In this document: positions 1-52,751 of the stretch, one piece after another | Layout: each line of letters starts with the position of its first letter | How positions within the stretch are numbered: the first letter of the stretch is position 1 | Origin: Eubacteriales bacterium | GTDB lineage: Bacteria; Bacillota; Clostridia; Oscillospirales; CAG-382 | Assembly (NCBI GenBank): GCA_045651785.1 | Contig: JAZRTE010000049.1 | Span: 1-52,751, forward strand | Reading direction: 5' to 3' | DNA length: 52,751 nt | The notes under the pieces: model-generated | The model's input: the letters and a program-made list of their open reading frames with translations, nothing else | The model's database searches: none | What the model was told of the DNA's origin: nothing | Program-made: the position numbers and the translations under genes

Positions 1-1914
1 CTTATCGTTGGGGTTGGAAAGTCCGCTTTGCGCGTTGGGACAATCGTATTTATGAATAGAAACGCCGTATCCGCGCGTGATATAGCCGATAATGCTGTCG
101 CCCGGAAGCGGATTACAGCATTTTGCGAACTTGACCGTGCAGCCCTCGACACTGTCGACGATAACGCTGTCGGCATTACTGCGCGAGGTCTTATCGTAAC
201 GCGAGGATTGAACCGTTTCCAACGGAATAACGGGTGCGACCTCGGTTTGAGGACAAACGACGCGCATAAACTCCTCGCGGAGCTTTACTGCGATCTTCGA
301 TACCGAAAGTCCGCCGTAGCCGATGTTGTTATAAAGATCGTCAACGTCGGGAAGCGACAATCGGCTTGCGAGATTTTTCATGATCTCGTTCTTTTGCGCT
401 TCTGTATACTGTCTGCCGTAACGCTTTATTTCGCGTTCAAGCTCGGTTCTGCCCACGTTGATATTTTCAGGGCGCAATTCTTTTTTGAAATACTGCCTGA
501 TCTTGTTTCGTGCCTCGCCCGAACGGACGATTTTGAGCCAATCGCGCGAGGGACCTTTTGACGATGCGCTCGTCAATACCTCAACGATCTGTCCGGTTTC
601 AAGAATCGAATCGATCGGCACGATATTGCCGTTCACTTTTGCGCCGACCATCTTGTTGCCGACCGCGGAGTGGATGGCATAAGCAAAATCGATCGGTGTG
701 CTGTTGTTGGGAAGGTTGACAACGTCGCCCTTGGGAGTGAACACGAATATCTCATCCTCGAAAAGGTCGATCTTAAGGGGGCGGAAAAATTCGTCGGGGT
801 CGTCAACGTCCTTTTCGGTTTCGACAAGGGTGCGGATCCATTGAAGCTTCGCATCGATATCTGCCTTGACCTGCTCGCCGGTTTTATATTTCCAATGCGC
901 CGCGATACCCAATTCGGCAACCTGATGCATTTCCCACGTTCTTATCTGAACCTCAAAGGGAATACCCTCCTTACCGATAACGGTGGTGTGCAAGGAACGG
1001 TACATATTGGGCTTCGGAGTGGAAATATAGTCCTTGAATCTGCCGGGGATGGAATTGAACTGCTCGTGGATTATACCGAGCGCAGTATAGCAATCAAGCT
1101 CGGTATCGACGATGATACGCAAAGCGTAAAAATCATATATCTCATCGAACTGCTTGCTTTGGTTATACATCTTCTTATAGATGCTGTATATCGTTTTTAC
1201 TCTGCCCGACAGCGTAAACTTGACGTTATACGATTTCAGGCTTTCGGCAACCTTTTCGGTTGCACGGTCAAGGAAGTCCTTGCTTTCGCCGTAGCGCTTG
1301 TTGATATCATCCGAAACCTCGGTATAGCCGATCGGATCGAGATAGTAAAGCGCAAGCGTTTCAAGCTCGTTCTTTATCTTTTGGATACCCAAACGGTGGG
1401 CAAGCGGCGCATAAACGTGCATCGTTTCAAGCGCTATCGACCTTTGCTTTTCGGGAGAACGCACGTCGAGCGTACGCATATTATGCAAGCGGTCGCAAAG
1501 CTTTACGAAAATAACGCGCAGGTCCTTGCTCATTGCAAGGAACATCTTACGCAGATTTTCGATACTTTCATCCTGCTTGGTTTCAAAGGGAATATGGACG
1601 AGCTTAGTAACGCCGTCAACTATTTCGGCAACGTCCGAGCCAAATTCCTTTTTTATGACCGAAAGGTCGACCTTTTCGCCGCAATCCTCAACGGTATCGT
1701 GCAAAAACGCCGCACATATAGAATCGGTATCCAATTGGAGGTTCAAAACCTCCTCGGCGACCGACAGCGGATGGACGATATATTCCTCACCCGATATGCG
1801 TTTTTGTCCCTCGTGGAGCTTTTCCGCATATTCGTATGCTTTATATATTTTATCGTAATCGTATATGCCCGCTTCTTTAATACGGGCAAAAAGTGATTCG
1901 GCTTGTTTAAGCAT
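1..1914 (-). CDS. relA: Bifunctional (p)ppGpp synthetase/hydrolase RelA/SpoT (3' end runs off the window edge)
   Basis: Not in ORF track. Manual translation from ATG at 1914 gives MLKQAESLFARIKEAGIYDYDKIYKAYEYAEKLHEGQKRISGEEYIVHP, the typical RSH HD-domain start. It lies directly after recJ and overlaps the recJ stop by 8 nt. Confidence 0.95.
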   Translation of the reverse strand, partial: MLKQAESLFARIKEAGIYDYDKIYKAYEYAEKLHEGQKRISGEEYIVHPLSVAEEVLNLQLDTDSICAAFLHDTVEDCGEKVDLSVIKKEFGSDVAEIVDGVTKLVHIPFETKQDESIENLRKMFLAMSKDLRVIFVKLCDRLHNMRTLDVRSPEKQRSIALETMHVYAPLAHRLGIQKIKNELETLALYYLDPIGYTEVSDDINKRYGESKDFLDRATEKVAESLKSYNVKFTLSGRVKTIYSIYKKMYNQSKQFDEIYDFYALRIIVDTELDCYTALGIIHEQFNSIPGRFKDYISTPKPNMYRSLHTTVIGKEGIPFEVQIRTWEMHQVAELGIAAHWKYKTGEQVKADIDAKLQWIRTLVETEKDVDDPDEFFRPLKIDLFEDEIFVFTPKGDVVNLPNNSTPIDFAYAIHSAVGNKMVGAKVNGNIVPIDSILETGQIVEVLTSASSKGPSRDWLKIVRSGEARNKIRQYFKKELRPENINVGRTELEREIKRYGRQYTEAQKNEIMKNLASRLSLPDVDDLYNNIGYGGLSVSKIAVKLREEFMRVVCPQTEVAPVIPLETVQSSRYDKTSRSNADSVIVDSVEGCTVKFAKCCNPLPGDSIIGYITRGYGVSIHKYDCPNAQSGLSNPNDK

Positions 1915-4015
1915 CTTTATCTACCTTTTTTGTTATTCCTGAACGCGCCGCGCGAAGCAGAGGCGATTCATCGATATTTATCTTCCCTGCCGACGGAGTC
2001 ATCGTTACAACTACCGCATTTTTGTTGCGGTATTCGAGGGAAATAAGCTTTTGCTCACTTAAAACCCCGAGAATTATTCTGAATTTCGTAAGCGTTACGG
2101 GTATGTCGAATTCGTGCTCAAGAGTTCTTCTTGCCGAGTTCAGCGAAAGCGTCGTGCCCTCGTGTCCCGCCTCGCGGCGAATATAACGAAAAACGTTGCG
2201 GAATTCGGCAAGGTCGGGAATATCCTTTTCAGCACCGTCATAACTGCCGCCCGATGCAAGAATTTTGAAATTGCGCTCGCTTATGCCTATTTCATCCTCG
2301 TCGCCAGATGCGAGTCTCATTTCCTTAACGAAGATCTGCGGCGTGCGCGAGCCCATATATTCGTTCATTTCAACGGTAAAAGCAATATCGCAAACGTCGC
2401 CGTCATAATAAGGGAAGCTTTCAAACGGAGCGCCGAAATTGACCGCATTTAACGAATAGCTTCTGCCGTTTTCGACACCGCTTATACGGAAACGCACGTG
2501 CTTGCCCTGTGAAAGCGGCACAATATCGTTTACGGTCACGTTGCGGATGACCAAAACCGGTTGAGGATTCGAAAGTCCGAACGGCTCAAGGCGCAAGATC
2601 TCGTCGATCGCGCTTTCGCTCAGATCGCGGAAATTAACCGCGCATTCGATCTCAAGAGGCGAAACGTGTTCCTGCTCACCAAAGATAGGAGTCGCGTAAT
2701 CGTTTATCCTTCTACGGAATTCATCTATCTTGTTTCTTTCTATCGAAAGACCTGCAGCAAGCTCGTGTCCGCCGTATTCAAGCAGACAGTCACCGCATGC
2801 GGAAAGCGCATCCATTAGCGAAAAGCCCTTTATGCTTCTGCCGGAGCCCTTTGCCGTATCGCCGTCAAGCGAGAACAGAATGCAGGGACGGGAATATTTT
2901 TCGGCTATTTTCGATGCAACCACACCGATAACACCTTGATGCCAGCCATCGTAGGCGAGTACCAAAAATCTGTCGTCCTTATTGGAATTTTCGATCATTT
3001 CAACAGCTTGCTCGTATATCTTTTGCTCGGTCGTCTGACGAAGCTTGTTGATCTCGCAAAGCTCCTCGGCGATCGTGTCAGCTTCCTGCTCGTCCTTTGT
3101 AAGAAGCAATTCAACCGCACGCGAAGCACAGGCGATCCTGCCTGCCGCGTTTATCCTCGGTGCCAGAACGTAACCGACGGTAGCGGAGGTTATCTTCTTG
3201 ACGCGCTTGCCGTATTTAACGATACCCGCGCGGCGCATAAGCGCAAGAAGTCCCAGATTATCGGTTTCCGCAAGCTTTTTAAGTCCGTCACCGGTAATTC
3301 GGCGGTTTTCGTCAATTATCGGCATAACGTCGGCAACAGTGCCTACTGCTATTATATCTGAATAAAGCTCAAGTATTCTTTCGGTGTTGCCCTCAAGCGC
3401 ACAAAGCAGCTTAAACACAACGCCTACGCCCGCAAGATTAAGGAAGGGATACTTGCTGTCCTCACGGTGCGGGTTGACGACAGCGACTGCTTCGGGCAAG
3501 GTATCGCGGCAGGAATGGTGGTCGGTGATGACCATATCGATTCCGACGCTTTTCGCATACTGTGCCTCGGCAACCGCGGTAACGCCAGTATCAACGGTAA
3601 TGATAAGGTCTACTCTGCCCTTCATCTTTTCAATAACGGGCAGACTGAGTCCATATCCCTCGGATATACGCTCGGGTATGAAATATTCGCATTCCAACCC
3701 GCGCGAGCAGAGGTAAAGATAGAGCAACACCGTGCTTGTTACGCCGTCGACGTCATAATCGCCGTAGATACAAACGCGCTCTTTCTTTTCTATTGCCTCG
3801 TTTATCCTTGCCGCCGCTTTGTCCATATCCGGCAAAAGGAAAGGATCGTAAAGCGGCATGGTATCGCGCTCGAGGAATTTTTTTATTTCTTCTTTTTCGG
3901 TAAGACCGCGATTAACAAGTATCTTTGCGGTAAGCGGAAAAAGATTGCATTCCGATGCTACTTTTCGGCTCAATTCTTCATCCGTTTGGCGAACAAGCCA
4001 TTCACGGTTGTTCAT
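1907..4015 (-). CDS. recJ: Single-stranded-DNA exonuclease RecJ
   Basis: Motifs IYGDYDVDG, ITVDTG, ITDHH, APRINAAGR, GSGRS, GGHELAAG. Confidence 0.97.
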   Translation of the reverse strand: MNNREWLVRQTDEELSRKVASECNLFPLTAKILVNRGLTEKEEIKKFLERDTMPLYDPFLLPDMDKAAARINEAIEKKERVCIYGDYDVDGVTSTVLLYLYLCSRGLECEYFIPERISEGYGLSLPVIEKMKGRVDLIITVDTGVTAVAEAQYAKSVGIDMVITDHHSCRDTLPEAVAVVNPHREDSKYPFLNLAGVGVVFKLLCALEGNTERILELYSDIIAVGTVADVMPIIDENRRITGDGLKKLAETDNLGLLALMRRAGIVKYGKRVKKITSATVGYVLAPRINAAGRIACASRAVELLLTKDEQEADTIAEELCEINKLRQTTEQKIYEQAVEMIENSNKDDRFLVLAYDGWHQGVIGVVASKIAEKYSRPCILFSLDGDTAKGSGRSIKGFSLMDALSACGDCLLEYGGHELAAGLSIERNKIDEFRRRINDYATPIFGEQEHVSPLEIECAVNFRDLSESAIDEILRLEPFGLSNPQPVLVIRNVTVNDIVPLSQGKHVRFRISGVENGRSYSLNAVNFGAPFESFPYYDGDVCDIAFTVEMNEYMGSRTPQIFVKEMRLASGDEDEIGISERNFKILASGGSYDGAEKDIPDLAEFRNVFRYIRREAGHEGTTLSLNSARRTLEHEFDIPVTLTKFRIILGVLSEQKLISLEYRNKNAVVVTMTPSAGKINIDESPLLRAARSGITKKVDKDA

Positions 4016-4049
4016 ATGCTCACCTCTTTACTGTAATTTTAAAATGATT

Positions 4050-5342
4050 TTACTCGACTGTGAAGTTAACCGTATAATCGATATTGTGGATATATACGCC
4101 GATATACTCACCGCCGAGCGAAATTTCCGCACTTGCGGAATAGCTTCCGTCGGGTTCAACCGTGACACGGTTAAAATCAACGGTTGCGCTAAGCAATTTG
4201 CGGTCAATGCTGTCAAACACCTCGCGCTCACCGATAAGCTGGACTACAAGCTTATCGGTTATTTTATAGGTGCTGTCCTCGGGCAGATTTATAACCGTTA
4301 TCTTATCCTTGCCGATCGCATAAGCTCTTACCGCAAGCTTGGGAAGCGTTACCGAAACGTTGATCTTCGTAACACCGCTTTCATTCGTTACGCCTTCGGG
4401 CAGCATCGAGCCGACCGAGAAATCAAACCTTTTACTTCCGTCGATCGTAGTTTCATCAAGCTCAAGCACCAATTCATCGAGCGATGCAAGTGCCGCAGGC
4501 GTGCCCGAAACCGTTATGTTTGACGCGGAAACGTTAACCGTTACGTCCTTGGGATCGAACACCCCGCCGGTAAACACAACGCGAACCGGCAACACCTTTT
4601 GCTTGGTAACGCTTACGGTAACGTAGGCGGTCGTTTCGGAAAGCGTAAGATATCCGTTTTCAATATCGTTGCCGTACTTATCGCGAAGCTTAATTTCGCC
4701 GTAGCCGTAAATATTTTCCTTGATCTCGCGTCCGTCAAGATTGAAATCAACGTACGCCGTATCGATGGTATCGAGTATCGAGGAGGGACCCGAAACGAGC
4801 ACCGACAAGGGATTTGCGGTTGCATTTACGAAGGTGATGCCCTCCGACATAATATATTTGTTGCCTATATCGACCGAAACCGAAAGCAGCTCGTTGCGTT
4901 GAGTAAATTCGTCAACGAAAAGGTTTACCGTGGTGGAGGATTGAGATACCACCTCGATCCCATTAGGAGAATATACGGTAATGCTTATGTTTTGGTCACC
5001 GGCGTTTTCGATTTTGGAAATATCGACCACTGCGCGGAAATCCGAAGCCGACAGAGCGTTAAGCTCGCTTCTTTTACCCTTTGCCACGACGGTTATCGAT
5101 GAAAACTCCTGCCCCTCGGCAAGCGTAAAGCCCTTAAGGTCGCGAAGCTCGTTTTCCCCCTCGATAACAACGGGGATTCCGTTAAAGGTACGTTCGAAAA
5201 GAGTGCCGTCATAGCCTATTGCATAGATCCATACGAAAATCGCACCGATAAGCGCCGCTAAAAGAAAGAATATCTTTTTAACACGCGGAAGCTTTTCGTT
5301 TTTGGGACTGTTAAATTCTTCGGATACGGCTTTATTTTTCAT
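4050..5342 (-). CDS. cdaR: CdaR/YbbR-repeat regulator of diadenylate cyclase
   Basis: Single N-terminal TM followed by repeated beta-rich YbbR-like modules (VVAKGKRSEL, VLVSGPSS, ITVSGTP); overlaps the cdaA stop. Confidence 0.85.
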   Translation of the reverse strand: MKNKAVSEEFNSPKNEKLPRVKKIFFLLAALIGAIFVWIYAIGYDGTLFERTFNGIPVVIEGENELRDLKGFTLAEGQEFSSITVVAKGKRSELNALSASDFRAVVDISKIENAGDQNISITVYSPNGIEVVSQSSTTVNLFVDEFTQRNELLSVSVDIGNKYIMSEGITFVNATANPLSVLVSGPSSILDTIDTAYVDFNLDGREIKENIYGYGEIKLRDKYGNDIENGYLTLSETTAYVTVSVTKQKVLPVRVVFTGGVFDPKDVTVNVSASNITVSGTPAALASLDELVLELDETTIDGSKRFDFSVGSMLPEGVTNESGVTKINVSVTLPKLAVRAYAIGKDKITVINLPEDSTYKITDKLVVQLIGEREVFDSIDRKLLSATVDFNRVTVEPDGSYSASAEISLGGEYIGVYIHNIDYTVNFTVE

Positions 5343-6201
5343 CCTTGTTTCCCTTCCTTCCGAAGAATTTGCCCTTTACGACCTGTGCGATATGCATTTT
5401 ATCCTCACCGAGGAGGTTTGTCGTAAGATAGGATTCAAGCTTAACACGTGAAATATTGCGGTCAAGCTCGCCGTCGATAGCGACCGATACCGAGCCGGTT
5501 TCCTCCGAAACGACGAGCACTAAAGCATCGCTGTTTTCGCTCATACCGATAGCCGCGCGGTGACGTGTGCCCAGTTCCTTAACGATATCGTTGTTAGACG
5601 AAAGCGGAAGGAAGCAGCCCGCCGCATAGATCCTGCCGTTGCGGATCACTACTGCACCGTCGTGAAGCGGTGCTTTGTTAAAGAATATGTTACCCAAAAG
5701 GAACGAGGTCGTATGCGCGTCAATTATCGTGCCCGTACGGATGATATCTCCGAGACGGGTGTTGCGCTCGAATACGATAAGCGCACCCGTTTTGCTCTTG
5801 GAAAGGTCTTCGACCGCAACGCTGATCTCACCGATCGCATCGCGGATGGCAGATGCTTCGTCACCGACCACCTTGCCCTTAAAGTTGTCGCCGATGCCGC
5901 CCACCTTTTCGAGCGCAGATCGAAGCTCGGGCTGAAAAACTATTACGATTGATATAAGACCGACCGAAACAACACTGCTTAGGATAAAATTGAGTGCACG
6001 CATATCGAGCAGGTCGCTGACCAAGAGCAACAGCAACACAACGCCCACACCGAGCAAGAGCTTGCCCGCACGGCGTCCGCGTACGAATTTAATGATCCAG
6101 AACATAAACAGAGCAACAAGAGCGATATCGATGATATCGATAACTCCTATATCCGCAAGCTGGTTTTTAACGTATTCGAGATAATCGAGAAATGCGTTCA
6201 T
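5332..6201 (-). CDS. cdaA: Diadenylate cyclase CdaA (DacA)
   Basis: Three TMs, FQPELR, PLHDGA (DGA), GTRHRAA (RHR), VSEETG. Confidence 0.97.
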   Translation of the reverse strand: MNAFLDYLEYVKNQLADIGVIDIIDIALVALFMFWIIKFVRGRRAGKLLLGVGVVLLLLLVSDLLDMRALNFILSSVVSVGLISIVIVFQPELRSALEKVGGIGDNFKGKVVGDEASAIRDAIGEISVAVEDLSKSKTGALIVFERNTRLGDIIRTGTIIDAHTTSFLLGNIFFNKAPLHDGAVVIRNGRIYAAGCFLPLSSNNDIVKELGTRHRAAIGMSENSDALVLVVSEETGSVSVAIDGELDRNISRVKLESYLTTNLLGEDKMHIAQVVKGKFFGRKGNKDEK

Positions 6202-6241
6202 TTCGTGTGTCCCTTTCGGTTCGGATTATTTGCATGTGGTA

Positions 6242-6844
6242 CTACTTTGCGAAAAAGTCCTTGCTTTTAAGCAGCTCCTTTATCGCCTTGCCGCGGTGGC
6301 TTATCTGATTCTTTTCTTCCTTTGTCATTTCGGCAAAGGTTTTGTTCATCGGAGGATAATAGAATATCGGGTCATAGCCGAAACGGCCGTCGCCTTTATA
6401 TTCATCAATAATAATTCCCTTGCTTTCGCCGTGTGCATAAAGGATTTCGCCGTCGGGACGGCAGACGCATATCGAGCAAACGAATTTTGCATCGCGACTT
6501 GCATCGGGCATTGCCTTAAGAAGCGAAAGAAGCTTTTCGTTATTTTGCTCGTCGGTTGCGTTATCTCCCGCAAATCTTGCGGAATAAACACCCGGCGCGC
6601 CGTTAAGCGCATCGACCGAAAGACCGCTGTCATCCGCAATGGCAACAAGTCCCGTATAATCGCAAAGCGCTTTTGCCTTGATAAGCGCGTTTCCGTCAAA
6701 GGTATCGGCATCCTCGATTATTTCACCCGTAAAGCCTGTGTCCTTTATCGTTAAAAGCTCGACATCAACACCCATTTGTGCAAACGCGGCGCGAAATTCG
6801 CTTACCTTATGCGAATTGTTGGTTGCAAGAACTATTTTTATCAT
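6242..6844 (-). CDS. rdgB: RdgB/HAM1 non-canonical purine NTP pyrophosphatase
   Basis: ATNNSHK, ADDSGL, PGVYSAR, FGYDPIF, KNQISHR. Confidence 0.96.
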   Translation of the reverse strand: MIKIVLATNNSHKVSEFRAAFAQMGVDVELLTIKDTGFTGEIIEDADTFDGNALIKAKALCDYTGLVAIADDSGLSVDALNGAPGVYSARFAGDNATDEQNNEKLLSLLKAMPDASRDAKFVCSICVCRPDGEILYAHGESKGIIIDEYKGDGRFGYDPIFYYPPMNKTFAEMTKEEKNQISHRGKAIKELLKSKDFFAK

Positions 6845-7758
6845 TCTTTTTCGTCCTCGAAAAATGCGTTTATGAATTCACTCGGGTTAAAGGGACGGAG
6901 GTCGTCGATACCCTCGCCGACACCGATGAATTTAACGGGGATACCAAGCTCGCGCTTGATTGCGAGAATTATACCGCCCTTCGCGGTGCCGTCAAGCTTT
7001 GTAAGAACAAGCCCCGTAATATTTGCCGCCTTACCGAATTCCTTTGCCTGAATAAGCGCGTTTTGACCCGTAGAAGCATCAAGCACAAGCAGAGTTTCAC
7101 GTGTGCTTTCGGGCGCTTCGCGGTCAATAACGCGATTGATCTTCGCAAGCTCGTCGATAAGGTTCTTTTTGTTATGCAATCTTCCTGCGGTATCGACGAT
7201 AAGCACGTCGACGTTTGCCTTTTTGGCAGCGGAAACCGCATCGAAAACGACAGCCGCGGGGTCTGCGCCCTCGTTTTGGCGGATTATCGGCACTCCGTTG
7301 CGGTCTGCCCAAACGGTAAGCTGCTCGGCAGCAGCCGCGCGGAAGGTATCTGCGGCGGCAAGCATAACCTTTTTGCCCTCTTCCTTAAGGCAATGGGTGA
7401 TCTTGCCGATAGAGGTCGTTTTGCCGACACCGTTCACACCGATGATGAGGATGACGTTCATACCGCCTTCAAGCTTTAATTCGCCGCTTTCTCCGACCGA
7501 TTCGGTAAGTATAGCGCGGAATTCCTCACGCGCAAGCGACGTTTCCTTGATCTTTTTTTCCTTTAATCTGTCGCGTAATTCCTCAACGAGGTAATCGGAG
7601 GTCTCAACGCCGACATCTGCCATAATAAGCAGATCCAAAAGCTCGTCGTAAAAATCGTCATCCACCTTATCGTAGGACGAAAATAAATCGTTTACCGGTT
7701 TTAAAAGCGCATCCTTCGTTTTTTTCAAACCGCTTTTAAGCTTATCAAAAAATCCCAT
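6841..7758 (-). CDS. ftsY: Signal recognition particle receptor FtsY
   Basis: GVNGVGKTT, DTFRAAA, DTAGR, TKLDGTAKGG. Confidence 0.98.
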   Translation of the reverse strand: MGFFDKLKSGLKKTKDALLKPVNDLFSSYDKVDDDFYDELLDLLIMADVGVETSDYLVEELRDRLKEKKIKETSLAREEFRAILTESVGESGELKLEGGMNVILIIGVNGVGKTTSIGKITHCLKEEGKKVMLAAADTFRAAAAEQLTVWADRNGVPIIRQNEGADPAAVVFDAVSAAKKANVDVLIVDTAGRLHNKKNLIDELAKINRVIDREAPESTRETLLVLDASTGQNALIQAKEFGKAANITGLVLTKLDGTAKGGIILAIKRELGIPVKFIGVGEGIDDLRPFNPSEFINAFFEDEKE

Positions 7759-7795
7759 TGCTGTAATTGCTCCTTAGTTTTGAAAGAGAAAAATG

Positions 7796-10700
7796 TTATT
7801 CGGCATACTCCTTGATAATATCGTCGAGCTTTGCCATATTGAGTTTCATAAAGTCGGAAATGCCCTTTTGGCGCATGGTTATGCCGTAAATAGTATCGGC
7901 TCTTTCCATCGTGCCGCGGCGGTGGGTAATAAGAATATACTGCGTTTTATCGCTGTTGCGACGAACGTACGATGCAAGCTTAACGATATTAACGTCGTCA
8001 AGCGCACTTTCGATTTCGTCAAATACACAGAACGGCGAGGGGTTAACTCTTTGCAACGCAAGATAAAGCGAGATTGCGGCAAAGGATTGCTCACCGCCCG
8101 AAAGAAGCGAAATTGAACGAACGCTCTTTCCGGGAACCTTAAGCACGATATCGATACCGCATTCCAAGGGAAGCATCGGGTCGGTCAATTCCGCCCTTGC
8201 GCTTCCGCCTCCGAAAAGCTCGGTAAATACCGCGTTAAATTCGGCATTTATCTTTTCGAAGCATTCAAGGAAGGTTTCCTTCATGCCCGACGCAAGCTTT
8301 GCAATAGTGCGGTCGAGCGATGCGCGAGTTTTGTTAAGGTCTTCGGTTTGTGTGGTAAGGAAATCGTAACGCTCCTTGGTCACGCGGTATTCCTCAACCG
8401 CATTGACGTTGATAGTGCCCATTGCGCGGATCTTCGCCTTGAGCGATGCAAGACGGGTCGCGCCCTTATCCATGCTTTCCTTGGGAAGACGGAATTTTTC
8501 GGCATCCGAATAGGTAAGCTCGTATTCGTCCCAAAGCTTGCCCGTAACGGTATCAAATTCGGTATTGACCGAATTGCATTTCATTTCGGCTTCGGTAACG
8601 TTGCGGAATGCTTCCTCTTTTGCGGCAGAAACGGTTTTCTGCTTTGCGCGCATTTCGTTTAACTGCTTTTCCTTTTCTTCTCTGCCCGAAATAAGATCGT
8701 TCAAGCGCTTTTCACAGCCCGCGATCACGGTATCGCATTCCAAGCATTCGGCGTTAAGACGCTCGATCTCGGCAACACATTCCTTGATGACCGCTTCGGA
8801 TTTTTCGATAGCGGTGCTTGCAAGCGTAATTCTCGCCTTAAGCTCGGTTTCGCGTCTTTCGGAAAGTGCAAGACGCTCATTTGCAACCGAAACCTCATTT
8901 TTGGCGGTGAAAAGCGACATTCTCGCCTCACTTACCGCGGCAAATGCGGTTTCTTCGGCCTTTTTAAGCGCTTCGGCGTTAAGACGTGCGCTTTCACGCG
9001 CGCTTGTTGCCGCAACGATAGCGTTATTAAGCTCTGCCGATTCTGCCAAAATGCTTTGCAATTCCTCTTCGAGCTTCTTAAGCATTTCACCGCCCGACGA
9101 AAGCGATGCGATACGCGCATCCTCTTCATCGATACGTTGCTTTAACGAATCGGAAATTGCTACCTTACTTGCTTTGTTGCTGTTCGATGCCGAAAGCGAA
9201 ACGCGCAACGCCTCAAGCGCGCCGTCTGCTTCCGAGCATTCCTCGTTTATCTTTTCGCGCTTCAATTCGAGCGCTTTGATCTTTTCTTCACGCGATTTAA
9301 TGCTTTCGCCGAGTCGTTCTATATCCATCGCGCGGGTGAAAACGCCCACCTTAACGGCGGAGGAGCCGCCCGTATAGCTACCGCCGGCATTGATTATCTG
9401 ACCGTCAAGCGTAACCGTTTTGATCTTAAAGCCGCTTTGACGCGCGATCGCAGATGCGGAATCGATATTATCGGCAACGACGGTTCTGCCGAGCAGGTCG
9501 TTAACTACACCCTCGAACTTTTTGTCGTACTTTGCCAATTCGGATGCGATACCGATATAGCCCTTCATATCCTTGATAGCCGAAACGTCGCATTTTTTGC
9601 CGTTTACGCTTTCAAGCGGAAGGAAGGTCGCGCGGCCCAATTTGTTTTCCTTAAGATAGCGGATACAAGCCTTTGCATCCGATTCCTTTTCGACAACGAT
9701 AAACTGAACCGATGCGGCAAGTGCCGTTTCAAGAGCGATTATATGCTCGTTTTCGGAAGAAATGATGTTTGAAACAGTGCCGTAAAGACCGATTTTTTGA
9801 CCGTTGTTTTTAATTTCACCCGAGGTGCAGTCGTTAATAACTCGCTTTACGCTTTCCGAATAGCCCTCTAACAGGTTTTCAAGACGGATAAGCTGATCGC
9901 GGCGTTGCTCCTCGCCCGATACGGCGATCTTTTCGGCGGTTATTTCGTCGCCTGCGGCACGAAGCGATTGCAATTTACTTGCGCGCTCGTAATCAAGCGA
10001 AACGATTTTATTTTCGGTATCGTTGATAGCCTTATTTATCTCGGCAAGCGCCCTTTCGGCTTCGTCAAGCTCTGCCAAAAGCTCGTTCTTTCTGCCGAGC
10101 GCGGCGGTTAAAAGGATTGCCGTTTCATCGGCATTGCGGCGCTCCGCTTCAAGAGAAGCGCTTCTTGCCGCTTCAAGGGCGGTTAATTTGCTTTGGTCGA
10201 CCGTAAGGATTGAAAGACGGGCCGATGCCGCTTCGCTTTCCTTATCTGCCGCAATCGAAGCATTGCGAGCCTGTTCGTAATCGGATTCCGCCTTTGCGGC
10301 AGCTTCCGACATAGAAGCGGTCTTTTCCTCAAGCAATTCCTTTGCGGCAATGCATTCGGCGGTATTCTTTTCGACCTCTGCCAATTCCTCGTTTGCAACT
10401 GCGACCGTCGTTTTTGCTTCGCCTGCCGATTCCTCTGCATGGGCGATATCGTTGGTACAGACGGCTTTTTTACCCTCTGCCTCGCCTTTTTTATGTACTG
10501 CCTCGGTCTTTTCGCGCTCGCATTCGCTCATTATGCGCGAAAATTCATAGGTTTCGTTAAGTATTCTGTCGGTTGCCTCATCGCAGGATGCCGCTTCCCT
10601 TTCGGCGGTATCGAGCGCTATCTTCGCGTTCGCAAAATCGGTTTCGCATTCAACGCGGCGCTTGCGGAGATGGTCCAATCTATCGAGCCAAAGGGTGATT

Positions 10701-11449
10701 TCGATACCCTTCTTTTCCTCGCTTAAAACAAGATATTGCTTTGCGTTTTCGGCTTCCTTTGCAAGCGGACCGATACGCGAGGAAATTTCCGAAAGGATGT
10801 CGTTAACACGGACAAGGTTGTTTTCGGTATCGCGCAATTTACGCTCTGCCTCGAGCTTTTTATAGCGAATCTTTGAAATTCCCGCCGCTTCCTCGAAGAT
10901 GCTGCGGCGTTCATCGTCCTTTTGCGAAAGAACCTCGGCAATTTTACCCTGACCGATAACCGAATAGCCCTCTCTGCCGATACCCGTATCATAAAAAAGC
11001 TCATAGATATCCTTAAGACGAACCTGTTTTTTGTTTATGTAATATTCACTTTCACCGCTTCGGTAAAGCTTTCTCGTTACCGAAACCTCGGCGTTGTCAG
11101 AAAGGCGGTAAGCACCGCTTTTTGCGGAATCCTCGCCCAATTCTTCTTCATTTTCTATGGTGATGTGGTTAGCGCGGTTATATTCCTCCTCGGTATCGAT
11201 AATGAGCGTTACCGCCGAGCAGTTTGCCGCCGCGCGCGACGCTGTGCCGTTGAAAATAACGTCCTCCATACGGCTGCCGCGCAACGATTTTGCGCTCATT
11301 TCGCCCAAAACCCAACGTATTGCATCGGAAATGTTCGATTTACCGCTGCCGTTAGGACCGATTATTGCCGTAACGCCGCTATCGAAGCTTATTCGGGTTT
11401 TGTCGGGAAATGACTTAAAACCGTGCATCTCTATTGCTTTAAGGCGCAT
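7796..11449 (-). CDS. smc: Chromosome segregation protein SMC
   Basis: GFKSF, Walker A GPNGSGKSN, long coiled coils, hinge (GRATFLPL, GGSYTGG), LSGGE signature, DEIESALD. Confidence 0.98.
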   Translation of the reverse strand: MRLKAIEMHGFKSFPDKTRISFDSGVTAIIGPNGSGKSNISDAIRWVLGEMSAKSLRGSRMEDVIFNGTASRAAANCSAVTLIIDTEEEYNRANHITIENEEELGEDSAKSGAYRLSDNAEVSVTRKLYRSGESEYYINKKQVRLKDIYELFYDTGIGREGYSVIGQGKIAEVLSQKDDERRSIFEEAAGISKIRYKKLEAERKLRDTENNLVRVNDILSEISSRIGPLAKEAENAKQYLVLSEEKKGIEITLWLDRLDHLRKRRVECETDFANAKIALDTAEREAASCDEATDRILNETYEFSRIMSECEREKTEAVHKKGEAEGKKAVCTNDIAHAEESAGEAKTTVAVANEELAEVEKNTAECIAAKELLEEKTASMSEAAAKAESDYEQARNASIAADKESEAASARLSILTVDQSKLTALEAARSASLEAERRNADETAILLTAALGRKNELLAELDEAERALAEINKAINDTENKIVSLDYERASKLQSLRAAGDEITAEKIAVSGEEQRRDQLIRLENLLEGYSESVKRVINDCTSGEIKNNGQKIGLYGTVSNIISSENEHIIALETALAASVQFIVVEKESDAKACIRYLKENKLGRATFLPLESVNGKKCDVSAIKDMKGYIGIASELAKYDKKFEGVVNDLLGRTVVADNIDSASAIARQSGFKIKTVTLDGQIINAGGSYTGGSSAVKVGVFTRAMDIERLGESIKSREEKIKALELKREKINEECSEADGALEALRVSLSASNSNKASKVAISDSLKQRIDEEDARIASLSSGGEMLKKLEEELQSILAESAELNNAIVAATSARESARLNAEALKKAEETAFAAVSEARMSLFTAKNEVSVANERLALSERRETELKARITLASTAIEKSEAVIKECVAEIERLNAECLECDTVIAGCEKRLNDLISGREEKEKQLNEMRAKQKTVSAAKEEAFRNVTEAEMKCNSVNTEFDTVTGKLWDEYELTYSDAEKFRLPKESMDKGATRLASLKAKIRAMGTINVNAVEEYRVTKERYDFLTTQTEDLNKTRASLDRTIAKLASGMKETFLECFEKINAEFNAVFTELFGGGSARAELTDPMLPLECGIDIVLKVPGKSVRSISLLSGGEQSFAAISLYLALQRVNPSPFCVFDEIESALDDVNIVKLASYVRRNSDKTQYILITHRRGTMERADTIYGITMRQKGISDFMKLNMAKLDDIIKEYAE

Positions 11450-11452
11450 TTT

Positions 11453-12460
11453 TTACACACTCCTTGTTTTTGTTTCGGGTTCAAACTGTGCCGAATCGGT
11501 TGGATAAATTTCCACGCCGACAGCGCCCGTTTGATTTTTTATCCGATCAATTGCGTATCCTTTATGTCCCGTAAGCATCGAAAAATCGTTTTTTCGGATG
11601 CCCACCTCAAGTATTTTGCCGCGGCAATCGCCCGCTTTTTCGCTGATGATTTCGGTATAAACACAGCTTTTTACCAATTCGCCTATCGACGGATGGTTTG
11701 CGCCGTAACGCGCGTTTTTTAAATTCTCCGAGGCATGAAGACCGATACGCAAGACCTTTACGCCAGAATCGAGAAATATTTTATAGCATTTTGCGGTACG
11801 CTCAACCGCACTTTCAAGTGTAAGCGGTTTATATTCACCGTTTTCAGTCATATCGCAAAGTCCGGTATTCTCAAACACGACGGTTGGATATATCCTTGCT
11901 TCCGAAGCACCCATTTTAACGATATCCCTTGCGGTCTGCAGTTCGTCCTCAAGCGTTGAATCGGGCAATCCGATCATCATCTGTCCGCCGAAAACGAATC
12001 CGTTTTCGGTAATCAGCTTTGCCGACTCAAACGAATGGAGCGCGTTATGACCTCTGCTTGATGCATCAAGCACCTTATCCGACGTGCTTTGAACGCCAAG
12101 CTCGATGTTTTTAACGCGGTATTTGGCAAGGATATTTAAAATTTCCTCGTTAATGCAATCGGGTCTTGTTGAGATACGAATGCTTTCGGCAACGCCTTTA
12201 TCTATGTATTCGTTTGCGACCGAAAGAAGCGTTTCCATACGTTTTCTTTCTATTGCCGTAAAGCTTCCGCCGAAAAAGGCGATTTGGCTTTCCTTGAAAT
12301 TTCCCGATTCGTTTTCGAGCATTAAACGAAGCTCGGCGGTTTCTTCCTCCAAGCCTTTATCGCTGTCAACGCCGGTTATTTTCGTTTGCGAGCAAAAGAC
12401 ACAGCAATTCGGGCATCCCGCATGGGGCACGAAAAAGGAAAAGTTACGATGGGTCTTCAT
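11453..12460 (-). CDS. Elp3/YhcC-like radical SAM protein
   Basis: CPNCCVFC cluster motif, FFGGSFT, ISTRPD, IELGVQS. This is the conserved rnc-smc neighbour in Clostridia. Start moved to ATG 12460 (MKTHRNFS). Confidence 0.88.
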   Translation of the reverse strand: MKTHRNFSFFVPHAGCPNCCVFCSQTKITGVDSDKGLEEETAELRLMLENESGNFKESQIAFFGGSFTAIERKRMETLLSVANEYIDKGVAESIRISTRPDCINEEILNILAKYRVKNIELGVQSTSDKVLDASSRGHNALHSFESAKLITENGFVFGGQMMIGLPDSTLEDELQTARDIVKMGASEARIYPTVVFENTGLCDMTENGEYKPLTLESAVERTAKCYKIFLDSGVKVLRIGLHASENLKNARYGANHPSIGELVKSCVYTEIISEKAGDCRGKILEVGIRKNDFSMLTGHKGYAIDRIKNQTGAVGVEIYPTDSAQFEPETKTRSV

Positions 12461-13163
12461 CCAATTCACCGAGAAGTATAAGCGCTTCGTGCGCGGCGGC
12501 TTGCTCCGCCTCACGCTTCGAGCGACCGCTTCCCTTTCCGAGCAGGTTGGAGTTCAGATATACCTCATAATAGAAAACTCTGTCGTGGGGAGGACCCTCC
12601 TCGCGCACGAGAGAATAGGAAAGAACCTCCTCGGGCGTTTGCTGAACGATCCTTTGCAGACGGGATTTGTAATCCTCTGTACCCGTTTTGATTACCGTTT
12701 CAAGCATTTTCGCAATGAACGGAAGCACGAATTTTTTCGCGTTTTCCATACCGCCGTCCAAATATATTGCGGCAATAAGCGCCTCGAATGCATCCGAAAC
12801 GGTGCTTTTTCTGTGACGTCCGCCGCTTGCAAGAGCTTCACCCTTGCCGAAAAGCATATAATCGCCAAGCTCAAGACTGTTTGCGAACACCGCCAGAGTA
12901 TCCTCACACACAAGCGCCGCGCGCGTGCGCGTTAAGAATCCCTCATCCGCTTCGGGAAAGCGGTGATAAAGGAATTCGGCGGTAATTATCGAAAGGATCG
13001 AGTCGCCCAAAAATTCGCTTCGCTCGTTACTTACCGAAAAGCCCCTTTTGCGGTTTTCGTTGCAATAGGAAGAATGAGTCAATGCTACTGTAAGAAGCGA
13101 TTTATCCTTAAACCCGTAATCTATTGCTTTTTCAAGAACGGAAAAATCCTTTTCTTCACTCAT
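12444..13163 (-). CDS. rnc: Ribonuclease III
   Basis: ALTHSS, NERSEFLGDS, DAFEALIAAIYLD, C-terminal dsRBD (KREAEQAAA). Confidence 0.97.
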   Translation of the reverse strand: MSEEKDFSVLEKAIDYGFKDKSLLTVALTHSSYCNENRKRGFSVSNERSEFLGDSILSIITAEFLYHRFPEADEGFLTRTRAALVCEDTLAVFANSLELGDYMLFGKGEALASGGRHRKSTVSDAFEALIAAIYLDGGMENAKKFVLPFIAKMLETVIKTGTEDYKSRLQRIVQQTPEEVLSYSLVREEGPPHDRVFYYEVYLNSNLLGKGSGRSKREAEQAAAHEALILLGELDEDPS

Positions 13164-14181
13164 TGGGGGTCTCCTCCGAAACGCTTTCGGTCTTTTTTGC
13201 GATATTTGCGGATATTTTTTCGATAGTTTCGTTCTTGCAATACAACAAAACCTGCTTTATTGCCGAACGGAAGGAATAGGCATCCGAGCTGCCGTGCGCT
13301 TTAACGACGGGCTTTGCCAATCCCAAAAAGGGCGCTCCGCCGTATTCCGACGGGTCAAGGCGCTTCTTTAAGCGCTTTGTATGCTTCAAGGTCATCGCAC
13401 CCGCAATCGTCGCAACCGTCGATGCGTGGAAAAGATCCTTTAAGGTTTTCGACATAAACTTTGCCATACCCTCGATGAGCTTCAGAGTGATATTGCCCGT
13501 AAAGCCGTCGCAAACCAAAACGTCACAGCATCCGAACGGAATCGCCTTGCCTTCGCAGTTGCCGACGAAATTGATCGTTTCGTCCTTCGACAAAAGCGCG
13601 TGCGCATCGACGTAAAGCTGGGTACCCTTATGCGGTTCGGTGCCGTTGTTCAAAAGACCGACACGCGGACGCTCGACTCCGAGCACGTTTTCGGCATATA
13701 TCGAGCCCATACGTGCGTAAAGGTCCAAAACCTCGGGCGTTGCATCAAGATTTGCGCCGCAATCAAGAAGCACGAAGGGTGTTTCCAAAGGGAGCACCGA
13801 GCCGAGCGCGGCGCGGCGTACGCCCTTAATACGGCGAATTATCAACGATGCGGCGGTGAAAAGCGCGCCCGTGTTGCCTGCGCTTACAACCGCATCGGCA
13901 ATTCCGTCCTTACAAAGCTTGCAGGCGATGACAAGCGAGGAATCGCTTTTTTCCTTCATCACCTTGCCGGGATCGTCGGTCATATAGACGACGCTTTCGG
14001 CAACTTGAGTCGTTACGTTTTCAGGCAATTGAGGAAGTGCGTTTATCGCCTCCTCTGTGCCGACGAGGATAATATTCAAGCCTTCGCCCGTAAATTCGTT
14101 TGCGGCGTCTATCGCGCCCTTTGCAAGCTCGCTTGCGGGGTTATCCCCGCCCATTATATCAACTGCTACGGTTATTTTCAT
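13156..14181 (-). CDS. plsX: Phosphate acyltransferase PlsX
   Basis: VDIMGGDN, SAGNTGA, LDCGAN, VCDGFTGN, KAHGSS. Confidence 0.97.
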   Translation of the reverse strand: MKITVAVDIMGGDNPASELAKGAIDAANEFTGEGLNIILVGTEEAINALPQLPENVTTQVAESVVYMTDDPGKVMKEKSDSSLVIACKLCKDGIADAVVSAGNTGALFTAASLIIRRIKGVRRAALGSVLPLETPFVLLDCGANLDATPEVLDLYARMGSIYAENVLGVERPRVGLLNNGTEPHKGTQLYVDAHALLSKDETINFVGNCEGKAIPFGCCDVLVCDGFTGNITLKLIEGMAKFMSKTLKDLFHASTVATIAGAMTLKHTKRLKKRLDPSEYGGAPFLGLAKPVVKAHGSSDAYSFRSAIKQVLLYCKNETIEKISANIAKKTESVSEETPNE

Positions 14182-14210
14182 TTTACCTTAGCTCCATTTT
14201 TTAAATCTAA

Positions 14211-16448
14211 TTATTTGCCTTCGCTCCAGCCGCAATTGTTTTTGCAGTAATAAAATTCGCGGTTCTTTTTCTTCAAAACGGGAGCTGAGCATTGAGGACA
14301 GCGGCGCTCGGTGGGGAGATCCCACGAAGAAAATCCGCAATTGGGGTAATCCTCGCAAGCATAATATACCTTGCGGCTCTTGGTCTGCTTTACCATTACC
14401 CTCTTGCCGCATTCGGGGCAAGCTATACCGCTGTCGCGGCGGTAGGGAATAGCCGTTTTGCATTCGGGATAGTTGCGGCAGGCGAAGAAGTTGCCGTGAG
14501 GACCCTTACGGAGAAGCATATCGTTGCCGCAGTTGGGACATTTTTCGTCCGCAATAACCTCGGCCTGCTGCTTTTCATCCTCTTCTTCCTTTTCGGGTTC
14601 GGCACCCAATCGCTTGGTGTTTTTACATTTCGGATAATTGGGACAAGCGGCAAATTTGCCGTACTTGCCGGTTCTTTCAACCATAACCGCACCGCACTTT
14701 TCACAGATCAAGCCGGTTTCGACCTTGGGAAGCTCTACACGCTCGCTTCCGAGCGTTTTTTCGGCATCCTCAAGCTGTGCGCTGAAGTGGCGGTAGAATT
14801 CACGGAGCACCTCGATATATTCGCTCGCGCCCTCTTCGATCTTATCCAGATCCTCCTCCATTTCGGCGGTGAACTTATAGTCCACGATATGCGAAAACGA
14901 TTTTTTCATCGTTTCGGTAGTGATAACACCCAATTCGGTGGGAATAAGAGTCTTACCGTCGCGGCGGATATATCCGCGCGAGATTATCGTCGTAATGGTT
15001 GCGGTATAGGTCGACGGTCTGCCGATGCCCATATCCTCAAGCGCCTTACTGAGTGAGCCTTCGGTGAAGCGCAACGGCGGTTGAGTGAATTTTTGCTCCG
15101 GCTCGATGGTTTTTGAAACGAGCTTATCGCCCTCGTTAAGCTCAGGAAGAGTCGTAGAGCCTTCTTCATCGGGATTTTCATCGCCTATATCGCCGTAAAC
15201 TGCGGCAAAACCGCGGAATTTAACCGTATGACCGTTTGCGCGGAATATGCAACCGCCCGCAATGATATCGGCAGTAACGGTATCCAAAAGCTCGGGTGCC
15301 ATTTGCGATGCGATGAAGCGATCCCAGATGAGCTTATAAAGCTTATACTGATCGTTGGTTATCTTACCGCGCAAGGCTTCGGGCGTTATCGAGGGATCGG
15401 TGGGACGGATCGCCTCGTGCGCGTCCTGCGCGTTCTTTTTGAGCTTGTATTTATTGGGAGTAGCCGGATAATATTCTGCTCCGTAATTGCTAATGATGAC
15501 CGACTTTGCCGCTTCGCGCGCTTCGTCGGAAATGCGTATCGAGTCGGTACGCATATAGGTGATAAGACCGTGAGTGCTCTTTTCGCCGATGTTAACGCCC
15601 TCGTAAAGCTCCTGAGCGATAAGCATCGTCTTTTGCGATTGGAAGGAAAGCTTGCGGTTCGCATCCTGAAGCAGAGTAGAGGTGATAAACGGAGGCGCGG
15701 GACGGCGCTGCTTTACTGCACGCTTGACCGATTCCACCGCAAAATCGCCGTCTTCAATTGCAGAAAGCACGGCTTTGACCTCGGATTCGTTAGCAAGCTC
15801 CTGCTTCTTTCCGTCGCGGCCGTAATATTTTGCCTTGAACACCTCGCCGTCCTTGGTGACGAGCATTACGGTGATCACCCAATATTCATCGGGGACAAAG
15901 GCCTGTATCTCCTGCTCACGTTCAACAACTATCCTTGTTGCGACCGATTGAACTCGTCCTGCGGAAAGACCGTTTTTAATATGCTTCCAAAGGAAGGGGC
16001 TGATCTTATAGCCGACAAGACGGTCAAGAATTCTTCGCGTTTGTTGGCTGTTGACTAAATTCATATCGATATCGCGAGGATGCTTAATTGCTTCCTTGAC
16101 GGTATTTTTGGTAATTTCATTGAACGTGATACGCTTTGTCTTTGCGGGATCAAGCGCGAGCACGTTCGCAAGATGCCAGCTTATCGCTTCGCCCTCACGA
16201 TCAGGGTCGGCCGCAAGGAATACGCGGTCAGCCGCCTTTGCTTCCTTACGAAGCTCGTTGATAAGATCGCCCTTGCCGCGAATGTTGATATATTGCGGTT
16301 CAAAATCGTTCTCGATATCTATACCGAGCTTACTTTTGGGAAGGTCGCGAACGTGTCCCTTGGACGACTTGACCTTATAGCCCTTGCCGAGAAAGCCCTT
16401 GATTGTATTCGCCTTGTGAGGCGATTCGACGATTACGAGTGTGTTCAT
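14211..16448 (-). CDS. topA: Type I DNA topoisomerase
   Basis: LVIVESP, ADPDREGEAI, SAGRVQS, ITYMRTDS, GRPSTY, C-terminal C4 zinc ribbons. AGGAGA RBS lies 6 nt before ATG 16448. Confidence 0.98.
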   Translation of the reverse strand: MNTLVIVESPHKANTIKGFLGKGYKVKSSKGHVRDLPKSKLGIDIENDFEPQYINIRGKGDLINELRKEAKAADRVFLAADPDREGEAISWHLANVLALDPAKTKRITFNEITKNTVKEAIKHPRDIDMNLVNSQQTRRILDRLVGYKISPFLWKHIKNGLSAGRVQSVATRIVVEREQEIQAFVPDEYWVITVMLVTKDGEVFKAKYYGRDGKKQELANESEVKAVLSAIEDGDFAVESVKRAVKQRRPAPPFITSTLLQDANRKLSFQSQKTMLIAQELYEGVNIGEKSTHGLITYMRTDSIRISDEAREAAKSVIISNYGAEYYPATPNKYKLKKNAQDAHEAIRPTDPSITPEALRGKITNDQYKLYKLIWDRFIASQMAPELLDTVTADIIAGGCIFRANGHTVKFRGFAAVYGDIGDENPDEEGSTTLPELNEGDKLVSKTIEPEQKFTQPPLRFTEGSLSKALEDMGIGRPSTYTATITTIISRGYIRRDGKTLIPTELGVITTETMKKSFSHIVDYKFTAEMEEDLDKIEEGASEYIEVLREFYRHFSAQLEDAEKTLGSERVELPKVETGLICEKCGAVMVERTGKYGKFAACPNYPKCKNTKRLGAEPEKEEEDEKQQAEVIADEKCPNCGNDMLLRKGPHGNFFACRNYPECKTAIPYRRDSGIACPECGKRVMVKQTKSRKVYYACEDYPNCGFSSWDLPTERRCPQCSAPVLKKKNREFYYCKNNCGWSEGK

Positions 16449-16519
16449 CAAATTTCTCCTTGAGTAGGTTTCGCGTTGAATTGAATATGTTTTGTGTTAA
16501 TATGTGATCAAGTGTTATT

Positions 16520-17752
16520 TCAAAATTTAGAGGATATGAATCTGCCGCCCGGACAGGAGATTATGCTTCCGTCGATCTCCATAAAGGTCAGTTCGGTCAT
16601 TACGTCGGAAATGTTGCTTCCGAGCTTCGCCGCTATTTCGTCGGCAGTTATCGGCTTTGCGCCCTTCAAGACCGTCATTATCGCCTTGGAGAGATCGCCG
16701 GAAAAGGTTTTTTGTTCCGTCATCTGCTCGGAAGCAGACGTTTGAACGTCCGCCTCGGGCTTGCGGATCTCGGCGACCCTTTCGGGTACCTTTGCTCGCT
16801 TTGCGGATTCCTTTTTACCGACAGGCGCGTTGCCGTAGGAATTTAATCTTTCGGTCGTTGACGGCTTATAGATCTTCAGCTTGTCGGGATGATTTATCAT
16901 AAGCTTGCCCAAAACGTCCATAGGCTCGGTCACGGCGGGTGTGCCGTTTTTGATAAGCCGATTCGTGCCCGCGTTTTCGGTGCCCAGCGCACCGGGTATT
17001 GCAAAAACCGTTCTGCCCTGAGTGGTTGCGTGACGGGCGGTTATCAGCGCGCCGCTCGTTTCGCCTGCTTCGGCGATCACCACTGCGTCGGATATGCCGC
17101 TGATTATTCGGTTACGGTTCGGAAAATCAGCTCTTGTGCGCGGTGCACCGGGATAAAGCTCGCTCATTACGAGTCCGCGCTTATAAAGTGTTTCAAACGC
17201 TTTAACGTTTTCCTTAGGGTAAATATCGCCTATTGGGTTGCCCAATACGGCAACTGTATAACCGTCTGCCATAATCGCACCGCGGTGTACGGCGGTATCG
17301 ATACCCTTTGCGAGTCCGCTTACCACGCATGCCCCGCTTTTCGCAAAATTATAGGCAAACATTTCGGCAGTTTGCTTGCCGCTGTCGGTCATATTTCTCG
17401 TTCCGACGACAGCAATGCAGGCAAGCTTGTTCAGGTCGCGCATATCTCCTATCGAATAAAGTGCGACGGGCGGCATTTCGATGCCGCGCAATCCTTCGGG
17501 ATAAAGCTCATCGTAATAACCCGTGACCCTAACACCGAGAGCTTCGCATCGCTTAAGCACCTCAAAGGCAGATGAATTATCCTTATTTTCGAGCCGTTTG
17601 ATATATTTCGCCTTTGATTCGCCCAAAAACGAAAAATCCTCACAGTTGTAAATATCCTCGATGCTCGGAAATTCGGCGAAGATTTTGCTCACAAGACGGC
17701 TGTAAAGCCCAACCGCTTGCTGCAGCCAGATATAAAGCAATTCCTTTTTCAT
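16520..17752 (-). CDS. dprA: DNA-processing protein DprA (Smf)
   Basis: AVVGTR, VSGLAKGID, FPNRNRIISG, SGALITA, C-terminal winged helix. ATG 17752 overlaps the upstream stop (TAATG). Confidence 0.95.
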   Translation of the reverse strand: MKKELLYIWLQQAVGLYSRLVSKIFAEFPSIEDIYNCEDFSFLGESKAKYIKRLENKDNSSAFEVLKRCEALGVRVTGYYDELYPEGLRGIEMPPVALYSIGDMRDLNKLACIAVVGTRNMTDSGKQTAEMFAYNFAKSGACVVSGLAKGIDTAVHRGAIMADGYTVAVLGNPIGDIYPKENVKAFETLYKRGLVMSELYPGAPRTRADFPNRNRIISGISDAVVIAEAGETSGALITARHATTQGRTVFAIPGALGTENAGTNRLIKNGTPAVTEPMDVLGKLMINHPDKLKIYKPSTTERLNSYGNAPVGKKESAKRAKVPERVAEIRKPEADVQTSASEQMTEQKTFSGDLSKAIMTVLKGAKPITADEIAAKLGSNISDVMTELTFMEIDGSIISCPGGRFISSKF

Positions 17753-18561
17753 TACATTCTCCCGCGCTTGGCTTCCCAAAGGCATATTGCCGAGGCGACC
17801 GCCGCGTTAAGGCTTTCGGTCTTGCCCGACATAGGAATGATGGCAGTCATGCTACACGCACCGATGACCGCGTCGGATAATCCTTTGCCCTCGTTACCTA
17901 CGGCAAAAATATCGTTTCGGTCAATTTCAAATTCGCCCAAGGTATACGCGTTATCGGTCAGCGCCGTCGCGATAACGCGGCGGTCTTGATCCTTTAAAGC
18001 TTCGATCGCTTCAACCGTATTCGGGCAAACGAAAATCTCGCCCGTGAACAGCGCACCCATTGTTGCGCGGACGGTCTTGGGCGAAAAAACGTCGGCACAG
18101 CTGCCGCAAAGCAGAACCTTACAGTCAAGCGCAGTCGCGGTTCTGATAACCGTACCTACGTTGCCGTTATCCTGAAGATCGACAAGCATTATCGCATTGC
18201 CGCTTATCTTTTGCGAAAGCTCGGAATATCCGATTTCGCTTCCCGCGAAGGCAACGCTTTTTAAATATTCGGCAACCGTAAAAATACCCTGCGGTGCTTT
18301 TTCCTCGGTAAGCTTTTCATAAACCGGAGCGGTCACCTCAAATACCTCACAGCCTGCGCCGGCGATCAGCTCGGCATATTTGCTCATGGCATCCTCGCGC
18401 ACGAAGAGCATTTTAGGTGTGTTGCCCGCTTTAAGAAATTCCTCCAAAAGATGCACGCCTTCAAAATAAAAAAGGCGTGTTTTTTCCCTTTCGCGCTTAT
18501 CGCGCAACGCGGTAACGTTCTTTACGGTCGGGTTGTTTCTCGATTCTATTCTTTTAACCAT
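17752..18561 (-). CDS. TrmH/SpoU family RNA methyltransferase
   Basis: IESRNN, EGVHL, PQGI, QDNGNVGTVIRT, GNEGKGL, ESLNAAVA; ATG 18561. Confidence 0.93.
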   Translation of the reverse strand: MVKRIESRNNPTVKNVTALRDKREREKTRLFYFEGVHLLEEFLKAGNTPKMLFVREDAMSKYAELIAGAGCEVFEVTAPVYEKLTEEKAPQGIFTVAEYLKSVAFAGSEIGYSELSQKISGNAIMLVDLQDNGNVGTVIRTATALDCKVLLCGSCADVFSPKTVRATMGALFTGEIFVCPNTVEAIEALKDQDRRVIATALTDNAYTLGEFEIDRNDIFAVGNEGKGLSDAVIGACSMTAIIPMSGKTESLNAAVASAICLWEAKRGRM

Positions 18562-18571
18562 ACTTTTTCCC

Positions 18572-18617
18572 AAAAAAAGAAAGCATACTATTATATTATA
18601 TAATAATAGTACGCTTT
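18572..18617 (-). terminator. Intrinsic terminator after prmC (15-bp stem with one G-U pair, 8-nt loop, U7 tail)
   Basis: Inverted repeat 18580-18594 / 18603-18617, followed on the minus strand by CUUUUUUU. Confidence 0.6.
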
Positions 18618-18631
18618 TTAAATATTGTCAA
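18603..18631 (-). promoter_or_regulatory. Sigma-A-type promoter for the trmH-dprA-topA string
   Basis: Minus strand TTGACA (18631-18626), 17 nt, TATTAT (18608-18603). Confidence 0.65.
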
Positions 18632-18638
18632 TATAAAT

Positions 18639-19487
18639 TTAACATTTTTTTGCAAGCAATATTCTGTCGATTTTCGAGTAATCGCGCAGTACCGCCACGC
18701 TGTATCCGTTTTCTTGCAAAATACGCGAAACGTCTTCGCACTGACCGATGCCGATCTCATAGATCAAAATGCCGTCTTTTTTGAGAATATGCGGCACCAA
18801 AGCAGTCACGATGCGGTAGTATTTCAAACCGTCCTCGCCGCCGTCAAGCGCGGTGTCGGGTTCGAATCCGACCTGAGGAGAAAGCGTTTGAATATCGTCC
18901 GTAGGAATATAGGGCGGATTGCAGATGACCATATCCAAGGGACGCTCGATAATAGATGCAAGCTCGATATAATCGTCCTCGTCAAGTGCATCGAAGCGGC
19001 GAACCGAAACGTTTTTTTGATCCTCAAGATTCTTTTCGGTATAGGGCAACGCCTTTAACGAAAGCTCAAGCGCATAACCGCTGACCGTAGGCTTTTCAGC
19101 CGCAATAGCCTTTGCGATAGCACCGCTTCCGCTGCAAATATCCGCAAAAAGGTCGCCGTCCTTAAGCACGCCGAGAGCCGCCTTAACACCGATCTCAGTG
19201 TCGCTTCTCGGAATGAAAACACCGTCGCCGACGTTTATTTCATATCCGTAAAAATTGCATTTTCCAAGCACGTATTGCAAGGGCTTTCCGAGCGAAAGCT
19301 CAAACACCGCACCGCTTATAAACGGGTCGATAGAGCGTGATACGTCATCGTCGAGATGCGCCAAAAGATGACCTCTTTCAACCTTCAACGCTTCACAAAG
19401 AAGCATATCGGCAATAACGTCGCCTTCGTCGGGAGAAATCTCAAGAAGCATTTCGCGCAGCTTTGCGCGGTACTGTTTAAGCGTCAA
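18639..19487 (-). CDS. prmC: Release factor glutamine methyltransferase PrmC (HemK)
   Basis: PLQYVLG, FIPRSDTE, DICSGSGAI, NPPY, ALDGGEDGL. TTG start at 19487 follows a GGAGG RBS inside the upstream gene. Confidence 0.95.
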   Translation of the reverse strand: MTLKQYRAKLREMLLEISPDEGDVIADMLLCEALKVERGHLLAHLDDDVSRSIDPFISGAVFELSLGKPLQYVLGKCNFYGYEINVGDGVFIPRSDTEIGVKAALGVLKDGDLFADICSGSGAIAKAIAAEKPTVSGYALELSLKALPYTEKNLEDQKNVSVRRFDALDEDDYIELASIIERPLDMVICNPPYIPTDDIQTLSPQVGFEPDTALDGGEDGLKYYRIVTALVPHILKKDGILIYEIGIGQCEDVSRILQENGYSVAVLRDYSKIDRILLAKKC

Positions 19488-20622
19488 TTTTTTCCTCCTC
19501 GGCAGTGCCGTTTTCTTCGGTGGTTTCGATGGTTTCGGTGGTTTCGGCGGAAGGTTCAGCTTCGCCGTTTTCTTCCTTGCTATCTTCCTTTTGCCATTCC
19601 TCCATAGCGGCAAGACATTCCTCGTAAAATCCGGGGAAATCATCGGGAAGCGCGCATTTAAGCGAGGTTATGCCGACCTCGATAATATCGTCGCTCGGCT
19701 CACGCGTGGTAAGATTCTGCATCCAAAGACCGGGGCGTGAAAGAGCGCGAATGAGCGCGTTATCGTGTCTGCCCGCATAGCGAATAAATTCATAACCGAT
19801 ACCCACGGTAAGGGGCAAAAGCGCGATCTTAAGCAGGCTGCGGAGCCAAACCGTTTCAACAGCCCAAAGGAAGATTATGCCGACGGCGATGGAAAGAATT
19901 ATCATCGAGAACATAAAGCTCGTGCCGCAACGGGGGTGGAAGCGCGAGTGCTTTTTGACGTTTTCAACGGTAAGCTCGTCGCCCGCCTCGTAGCAGAAAA
20001 TACTTTTATGCTCGGCGCCGTGATACATATAAACGCGCTTCATATCGGGGATAAACGCGGTAAGCCAGATGTAAAGAATGAAGACGATGACCTTAAAAAC
20101 GCCTTCGACGATATTACGCCAAACGTTTGCCGCCGCGCCGTCGAGGTTGGGAATATTATCGAAAATAAGGCCGCCCAAAAACGTAGGCAGGAAGATGAAA
20201 AGTCCAACGGCAAGCGCAACGCCCAAAACGAGCGAGATCGCCGAAATAAGACCTATCAACCATTTTCCGCCGTGCTTTTCAAGCCATTTGTCAAGCTTGG
20301 AGGTCGATTCCTCCTCGGTTGTATCGAGTCCGAGCATATCGGTACCGGTCGTTATAGTGGAGAAGGACATTACCATCGATTCAACAAAATTGACAACACC
20401 GCGGATAAGCGGCCATTTAAGTATCTTGCATTTGTCGGAAATCGATTTGTTTCCCTTTCGGGTCACCGAGATCTTTTTGTTATCCAATCTGCGCACAGCG
20501 ATAGCGGTATGCTGCTTGCTTCGCATCATAACGCCTTCGACGATCGCCTGACCGCCGACAGCGCCGCGACGTGCGGCAATACCGCAGCCTTTGTTTTCGG
20601 CAGCTTTTTCTTTTTTACTCAT
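19477..20622 (-). CDS. DUF1385 family membrane protein
   Basis: GGQAIVEGVMMR, YHGAEHK, RFHPRCGTSF, TTREP; usual prmC neighbour. Confidence 0.92.
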   Translation of the reverse strand: MSKKEKAAENKGCGIAARRGAVGGQAIVEGVMMRSKQHTAIAVRRLDNKKISVTRKGNKSISDKCKILKWPLIRGVVNFVESMVMSFSTITTGTDMLGLDTTEEESTSKLDKWLEKHGGKWLIGLISAISLVLGVALAVGLFIFLPTFLGGLIFDNIPNLDGAAANVWRNIVEGVFKVIVFILYIWLTAFIPDMKRVYMYHGAEHKSIFCYEAGDELTVENVKKHSRFHPRCGTSFMFSMIILSIAVGIIFLWAVETVWLRSLLKIALLPLTVGIGYEFIRYAGRHDNALIRALSRPGLWMQNLTTREPSDDIIEVGITSLKCALPDDFPGFYEECLAAMEEWQKEDSKEENGEAEPSAETTETIETTEENGTAEEEKIDA

Positions 20623-20732
20623 TTTATCCTCACATAGCAGTTGATTTTCTTTCGATTTTGTATTATACTATATAAAACCCGAAAATAAAACCCCCTTTTT
20701 TGAAAATTTACAAGTTTTTAACGGATTCAGCT

Positions 20733-21062
20733 ATGCAAGAGAAGATTTTTACCAAAAATGACAGCGGATTTATTTGCGGACATTGCGGAAAAGAGGTGCC
20801 GCCCTTGGGCTACAGCTCGCGCAATCACTGTCCGTTTTGCCTTTATTCGAAGCACGTCGACGTTAACCCCGGCGACAGAGCGGCGGATTGCGGCTCGATG
20901 ATGCGACCGAGCGCAGTGACGGTGAACTCCAAAAAGGGCTTTATCATCACCCACAAATGCGTCAAATGCGGTGCCGAGCGAAACAACAAAATGCAAACAG
21001 ACGATGATACCGCACTGCTCATAAGACTTACGAATCCATACAATCTGGAGAAATACGAATGA
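20733..21062 (+). CDS. RNHCP domain zinc-binding protein
   Basis: FICGHCG, SRNHCPFCLYSKHVD, PGDRAADC, HKCVKCG. Confidence 0.92.
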   Translation: MQEKIFTKNDSGFICGHCGKEVPPLGYSSRNHCPFCLYSKHVDVNPGDRAADCGSMMRPSAVTVNSKKGFIITHKCVKCGAERNNKMQTDDDTALLIRLTNPYNLEKYE

Positions 21063-22111
21063 ACGAAAAAGAATCGAACAGCCCCGAAATTAAGGAAACG
21101 AAATATTACACCTTAAAGCTTACGATCGCTACGGCGATAGCCTTTGCGGCGGCATTACTGCTCCGTCGGTCGATGGGTGCTGTCGCGATGCTCCCGATAT
21201 CGCTCATCCTTTGCTTTGCATCGGCGGTCATCGATATAAGCGCGATCACCAAGGCGGTCATTTTCGGCGTTATGACCTTTACGCTTAACTCCATCGAGAA
21301 TAAAAACACCGAGGTTGCGGTTATATTTTCTGCATTATGTATACTTGCGGTTCTGCTTGCTCACTACTCGTTTTACAAGATAAAGGCATCAAAAAAAATC
21401 GGTATACCCATCGCCTCGGCAAGCGGCATTCTTTGTATCGCCTTAAGCGTTATTTTCGTCGGCAACCCCTTTTCCGCCTGGGCGGCTGCGGATATTATCA
21501 CACTCTACACCGATTCAAATTATCCCAACAACGAAAACGCGGCGCTGGGCACCTTTGAGTTTACCGAAATATACTACGATTACAGGGTCGACGCCTATTG
21601 CGTTGATGCAAGCAGCAGCAAATTCCCGACCGAGCCGTCGCCTATTTCGGTCAACGGTGATGAGGTATATGACAGCTTTTATCACCTTATGGAGGACAAG
21701 ATAAGCTCGGTATACGTGTCGGATATGTCAGCGGTTCTGCGCGAAAAGCTGCCTGATGCAAGCTTCAGAGTTGAATTCGACGGCTTCGTATCGCTTCCCG
21801 ACCAAGCAATACTTTCATCCGAAAGCGGTGCCCTTTACGGCAATGCAAACTACGATATTTTCATAGGCGGTATCCAAACCGCAAAGGATATGAAGACTGC
21901 GGTTGCCGAAATGGTAAACGCAATCGATTCGGCAGGCATCGGATATGCCCGTCTGACCTTTAAAAGCGGTATCGGTCTGTGGATGAGAAGAAGCGTTACC
22001 GTCAGCCCGAACCACCTGAAGGGACACCTTGCCTTGACCGTAGATTACGTTCCCGTTATTAACACCAACGAGTTTTCGGAATACGTCCGTAAAGCAATTT
22101 TGAACAAATAA
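21059..22111 (+). CDS. Hypothetical membrane protein (about 5 N-terminal TMs plus a soluble C-terminal domain)
   Basis: 350-aa ORF with a hydrophobic N-terminal third; ATGA overlap with the RNHCP gene. Confidence 0.75.
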   Translation: MNEKESNSPEIKETKYYTLKLTIATAIAFAAALLLRRSMGAVAMLPISLILCFASAVIDISAITKAVIFGVMTFTLNSIENKNTEVAVIFSALCILAVLLAHYSFYKIKASKKIGIPIASASGILCIALSVIFVGNPFSAWAAADIITLYTDSNYPNNENAALGTFEFTEIYYDYRVDAYCVDASSSKFPTEPSPISVNGDEVYDSFYHLMEDKISSVYVSDMSAVLREKLPDASFRVEFDGFVSLPDQAILSSESGALYGNANYDIFIGGIQTAKDMKTAVAEMVNAIDSAGIGYARLTFKSGIGLWMRRSVTVSPNHLKGHLALTVDYVPVINTNEFSEYVRKAILNK

Positions 22112-22117
22112 TTATGT

Positions 22118-22166
22118 AAACCGTCTGCGTTTTTTCGAAAGAAAGATTCAGACGGTTTTATATTTT
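22118..22166 (+). terminator. Probable terminator between the membrane-protein gene and mazF
   Basis: AAACCGTCTG ... CAGACGGTTT inverted repeat with a T-rich tail. Confidence 0.55.
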
Positions 22167-22236
22167 GCTTATGAATTGGCAACACTATCCTCGGCAGGAA
22201 AAATTACATATACTTTTGTCAGAAGGAGTGTTTAAG

Positions 22237-22620
22237 TTGAAGCTACAAAACGGCGAAGAAGGTATACGCCGAGGAGACATATATTACGCAGACCTGAGTC
22301 CTGTCGTCGGCTCGGAGCAGGGCGGAATACGTCCCGTGCTTATCGTGCAAAACGATATGGGTAACAGATACAGTCCGACCGTTATCGCCGCGGCGATAAC
22401 GAGCCGTACCGGCAAAACCAAGCTGCCTACCCATATCGAGGTTTCGGCAAAGAACGAAGCACAGGGCGAAAATTGCGGTCTTGCAAAAAACTCGGTCATT
22501 TTACTCGAGCAGATAAGAACAATTGACAAAAAACGCTTAAAGGAGCGCATGGGCAAGCTTGACGAGCAGACGATGCAACAGGTCGATTCGGCGATCGGAA
22601 TCAGCTTTGGATTAAACTGA
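22237..22620 (+). CDS. mazF: MazF/PemK family endoribonuclease toxin (NdoA/EndoA-like)
   Basis: [30 protein letters not shown]...AAIT...KLPTH...[13 protein letters not shown] closely follows B. subtilis NdoA. AAGGAGTG RBS precedes TTG 22237. Confidence 0.95.
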
Positions 22621-22635
22621 CCGCTTAAAGAAAAC

Positions 22636-22690
22636 AAAAAAGCACTCGGGGAGTCCCTCTGCAGGGAAAATCTCAACGAGTGCATTTTTT
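22636..22690. terminator. Bidirectional terminator hairpin between convergent mazF and the DUF4855 gene
   Basis: A6-GCACTCG...TCCCT/AGGGA...CGAGTGC-A-T6. Confidence 0.7.
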
Positions 22691-22691
22691 A

Positions 22692-24815
22692 TTATTTCTT
22701 ATGCTTGATTATCATAGCAACGGCAACCGCAACTATCGCAAGACCAAGCACTGACAGAAGAACGATAAGCCAAGCGGGAATACCGTTATCGGTTTGCGGC
22801 TCGGTTATCAAATTATCGGCCGAGGACTCGCCTTCGGGATCGGAAGTATCTTCGCTTGTTTCAAGCGGAAGAACGTTTACCTTTACGGTCAGCTCCTCCG
22901 AGCGGTTAAAGCCGTCGGTAACAACGACGGTAAAGCTGTCTTCGCCCACGAAGCCTTCGTTTGCACGGTAGATCAGCGTTTTTTTATTCGCCGCTGCCGC
23001 AACGCTTCCGTTTTTCGGTTCTTGCGGAAATTCGACCTTAACGTCACCCCAGAAGGAATCGTCATCTACGATATTAATGTCGACCATCCCCCGCGAATCG
23101 CCCTCGGTAAGCTCCATGTCGCTCACCTCAAGCTTAGGTGCATCGTTTCGGTAGGTCTTATGGATAAAATTAAACGTAAGGTCATAAAGACGGCGCAGAT
23201 AGATTCCGCGCGGAGTTTTCGTATCGGCATAACAGAAATCGTAAAAGCTTCCCGGCCCTGCGCCCTGATAATAGGTCTTAAAGCTGTTCATATAACCGGT
23301 TTTTGCGCCGTAATACAGATAGCTTTCGTAATTATACCCTGCCTTTAAATAATCGTCTCCACGGAAATAGGACGGCTCGTTGGTTTCCATTTCGACACCG
23401 AGATGGTTGTTATATACCGACCGGGCAAACTCCCCAAGCATTCCGATTTCAAAATAATCCTTGTTCGTGAACGCGACGTTGGGCTGCATTACCGCAGAGG
23501 AAAAGCCAAGCTCCTCCCAATGATCAAAGCCTGTCGACAGATAAAACGGGTCGAAAATAGTTTTTAATTTTCTTTTCTTTGCATAATCGTTAAAGCTTTT
23601 TACAAGCTCGGCTTCGTGATTTGAATCGGAATAGTTTACCTCCTCACGCAGCCAGTAAAAGCCTGCAAGCTCAAGGTTTTCATAGCCTTTTGCTTTGAAT
23701 TCGTCGATACATTTATCGGCAAACCATTTGATTATTGCGGTGCGCTCCTCAAGCGTTACGCAATATTCGTCGACTCCGTCACCGTTAATATCGCCGAACG
23801 GCTTATCGAGCACGGTCGGATAAGGCATCGTTAAGAATACCTTGTATTTTTTCTCGACCCCCAATTCGCCGAAAACTCTGCCTACAACGCTGTCAAGCGC
23901 ATCGATATCCTGACCGTCCTTAAAGGTATGCTCGAAATAAAGCTCCCAATCGGACATTACCGCACCCGGCTTGCCGTTGGTTTTGACCAAACGTCCGCCC
24001 GACGGATAATCGCCGTGACAGGGCACGAATGCTATCGCATCGAACATGGTTCCTTGAATGTTTCCGTTTACGTCAAGATAAGCAACGTACGGAAGAAGCC
24101 ATTCCTCCGAAAGGATAGCCTTTTCGGGATCGGGGGCATAATAACCGTTATATATCTTCATCACGTTGGAAACGCCGTCAAGATTTTTGAAATATCCCTC
24201 AGGCTCGGTCTTTTCATCGGGGGTCACGGCTTTCTCATCGCCGCTGAGTGTTTTACTGCCGAATACTTGAATTTCATCGCAAAAGGTGAAGATGTCGCTT
24301 GAAAATTCGACTCTTACGAAGCGCGCCGAATAGGTTTTATCGAGCAAGACCTCAAATTCGCACCTTGCGGCAACAGAATAGGTAAGGTCGTAATTGGTTT
24401 CGTATTTTTTAACTGTCTGATAATCGACTCCGTCATCGGAAAGGTAGATATTTATGTAACGCGGTGCATAAACTCCCGACGGACGGTTATGAAAAAAGGA
24501 TGCTTGAACCTTATTTACCGCGCAATTGTTTTTAAGATCAAAGGTAACGAGCCTGCTTTTCGACCGAAAGGCTTTATACCAAAGCTCGGAGCCTTCCGAT
24601 GCGGGCGCAAGCTTTCCGTCGGTAAGCTGACCGTTATCGACGTCGAATTTAACGCCGTTTTCAACAAAATTATCGTAGGACATCGTTGTCGGCTCACCCG
24701 ATTCGACGGTATACGACATTCCGGCGACCAAATTTTCCTCGACTTGTGCCGAAACCGAAAGACAAAAGGAATTTACAAGCAATGCGAGGGCTGCGAGAAG
24801 CGCCTTTTTAACCAT
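22692..24815 (-). CDS. Membrane-anchored surface protein: discoidin/F5-8C-like domain + DUF4855-like domain + Ig-like (Big/cadherin) domain + C-terminal TM
   Basis: Signal peptide; LTDG/ARFVRVEF/DEIQVFG discoidin-like motifs; PYVAY...MFDA, LAGFYW, AVMQPN, GVEME, YYQG typical of DUF4855; GFVGEDSFTVVVTDG Ig-like motif; TM followed by KHKK. Confidence 0.75.
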   Translation of the reverse strand: MVKKALLAALALLVNSFCLSVSAQVEENLVAGMSYTVESGEPTTMSYDNFVENGVKFDVDNGQLTDGKLAPASEGSELWYKAFRSKSRLVTFDLKNNCAVNKVQASFFHNRPSGVYAPRYINIYLSDDGVDYQTVKKYETNYDLTYSVAARCEFEVLLDKTYSARFVRVEFSSDIFTFCDEIQVFGSKTLSGDEKAVTPDEKTEPEGYFKNLDGVSNVMKIYNGYYAPDPEKAILSEEWLLPYVAYLDVNGNIQGTMFDAIAFVPCHGDYPSGGRLVKTNGKPGAVMSDWELYFEHTFKDGQDIDALDSVVGRVFGELGVEKKYKVFLTMPYPTVLDKPFGDINGDGVDEYCVTLEERTAIIKWFADKCIDEFKAKGYENLELAGFYWLREEVNYSDSNHEAELVKSFNDYAKKRKLKTIFDPFYLSTGFDHWEELGFSSAVMQPNVAFTNKDYFEIGMLGEFARSVYNNHLGVEMETNEPSYFRGDDYLKAGYNYESYLYYGAKTGYMNSFKTYYQGAGPGSFYDFCYADTKTPRGIYLRRLYDLTFNFIHKTYRNDAPKLEVSDMELTEGDSRGMVDINIVDDDSFWGDVKVEFPQEPKNGSVAAAANKKTLIYRANEGFVGEDSFTVVVTDGFNRSEELTVKVNVLPLETSEDTSDPEGESSADNLITEPQTDNGIPAWLIVLLSVLGLAIVAVAVAMIIKHKK

Positions 24816-25845
24816 TTTTCTCCTCCGAAATTATATCGAAATAAAGCTCTCCGATAAGCTCGTGACCGTTTGCATTGGGATGCGGATCAAAGCTGATGTT
24901 TGCTGTAAGCAGACTTATTCCCGCATTGGTAAGCTTTTTGTTTGATTTATCGAATTCCGACCACACGGGTACGAGCTCATATCCGCATTCCTCGGCAAGC
25001 GCTTCGATAGGCGCGTTCAGAAAGGCAACTGCACGCTCACCGTGAGCGGCAAGATCAAGCTTTTGCTCAACATCCTGAAAAGAAAGATTTACGTCCTTAT
25101 ACGGATTGTAAACCGTTTGAAAATAAACCGTCGCGTTGGGATTAAGCTTGCGTATTTCGGCAATCATTTGGGGAATTTCTACCTCCAAGCGCTTACCTGC
25201 ATCGGTGATAAGCGAATTGAAGGTATCGCTTTCGAAGGCGATATTTATTGCGCCGAATGCTTTACTCAACACGTCGCAGGCATAGGAAAGCTTTTCCTTC
25301 TCCTCGCCGTCGGGCGTGACGGTATATTTAAAATAATCGGCGACAGCTTTAGGATCAAGCTCACGCAAGGCGTTCATCGCCGTTTCGATGCTGTCAAGCA
25401 TTTGCAGAATGTTGTTGCCGCCGATGCTGATTATAACGCTGTCGCAGTCCTTTATCTCCTCGGGAGGAGTTGTTTTTAAAAATTCGACCAGCTCGGCACC
25501 CGTACGTCCGTCAACGCCGTAATTGCTGACGCTTACTTCCTCGTATACCGATTTGAGCGAAAGCTCCAAAAGCGCGGAAAAGCGCATGCTTTCGGGTGAT
25601 TCAAGCCCATATCCGCGCGCTATCGAATCGCCTAAAACAACGGTTTTATAGCTGTTTTTTTCATTTTCCGAAGCCTCCAAGGAAATTTCGTTTACGGTCG
25701 GGACGTCCGAAGCGTCGGGCTTATCAGACGTAGTTTCGGAGCCGTTGTCGGATCGGTCTATGTTATCGATTTTTGCACCGCCGCACGAATAAAGCGACGT
25801 TGGCAATATAAAAATCATCAAAAAAAGTACAAGAAGCTGCTTCAT
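24808..25845 (-). CDS. SGNH/GDSL hydrolase lipoprotein
   Basis: Lipobox-like LYSC, LGDSIARG, SIGGNN, YNPY, FDPHPN. Confidence 0.88.
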   Translation of the reverse strand: MKQLLVLFLMIFILPTSLYSCGGAKIDNIDRSDNGSETTSDKPDASDVPTVNEISLEASENEKNSYKTVVLGDSIARGYGLESPESMRFSALLELSLKSVYEEVSVSNYGVDGRTGAELVEFLKTTPPEEIKDCDSVIISIGGNNILQMLDSIETAMNALRELDPKAVADYFKYTVTPDGEEKEKLSYACDVLSKAFGAINIAFESDTFNSLITDAGKRLEVEIPQMIAEIRKLNPNATVYFQTVYNPYKDVNLSFQDVEQKLDLAAHGERAVAFLNAPIEALAEECGYELVPVWSEFDKSNKKLTNAGISLLTANISFDPHPNANGHELIGELYFDIISEEKNG

Positions 25846-25961
25846 GTTTTCCCTCGTTTCGGAGCGTGCGCTCTGTTTAATTCATTATAAAACGCGATAT
25901 ATAAAAAATCAAGTAAAATTAATCACTTTTAGCGCATATATTTACATAAGAGGTGATCGAC

Positions 25962-26672
25962 TTGAACGGCATTAAAGGCTTTATGCTTAATAACTCGCTT
26001 GCGGCGACCAGCGCGTTGATCAAGGACGGTATTATTTATGCCGCGGACGGAAAGGAATGCAATATTCATATTTTCGATCTTTGCGGCAACCGCACACACG
26101 GTATCTGCACCGCACGGGCATACAGTCGTCTGCGGTACAATGAGGATGCAAACGCATTTACCGCGTTGGGTTGCGATTGCAGTAACCGTGTCTACGGCAT
26201 CGACGAAAATTTCAACGAGCTTGGATACACCCAGCTAAACACCGATTGTATTCATAACTATAAATTCGGTGCATTGACCGACGTTTCGTCCGCACTTTTA
26301 TCAAACGGACGCTTTTACGTGGCGGCTTTTGAAGCAGGCGCTTTCCTTTTTGATTCAAACGGAAGCATCACATCACAGCTGTGCAGGACCGAAAGAAACG
26401 AAACGTTGACCGATTTCATCGCGTTCGGCGAAGAAAGGTATGCATTTGCCTCAAGGCGAAGCGGCTTTACCGCCGTAACCGTATCGGACGTCGGACAAAC
26501 GCAAAGCGCGATCGTTGACCGCAAGCTTTCGCTCCGTATGCTTTTCGCCGTCGGCGGAACCGTTTACGGCTTATTCGGCTACAGTTATATCTATAACCGT
26601 ATCGCGCCGATTTATACAAACGGAATACTTGCTCTGCCGAAAGCTATTGAAAACTGCCAATCGCCGTGTTAA
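25962..26672 (+). CDS. Hypothetical protein (Cys-containing, beta-rich)
   Basis: Open frame with GAGGTG RBS 6 nt before TTG 25962; no family recognised. Confidence 0.7.
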   Translation: MNGIKGFMLNNSLAATSALIKDGIIYAADGKECNIHIFDLCGNRTHGICTARAYSRLRYNEDANAFTALGCDCSNRVYGIDENFNELGYTQLNTDCIHNYKFGALTDVSSALLSNGRFYVAAFEAGAFLFDSNGSITSQLCRTERNETLTDFIAFGEERYAFASRRSGFTAVTVSDVGQTQSAIVDRKLSLRMLFAVGGTVYGLFGYSYIYNRIAPIYTNGILALPKAIENCQSPC

Positions 26673-26696
26673 AATAGAAAAAAGAGGTGGAGAATT

Positions 26697-27509
26697 ATGG
26701 GAAGATATCTGCTTGACGAAAAGACCTTGAATCTGATACGCACGCGCAAGGAGGACTCAAACAAAAGCGATTTCGGAACGCTTTTGACCCTTTGCGGCAG
26801 TAAGAATATGACGGGTGCGGCATATTTTGCGGTTATGGGCGCGTTAAGAAGCGGTGTCGGACTTTTGCGCTTTTGCGGGAACGAAGATACGCTTGACAAA
26901 ATACAGCGAATCCTTTTCGAGCCGACCTTTTTGTCCATAGAGGATATAAAAAACACAAATTACACCGCATTTCTTTGCGGCTGCGGCATCGGTCGTACCC
27001 ATGACGAATATCTTGAAGAGATCCTTACCGACTGCAACGCGCCAAGCGTGTTGGATGCCGATTGCATAAATTTTCTCTCACAGCATATTGATGTATTGGG
27101 GAAAATGAAATGCCGAAGGATTCTTACACCGCATCCCGGAGAAATGGCAAGGCTTTGCAAAACGGACGTCGATATTATCCAAGCAAACCGCGAGGAGATT
27201 GCGATAAATTTTGCAAGAGAGCATAAATGCATACTCGTTCTCAAGGGAAAGAACACGGTCATTGCAGACGAAAGCGGCGATGTCTTTATCAATCAAAGCG
27301 GCTCGAGCGCGCTCGCAAAGGGAGGAAGCGGCGATGTTTTGGCAGGCGTTATCGCATCGCTTCTTGCTCAGGGCTATCGTGTGGAGGACGCCGCGAAATT
27401 AGCTGTTTACGTCCATGGGCTCGCGGCGGATAACCTTGAAAAAAGCTATGGGAAAAGCGGTGTCCTGCCGTCGGATCTGCCCAAGGAGATCGGAAGAATA
27501 CTCGGCTGA
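26697..27509 (+). CDS. nnrD: ADP-dependent NAD(P)H-hydrate dehydratase (standalone NnrD)
   Basis: NKSDFG, MTGAA, VLDAD, ILTPHPGEMARL, VLKG, LAKGGSGDVLAG. Confidence 0.93.
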   Translation: MGRYLLDEKTLNLIRTRKEDSNKSDFGTLLTLCGSKNMTGAAYFAVMGALRSGVGLLRFCGNEDTLDKIQRILFEPTFLSIEDIKNTNYTAFLCGCGIGRTHDEYLEEILTDCNAPSVLDADCINFLSQHIDVLGKMKCRRILTPHPGEMARLCKTDVDIIQANREEIAINFAREHKCILVLKGKNTVIADESGDVFINQSGSSALAKGGSGDVLAGVIASLLAQGYRVEDAAKLAVYVHGLAADNLEKSYGKSGVLPSDLPKEIGRILG

Positions 27510-27542
27510 ATATCCCCGAAGATCTAAGGGGTTGAAGCTTTT

Positions 27543-28061
27543 TTGAAGAAAACATTTTTTATCTTTTTTGCAATTTTCACCGTTATGCTTTCGGCCTGCA
27601 GCGACAGACCGGAGCCGCGCGAGCAGTTTTCGCGAACGATGCGTTTCACGGCAAATACCGTCGGGAGCGATTCGCAATACTCCGTGAATATTACTCCCGA
27701 CTTTTGCGATATCGAATTCCAAAGCACCGGTATTCTCGGCGGAGCAACGCTTCATTTCGAGGGCGAAAAAAGCTTTGCCGCTGTCGGGGAATTCACGCTT
27801 CCCGTCAAGGAAAATAACTTTCCTGCGATGAAGGCGCTGATAAATGCCGTAAGATTGCTTGCAAGCACCGACATTTCCGGTGAAGAAGAACAAAACGGAG
27901 TTAAGTACACTATTGACGAAACGATGATTTTGGTGTACTATGATAAAGATACAAACAAAGTAATCGGCATAAGAACGGAGGAGCTCGGACGGGTTTTTGA
28001 ATATACGCTGTCCGATCTTGAAGCTTATGAAGCACAGAGTAACGGCGCGAGTCGACCTTGA
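27543..28061 (+). CDS. Lipoprotein (possible LolA-like/YdcC-type, upstream of alr)
   Basis: Lipobox LSAC. Its position between nnr and alr matches the YdcC-like slot; family assignment is by context only. Confidence 0.65.
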   Translation: MKKTFFIFFAIFTVMLSACSDRPEPREQFSRTMRFTANTVGSDSQYSVNITPDFCDIEFQSTGILGGATLHFEGEKSFAAVGEFTLPVKENNFPAMKALINAVRLLASTDISGEEEQNGVKYTIDETMILVYYDKDTNKVIGIRTEELGRVFEYTLSDLEAYEAQSNGASRP

Positions 28062-29124
28062 CCGCATCGGACACAATTACAATTACATAAAATCGCTTGT
28101 AGGCGACGCGCGTGTGATGGCTGTCGTTAAAGCCGACGCCTACGGTCACGGCTCGATCGAGGTTGCAAGAAAGCTCGAAGCCCTTGGTTGTACCGATTTT
28201 GCCGTTGCTTGTCTCAGCGAAGCGCAGGAGCTTCGAGCCTTCGGCATAACCGGCAACATCCTTATTCTCGGCCCGACAGACGCAAAGCTTATAAACGAAG
28301 TAATCGAGGGTGATTTCATACAGACCGTCGACAGTCTTGATTATGCGAAAGCGCTTGCCAAGCGCGGCAGAGTGAGAGTGCATATCAAGGTCGATACAGG
28401 TATGTCGCGCCTCGGCATCTATTGCCATAGCGAAATGTATATTTCTTCCTGCGCGGATGAAATAAGCGGAATAGCATCGCTTGAAAATATATCCGTCGAG
28501 GGAATATTCACCCATTTTGCCGACAGCGACGGTGACGGCGAGCAATTTACAAGATGGCAGTACAAAATATTTACTGCTCTGCTTTCCGAGCTTGAAGCGC
28601 GCAATATAAACGTAGGCGTCCGCCATTGCTGTAACAGCGCGGCGACGATAAGATACCCTGAAATGCATCTCGATATGGTAAGAGCCGGAATTATACTTTT
28701 CGGTCTTATGCCCTCTGCGAATATAAAGGACGAAAATATCCGTCCTGCCATGCGGCTTTCGGCACGCGTTTGTGCCGTTCATACGCTCAAAACAGGCGAT
28801 TGTGTAAGCTACGGATGCGGTTACCGCGCAAAGCGCGATACTCGCGTTGCGGTCATCGCGATCGGATACGCCGACGGCTTTTCACGCGTATATTCGGGCA
28901 AGGAGCTTATCCGTATCAACGGCAAGACCTTTGCTACCGTCGGAAAGATATGTATGGATATGTGCATGGTGGATATCGGACTTAATTTTGAATGCTCGGT
29001 ACGTGACGAGGCGGTCATTTTTGAAACGGCTGAGGATATTGAACGTCTTGCAAACGCGTTGGGCACGATAAATTACGAAATTCTTTGCTCGCTGAAGCAC
29101 AGAGTTAAGCTTGAATATATTTAA
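28027..29124 (+). CDS. alr: Alanine racemase
   Basis: AVVKADAYGHG (PLP Lys), HIKVDTGMSRLG, IGYADG, GKICMD, GTINYE; start MKHRV at 28027. Confidence 0.97.
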   Translation: MKHRVTARVDLDRIGHNYNYIKSLVGDARVMAVVKADAYGHGSIEVARKLEALGCTDFAVACLSEAQELRAFGITGNILILGPTDAKLINEVIEGDFIQTVDSLDYAKALAKRGRVRVHIKVDTGMSRLGIYCHSEMYISSCADEISGIASLENISVEGIFTHFADSDGDGEQFTRWQYKIFTALLSELEARNINVGVRHCCNSAATIRYPEMHLDMVRAGIILFGLMPSANIKDENIRPAMRLSARVCAVHTLKTGDCVSYGCGYRAKRDTRVAVIAIGYADGFSRVYSGKELIRINGKTFATVGKICMDMCMVDIGLNFECSVRDEAVIFETAEDIERLANALGTINYEILCSLKHRVKLEYI

Positions 29125-29138
29125 CTGTTTAACAAAAC

Positions 29139-29174
29139 AAAAGACAGAGAACGAAAAATTCTCTGTCTTTTTTT
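29139..29174. terminator. Bidirectional terminator after alr
   Basis: AAAAGACAGAGAA / TTCTCTGTCTTTT 13-bp stem plus T tail. Confidence 0.85.
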
Positions 29175-29184
29175 GTTATTCAGA

Positions 29185-30018
29185 TTAAACCTCGATCCAC
29201 TCGCCGGGGTTTGCAAGAGCCTTGTTGCCTGCTTCGATAATGCCCATTACCGAAACGGTTTCGGCATGGTCGGCAAAGGTTTCGCCGGTTTTGAAGAAGG
29301 TGCAGAGCTTGTTGATGAAGTTATCGAAATAACCGCTCATCTGGGGAACCTTGTAGATAGAGCCGTCTTCATAGTTAACGACCATTTCAAAGTCGATGCC
29401 CTTCCAATCGTAGTGGCTCATAACGGCGCGTCTGCCGTTAGAAAATTCGATAACCATGGTTTCGTAGCCACTGCCGACCGACATGATTCTCTTAACCTCG
29501 CTGCCCATAAGAACAACGATAGGCTCGATTTGGTGGATAGCATAGGTATCGAATCTGCCGGGACCGCGAGAGTTGATAAAGCAAATGCCTTCGCGCGGAA
29601 CCTCTGCCAATTCGTTTGCGAAACGGAGCGCAGAGGTCGAGAAGAAGGGTGTGTTGTTTGCTTCGCCGATAGCAACGATCTCCTTTGCGATATCCTTGGT
29701 GAGCGCAAAGGTCTTGTCAACGTAAACGCGTTTGCCGCTTGCAAGAGGTTCGCGGCAGAGGTCTAAATGTCTTTCGGGGTTATCGGGCGAGAGAACGATT
29801 ATGCAATCGCTCTTTTCGACGACCTCGGCAATGGTGTTGCAGCGTTCAACACCGAACTTTTCGCACCATTCGTCTGTGGTAAGTCCGCCTTCCTTATCCT
29901 TTTCGGCATAAGCATAAGCAACCTTGAATTCATCGCCGAACTGCTGTGCAATGAACTTAGGATAATTGTTAGCGTGCCATTCATCAAGGAAATAATCAAT
30001 AAATCCGATCTTGATCAT
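29185..30018 (-). CDS. Gfo/Idh/MocA-like oxidoreductase
   Basis: N-terminal Rossmann-like start, VYVDKTF (EKP-type motif variant), STSALRF, YAIH. Confidence 0.75.
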   Translation of the reverse strand: MIKIGFIDYFLDEWHANNYPKFIAQQFGDEFKVAYAYAEKDKEGGLTTDEWCEKFGVERCNTIAEVVEKSDCIIVLSPDNPERHLDLCREPLASGKRVYVDKTFALTKDIAKEIVAIGEANNTPFFSTSALRFANELAEVPREGICFINSRGPGRFDTYAIHQIEPIVVLMGSEVKRIMSVGSGYETMVIEFSNGRRAVMSHYDWKGIDFEMVVNYEDGSIYKVPQMSGYFDNFINKLCTFFKTGETFADHAETVSVMGIIEAGNKALANPGEWIEV

Positions 30019-30020
30019 TT

Positions 30021-30902
30021 TTATGCTCCGATCTTGTCCTTTAAGAAGTTAACCGCGAGAAGGATGTCTGCATAGGGATCGTCGCCGCATTCGCGTTCAA
30101 CGGTAAGGAAGCCGTTAAAGCCGATATCGGAAAGCGCCTTAAGATATGCATCAAAGGGAACGTTACCCTCTCCGAGAGGAACTTCGAGGAAGTAGTCGGA
30201 AAGACGAAGGTCTTCAATGCCGCCTTCAGCGAAGAAGGTGTAAACCTTGCGGGGATCGATGATAAAGCCCTTGCCGTCCTTTGCGTGGGTATGAACGATA
30301 TAGCTGCCGAGGGTATAAACCGCTTCAACAGGATCGGTGCCGGTGCACATAACGAGGTTTGCGGGGTCCATATTTACGCCGAAGCCCTTGGAATTAACGT
30401 CGTCAAGGAACGCCTTAAGACGTGCCGCGGGTTCGGGACCGGTTTCGATTGCGAAAGTAACGCCGACGGAAGCGGCATATTCGCCGATCTCACGGCAAGC
30501 ATTAAGCATATTCTTATATGCTTCGCATTCGGTATCGCATTTATTGGTGTCCTCCGCGCATTCGGGAACAACGCCGATGTGGGTGGTAACTACCTTGGTG
30601 CCAAGACGTACGGCAAGATCTGCAACCGCTTTGCTTGCAGGGATCTTCCAAGCATTTTCGTCAGCACGTTCAAAGCCGTGGCCGCCGAAGTCGCCGCAAA
30701 CTGCGGAAATAACGAGTCCGTATTGATCCAAAAGACCGCGAACGCGTTCAACCTTTGCATCGTCAAAGGTATCGTATTTGTTTTCGCCTTCAACAACGTA
30801 AAGCTGGATGCCTTGCGCACCAACCTCAGCCGCTTTAGCGAGTCCCTGCTCAAAGGGAAGCTTGAAGGAGTCGGTCATAACGCCAATTTTGAAATTAGCC
30901 AT
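30021..30902 (-). CDS. Sugar phosphate isomerase/epimerase (AP endonuclease 2 / xylose isomerase-like TIM barrel)
   Basis: FAIETG, VNMDPANL, HTHAKD, VPLGEG, LTVERE. Confidence 0.88.
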   Translation of the reverse strand: MANFKIGVMTDSFKLPFEQGLAKAAEVGAQGIQLYVVEGENKYDTFDDAKVERVRGLLDQYGLVISAVCGDFGGHGFERADENAWKIPASKAVADLAVRLGTKVVTTHIGVVPECAEDTNKCDTECEAYKNMLNACREIGEYAASVGVTFAIETGPEPAARLKAFLDDVNSKGFGVNMDPANLVMCTGTDPVEAVYTLGSYIVHTHAKDGKGFIIDPRKVYTFFAEGGIEDLRLSDYFLEVPLGEGNVPFDAYLKALSDIGFNGFLTVERECGDDPYADILLAVNFLKDKIGA

Positions 30903-30946
30903 AATTCACCTCATAAAATTATTTGTTAATTTTGAATTTATCACTT

Positions 30947-31426
30947 TTAACCCACGAGCGCACTGAACGCTTCGGGAGCAAAATAAAACAGTGTTACGAT
31001 GATACTTCCCGCGCCAAGTACGCCGAGCGCGATCGGAAGAAAGCTTTTCTTAAGGTCAAGTCCGAGCGTTATTGCAATAAGCGCACCCGTCCAAGCACCC
31101 GTACCGGGCAAAGGGATCGCCACGAAAAGGAAAAGTCCCCAAAAGAGTGCGCGCTTTGCGCCCGAATTCATTTTCGCGACCTTTTTTTCGCCTATTTCAA
31201 GTATCTTGCGGAAGGGGCGCCCGAACTTTTCAAAGCTTGCAAAATATCTTAACACCTTGCCGCCGAAAAGAATGAGAAAGGGCACGGGAATAAGGTTGCC
31301 GATCAACGAAATCAGCGTTACCGGTACAATATCGAGCCCCAAGCTGTAAAGTCCTACGGGGATAGCACCGCGAAGCTCTATGACGGGCAGCATGCTTACC
31401 GCCAAAACAATTAAATAATCAAACAT
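30947..31426 (-). CDS. Small multi-drug export family membrane protein (COG2426)
   Basis: PVIELRGAIP and FVAIPLPGTGAWTG signatures. Confidence 0.88.
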   Translation of the reverse strand: MFDYLIVLAVSMLPVIELRGAIPVGLYSLGLDIVPVTLISLIGNLIPVPFLILFGGKVLRYFASFEKFGRPFRKILEIGEKKVAKMNSGAKRALFWGLFLFVAIPLPGTGAWTGALIAITLGLDLKKSFLPIALGVLGAGSIIVTLFYFAPEAFSALVG

Positions 31427-31442
31427 TTTTTATCTTTATCCC

Positions 31443-32519
31443 TTAATCTTTTTCGTAATAATCGGAATAGCTCATCGAACCGTACCAGACAAGATAATCC
31501 TTCTTACCGAGCTGTTCCTTGCGTTCCTCGTATTCATCGCGAAGCTTTGCATCGACAACCGCCGTTCCGTAATCCGAAAATTCAAGGCTCGCCGAAAGAA
31601 AGCCTTCGTCGTCGGCAATTTTTACGTCGATATTTCCGATAAGTCCGCCGGATACGGTTATTTCGATGCCGACGGTCATTTCGTCGCCCGCATTACCCAT
31701 TTCGGCGCGCGCATCGCGGATATCGGCAAGCAACGCGTTATATTCATCGATCTCCGCAAAGCAATCCTTCGAGCCTTCAACGATCTCATAAAGCGTATCG
31801 AACGCCTTATTTAGCGAAAACGAAAAGGAATATTTTTCGTTGTTATCTGCTTGGGTATAAACAAAGCCGTAGTTTTCCGTCATATATTCGTCGGAAAAAT
31901 AGGTGTCGACGATTTCGTTGACTCTTTTGATAAATTTGCCGATGTTGATAACGTCCTCGGCAAAGGTTTCACTGTTGATAAGCTCGGCAAGTGACTTGTA
32001 ATCGCCGCTTGCGATACGTGCAAAATAATCGAAATATTTGCTGATGCTCAGCTCCATCCCCAAAATTTCTTCATCTGGCGCGACCTTGCGGAAAAGTCCC
32101 GCATCCGATTCAAAGGCATAATATTCAAAGCCGTCATGACGGTAATAAGCAATATTTCCTGCGGTAAACGCATATTTTCCCTTTATAAGAGCATCGGGAA
32201 TGACAAGCTCTATGCTTGCATCATCAAGCTCGGACACGGTACTGCCCGAAAGGTCGTTAACCGTTATTTTACAGGGCGCCGCAAAGGTTTCCGCCGCCGC
32301 AGACGTAAGACGGTCAAACGCGCTGTCGCCGCCGAAAAAGCAAACCAAAAGCGTGCCTGCCGCCAACGCGACCGCCAAAATTATGCAGACCGCGGCAATT
32401 ATCGGTTTTTTGGTTTTTTTGCAGCTTGCTTCAGCATTGACGTTTACGACCGTTTTGCCGCAAGCCGAGCAGAAATTCGAACCGCTTTGCAATTCGCTTC
32501 CGCAATTTTCACAGTACAT
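31443..32519 (-). CDS. Zinc-ribbon domain membrane-anchored protein
   Basis: MYCENCG...NFCSACG zinc ribbon, one TM, acidic extracellular region; start could be 32519 or slightly upstream. Confidence 0.75.
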   Translation of the reverse strand: MYCENCGSELQSGSNFCSACGKTVVNVNAEASCKKTKKPIIAAVCIILAVALAAGTLLVCFFGGDSAFDRLTSAAAETFAAPCKITVNDLSGSTVSELDDASIELVIPDALIKGKYAFTAGNIAYYRHDGFEYYAFESDAGLFRKVAPDEEILGMELSISKYFDYFARIASGDYKSLAELINSETFAEDVINIGKFIKRVNEIVDTYFSDEYMTENYGFVYTQADNNEKYSFSFSLNKAFDTLYEIVEGSKDCFAEIDEYNALLADIRDARAEMGNAGDEMTVGIEITVSGGLIGNIDVKIADDEGFLSASLEFSDYGTAVVDAKLRDEYEERKEQLGKKDYLVWYGSMSYSDYYEKD

Positions 32520-32604
32520 AGAATCACCATTGTATTTATTCATCACGATTTTATCAAATAACTAACTAAAGGTCAAGACGTTTGAAAAATTTTCTTTCTT
32601 TTTA

Positions 32605-32633
32605 TTGTAATTATCGAAAGTTTATAGTATAAT
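32605..32633 (+). promoter_or_regulatory. Sigma-A-type promoter for murB-whiA
   Basis: TTGTAA, 17 nt, TATAAT. Confidence 0.6.
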
Positions 32634-32675
32634 GTAGGGTGAATAATTATGAACTGTATCGGAGCGGTTAAGATA

Positions 32676-33539
32676 ATGAATTTCAACTGCAAAGAAAATA
32701 TAAAAATGGCACCCTTTTGCTCGATGAAGGTCGGCGGGAACGCAAAATATTTAATTCTCCCCAAAACCGAGGAGGAATTGATAAGCGCGGTCGGATATTT
32801 CCGCGAAAAGGGTGAAAAATATATTGTCGTCGGCAATTGCTCGAACCTTATTTTTGCCGACGAGGGTTATGACGGGGCGGTTATTTCAACGACTGATATG
32901 AAGGGCCTTTCCTTTGAAAACGGTATCATCACTTCCCTTTGCGGAGATACACTCTCCTCGTTGGCAAGGATCGCTTTGGAAAACTCGCTTACCGGACTTG
33001 AATTTTGCTACGGTATCCCCGGCACCGTCGGCGGCGCGGTATTTATGAACGCAGGCGCTTACGGCGGTGAAATATCCGAACACTTTATCCGCGGACGCTT
33101 TTTAAACGCGGACAACGAAATCGTCACCCTAAACGGCGACGAGCTTGAATTCGGTTACCGCAAAAGCCGCCTTATGCGTGAAGAATTGATACTTATTTCG
33201 GCTGAATTCACAGCAAAACAGGGCGAAAAGAGCGAAATACGCGCAAAAATGGATGAGCTTATGCAAAAGCGCAAAAGCAAGCAGCCGCTTGAATTCCCAA
33301 GCTGCGGAAGCGCGTTCAAGCGTCCCGAGGGCTATTTTGCGGGCGCTTTGATCGAGCAATGCGGATTAAAGGGCTTTTCCTTGGGCGGCGCAAGGGTTTC
33401 GGAAAAGCACGCGGGCTTTATTATCAACGGCGGAAACGCAACCGCGACCGACGTAATAAAGCTTTTGGAATACGTTTCCGAAACGGTTTTCAAAAATACG
33501 GGCGTTATGCTTGAGCCCGAAATAAGGGTGATTAAATAA
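32676..33539 (+). CDS. murB: UDP-N-acetylmuramate dehydrogenase MurB
   Basis: VGG, GNCSN, GIPGTVGGAVFMNAGAYG, FGYR, PSCGSAFKRP, SEKHAGF, LEPE. Confidence 0.97.
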   Translation: MNFNCKENIKMAPFCSMKVGGNAKYLILPKTEEELISAVGYFREKGEKYIVVGNCSNLIFADEGYDGAVISTTDMKGLSFENGIITSLCGDTLSSLARIALENSLTGLEFCYGIPGTVGGAVFMNAGAYGGEISEHFIRGRFLNADNEIVTLNGDELEFGYRKSRLMREELILISAEFTAKQGEKSEIRAKMDELMQKRKSKQPLEFPSCGSAFKRPEGYFAGALIEQCGLKGFSLGGARVSEKHAGFIINGGNATATDVIKLLEYVSETVFKNTGVMLEPEIRVIK

Positions 33540-34222
33540 TGTCATTCACTTCACAGATAAAAGACCAGCTTGTTGAAAGCATACCGAAAAAGGATTGCTG
33601 CAAATCGTCGCTTACCGCGGGGTTTGAAATGCAGCCGCTTGATTCACGGTGCGACAAGGATCTCGGGTGTTATCTCCGCGGTGTGTTTTTGAAATGCGGA
33701 AACGTCACCTCCCCAGGCCGTAATTTTATGCTTTCGTTCACTCTGCAAAGCGATGAATATGCCGATTATCTTTTCGAACTGCTCGACGGCACGGGCACCG
33801 AGCCCAAGCGCTCGACCCGAAAGGGCAAGCCCGTGATCTATTACAAGGCAAGTGAAAGCATCGAGGATATGCTGTCCTTTATCGGCGGTACGAAAGCGGT
33901 GCTTAAGATATTGAGCGAAAAGGTTATGAGCGACGTCAGAAATAACGCAAACCGACTTTGCAATGCCGAAACGGCAAACCTCGACCGTACCGCACGCGCG
34001 GCGGCAGAGCAATGCGAGGCGATAAAGACGATCGTCGATCTGGGCGCGATGCACAATCTTCCGCCCGAGCTTCGCGAATGTGCCGAATTGCGCTTGGCAA
34101 ACCCCGATATGTCGCTTGCTCAGCTGCGCGAGCTTTTCCGCGAGCCTGTTAGCAAATCGGGCATCAACCACAGATTTAAAAAATTGATCCAAATTGCGGA
34201 AACCTTAAAAACACAGCAATAG
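33539..34222 (+). CDS. whiA: DNA-binding protein WhiA (short form)
   Basis: MSFTSQIK, YLRGVFL, RNNANRLCNAETANL, RLANPDMSL, SKSGINHR. Confidence 0.9.
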   Translation: MSFTSQIKDQLVESIPKKDCCKSSLTAGFEMQPLDSRCDKDLGCYLRGVFLKCGNVTSPGRNFMLSFTLQSDEYADYLFELLDGTGTEPKRSTRKGKPVIYYKASESIEDMLSFIGGTKAVLKILSEKVMSDVRNNANRLCNAETANLDRTARAAAEQCEAIKTIVDLGAMHNLPPELRECAELRLANPDMSLAQLRELFREPVSKSGINHRFKKLIQIAETLKTQQ

Positions 34223-34234
34223 CGCCAAAGCGCT

Positions 34235-34259
34235 CGACCGAAAAGCTTCTTTTCGGTCG
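34235..34259. other. Perfect 11-bp hairpin between whiA and dnaE
   Basis: CGACCGAAAAG-CTT-CTTTTCGGTCG; poor U tail. Confidence 0.5.
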
Positions 34260-34296
34260 GTTATTGAGTTTTAATCTAACCGATAGGAACATTAAT

Positions 34297-37200
34297 ATGG
34301 CTTTCGTTCACTTGCATCTACACACAGAATATAGCTTGCTTGACGGCGAAAACCGCATTAATGCAATTCCCGATGCGGTTATTGAGGGCGGTATGGACGC
34401 CTGCGCCATTACCGACCACGGCGTTATGTACGGCATTGTCGATTTTTACAAGGCGTGTTCCGCCAAGGGTATCAAGCCGATAATCGGCTGTGAGGTATAC
34501 GTTGCTCCGCGAATGATGGAGCAAAAGGAAAGAATGCTCGATTCCGATTATTCGCACCTTGTTTTACTTGCGAAGAACGAGATCGGTTATAAAAATCTTT
34601 TAAATATCGTTTCAAAAGCGTTCACCGTCGGCTTTTACTCGAAGCCGAGAACCGATATTGAAAATCTTACAAAATATTCCGAGGGACTGATTGCCCTTTC
34701 GGGCTGTATTTCGGGAAGCATCCCGAAGGCGATACTCGCAAACGATCTATCGCTTGCGCGAGAAAGAATTATTGTTTTCGACCGCATTTTCGGCAGAAAC
34801 AACTTTTATCTTGAGCTTCAACGTCACGGCATCGACGGTCAGGAGGAGGTCAACCGCGCTCTTATCAACTTCTCGCGCGAGTTGGGTGTTCCGCTTGTTG
34901 CGACAAATGACGCGCATTACACAAAGCGCGAGGATGCGGCGGTACAAAAGCTTCTTTCGGCGATTGCCACGGGCAACACCGTCGAGGACAGCGGCTTCGG
35001 TATGGACGGAAGCGAGCATTACATCAAATCCGACTCTGAAATGCGCGCTTTGTTTTATGACGTACCCGAAGCGATTGAAAACACGGCGAAAATTGCTCAG
35101 ATGTGCGATTTTAAGTTTGATTTCGAAAGTATGCATTTGCCTGCATTCAAAACGCCTTCTCCCTATAATTCCGAGCAATATCTCCGCAAGCTTTGTCTTG
35201 AAGGACTTGATGCTCTTTATAATTCGAACCGATTGTCCGACGATATTTCGGTCTACCGCGAAAGGATCGACCACGAGCTTTCGATAATCCACAATATGGG
35301 CTTTGACGATTATATGCTCATCGTTTGGGATTTTGTGAATTATGCAAGGCGCAACAACATCCCCGTCGGCTCGGGCAGAGGAAGCGCGGTCGGCAGTCTT
35401 TGTACCTATTCCTTGGGCATAACTCAGGTTGACCCGATCAAATTCAACCTCCTTTTCGAGCGGTTTCTTAACCCCGAAAGAGTCAGTATGCCCGATATTG
35501 ATATCGACTTTTCCGACGAAAGACGCGGCGAGGTCATTGATTACGTCGCATCAAAATACGGCAAAACTCACGTTGCACAGATAATCACATTCGGTAAGCT
35601 CGCCTGCCGTCAGGCGGTGCGCGATGCGGGCAGAGCGTTGGGTATGAGCTATTCATCCGTCGACGAAATTGCGAAGATGATACCCCGCTATCTCGACGTT
35701 ACGCTTGAATCGGCGCTTAAGGAAAACCCCGAATTAAAGCAGAGAGTCGATAACGACCCTGCCGCAAAAAAGCTTATCGATTATGCGGCAAAGCTCGAAG
35801 GACGTCCTCGCAACGCGAGCACGCACGCATCGGGCGTTGTCATCACCGACGAGCCGCTTACCAATTATCTCCCACTTGCGCTTAACGATAACGCAACGGT
35901 AACGCAATTCCCGATGAACACCGTTGCAGACCTCGGGCTTTTGAAAATGGACTTTTTGGGACTTCGCTTCCTTTCCATTATTCAAGGCACCGAAGCACAA
36001 ATCAAAAAACATATACCCGATTTTTCGGCAGAAGCATTGCCCCTTGACGATAAAGCGACCTATGAAATGCTTTCCGAGGGACACGCTATCGGCATATTCC
36101 AGCTTGAAAGCGAGGGTATGCGAAATCTTCTTACGAAATTGAAGCCAAAGGATCTTGAGGATGTCATTTCGGTAATTTCACTTTACCGCCCCGGTCCTGC
36201 GCTTTCAATAGACGCGTTTTTGAAAAACCGCATCAATCCCGAAAAAACGCAATACGATCACGACTGCTTAAAGGAAATTCTTGCTCCGACCTGCGGCGTT
36301 ATGCTTTATCAGGAGCAGGTCATGCAGATTTGCCGCACAATGGCAGGCTATTCCTACGGCAGAGCGGACATCGTTCGCCGTGCGATGGCGAAAAAGAAGC
36401 CCGAGGTTATGGCAAAGGAAAAGGATATTTTCCTGAACGGTGCCGAGAAAAACGGTGTTTCGCGTCAAAGCGCCGAGTCGGTTTTCGACAAGATGAGCGA
36501 ATTTGCGAAATACGCGTTTAATAAAAGCCACGCCGCCGCTTACGCCGTCGTTGCATACCGCACCGCTTGGCTTAAATGCCATTATCCCCGTGAATATATG
36601 TGCTCGTTGCTTAACACGGTCATGGGATACAACGAAAAGGTCGGCGAATATATTGCAGACTGTGCGAGAATGGGAATAAAAATTCTTGCACCCACCGTTA
36701 ACGAAAGCTTCGGCAGCTTCTCGGTCGAGGGTCAAAACCTTCGTTTCGGTCTTGCCGCAATCAAAAACGTCGGCGCGCTTTTTGCCGACAAGATAATCAA
36801 CGAGCGAAGAAGAAAGCGCTTTTCGTCGCTTGAGGATTTCATTTCGAGATGCGCGCAATTCGGAAGCAGTAAGACCTTCGAATCGCTTATAACTGCAGGA
36901 GCTTTGGACGAATTCGGTATGCCGCGAAGCCAAATGCTCGCAGGGCTGTCCAAGGCGCTTGAAACAGTGACTAAGGACCGAAACCGTAATTCCGAAGGAC
37001 AAATGAGCCTTTTCGGAAACGGAGCGGCGGTTGAAGAAAGCGTTTTCGAATATCCCGCCTCCAATCTTCCCGAGCTTTTAAAGAGCGAAATACTCAAGGG
37101 CGAAAAGGAAATGACGGGGCTCTATTTTTCGGGCCACCCTCTCGACGGGTACCGCGACGTACAGCATCAAATCGGCTCACTGTCGGCAGAGCAGATAAAG

Positions 37201-37830
37201 ACAGGTCTGGAAAACGGAACGCTGAAAAAGAATTCGTTAATAAAATTTATCGGTCTTGTAACAAAAAAACGCTCGAAAACGACTAAAAAGAATGATATAA
37301 TGGCTTTCATCACCGCAGAAGACGAAAGCGGCGAGGCGGAATTGATCTGCTTTCCCACACTTTATACCGCTTCGGGAAGCCTTATTTCCGAAAACAAGGT
37401 GCTTGTTTTCAGCGGCAACCCCGAAATAAGCGACGTCTACGGCGACGAGGGTGCAGAGCGTATAAGCATACTTTTAAAATCGGTTTGCACTCCCGAGGAG
37501 GCAGTAAGCGAAGCCCAAAACGGAAATAAAACAAAAAAAACGCCCTATTACGGTAGCGGCGAAAATAAAAACGTCGGTAAGCCCGAAGCAAAAGCCGCCT
37601 CGGACAATACCGCACGATCGCTTTATATCAAGGTAACGGCAGAAAACGAGTCTTCGCTCGAGGATGCCCTTGCACTTGCATCGCGCACGGCAGGCAATTC
37701 GCGCATTTTGGTTTACTTTGAAGCCGAAAAACGTCTTGCCGCCGCAAAAGGCAGGTCGGCAAACATTACCGAAAGACTGCTTGCTCAGCTAAAGGCGCTT
37801 ATGGGCGAGAGCAATATTGCAGTCAAATAA
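34297..37830 (+). CDS. dnaE: DNA polymerase III subunit alpha
   Basis: FVHLHLHTEYSLLDG PHP domain, GRGSAVGS, MPDIDIDF, KMDFLGL, FNKSHA, OB fold. Confidence 0.98.
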   Translation: MAFVHLHLHTEYSLLDGENRINAIPDAVIEGGMDACAITDHGVMYGIVDFYKACSAKGIKPIIGCEVYVAPRMMEQKERMLDSDYSHLVLLAKNEIGYKNLLNIVSKAFTVGFYSKPRTDIENLTKYSEGLIALSGCISGSIPKAILANDLSLARERIIVFDRIFGRNNFYLELQRHGIDGQEEVNRALINFSRELGVPLVATNDAHYTKREDAAVQKLLSAIATGNTVEDSGFGMDGSEHYIKSDSEMRALFYDVPEAIENTAKIAQMCDFKFDFESMHLPAFKTPSPYNSEQYLRKLCLEGLDALYNSNRLSDDISVYRERIDHELSIIHNMGFDDYMLIVWDFVNYARRNNIPVGSGRGSAVGSLCTYSLGITQVDPIKFNLLFERFLNPERVSMPDIDIDFSDERRGEVIDYVASKYGKTHVAQIITFGKLACRQAVRDAGRALGMSYSSVDEIAKMIPRYLDVTLESALKENPELKQRVDNDPAAKKLIDYAAKLEGRPRNASTHASGVVITDEPLTNYLPLALNDNATVTQFPMNTVADLGLLKMDFLGLRFLSIIQGTEAQIKKHIPDFSAEALPLDDKATYEMLSEGHAIGIFQLESEGMRNLLTKLKPKDLEDVISVISLYRPGPALSIDAFLKNRINPEKTQYDHDCLKEILAPTCGVMLYQEQVMQICRTMAGYSYGRADIVRRAMAKKKPEVMAKEKDIFLNGAEKNGVSRQSAESVFDKMSEFAKYAFNKSHAAAYAVVAYRTAWLKCHYPREYMCSLLNTVMGYNEKVGEYIADCARMGIKILAPTVNESFGSFSVEGQNLRFGLAAIKNVGALFADKIINERRRKRFSSLEDFISRCAQFGSSKTFESLITAGALDEFGMPRSQMLAGLSKALETVTKDRNRNSEGQMSLFGNGAAVEESVFEYPASNLPELLKSEILKGEKEMTGLYFSGHPLDGYRDVQHQIGSLSAEQIKTGLENGTLKKNSLIKFIGLVTKKRSKTTKKNDIMAFITAEDESGEAELICFPTLYTASGSLISENKVLVFSGNPEISDVYGDEGAERISILLKSVCTPEEAVSEAQNGNKTKKTPYYGSGENKNVGKPEAKAASDNTARSLYIKVTAENESSLEDALALASRTAGNSRILVYFEAEKRLAAAKGRSANITERLLAQLKALMGESNIAVK

Positions 37831-37850
37831 AGCGATAGAAAGGAAACGAT

Positions 37851-40583
37851 ATGTCAGACAAGGAAAAGCTTGAAAACGCAGGGGATGACGGAAAAGCCAC
37901 CCGCAATTTCGAACCCGTCAACGAACCGCAGGCCGAAGGCGGACATACAAAAACCTTCGACACCGTCGACGGCAAGGAAAAAGCAGACAGCTTAAACGAT
38001 ACGGATGAAGCCGAGGAAAAGGAAGGCAACGAGCTTACCGCGCGCGCGGCAAAGGCCACCTTTTCGACGGTTATGTTTGCATTCCGCAAGGTGTCGACCT
38101 ATTTGCTGAATATATTGCTCACGGTTTTGCTTGTGGGCGTTATTACCGGCGCAGTAGTGGCGATCTGCTTCGTATTTTATATCAAGGACTATGTTGACCC
38201 GAACTTTACCGGCCTTGATAACCTTAAGTTCGACTCGGCACTTTCGACTACTATGTATTACGTCGACAAGGACGGCAACGAGGTTTTGATGGAGGAGGAT
38301 ACCCTCGTCAGCAGCGAAAACCGTCTATGGGCAAGCTATGCCGATATTCCGCAGGACCTTATCGACGCATATATCGCGGTCGAGGACCAGCGCTTTTTCG
38401 AGCATAACGGCGTTGATACGACAAGAACCGCCTCGGCAATATACAATTTCTTTATTCCCACAAGCTCAAGCTACGGCGGCGGCTCGACGATAACTCAACA
38501 GCTTATCAAAAACGTCACGGGCGAAAATGAGGCGACCATCCAACGTAAGGTGCAGGAGATATTCCGTGCACTTGACGTCGAAACGAAATATACCAAGGAA
38601 GAGATATTGGAAATGTACCTCAACACCATTTATCTCTCGCATAATTCCTATGGTGTACGCGTTGCCGCAAAGACGTATTTTAACAAGGAATTGCACGAAT
38701 TAACGCTTGCCGAATGCGCGTCGATCGCATCTATCGGCAAATGGCCGACTCACTACGATCCTATTTCCAACCCCAAAAACAACCTTACGAGAAGAAACCT
38801 CGTCCTCAAGCTTATGCTTGAGCAGGGCAAGATATCGCAGGAGGAATTCGACGAAGCCTATGATGCACCGCTTAACCTCGGCGGCGATAAGGAAGAGGAT
38901 ACCTCGGGCAAGATACACTCCTATTACATCGACGCGGTAATGGATGACGTTATCGACGATCTGATGGCGGAATACGGATATGACGAGCTTACCGCATCGC
39001 AAATGCTTTTCGCGGGCGGCTTGCAGATAGTCACCTGCCTCGATCCCGTTATTCAGCAATGCGCCGAAAAGGTATTTACCGACAGCACGTATTGGCCTGA
39101 AACCTCGGGAATGCAGGCACAATCGGCACTGTGCATCATCGATCCCGAAACCGGCAATTTGTTGGCGATAGTCGGCGGCTTGGGCGAAAAACGCGAAAAC
39201 CGCGGTCTTAACCGCGCAACGCAATCCTACCGTCAATGCGGTTCTTCGATAAAGCCTCTTTCGATCTATGCCTACGCCATCGATAACGGATACATTTCGA
39301 CAAATACTCCGCTTGACGACGTGCCCCCCGTTTATTATGAAGAAAGCGAAAGCTATTGGCCGAAAAACTCGAACGGCAAATATCAGGGCTTCGTTTCGCC
39401 CTCTTATGCGATTCAGGCATCGCTCAATACCATCGTTGTCCGCCTTTGCGAGCAAATGGGCGTTGAAAACGTATACAACAACTTCAAAAATTACGGCTAT
39501 ACCACGTTGGTCGATTCCGTGACACTTTCAAACGGAACAGTGCTTTCGGACATCAACACGTCTCCGCTTGCACTCGGCGGTATGACCTACGGCGTTACCG
39601 TGCGCGAGCATACACAAGCCTACGCTACGCTCGCAAACAGCGGTATCACCTCGAAGGCAAGAACCTATTCCGAGGTACGCGACAGCAACGGCAGAGTTAT
39701 TCTCGATAACAAGGAAGAGCACACCGTTAAATATAAGGAGGGCACGACCGCAATACTCACCGATCTGCTCAAAGGAGTGGTTTCCGGCCCCTACGGTACC
39801 GCAAGGGCAAGGATCACCTTCTGGAAGAGCTTTGAAGGTCTTGAGGTAGCGGGCAAGACCGGTACGACCAACGATAAAAAGGACGTTTACTTTGCGGGTT
39901 ATACTCCCGATCTTGTGGCTTGCTGCTGGTACGGTTATGACCGAAATCAGGTGATTACCGCCTCGGGTAACCCTGCGGCAGACCTTTGGAACGCGGTCTT
40001 TAAGGAAATTTATACCTATTACGAAAAGAACGGCATCAGCTATCAAAAGGAATTTGACGTGCCCTCTACCCTCGTCGAGGACGTGGAATTCTGCGTTGTT
40101 TCGGGCAAGCGTGCAACCGATGCCTGCCGAAACGATCTTTATCATCTCCGTGGCGACGGTATGGATTGCGTTGTAACGGGTATGCTTTACGAGGATCAGA
40201 TCCCCACCGAGGAATGCGATGCTCACGTTATGGTAAAATGGGACACTGTGACGGGCGGCATCTGCTTCGACGGCTGTACCTGCCCTGCAGAAAACATTAT
40301 TAACGTAGGTCTTCGTAAGATAACGCTTGACTACCGCGCACTTCACGAGGGAGTTAAGGTTACCGATGCACAATATCTTTATATGGATATTCCCGAAGGC
40401 TACGTTTTCCCGTTAAGCCCCGACGTTCCTTATTTTCAAAATCTTCTCCCCGAGGGATACAATTTCGGCAGTGCAACGTCAACAAAGCCTGCAAACCGCA
40501 TTTGCACCGAGCACTATCATCCCGCGCCGAATATACCCGTCGTTCCCTCGATCCCCGATACGGAAGAGCCTGTAATACCTTAA
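37851..40583 (+). CDS. Class A penicillin-binding protein (PBP1A, transglycosylase/transpeptidase)
   Basis: EDQRFFEHNG, GGSTITQQLIKN, RKVQE, EILEMYLN, SSIK (SxxK), SLN, KTGT. Confidence 0.95.
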   Translation: MSDKEKLENAGDDGKATRNFEPVNEPQAEGGHTKTFDTVDGKEKADSLNDTDEAEEKEGNELTARAAKATFSTVMFAFRKVSTYLLNILLTVLLVGVITGAVVAICFVFYIKDYVDPNFTGLDNLKFDSALSTTMYYVDKDGNEVLMEEDTLVSSENRLWASYADIPQDLIDAYIAVEDQRFFEHNGVDTTRTASAIYNFFIPTSSSYGGGSTITQQLIKNVTGENEATIQRKVQEIFRALDVETKYTKEEILEMYLNTIYLSHNSYGVRVAAKTYFNKELHELTLAECASIASIGKWPTHYDPISNPKNNLTRRNLVLKLMLEQGKISQEEFDEAYDAPLNLGGDKEEDTSGKIHSYYIDAVMDDVIDDLMAEYGYDELTASQMLFAGGLQIVTCLDPVIQQCAEKVFTDSTYWPETSGMQAQSALCIIDPETGNLLAIVGGLGEKRENRGLNRATQSYRQCGSSIKPLSIYAYAIDNGYISTNTPLDDVPPVYYEESESYWPKNSNGKYQGFVSPSYAIQASLNTIVVRLCEQMGVENVYNNFKNYGYTTLVDSVTLSNGTVLSDINTSPLALGGMTYGVTVREHTQAYATLANSGITSKARTYSEVRDSNGRVILDNKEEHTVKYKEGTTAILTDLLKGVVSGPYGTARARITFWKSFEGLEVAGKTGTTNDKKDVYFAGYTPDLVACCWYGYDRNQVITASGNPAADLWNAVFKEIYTYYEKNGISYQKEFDVPSTLVEDVEFCVVSGKRATDACRNDLYHLRGDGMDCVVTGMLYEDQIPTEECDAHVMVKWDTVTGGICFDGCTCPAENIINVGLRKITLDYRALHEGVKVTDAQYLYMDIPEGYVFPLSPDVPYFQNLLPEGYNFGSATSTKPANRICTEHYHPAPNIPVVPSIPDTEEPVIP

Positions 40584-40588
40584 AAATC

Positions 40589-40620
40589 AAAGAAGGCTGT
40601 CGAAAAACAGCCTTCTTTTT
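40589..40620. terminator. Bidirectional terminator
   Basis: AAAGAAGGCTGT / ACAGCCTTCTTT stem between convergent genes. Confidence 0.85.
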
Positions 40621-40635
40621 ATACATTTTTTCTTA

Positions 40636-41022
40636 TCAGTGCTCATCAAAAAATTCAAGCAATTCTCCATCGGGGCCGCAAACGAATGCGATGCGCATTT
40701 TTATTACGGGGGTAGCTCCCTCGGGCGCAACCTCACAGGGCTCGCGCATAGGCTTTGCTCCTGCGTTCAATGCCGCTTGGTATGCGCCGTCAACGTCATC
40801 GGTCTTGAATGCGAGGTGAAGAAAACGCTCGTCAACACGGTCGCGAGCCTCGCCGCGTCCGAAAATTTCGATACAGCCGCCGTCGCCCATATTCATCATA
40901 ACGGCTCTGCCCTCGCCTTCGCCCCAGCGAACGCGTTCGGTGAGTCCGATAGCCTTATAAAATTCAACGCTTTTGTCTAAATCGCTTGCATTAAGCGCGA
41001 TGTGGTGAAATCCCTTTACCAT
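40636..41022 (-). CDS. VOC/glyoxalase family protein
   Basis: FHHIAL, SVEFY, HLAF, GPDGELLEF; TAATG-coupled to ygiQ. Confidence 0.9.
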   Translation of the reverse strand: MVKGFHHIALNASDLDKSVEFYKAIGLTERVRWGEGEGRAVMMNMGDGGCIEIFGRGEARDRVDERFLHLAFKTDDVDGAYQAALNAGAKPMREPCEVAPEGATPVIKMRIAFVCGPDGELLEFFDEH

Positions 41023-42899
41023 TATCTTTTACCTCTTTTTTGATTTTGCGTTTTTTTATTGTTCGGCTTGTTGCTCGGTCTGCCGTTTTGCTTACCGTTT
41101 GTGGGACGTTTTTGAACGTTGACCGCGGGACGGACAAGACAATCGCGGCTGTGACCGATCAGGTCTTCCCTGCCCGCTTTTATCAATGCCTTACGTACAA
41201 GCGGCGCGTTTGCGGGGCGGGCAAATTGAAGCAATGCACGTTGCATCTGCTTTTCCTCGTAATCGCGCGCGACGTATATCTCCTTCATCGTCATCGGATC
41301 GTAGCCCGAATAGAACATACAGGTCGACGCAGTACCCGGCGTGGGATAAAAATCCTGCACCTGCTCGGGATTTAGGTTATTTTTCTTCAGATAAAGCGCA
41401 AGCTCGATTGCAGATTCAAGTGTGCTTCCGGGGTGGGAGGAAATCAGATAGGGAACGATATATTGCTCCTTTCCCGCTTCCTTGGTGAGTGTGGCAAACT
41501 TCGCCTTGAATTTATCGTATTCCTCGATAGGCGGCTTACCCATAAGCGCAAGCACGTCGTTACAGCAATGCTCGGGCGCGACCTTTAAATGACCGCTAAC
41601 GTGATCGTTAACAAGCTTACGGAAGAATTTGTTATTCTTGTCGGCAAGGATATAATCGTATCGCAAGCCCGAACGGATGAATACCTTTTTAACACCCTTA
41701 ACCGCTTCAACCGCCTTTAAAAGCTCAATATATTCGCTGTGATCGACCTGCATATTCTTGCAAACGGTCGGAGTAAGACAGTTTTTGCCCTTGCATACGC
41801 CAAGCTTTTTTGCCTTTTCACAGCCGTTGGTGCGGAAATTCGCACTCGGGCCGCCGACGTCGTGGATATAACCCTTGAAATCGGGCATTTGTGTTATCTT
41901 TTCAGCCTCTGCAACGCAGGATTCGATCGAGCGCGAGGTTACCGTCCGTCCCTGATGGAAGGCTATCGAGCAAAAATTACATCCGCCGAAGCAGCCGCGG
42001 TTGTGGGTCACCGAGAATTTGACCTCCTCGATCGCAGGTACTCCGCCCACAGCTTCATAAGTGGGGTGATACGTTCTCATATACGGAAGTGAATAAACCG
42101 CATCGAGCTCTTTTCTCGTAAGCGGAGGCATCGGAGGATTTTGAACGAATATCTTTTCGCCGTAGCCTTCGATTATCGCCTTGCCGTAAATATGGTCTTG
42201 GTTGTCGGATTGAATTTTATACGCCTGCGCAAATGCGCGTTTATCGTTCTTTATATCGTCGAATTCTCCGCAGAATACCGAATCGAAATGCGGAACGAAA
42301 TCGCGCTTTTCCAAGAAGCATGTACCGCGCACGTCGCGAATCTTGCGTATCGGCACACCCTTGTCGAGCAGGAAGGCAAGACGTCTTAAAATATTTTCGC
42401 CCATACCGTAGGTAAGCATATCGGCGCGTGAATCGACAAGCACGCTTCGGCGAACGCTGTCCGACCAATAATCGTAATGCGCAAAACGGCGAGTTGACGC
42501 TTCAAGACCGCCGATGACTATCGGCACGTCACCGAACGCCTCGCGGATTCGGTTACAATATACTATAACCGCGCGATCGGGACGCTTGCCTATCTTACAT
42601 CCGGGAGAATAATAATCGTCGTTACGGCGCTTTTTCGATGCGGTATAATGCGCGACCATCGAATCGATATTGCCTGCGTTGACTAAAAATGCCAAACGAG
42701 GGCGACCGAAACGCATAAAATCGGTCTTGCTTTTGTAATCGGGTTGGGGTATAATTGCAACAGAATAACCCTCAGCCTCAAGCACGCGCGAAATTATCGC
42801 TGTGCCAAACGACGGATGGTCGACGTATGCATCGCCCGTAACGATAACGAAATCGGCCTGATAATCTATTTCATTCGCAAAAATAGGCAAAAAAGGCAT
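41022..42899 (-). CDS. YgiQ family radical SAM protein
   Basis: GDAYVDHPSFG, RGCFGGCNFC, DVGGPSAN, LKVAPEH, QVQDFYPTP. Confidence 0.95.
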   Translation of the reverse strand: MPFLPIFANEIDYQADFVIVTGDAYVDHPSFGTAIISRVLEAEGYSVAIIPQPDYKSKTDFMRFGRPRLAFLVNAGNIDSMVAHYTASKKRRNDDYYSPGCKIGKRPDRAVIVYCNRIREAFGDVPIVIGGLEASTRRFAHYDYWSDSVRRSVLVDSRADMLTYGMGENILRRLAFLLDKGVPIRKIRDVRGTCFLEKRDFVPHFDSVFCGEFDDIKNDKRAFAQAYKIQSDNQDHIYGKAIIEGYGEKIFVQNPPMPPLTRKELDAVYSLPYMRTYHPTYEAVGGVPAIEEVKFSVTHNRGCFGGCNFCSIAFHQGRTVTSRSIESCVAEAEKITQMPDFKGYIHDVGGPSANFRTNGCEKAKKLGVCKGKNCLTPTVCKNMQVDHSEYIELLKAVEAVKGVKKVFIRSGLRYDYILADKNNKFFRKLVNDHVSGHLKVAPEHCCNDVLALMGKPPIEEYDKFKAKFATLTKEAGKEQYIVPYLISSHPGSTLESAIELALYLKKNNLNPEQVQDFYPTPGTASTCMFYSGYDPMTMKEIYVARDYEEKQMQRALLQFARPANAPLVRKALIKAGREDLIGHSRDCLVRPAVNVQKRPTNGKQNGRPSNKPNNKKTQNQKRGKR

Positions 42900-42979
42900 A
42901 ATTTTTCCTCATATATCTTATATTACTTATATCTTAACATCCATAATATAAAAAGTAAAGAAAAATCGAAAATTTCCTC

Positions 42980-43008
42980 TTGACAAATGTAAAACCGTAT
43001 GGTATACT
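42980..43008 (+). promoter_or_regulatory. Sigma-A promoter of perR-rubrerythrin (extended -10)
   Basis: TTGACA (42980-85), 17 nt, TATACT (43003-08) preceded by TG. Confidence 0.85.
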
Positions 43009-43009
43009 C

Positions 43010-43032
43010 TTAATAGTAAATATTACTATTAA
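43010..43032. promoter_or_regulatory. Palindromic operator, probable PerR/Fur box
   Basis: TTAATAGTAA-ATA-TTACTATTAA perfect 10-3-10 inverted repeat between the -10 and the RBS. Confidence 0.75.
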
Positions 43033-43042
43033 GGAGATGCCG

Positions 43043-43441
43043 ATGATAAAAGAGCGCACTACAAAGCAAAAAACGCTTATACTTTCAGCGGTGCAGGGTA
43101 CGAAAATTCACCCGACTGCCGAGCAAGTGCACGCGATGATCACCGATGCTGCACCTCATTTAAGCTTGGGTACGGTCTACCGCAACCTCAACCGCCTTGC
43201 CGAATCGGGCATTATCCGCCGAATTCCGGTCATCAACTCACCCGATAGGTTTGACGGCGACCTTACACCGCATTATCACATAAGCTGTACCGATTGTGGC
43301 AGTTTTTGCGATTTCTTCGATATCGATTACGATGCCGAATTGGACAGAGTTATCGAGGCTCGAAGCGGTTTTTCGATCGCAAAGCACGAAACCGTGTTTT
43401 ACGGCAAATGTCCGGAATGTAAAAATAAAGATTTAAATTAA
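43043..43441 (+). CDS. perR: Fur-family transcriptional repressor, PerR-like
   Basis: HPTAE, SLGTVYRNL, HYH..CTDC, CPEC; directly upstream of rubrerythrin; AGGAG RBS. Confidence 0.85.
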   Translation: MIKERTTKQKTLILSAVQGTKIHPTAEQVHAMITDAAPHLSLGTVYRNLNRLAESGIIRRIPVINSPDRFDGDLTPHYHISCTDCGSFCDFFDIDYDAELDRVIEARSGFSIAKHETVFYGKCPECKNKDLN

Positions 43442-43480
43442 AAAATAAAACAATCAACTATTTTAAAGGAGAAACAACAA

Positions 43481-44020
43481 ATGGAACTCAAAGGCAGCAG
43501 AACAGAACAGAATCTTATGACCGCTTTCGCAGGCGAATCTCAGGCGCGTAACAAGTACACCTACTATGCAAGCGAAGCTAAAAAAGCAGGTTACACCGTT
43601 ATCGCAGACATCTTTGAAGAAACCGCTAACAACGAAAAGGAACACGCAAAGCTTTGGTTCAAGCTTCTCCACGGCGACAAGGTTCCCGATACCGCAACTA
43701 ACCTTCTCGATGCGGCTGACGGCGAAAACTATGAATGGACCGATATGTACGCTAACTTCGCAAAGACCGCTAAGGAAGAGGGCTTCGACAGAATCGCTTA
43801 CCTCTTTGAAGCAGTAGGCAATATCGAAAAGGAACACGAAGAAAGATATCGCGCTATCCTTGAAAAGCTCAACGCAGAAACTATTTTCGTTTCCGAAGAG
43901 GTTCAGGTTTGGATCTGCACCAACTGCGGTCACGTACACGTTGGCAAGAAGGCTCCCGAAATGTGCCCCGTTTGCCAGCATCCCAAGTCCTACTTCCAAA
44001 AGAAAGTTAACGCGTTTTAA
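43481..44020 (+). CDS. rbr: Rubrerythrin
   Basis: [28 protein letters not shown]-terminal rubredoxin CTNCG...CPVC. Confidence 0.96.
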
Positions 44021-44031
44021 TCAAGCATAAC

Positions 44032-44068
44032 AAAAACAAGCTTCTCGATTTGAGAAGCTTGTTTTTTT
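44032..44068. terminator. Bidirectional terminator
   Basis: AAAAACAAGCTTCTC / GAGAAGCTTGTTTTT 15-bp stem. Confidence 0.88.
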
Positions 44069-44083
44069 CTTGTATTGATAATA

Positions 44084-45376
44084 TTATGAAAATTTAACGG
44101 TATAAAAGGTATCCAAGCCGTTCGTGTATGACCAAACCGTCCAGGAAACGACCGTGTTTCGCGTGTCGACTCGCTCCATCGCCTTGCTCAAAACTTCCCA
44201 ATCGACGGAATGGCCGACGTACATCGCATATTGAACCGAGCGTTTCTCATCGATCCAACGGTCAATAAGCTCCTGCGCCATAGCATTTATATCGTTATAC
44301 GCCTTTTGGTAGCTGTATTCGGCACCGCCGTCGTGCATAAAATAAAAATATTTATCATCGCTGACGGTAACCAACGGGTAATATTCCATTTCGGAGCCCC
44401 AATAATATTCGAGCATTCGGTCCTTACCCGCATTGAAAAGGCGGTATGACGGAATGTATTCATCTCCGTCAGCCATACAATCGTTAAAGGTCACGTCGAC
44501 CGCATACCATTTGCCGTCAAGCAACACAGTGTTTAAAATATGCCAGCCTTCGGAATTGAAAACGTTCATTCTGCCGACCTTAAAGCCTGCGATCGAGCCG
44601 AGGACGTAAAAGGCATCGGTATATCCCTGACAATTTGCCCTTCCGTCCAAAAGCGCGCCGACCGCGGTAAGATGGCGCGGCGGATTTTTATGGTCGGGAA
44701 TGTCGGTAGCTCCGCCGTAATAGGTTATCTTTTCGGCAAGCATATCGTGAAGAGCAATTTCAAGCTCAAGCTTGTTTGTCGACCTCTGTCTTGCCGTATT
44801 TACCATTTCGATCGCCGTTTCCAAAGCAAGTCTTTCATCGGAATTAAGCTCCGATCGATCGCCGCTGAGATATGCATCGACTATTCTGTCGCCCGGATAT
44901 TCGACAACCGTGACCTTGTATTTTCTGTCCGAAACGGAGTGAAAAACTACGCAAGCCGATGAAATGCGCGCAAGCGTCGGGCCGTCAAGCTCGTACATAT
45001 TTCCGTTGTAAATAAATTCCGTATCAAAAATATCAAGCTCTTTTTGGTTGTTTATATAATCACGCACCTCATCGAGCGTGTCAAGCTCGACTATCGGCAC
45101 GTCGGTCGATTCGTCCGTTTCGGAAATTTCCTGCGACGTGTACGAGTATTCGCTGTGTTCACCGTATTCGCTTTGCTCAAAATCATTACTGTAATGCGGA
45201 TATGACGTATCGTCCCAAGAAGCCTCGGCATAGCTTTCCATCATACGCGACACTTCGTCTTGGAATTTATCGACTTCATCCTTAAGCTTATCCAAATCGC
45301 CCAACGGGAAAAAGCAACCTGTAAAGGCGATTGCGATTACCGAAAAAGCAATCAGTGAAAGCAGAATCTTTCTCAT
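44084..45376 (-). CDS. Lipoprotein with a transglutaminase-like cysteine protease domain
   Basis: Lipobox FTGC; triad GRANCQGY / WHILN / AVDVT. Confidence 0.82.
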   Translation of the reverse strand: MRKILLSLIAFSVIAIAFTGCFFPLGDLDKLKDEVDKFQDEVSRMMESYAEASWDDTSYPHYSNDFEQSEYGEHSEYSYTSQEISETDESTDVPIVELDTLDEVRDYINNQKELDIFDTEFIYNGNMYELDGPTLARISSACVVFHSVSDRKYKVTVVEYPGDRIVDAYLSGDRSELNSDERLALETAIEMVNTARQRSTNKLELEIALHDMLAEKITYYGGATDIPDHKNPPRHLTAVGALLDGRANCQGYTDAFYVLGSIAGFKVGRMNVFNSEGWHILNTVLLDGKWYAVDVTFNDCMADGDEYIPSYRLFNAGKDRMLEYYWGSEMEYYPLVTVSDDKYFYFMHDGGAEYSYQKAYNDINAMAQELIDRWIDEKRSVQYAMYVGHSVDWEVLSKAMERVDTRNTVVSWTVWSYTNGLDTFYTVKFS

Positions 45377-45384
45377 TAAAGCTC

Positions 45385-46971
45385 CTAAACCTCGGTTCGT
45401 TTTATTTCGTGCTCGCCGCCAACCAAGCCGACAAGCATTTTTCTTATTTCTTCCTCATCGAAAAATCTTGCGCGCAGCACAAGCGTATCGCCTACGTAAA
45501 GCTTCTTTTCGCCGTCATTATCCATATCCTTGCGCGTCTCGTCGGCACGCGTGACCGAAACGACGACCGATGCGGACGGCCACATAATATCTCTTACCGC
45601 CTTACCGACCACGAACGAGCCGTGTGCGACCTTCATCTCGAAGCAGGCGATGATCGGCTGACGGCCTTGATTTTGGGCGTGCTCCATTTTTTCGAGCGCG
45701 TAATCATAAAAGGGTGTGCGGTTGAGCATTTCGGTAATACAGGTCACCGTAAAAATAACAAGCGCGACGAAAAGAAGGTTCGTATACTGCCCGGTAAGCT
45801 CGATAAACAGCACTGCCGCCGTAAGCGGTGCGCGCAACGTACCGCCGATAAAGGCGCACATTCCCAAGAATACGACCGCAGGGAACAATTCGGCATCCAT
45901 TCCCATATAAACAAGCAATTTAGCGCAGATTGCCGAAAACGCCGCGCCTATTGCAAGCGTGGGGATGAAAATACCGCCCGTTACACCGCTGTCGGTAACA
46001 AAAAGCATCATCAAAAGGCGGATTGCGAAAAGCGCAACCAAAAACCAAACGGTTTTGTTGTTTTCCATAACGTGCTCGATTGTGTGATGTCCGCTGTATA
46101 AAGCGTCGCCAAAAACAAATGCCAATATACCCGTAACAACAAAAATGGAAACGAGCTTTACCGGCGCGGTTAAAAACCGCGAAAATCTTGCCGCAAATCT
46201 TGCAAAAAGCGAAATCGACGAATCGAAAAGCCCTACGGCGATTGCCACCAATAAGCCGAGCAACAGTAAATATCCGATATGCGAAAGCTCAAAATCGGCA
46301 AATTTTTCGATATGAAACAGATTTGCGCTTATGCCGAAAATTTGGCAAAGAAGCTGATTAACGTACGTTGCGGACACTACCGAAACCGAAACGGTAAGCA
46401 CAAGCATCGGGGTAAAGCGCTTGTGTATCTCCTCAAGCGCAAAAAGTATACCTGCCAACGGCGCGCCGGTTGCAACGGCAAAGCCCGCACCTGCACCGCC
46501 CGTCATTATATATCGGTTCCAAGTGGTTTTGTTTCTCGAAATATTTCCGCACATTTTGCCGACAGACGTGCCCATAAGAACGGCAGGGCCCTCGCTTCCC
46601 AAGGGAAGACCGCAAAGAAAGCTTACCATACTGCAAAAAAACGTGCCGATAAGCGTTCTGAACCAACGGAAGGACAGCACACCGCGCAAAACACCCTCGC
46701 TTCGCGGAATGCCGCCGCCCTTAATTTCGGGAGCTATGCGGTGAATGCCGTACATCAAAAGCGCAAACGCGATCAATGCCAAAAATACAAGCGCAATATA
46801 CGCCGGATTTCCGTTTGCTTCGGAATAAAGAAATTGCGACCATTCGGTAATCTTGTTTGCCGCTATTTTAAAAAGAAATATAAATGCGCCCGTAACAGAA
46901 CCGCAAATTACACCGTAGTATATACATGGGAAAACGTTTGCAATATATTCCTTGTATTTATAGTGCTTCAA
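45385..46971 (-). CDS. ClC-family H+/anion transporter with a C-terminal TrkA-C (RCK_C) domain
   Basis: GGGIP, LGSEGP, FALEE, GGIFIP, RAPLTA, C-terminal VVGKAVRDI...GDTL; TTG start. Confidence 0.9.
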   Translation of the reverse strand: MKHYKYKEYIANVFPCIYYGVICGSVTGAFIFLFKIAANKITEWSQFLYSEANGNPAYIALVFLALIAFALLMYGIHRIAPEIKGGGIPRSEGVLRGVLSFRWFRTLIGTFFCSMVSFLCGLPLGSEGPAVLMGTSVGKMCGNISRNKTTWNRYIMTGGAGAGFAVATGAPLAGILFALEEIHKRFTPMLVLTVSVSVVSATYVNQLLCQIFGISANLFHIEKFADFELSHIGYLLLLGLLVAIAVGLFDSSISLFARFAARFSRFLTAPVKLVSIFVVTGILAFVFGDALYSGHHTIEHVMENNKTVWFLVALFAIRLLMMLFVTDSGVTGGIFIPTLAIGAAFSAICAKLLVYMGMDAELFPAVVFLGMCAFIGGTLRAPLTAAVLFIELTGQYTNLLFVALVIFTVTCITEMLNRTPFYDYALEKMEHAQNQGRQPIIACFEMKVAHGSFVVGKAVRDIMWPSASVVVSVTRADETRKDMDNDGEKKLYVGDTLVLRARFFDEEEIRKMLVGLVGGEHEIKRTEV

Positions 46972-47080
46972 TTTAACACCTTCGTTCTCATCCTGATCTT
47001 TCGCACCCTATTATAAAACATAAAATCCGCTTTGTCGATATTTTTCGGTAATTTTTTTAATGTTTATGCGGTTAATTTAA

Positions 47081-47109
47081 TTGACAAAGCCGAGCCAATG
47101 CAGTATAAT
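47081..47109 (+). promoter_or_regulatory. Consensus sigma-A promoter
   Basis: TTGACA, 17 nt, TATAAT (perfect match). Confidence 0.85.
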
Positions 47110-47145
47110 AATGCATCATCAAACTAAAAAAGTGAGAGGCCGATA

Positions 47146-48489
47146 ATGAAAACCGTTAAATCCACCCGTATAAAAGCTTTTCTTTGTTTCGTTTTGTGCG
47201 TAGCCTTGTGCCTGCCGTTGCTTATGTCGTGCGGTAACGAGGAAACCGCAACGTCTTCGGTTGCCGAAGAATCCAACGGAAGCGCAGACGAATCCAAAGC
47301 AGAAGAAAGCTCTGTGAACTCGGTTGAATCGACAGAATCAATAGAATCGAGCGAAGCCGAAGAATCAAGCCAACCCGAAGAATCAAGCCAACCCGAACAG
47401 CAAGAAAAGGACAAGGTTGTGGTTGAAGGTCTTTTTACGGCAGAATTTGTCGACGAGGATGAAATTGCCGCGATCAAGAGCTTCCAAAGATATGAATCCG
47501 ATGAAGAATATAACATCATCACCGTTATGTTCACACCGGCTTCGGCTGTATATAACGTCAAGATCTTTGAAATCAAGGATGAGCTTGACGGCGAAGTGGT
47601 TATGGGCGACGTCCTTTTTGAAACGACAAGAGTAACCGACCAAAAGCCGCTCATTGCCGATATTAAGTTTTCCGACGTTATAGCTGTAAACGGCATTGCC
47701 TTTGACGATGAAAAGGGCAACAAATACTATTACAAAATCACTGACAGCGCAAAGGACGGCAGCTTGATCATGGCAGAAACGACAATCGCAAAGCAATCTT
47801 ATGAAGATGCAAAGCTCCCCGAAAAATCCTCCTATAAGCTCCTCTTTATAGGCAACAGCGCAACCTACGTTAACGATATCCCCGCTAACCTTGCAAAGGT
47901 CTGTGCAAGCAAGGGCATCACCATCACCCAAAAGCAGATCGTTCCCGGCGGACGCACTCTTGAACAGCACGCGGCAGACGCTTCGCTGTTTGCAGAAATC
48001 GCAAAGGGCTATGATGCGGTATTTATCCAAGAAAACGGCAACTCGATAGTCACCGAAGCCGAGCGCGCAAAGAGCTTAAAGGCAATCGAAAAGATCGGAA
48101 AAGCGGTTCACGAAAGCGGCGCGAAGTTCTATTTCTATGTAAGACCTCCTTACGGAAAGGACCTCGCAGGATTTAAGAACTTCGATCAATGCAAGGTGTT
48201 CGACGATCACTTCACCCCTGCGGCTGAAGAATATGAAGCCTCCTGCGTTTACGTAAACAGAGCTTTTGCTTACGCAATCAAGAATTGCGGCGGCAACCTT
48301 TGGGGCTCGGATAACGCGCACACCAACACTCGCGGCGGTTATCTCGCGGTTTGCACCTTCTATGCAACGTTGTTCGGAAAGAGCGCAACCGAGCTTGATA
48401 TACTGTTCAACCTCCCCGAAGCGGAAGCAAAGGAGCTTCAAAAGGCAGCCGACAAAATCGCCCTTGAAGGCGTTATTCCTTGGCAATAA
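47146..48489 (+). CDS. Lipoprotein: Ser/Glu-rich linker + unknown domain + SGNH-hydrolase (DUF4886-like) domain
   Basis: Lipobox LMSC; LLFIGNSAT, FIQE, DNAH (DxxH)...GGYL. Confidence 0.78.
   Translation: MKTVKSTRIKAFLCFVLCVALCLPLLMSCGNEETATSSVAEESNGSADESKAEESSVNSVESTESIESSEAEESSQPEESSQPEQQEKDKVVVEGLFTAEFVDEDEIAAIKSFQRYESDEEYNIITVMFTPASAVYNVKIFEIKDELDGEVVMGDVLFETTRVTDQKPLIADIKFSDVIAVNGIAFDDEKGNKYYYKITDSAKDGSLIMAETTIAKQSYEDAKLPEKSSYKLLFIGNSATYVNDIPANLAKVCASKGITITQKQIVPGGRTLEQHAADASLFAEIAKGYDAVFIQENGNSIVTEAERAKSLKAIEKIGKAVHESGAKFYFYVRPPYGKDLAGFKNFDQCKVFDDHFTPAAEEYEASCVYVNRAFAYAIKNCGGNLWGSDNAHTNTRGGYLAVCTFYATLFGKSATELDILFNLPEAEAKELQKAADKIALEGVIPWQ
47357..47397 (+). repeat. 18-bp in-frame tandem repeat (EESSQP x2)
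   Basis: CCGAAGAATCAAGCCAAC twice plus a partial third copy. Confidence 0.9.
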
Positions 48490-48501
48490 TTAAAACGATA
48501 T

Positions 48502-48532
48502 AAAAACGACAGGCCACACGCCTGCCGTTTTT
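48502..48532. terminator. Terminator closing the NAD operon (probably bidirectional)
   Basis: AAAAACGACAGGC / GCCTGCCGTTTTT; the single mismatch becomes a G-U pair on the minus strand. Confidence 0.75.
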
Positions 48533-48552
48533 GTTTAAGGAGAAACCAACCG

Positions 48553-49296
48553 TTATGCTTTCGTTTCGATTTTGGGATCGAAAATAGGCATAAGCTGAAG
48601 CTTGAACAGATTTGCATTGTGCTTTCGGTCGATAATTGCCTTTTTGTTTTCGTCATCGATTTCGCCGGTTCTGATGTATTTATCGAGCTCGGCATAGGTA
48701 AAGCCAAGATTGTCCTCATCGCTCTTTCCGCAAAGTCCGTCAATCGGCACCTTATCGACCAATTCCTCGGGAAGATCGAGAGCATACCCGATTTTCTTAA
48801 CCTCGTCAACCGTAAGCTTGGACATCGGACTGAAATCGCCGACGGAATCGCCGTAGCGAGTCGAGTATCCCACCCAATCCTCGGAAAGATTGCAGGTGTT
48901 GCAAACCCTGCCGTTACAGCTTTGAGAAACGGCGTAAAGCGTCGACATTCTAATTCGCGGAGGAAGGTTTTGTTTAGACTGCGCGGTAATTTCAAGCTCG
49001 TTCGGAAGATTTTCGAGAATTGCATCGACGGCGGATTTTATGTTTATTACGTAATGCTTTATCCCCAAATGATTAACGAGCATAAACGCTTTATCGATAT
49101 CGTGCTGTTCGCCTTGGGGCATAAGCACACCGATAACGCGATCCTTGCCCAAAGCTTCAACGCAAAGCGCCGCGGCAACCGAGCTGTCCTTGCCTCCCGA
49201 AATGCCCAATACGGCATTGCAACCCTTTCCGTTAGCCTCGAAAAAATCACGAATCCATTGAACACATTCGTTTTTTACCTTTTCTGCGTTAAACAT
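48553..49296 (-). CDS. nadE: NH3-dependent NAD+ synthetase (no glutaminase domain)
   Basis: LGISGGKDSS, NLPPRIRM, NTCNLSE, GYSTRYGD, DEDNLG; 247 aa. Confidence 0.93.
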   Translation of the reverse strand: MFNAEKVKNECVQWIRDFFEANGKGCNAVLGISGGKDSSVAAALCVEALGKDRVIGVLMPQGEQHDIDKAFMLVNHLGIKHYVINIKSAVDAILENLPNELEITAQSKQNLPPRIRMSTLYAVSQSCNGRVCNTCNLSEDWVGYSTRYGDSVGDFSPMSKLTVDEVKKIGYALDLPEELVDKVPIDGLCGKSDEDNLGFTYAELDKYIRTGEIDDENKKAIIDRKHNANLFKLQLMPIFDPKIETKA

Positions 49297-50765
49297 TAAA
49301 AATCACCTCCGTTCAGACGCTGTCTGATTTCGTTTAAGGTATAGTCCTTTATCATCTTGCCGTCCTTAAATACGGTTTTCAAAAGGTTTCCGTCGGGAAT
49401 ATCTGCAGAAGTGTATCCGTCTTTATACTTCAAAACGCCGTCTTCCTCGTAAACGTAGCAAAGTCCCTTTTGGCTCTTTTTGAATCCGCCGTCTTTAGGA
49501 TTTTTGAATACGGGATAGCATTTGCCGTCGACCTCGGCATAGCAAGCCTTGATGCAGGAGCTGAAGGTGTCACGGGTGAAGGGCTTCAAGATATTATCCT
49601 CCTCAATACAGTGCATCGAGAACGAGCCGACACCCAATGCGACGTTAGAACACGCAAAGCCCGCATTTTTGAGGATTTCGTAAATTTCTTCACAGCGTTG
49701 AACGGTTATGCTGTCGCCGTAAATTGCCTTTACGTGAGGGTCGAGAACCTTATATCCCTTGGAGTTGACCGTTCCGCCGAACTGCTCCCAAAGCTTAAAT
49801 ACGGTTTTGGTAACGACCTCAACGCAATCGCCCGAATCGCCTCTCATAAGCATACAGCCGTTGTGCGCCATAATCTCATCGTGAAGCTGAGGAAGAATAT
49901 TGTCGATAACGTTCCAATAATCATAGCTGTCAAGAACGCAGGAAAAGCTTGTGTTGGGATAAAGCTCGGTCAGCATTTTACGAAGGAAGGTTATTTCGTC
50001 GCCGTCAACCGCGTAATTCGAGCACATTACGAAATGCTCGGTCGAAACCGAACCGAACGCAACAGGTTCCTTCGTGCAGTCGCAATTAAAGATATTTTCC
50101 AAATAAGGAATTGCAGGTACGGTTGCGGTCAGCAGGAAGGATAAGCACCAGCCCGCACCCGCCATAAGCGCCGCATCAACGCACATATCACCGCGAAAAT
50201 CGAATGCGCCTAAAGCTCTTGCGCGGGGAACGTCATCCTCGACCGTTTCGGCATAATACTTATTTACAATATCCCGATAGGTCTTTCCGACCGTTGCGGT
50301 TATTTGCGGATACCACATTTCTGCGGAAATAAGGCTTTCAAGTGCTTGGGGCAGCCACGCGAAATCGTCATGAGTGTTGGTAATACCGAACATCGGAACG
50401 TGAACGGGAACCATCGTTCCCTCGGGAAGCGCAATTATTTCGATGGGAAGGTAACCCAATCTGTGAAGCTTTCTTATCTTTTCGGTTCCGTAAATGCCTT
50501 TTCCGAGAGTCGCATCCAAAACGCGTGTGTATTCGCCGACAACCTCATCCTCGGAAAGTTCGAAAAAGTTTTCATTGAAATAATCGATAAGCCAGGTTTT
50601 GCAAAACATCTGCACACCGAACATAACGACCTTGCCCCAGCGGTTTACACGGCTCATCCGAGGAGTGTAATAAGACATCGATTTTGTCATTTTCGGATTT
50701 ATCATATCGCTGTGAACGGTTTTATAAAAATCGCACAGCAGCATCGGATTTATATTTTTGCTCAT
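49296..50765 (-). CDS. NAMPT/NadV-fold pyridine phosphoribosyltransferase (Namat-like; substrate uncertain)
   Basis: DFYK, FDFRG, STEH, DSYD, RGDSGD, IYGDSIT, GVGS, RDT, KKSQKG; GAGGAG RBS before ATG 50765. Confidence 0.9.
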   Translation of the reverse strand: MSKNINPMLLCDFYKTVHSDMINPKMTKSMSYYTPRMSRVNRWGKVVMFGVQMFCKTWLIDYFNENFFELSEDEVVGEYTRVLDATLGKGIYGTEKIRKLHRLGYLPIEIIALPEGTMVPVHVPMFGITNTHDDFAWLPQALESLISAEMWYPQITATVGKTYRDIVNKYYAETVEDDVPRARALGAFDFRGDMCVDAALMAGAGWCLSFLLTATVPAIPYLENIFNCDCTKEPVAFGSVSTEHFVMCSNYAVDGDEITFLRKMLTELYPNTSFSCVLDSYDYWNVIDNILPQLHDEIMAHNGCMLMRGDSGDCVEVVTKTVFKLWEQFGGTVNSKGYKVLDPHVKAIYGDSITVQRCEEIYEILKNAGFACSNVALGVGSFSMHCIEEDNILKPFTRDTFSSCIKACYAEVDGKCYPVFKNPKDGGFKKSQKGLCYVYEEDGVLKYKDGYTSADIPDGNLLKTVFKDGKMIKDYTLNEIRQRLNGGDF

Positions 50766-50775
50766 AACGTTCTCC

Positions 50776-51573
50776 TCAAAGTGCAATTTTTTCGATTCTT
50801 TCGTGATCTTTTGTAAGTATGCTGTCGGTCGTAAATACCTTTTCAATAAGACCGCTTGTAAGCACCTCACCCTCGAAAACCGTGTTTTCGCAATGAGTTA
50901 TATACAAATAAATTTTACGGGCGCCCAATTCCTTAAGATGCTTCGCCGCGAAATAAAAGGTTCCGCCGCGCGAGCATATATCGTCAACGATAAGGATGTT
51001 TTTGCCCTTGATATTCTCAACGTCACCCGCAACGTCAAGTCCCAAAATGGTTCCGCTCTTCCAATCGCGTTTTTTAATTCCAAACGCATAAGGAAGCGGT
51101 ATCATGCCCGAATAACGCTTGCCCGAACCCTCGTCGGGATAGAACAGCGAGGGTGTTTCGCCCTCGATTTCTTCGATTTTGCATATAGCGTCCTCGATAT
51201 ATTCTTGGGGCTTTTTAACAATAATATTGTCAATCAACGCCTCGCTCACGCTTGAATGGGGGTCAAGCACCGTTACGGCTTTAAAGCCCAAGCCGTTAAT
51301 GACGTTTGCGAAATATTTAAGGGTAAATACGTCCTCACCGCTTTTAACTCGGTCTTGTCTTGCGTTGGGGATATAGGGCATATAAAGACGTATGTTTTCC
51401 TTGCCCTGCGCTTTTAAATGGTTCGCGAGAAATATGATCGCAACCAATTCTCTGTCGTTTTCATAAAACCACGAAAGAGTTATTTCATCCGCTTCGGGCG
51501 CTTTTTGCTTTATAAGCATCGTTCCGTCGGGGAAAGCTCCGAGCGCAACTTCGTTTCCGTTAAGCTTTATCAT
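50776..51573 (-). CDS. Short ribose-phosphate pyrophosphokinase-like protein (Adps-like)
   Basis: FPDG, PYIPNARQDR, DPHS, PDEG..KRY, KKRD, VDDICSRGGTF, TH; only 265 aa. Confidence 0.88.
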   Translation of the reverse strand: MIKLNGNEVALGAFPDGTMLIKQKAPEADEITLSWFYENDRELVAIIFLANHLKAQGKENIRLYMPYIPNARQDRVKSGEDVFTLKYFANVINGLGFKAVTVLDPHSSVSEALIDNIIVKKPQEYIEDAICKIEEIEGETPSLFYPDEGSGKRYSGMIPLPYAFGIKKRDWKSGTILGLDVAGDVENIKGKNILIVDDICSRGGTFYFAAKHLKELGARKIYLYITHCENTVFEGEVLTSGLIEKVFTTDSILTKDHERIEKIAL

Positions 51574-51575
51574 AA

Positions 51576-52106
51576 TTATTCTCCAATCACGTTAACCTGA
51601 CACATCTTCATCGTTGTAAGCGCGGCTTTATGGCTGTCAACCGTCACACCTGCACAGCAGGATGCATCGACGCTTACCTTCGCTTCAAGGAAATTGGCTT
51701 TCAACAAAAGCGCGTTGGACACAACGCAAATATCGGTGCAAAGTCCGATAAGCTCGATTTCAAGCTCGGTCGCGCCGTAATTCGCCTTGATATACTCGGG
51801 TAACTCGGTCGAGCCGAAGGTAGGCTTTTCAATCGACGCATATTCCCTTCCGTCAAGTGCCGCTTGAACCTTTTCGTTAAGCTTCCAACCGTCGGTACCT
51901 TTTATGCAGTGCGGTACGGGAAGATTTTTGCCCTCTTGGGTTTCCATATAGTTTTCAAAGTGGGTATCGTAGGTGACGATAACGTCGCCGTCGAAGCTTT
52001 TGATTTTGTTCACAACGTTATCCACGATAGCAACCGCTTCATTTGAACCGAGCGCGCCGTCGACAAAATCATTTTGTACGTCTACAACAATTAAAAGCTT
52101 TTTCAT
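51576..52106 (-). CDS. pncA: Nicotinamidase (isochorismatase/cysteine hydrolase family)
   Basis: VVDVQNDF (Asp), DTH and PHC metal ligands, EKPTF (Lys), GLCTDICV (Cys); NAD gene context. Confidence 0.88.
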   Translation of the reverse strand: MKKLLIVVDVQNDFVDGALGSNEAVAIVDNVVNKIKSFDGDVIVTYDTHFENYMETQEGKNLPVPHCIKGTDGWKLNEKVQAALDGREYASIEKPTFGSTELPEYIKANYGATELEIELIGLCTDICVVSNALLLKANFLEAKVSVDASCCAGVTVDSHKAALTTMKMCQVNVIGE

Positions 52107-52130
52107 AATATTTTTCTCCTTTGAATAAGT

Positions 52131-52751
52131 CTATATTGGTTTTCTTTTAAATAATCTCGCAGGTCTGTGCCCTGCGCCCTCGGTAAATTCGTCGGTTTCT
52201 TCAACAAGACTTGCCGTTTTTCTTCGGAAGTTTGCCGTTAACAGCGTATCATTCAACAAGGTTTCCTGCACTTTTTGCAATGCGGCAAGCGTGAACTTTT
52301 CGGGCAAGAAATCGAAGGTTATATCAAACCGTTCGGCTTCGCTTCGCATAACCAAAAGCGCGGTGGCGATAATTTTTGAATGGTCAAAGGCAAGGCCGGT
52401 GTCCTTTTGTATCTCAAATTGGCTTTTACCGAATTTACGCTCGGTTTCTAAAAGCTCAACCCGAATTTTTTCGTCGCCGTTGATAAAATCTATTGAAAAT
52501 CGGTTTTCGCCCAAGCTCTTGAAATCCACCTCAAACCATTGCGCCATTATTGCATCTCCGCCGCCCGATATTTTAACGGTTTCGGCATTGACTACCGATG
52601 CAAAGGCGTTTGAAACGATCCTTCCGCGCGGATCGCGGTCGGGCTTGCTGAACACACCGACAGGCAATAAAGAAATAGGTTCAAGATTCGTTTCTTCCTT
52701 GATTTCTCGCAAAGCGCATTCTTCAACGGTTTCATCGGCTTTCAAAAAACC
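52131..52751 (-). CDS. nrtR: NrtR-family regulator (Nudix + winged-helix); 5' end outside the window
   Basis: Nudix box GFLKADETVEECALREIKEETNL, PDRDPRGR, LAFDH, FLPEKFTL, NFRRK, GHRPARLF. Confidence 0.92.
   Translation of the reverse strand, partial: GFLKADETVEECALREIKEETNLEPISLLPVGVFSKPDRDPRGRIVSNAFASVVNAETVKISGGGDAIMAQWFEVDFKSLGENRFSIDFINGDEKIRVELLETERKFGKSQFEIQKDTGLAFDHSKIIATALLVMRSEAERFDITFDFLPEKFTLAALQKVQETLLNDTLLTANFRRKTASLVEETDEFTEGAGHRPARLFKRKPI

Follow-up and report, generated by a model that had tools for sequence, protein, structure and literature searches.

Does a bacterial operon that joins a nicotinamidase and an NAD+ synthetase to relatives of the two-enzyme core of phage NARP1 rebuild NAD+ from ADP-ribose (ADPR) and nicotinamide by way of nicotinate? 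The question is raised by five genes at one end of the 52,751-nucleotide stretch analysed here (the window), which is an entire contig. On balance we lean towards a positive answer, namely that the operon is a self-contained, deamidated NARP1, as the original prediction proposed.

The operon and its surroundings

The predicted arrangement of five tightly packed minus-strand genes with one terminator was reproduced, with the same head-to-tail order, hairpin and spacings (gaps of 24, 2 and 10 nt in the ORF listing, then a TAATG stop/start overlap). The features are as follows:

52131-52751, minus strand: nrtR, truncated on its 5' side where the contig stops, with 206 of some 279 codons visible (NrtR_WHD PF21906, 61 bits; NUDIX PF00293, 36.9 bits)
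51576-52106, minus strand: pncA-like nicotinamidase, 176 aa (Isochorismatase PF00857, 77.9 bits)
50776-51573, minus strand: Prs-like gene for an Adps-like, putative ADP-ribose pyrophosphokinase, 265 aa (Prs fold; Pribosyltran/Pribosyl_synth)
49296-50765, minus strand: NAMPT-like gene for a Namat-like transferase, 489 aa from the ATG common to homologues (NAPRTase and NAMPT_N; Ala215/Ser242 subclade)
48553-49296, minus strand: nadE, NH3-dependent NAD+ synthetase, 247 aa (PF02540, 174.2 bits; TIGR00552, 165.5 bits against a cut-off of 63.65)
48502-48532, minus strand: intrinsic-terminator-like hairpin closing the operon, a 13-pair stem with 6 GC pairs, then a T-run

Ribosome-binding sites (GAGGAG and GGAGGTG) lie ahead of the last two genes, the hairpin starts 20 nt past the nadE stop, and the downstream neighbours are ordinary chromosomal genes encoding a DUF4886 lipoprotein, a ClC channel, a transglutaminase-like protein and rubrerythrin. 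No adenylyltransferase is present in the visible part of the operon. In the nearest relative, a 99% identical locus (L022), a full-length nrtR (279 aa) opens the operon; ahead of it come 745 nt of intergenic DNA and a 740-aa gene in the opposite orientation. There too, nrtR is not preceded by an adenylyltransferase gene, as had been anticipated. From its domains, the nrtR product is predicted to be an ADPR-responsive Nudix-type repressor. The PncA-like protein has Mycobacterium tuberculosis PncA (3pl1) as its best solved relative, with which its catalytic Asp and Cys and its Asp/His/His metal site align, and its homologue in phage Phass-1 is annotated as a nicotinamidase. A search of the window's own genome found no second full NadE copy, leaving the operon nadE as the sole NadE found, which weighs against the proposed route.

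Identity of the two core enzymes

The Prs-like protein groups with Adps and not with canonical Prs, as originally proposed. In the tree, Adps is split from eight housekeeping Prs proteins (support 100), and the window protein falls on the Adps side, in one set (support 98) with the assayed SPbetaL1 Adps, to which it is 42.9% identical. It scores 107.8 bits against TIGR01251, under the cut-off of 113, and 234 bits against phrog_619. The catalytic and ADPR-contact residues reported for ICP1 Adps (PMC13586617) are conserved (F18, R87, H121, D161, K185, D212, D213, I214 and C215), and its PP loop, DDICSRGGTF, is similar to the SPbetaL1 loop DDLSSFGGTF. These likenesses suggest ADPR as the substrate.

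The NAMPT-like protein likewise lies inside the Namat clade and not with canonical NadV, in phylogeny (rooted with two phage NadV sequences) and by best sequence and fold matches. It matches the solved Namat 9w5x at 366 bits, against about 150 bits for human NAMPT; among solved structures its closest relative is that of SPbetaL1 Namat, a protein to which it is about 42% identical, and its model (pLDDT 95.4) has Namat as its best fold match (TM 0.92). In the alignment, the catalytic core (F189, R192, R306, D308, G360, D361, T398, R399, D400, D13 and Y15) is invariant or nearly so, and the clamp residues R40 and F392 are retained.

Within Namat, a single nested clade (support 99) has changed its pocket, with Asp215 replaced by Ala or Ser together with Ala242 by Ser; the window protein has Ala215/Ser242. 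Among 78 aligned family members, Asp215 occurs with Ala242 in 34 and Ala/Ser215 with Ser242 in 44, with zero exceptions, and only two further columns besides these divide the groups without any overlap. In SPbetaL1 Namat both positions are reported to contact nicotinamide, and the D215A variant forms 8.1-fold less NAD+ (PMC12774641). Asp215 corresponds to human NAMPT Asp219, which is described as setting substrate specificity (PMC7096376); a published table of human variants lists D219S as switched in substrate affinity and D219A as having lost activity (PMC4919578). About one eighth of the activity with nicotinamide thus remains in SPbetaL1 D215A, a point against the nicotinate reading.

The adenine clamp follows another pattern. 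Basal clade members with Ala215/Ser242 keep the full published motif GSXphiXphiXphiTRD (GAYTYQYVTRD in Phass-1, GSYTYQYNTRD in P0142), whereas it is broken in the window subfamily by Tyr396 to Cys and by a 9-residue insertion, modelled as a beta-hairpin, before the invariant Phe-Thr-Arg-Asp. Because the clamp is remodelled, adenine recognition, and hence use of ADPR-PP, is a prediction for this subfamily. With its changed pocket, the enzyme is a candidate nicotinate ADP-ribosyltransferase that would yield NaAD.

Gene linkage and the proposed route

All 126 subclade loci from both window-query scans carry the Ala/Ser215 and Ser242 pair, which by origin is found at 80 of 80 genome loci and 46 of 47 viral loci. 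The five-gene cluster is conserved: where flanks suffice, 64 of the 80 genome loci can be scored, with PncA and Adps in all 64, NadE in 58 and NrtR in 54, and since pncA and the Prs-like gene accompany every one and nadE nearly all, the arrangement is not due to chance. Six loci of the R. albus group lack an adjacent nadE. Of the viral loci, 40 have sufficient flank; Adps and NadE occur in all 40, PncA in 39 and NrtR in one. The carriers are Clostridia, with NrtR, and large gut phages, without it and often with a Macro-domain gene. The original description of the module as host-encoded is thus only partly right, as the pncA-adps-namat-nadE set also resides in large phage genomes. Members that branch deep in the clade (phage Phass-1, L103, L165, L166 and L188) likewise have PncA, Adps and NadE, while neither PncA nor NadE occurs in the fetched flanks of the 17 typed Asp215/Ala242 Adps-Namat loci. 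The pocket switch arose once, and its link to PncA and NadE thus amounts to a single event in evolution, no matter how long it has persisted.

We propose a model in which PncA would convert nicotinamide to nicotinate, the Adps-like enzyme would form ADPR-PP from ADPR and ATP, the Namat-like enzyme, its nicotinamide pocket having lost the amide-binding Asp215 and gained Ser242, would join nicotinate to ADPR-PP to give NaAD with no need of an adenylyltransferase, and NadE would amidate NaAD to NAD+. In bacteria, NrtR would repress the operon until ADPR builds up; in phages, the four enzymes without NrtR may act as a counter-measure to NAD+-depleting defence. The Macro, NADAR and NrtR neighbours appear to point to ADPR as the input: a Macro-domain gene that passes the PF01661 cut-off lies in 9 of the 40 viral modules, and one module carries a NADAR-NadE fusion. 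Overall, the core clades, the region upstream of nrtR in L022 and the tie between pocket type and PncA plus NadE favour the five-gene route first proposed, with its chemistry deduced from homology.

The most serious alternative, which we nevertheless consider unlikely, is Preiss-Handler salvage with unusual parts: the Namat-like enzyme would be a nicotinate phosphoribosyltransferase making NaMN from PRPP, possibly supplied by the Prs-like enzyme, NadD encoded elsewhere or by the phage host would make NaAD, and NadE would finish. The pocket change suits nicotinate use equally well here, the remodelled clamp fits, Namat reportedly can still make NMN from PRPP in vitro (PMC12774641), and the window protein clears NCBIfam NF006629 for nicotinate phosphoribosyltransferase (412.4 bits against a cut-off of 405), although that name is a label and no test. 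The genomic setting leaves room for it as well. A second, PncB-type PF04095 gene occurs in all five cultured carriers searched and NadC in four of the five, and the window genome holds nadD-yqeK-rsfS; a conventional nicotinate route thus exists beside the module, and the original argument that NadE would otherwise be needless is weakened. In favour of the deamidated NARP1, however, no PncB, NadC or NadA was found in the window genome, which is 85.9% complete, and a search there for PF04095 proteins found the Namat-like one alone. Against Preiss-Handler salvage, the Prs-like partner branches beside an assayed Adps in the Adps clade, a separate housekeeping Prs above the TIGR01251 cut-off is present in each carrier examined (the five cultured ones and the window genome), a PncB-type enzyme is already available for the same step in the five cultured carriers, the basal clade members have an intact ADPR-PP clamp, and the neighbours noted above indicate ADPR. 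The phage modules also pair PncA and NadE with no adenylyltransferase: PF01467 has no match in any of three phage sequences (the Phass-1 genome, which is complete, a 152-kb contig that is 99% complete and one further contig), and a NadD query gave zero matches in the 80 genome loci.

It is a good deal less probable that the operon encodes an ordinary nicotinamide-using NARP1 that only happens to be housed in an NrtR operon or phage block together with the enzymes that begin and end the deamidated route, its pocket changes being neutral or affinity-tuning. NrtR regulons often mix NAD genes (PMC2330246), the Paenibacillus foliorum NARP1 makes NAD+ from ADPR and nicotinamide (PMC12774641), SPbetaL1 D215A is reduced and not dead, and the carriers' PncB-type genes could take the PncA product. 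Yet PncA would remove the enzyme's own substrate, PncA and NadE accompany none of the 17 Asp-type loci but nearly all Ala/Ser-type ones, the four genes travel together in phages in modules without PncB or NadD, and the human D219A variant is tabulated as having lost its activity (PMC4919578). Dual specificity, in which the Namat-like enzyme would take both nicotinamide and nicotinate with ADPR-PP and PncA and NadE would serve the nicotinate share only, we regard as very improbable. Human NAMPT D219S takes both pyridines and is mirrored by Ser215 in 6 of 29 clade members, but the other 23 have Ala, and little nicotinamide should remain where PncA is co-expressed.

Relation to known systems

The deamidated NARP1 favoured here shares with phage NARP1 (SPbetaL1, ICP1, Bas63) the Adps and Namat core, its order and its catalytic residues, and differs in Ala215/Ser242 for Asp215/Ala242, in the clamp helix with its 9-residue insertion and Cys at 396, in the attachment of PncA and NadE at nearly every locus and in a proposed product of NaAD instead of NAD+. 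The assayed chromosomal NARP1 of P. foliorum is also host-encoded outside a prophage; its Namat, 71.9% identical to that of SPbetaL1, uses nicotinamide, and the account of its operon describes no PncA, NadE or NrtR (PMC12774641). NARP1-AP combines Adps, the Macro-domain phosphatase Adpp and Namat, the ADPR-1''-phosphate phosphatase being a published NARP1 companion recognised by PF01661 (preprint 10.64898/2026.01.28.702374). The Macro genes of the viral Ala/Ser-clade modules recall this system, although those modules additionally carry PncA and NadE and the window operon lacks a Macro gene. The nrtR-prs-nadV operons of Shewanella, Acinetobacter, Chromobacterium and Cytophaga likewise unite an ADPR-responsive NrtR, a second Prs paralogue and a NadV-like gene but, as described, no pncA or nadE (PMC2330246). 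With chromosomal NARP1 (PMC12774641) and these operons (PMC2330246) already published, the new part is the nicotinate twist only; our literature search found no description of a nicotinate-type NAD+-reconstitution module, which, if true, would be a new branch of the known phage NAD+-reconstitution pathway.

NAMPT and NadV enzymes (human NAMPT, H. ducreyi NadV 9ke8 and phage NARP2 NadV) share the fold (TM 0.86-0.90) and the phosphoribosyl-transfer core of the Namat-like protein, whereas NadV-type enzymes carry GGGLLQ..RD in place of the GS(F/Y)...TRD of Namat and, unlike the window protein, have Asp215 with Ala242. Finally, a known operon matches the window operon in its first, second and last genes and in their order, with pncB-nadD (nicotinate to NaMN to NaAD) as the middle pair; adps-namat replaces that pair here, as expected if it also delivers NaAD.

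Operon architecture and flanking genes

Five tightly packed minus-strand genes closed by one terminator had been noted, and the open reading frame (ORF) listing and the terminal hairpin bear this out, with Pfam and NCBIfam searches confirming the families of all five. The window is a single, complete contig. The genes lie head to tail, separated by 24, 2 and 10 nt, and the last pair overlaps at a TAATG; Shine-Dalgarno sequences precede the starts of the Namat-like gene and nadE.

Features of the operon
52131-52751, minus strand: nrtR, its 5' end missing at the contig end
51576-52106, minus strand: pncA-like gene (ORF listing and family profiles)
50776-51573, minus strand: Prs-like (Adps-like) gene (ORF listing and family profiles)
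49296-50765, minus strand: NAMPT-like (Namat-like) gene, 489 aa from the ATG common to homologues
48553-49296, minus strand: nadE (ORF listing and family profiles)
48532-48502, minus strand: terminator-like hairpin of 13 pairs with a T-run, closing the gene set

The first gene is completed by a nearly identical locus (L022), in which nrtR encodes 279 aa and heads the operon behind a 745-nt spacer and a divergent 740-aa gene; no adenylyltransferase is therefore hidden upstream, as the original prediction required. An AT-rich palindrome of 21 nt in L022, ATATTATCAATGTGATATTAT, precedes the start of nrtR (3796-4635) by about 50 nt and is a candidate NrtR operator; similar palindromes recur at a similar distance 5' of nrtR in L028, L031 and L032, and the corresponding site falls outside the window since the contig ends within nrtR. 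NrtR itself combines a Nudix-like domain (PF00293) with a C-terminal winged helix (PF21906) beside NAD genes, and its relatives are described as coming off DNA upon ADP-ribose (ADPR) (PMC2330246). The PncA-like protein, a putative nicotinamidase of isochorismatase fold (PF00857), retains the VDVQNDF, D-x-H, PHC and TD-x-CV motifs when aligned to Mycobacterium tuberculosis PncA (3pl1), including the catalytic Asp and Cys and the Asp/His/His metal site, and its triad Lys aligns with 5zn8 only. NadE scores 165.5 bits against TIGR00552 (cut-off 63.65) and 174.2 bits against PF02540.

The two core enzymes and the pyridine pocket

Judged by homology, the Prs-like gene is an Adps, as predicted. Its product falls below the TIGR01251 cut-off (107.8 bits against 113), scores 234 bits against the phage family phrog_619, finds no solved Prs structure above 74 bits, and shares 42.9% identity with SPbetaL1 Adps, which is reported to make ADPR-PP (bioRxiv 10.1101/2024.02.11.579819; PMC13586617). 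In a quick IQ-TREE search of 36 rows, with SH-aLRT support only and several long branches, eight housekeeping Prs from the window genome and five cultured carriers stand apart from 28 Adps rows with a support of 100, and the window protein joins SPbetaL1 Adps in a set supported at 98. All six of these genomes hold a separate Prs above the TIGR01251 cut-off. The catalytic and ADPR-binding residues named in PMC13586617 (F18, the adenine contact, R87, H121, D161, K185, D212, D213, I214 and C215 in ICP1 numbering) are all conserved in the window protein, and the catalytic Lys185 together with R87, H121, D161, D212, D213 and F18 is kept in 76 of 76 family members, position 18 being F or Y. Phe92 is replaced by Lys, at a position that is variable in Asp-type Adps too, the assayed SPbetaL1 enzyme among them, and the PP loop resembles that of SPbetaL1. 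A Namat homologue adjoins the Adps-like gene across 10 nt in the window, and the two are adjacent in 64/64 genome and 40/40 viral loci with enough flank.

On sequence and predicted fold, the NAMPT-like gene is a Namat whose pyridine pocket has been rebuilt. Among solved relatives, SPbetaL1 Namat (9w5x, 366 bits) ranks ahead of Haemophilus ducreyi NadV (305) and human NAMPT (about 150), and the AlphaFold model (pLDDT 95.4) superposes on Namat with a TM score of 0.92 versus 0.86 for human NAMPT. The protein nests in the Namat clade of a tree rooted on two phage NadV sequences, so that phylogeny, sequence and fold agree with the predicted assignment to Namat over NadV; the GGGLLQ-type loop and Asp219 of NAMPT/NadV are absent from it. 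In SPbetaL1 numbering, the catalytic core and ribose-phosphate contacts are invariant. The nicotinamide pocket of Namat, by contrast, is altered at two named contacts in the window protein, Asp215 being replaced by Ala and Ala242 by Ser. In SPbetaL1 Namat, D215A cuts NAD+ formation 8.1-fold (PMC12774641), and for the equivalent Asp219 of human NAMPT a review table lists a switch in substrate affinity with D219S and a loss of activity with D219A (PMC4919578). An earlier candidate for the specificity residue, the Asp of an 'HDF' motif suggested by pairwise alignment, was dropped, as the multiple alignment places Asp215 in a GTDT motif.

The adenine clamp is partly conserved and partly remodelled. 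The window protein retains R40 and F392 of the clamp; at the stacking position of the clamp loop (Arg40 or a neighbour) it has Arg, as do 76 of 77 family members. Its clamp helix breaks the motif GSXphiXphiXphiTRD, reading GSFSMHC, then IEEDNILKP, then FTRD: Cys replaces Tyr396, and an insertion of nine residues, which the model folds as a hairpin, comes ahead of the invariant Phe-Thr-Arg-Asp. Basal members of the clade with Ala or Ser at 215 retain the motif (phage Phass-1 and proteins P0142, P0148 and P0256), and Phass-1, P0185, P0142 and P0256 have no insertion. Elsewhere the insertion reaches 26 residues in the Ruminococcus albus group (L059, L054, L060, L063, L067 and L068, the same loci that have no adjacent nadE) and 42 in viral contig L135. 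With lengths of 550-1100 aa, many family representatives (P0122-P0270) align to the query as two or three separate segments, commonly interrupted close to residue 320, which suggests inteins or other large insertions; in one phage contig a LAGLIDADG endonuclease ORF directly follows the Namat-like gene (L139:7568-8509).

Distribution and linkage of the module

The family has matches in roughly 2000 phage records and 3400 representative proteins. Across 78 aligned family members, Asp215 always occurs with Ala242 (34 members) and Ala or Ser215 always with Ser242 (44 members). Four columns tell the pocket groups apart perfectly, positions 215 and 242 among them. The 29 Ala/Ser rows of a 70-row tree form a single clade (support 99) nested among Asp-type Namats; this tree, rooted on the two phage NadV sequences, came from a quick search under LG+G4 over 510 columns that include both trait columns. 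The pocket type is closely linked to gene content. All 80 loci from a scan of species-representative genomes, 72-99% identical, carry Ala215/Ser242; their hosts include Oscillospiraceae, Acutalibacteraceae, Ruminococcus (R. albus 8, KH2T6 and AR67 among them), Lachnospiraceae and Konateibacter. The predicted cluster is well conserved among the 64 with enough flank, with PncA and Adps in 64, NadE in 58 and NrtR in 54; the six without NadE are the R. albus group. Four matches in a class-level genome set are likewise all of Ala/Ser type, three of them showing PncA, Adps and NadE and the fourth being cut upstream. IMG/VR yielded 47 loci, 46 with the Ala/Ser pocket, and the 40 with enough flank hold PncA in 39, Adps and NadE in 40 and a weak NrtR match in one. 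A further 17 viral loci were sampled together with reference phages; in this set, 17 Asp215/Ala242 Adps-Namat loci have neither PncA nor NadE in their retrieved flanks, and four Ala/Ser loci (L103, L105, L165 and L166) carry both. Since there are perhaps eight related groups of D-type loci and a single Ala/Ser clade, these counts reflect one ancient event faithfully maintained rather than many independent ones.

The module was predicted to be host-encoded. The genes downstream of the window operon are ordinary chromosomal ones, but pncA-adps-namat-nadE also occurs in phage loci, whose flanks match phage-only PHROG families (729-881 bits), an RNA ligase and a reverse transcriptase. It is likewise found in the complete gut phage Phass-1, where nicotinamidase and Adps are joined by an Ala215/Ser242 Namat whose clamp is intact, a small ORF and NadE. 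The Phass-1 module (L105, OQ749652.1; a 'code 15' clade phage whose genes are read with TAG as a sense codon) adjoins a large tRNA block, one member of which is a suppressor tRNA (CTA). A viral scan with P0256 as query found no relative. Among bacteria, the Namat-like gene was found in 0/24 same-genus and 0/16 same-order genomes and in 4/399 other class-level genomes from four different families (identity up to 93%), Lachnospiraceae copies reaching 91%. This patchy distribution, together with the phage copies, indicates horizontal transfer. In one gut metatranscriptome run, 9% of sampled words were present, and contigs 90-95% alike, from a relative rather than this strain, cover each of the five genes in part and span three of the junctions, a weak hint of operon expression in that relative, although DNA carry-over is possible.

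No adenylyltransferase forms part of the module, in keeping with the original prediction. The NadD of the window genome matches nothing in the 80 genome loci, and PF01467 has no match in the complete genome of Phass-1, in a 152-kb phage contig that is 99% complete or in a third contig; in two other phage contigs there are distant matches alone, tens of kb from the module. Several viral modules contain genes linked to ADPR. Macro-domain genes, present in nine of the 40, pass the Pfam criterion of a preprint that describes such proteins in NARP1 operons as ADPR-1''-phosphate phosphatases feeding Adps (10.64898/2026.01.28.702374), and in a 152-kb phage contig a NADAR domain is fused to the N-terminus of NadE (L110:7470-8645; PF08719 95.7 bits, PF02540 178.4). 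In 13 of the 40, a protein of about 136 aa (DFDDT...GNGE...DDRGG) separates the Namat-like gene from nadE; it occurs at L123:7482-7892, L114, L127, L128, L147 and L188:7424-7879, and forms the C-terminal portion of proteins of 251 aa in L115, L119, L124 and L142. No Pfam family matches it; it resembles a HAD-type phosphatase and might supply the pathway as a second type of phosphatase. At the Ser215/Ser242 locus L188, a radical-SAM-like ORF (4518-5165; PF04055 21.9 bits, below cut-off) lies between pncA and the Adps-like gene.

A proposed deamidated route and its alternatives

Given these linkages, we propose a model in which the putative PncA would turn nicotinamide into nicotinate, the putative Adps would use ATP to turn ADPR into ADPR-PP, the Ala/Ser215-Ser242 Namat would join nicotinate and ADPR-PP to give NaAD, and NadE would convert NaAD to NAD+. 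No simpler scheme employs all the conserved parts, and we hold this four-step route to be somewhat more probable than its negation. The wider proposal is evenly balanced in our judgement: that this 'deamido-NARP1' constitutes a fourth route of NAD+ reconstitution, in which a nicotinate ADP-ribosyltransferase, a new enzyme activity, makes NaAD directly from nicotinate and ADPR-PP and bypasses NadD, the module having passed between Clostridia and large phages of the gut and rumen and, in bacteria, having been domesticated under the ADPR sensor NrtR.

Several observations count against the deamidated reading. The adenine clamp of the window subfamily is remodelled, and the window genome (1.83 Mb in 113 contigs, estimated 85.9% complete) holds nadD-yqeK-rsfS and has the operon's NadE as its sole copy; its PF01467 members comprise NadD-like, RibF-like and two other proteins. 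An alternative in which the Namat-like enzyme makes NaMN from PRPP, NadD acting elsewhere, fits the remodelled clamp and the presence of nadD; we consider it unlikely. Of separate prs, pncB and nadD genes, prs and the window nadD were found; no PncB, NadA or NadC was found in the window genome, but all five cultured carriers hold a PncB-type gene and four hold NadC. The argument that the enzyme must use nicotinate for want of PncB thus holds for the 85.9%-complete window genome only and fails in the carriers, so it lends slight support at most. In 15 of the 24 same-genus genomes (G001-G024), some of them 95-98% complete, there is no PF04095 member, and NAD precursor supply in the genus seems unusually reduced and variable, nadA and nadC not being visible in the window genome. 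We regard an ordinary nicotinamide NARP1 merely co-located with pncA and nadE as improbable, given the two replaced nicotinamide contacts and the pncA and nadE that accompany them. Dual specificity of the Namat-like enzyme appears more improbable still.

Chromosomal bacterial NARP1 (PMC12774641), nrtR-prs-nadV operons (PMC2330246) and NARP1 with a Macro phosphatase (10.64898/2026.01.28.702374) have already been published. Full-text literature on NARP1 with nicotinamidase, on Namat with NAD synthetase and on NARP4 or NARP1-like systems holds no description of a nicotinate form, the papers' supplements, which list NARP1-associated genes and could hold the association, lying outside this scope. 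Neither the accessible text of the NARP1 and aRES preprints nor that of the 2022 survey of viral NAD-ADPr systems has such a term, and the paper examined among five that join ADPR-PP with nicotinic acid describes no reaction of nicotinate with ADPR-PP. If the proposed route is correct, NAD+ would be rebuilt from its cleavage products via NaAD, with neither a mononucleotide intermediate nor an adenylyltransferase, through a NaAD-forming reaction absent from current NAD pathway maps, and the Ala/Ser215 and Ser242 signature would predict pyridine specificity in hundreds of proteins annotated 'nicotinate/nicotinamide phosphoribosyltransferase'. One mobile module would then be common to phage counter-defence and bacterial housekeeping, which bears on the role of chromosomal NARP1, a question posed in PMC12774641. 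The route would also be relevant to the flux of niacin and NAD through gut and rumen communities, whose cultured carriers include Ruminococcus albus and Konateibacter massiliensis. The nrtR-pncA-pncB-nadD-nadE operon described for Clostridium acetobutylicum (PMC2330246) has the same frame and places pncB-nadD where adps-namat stand here, a swap that is expected if both pairs deliver NaAD.
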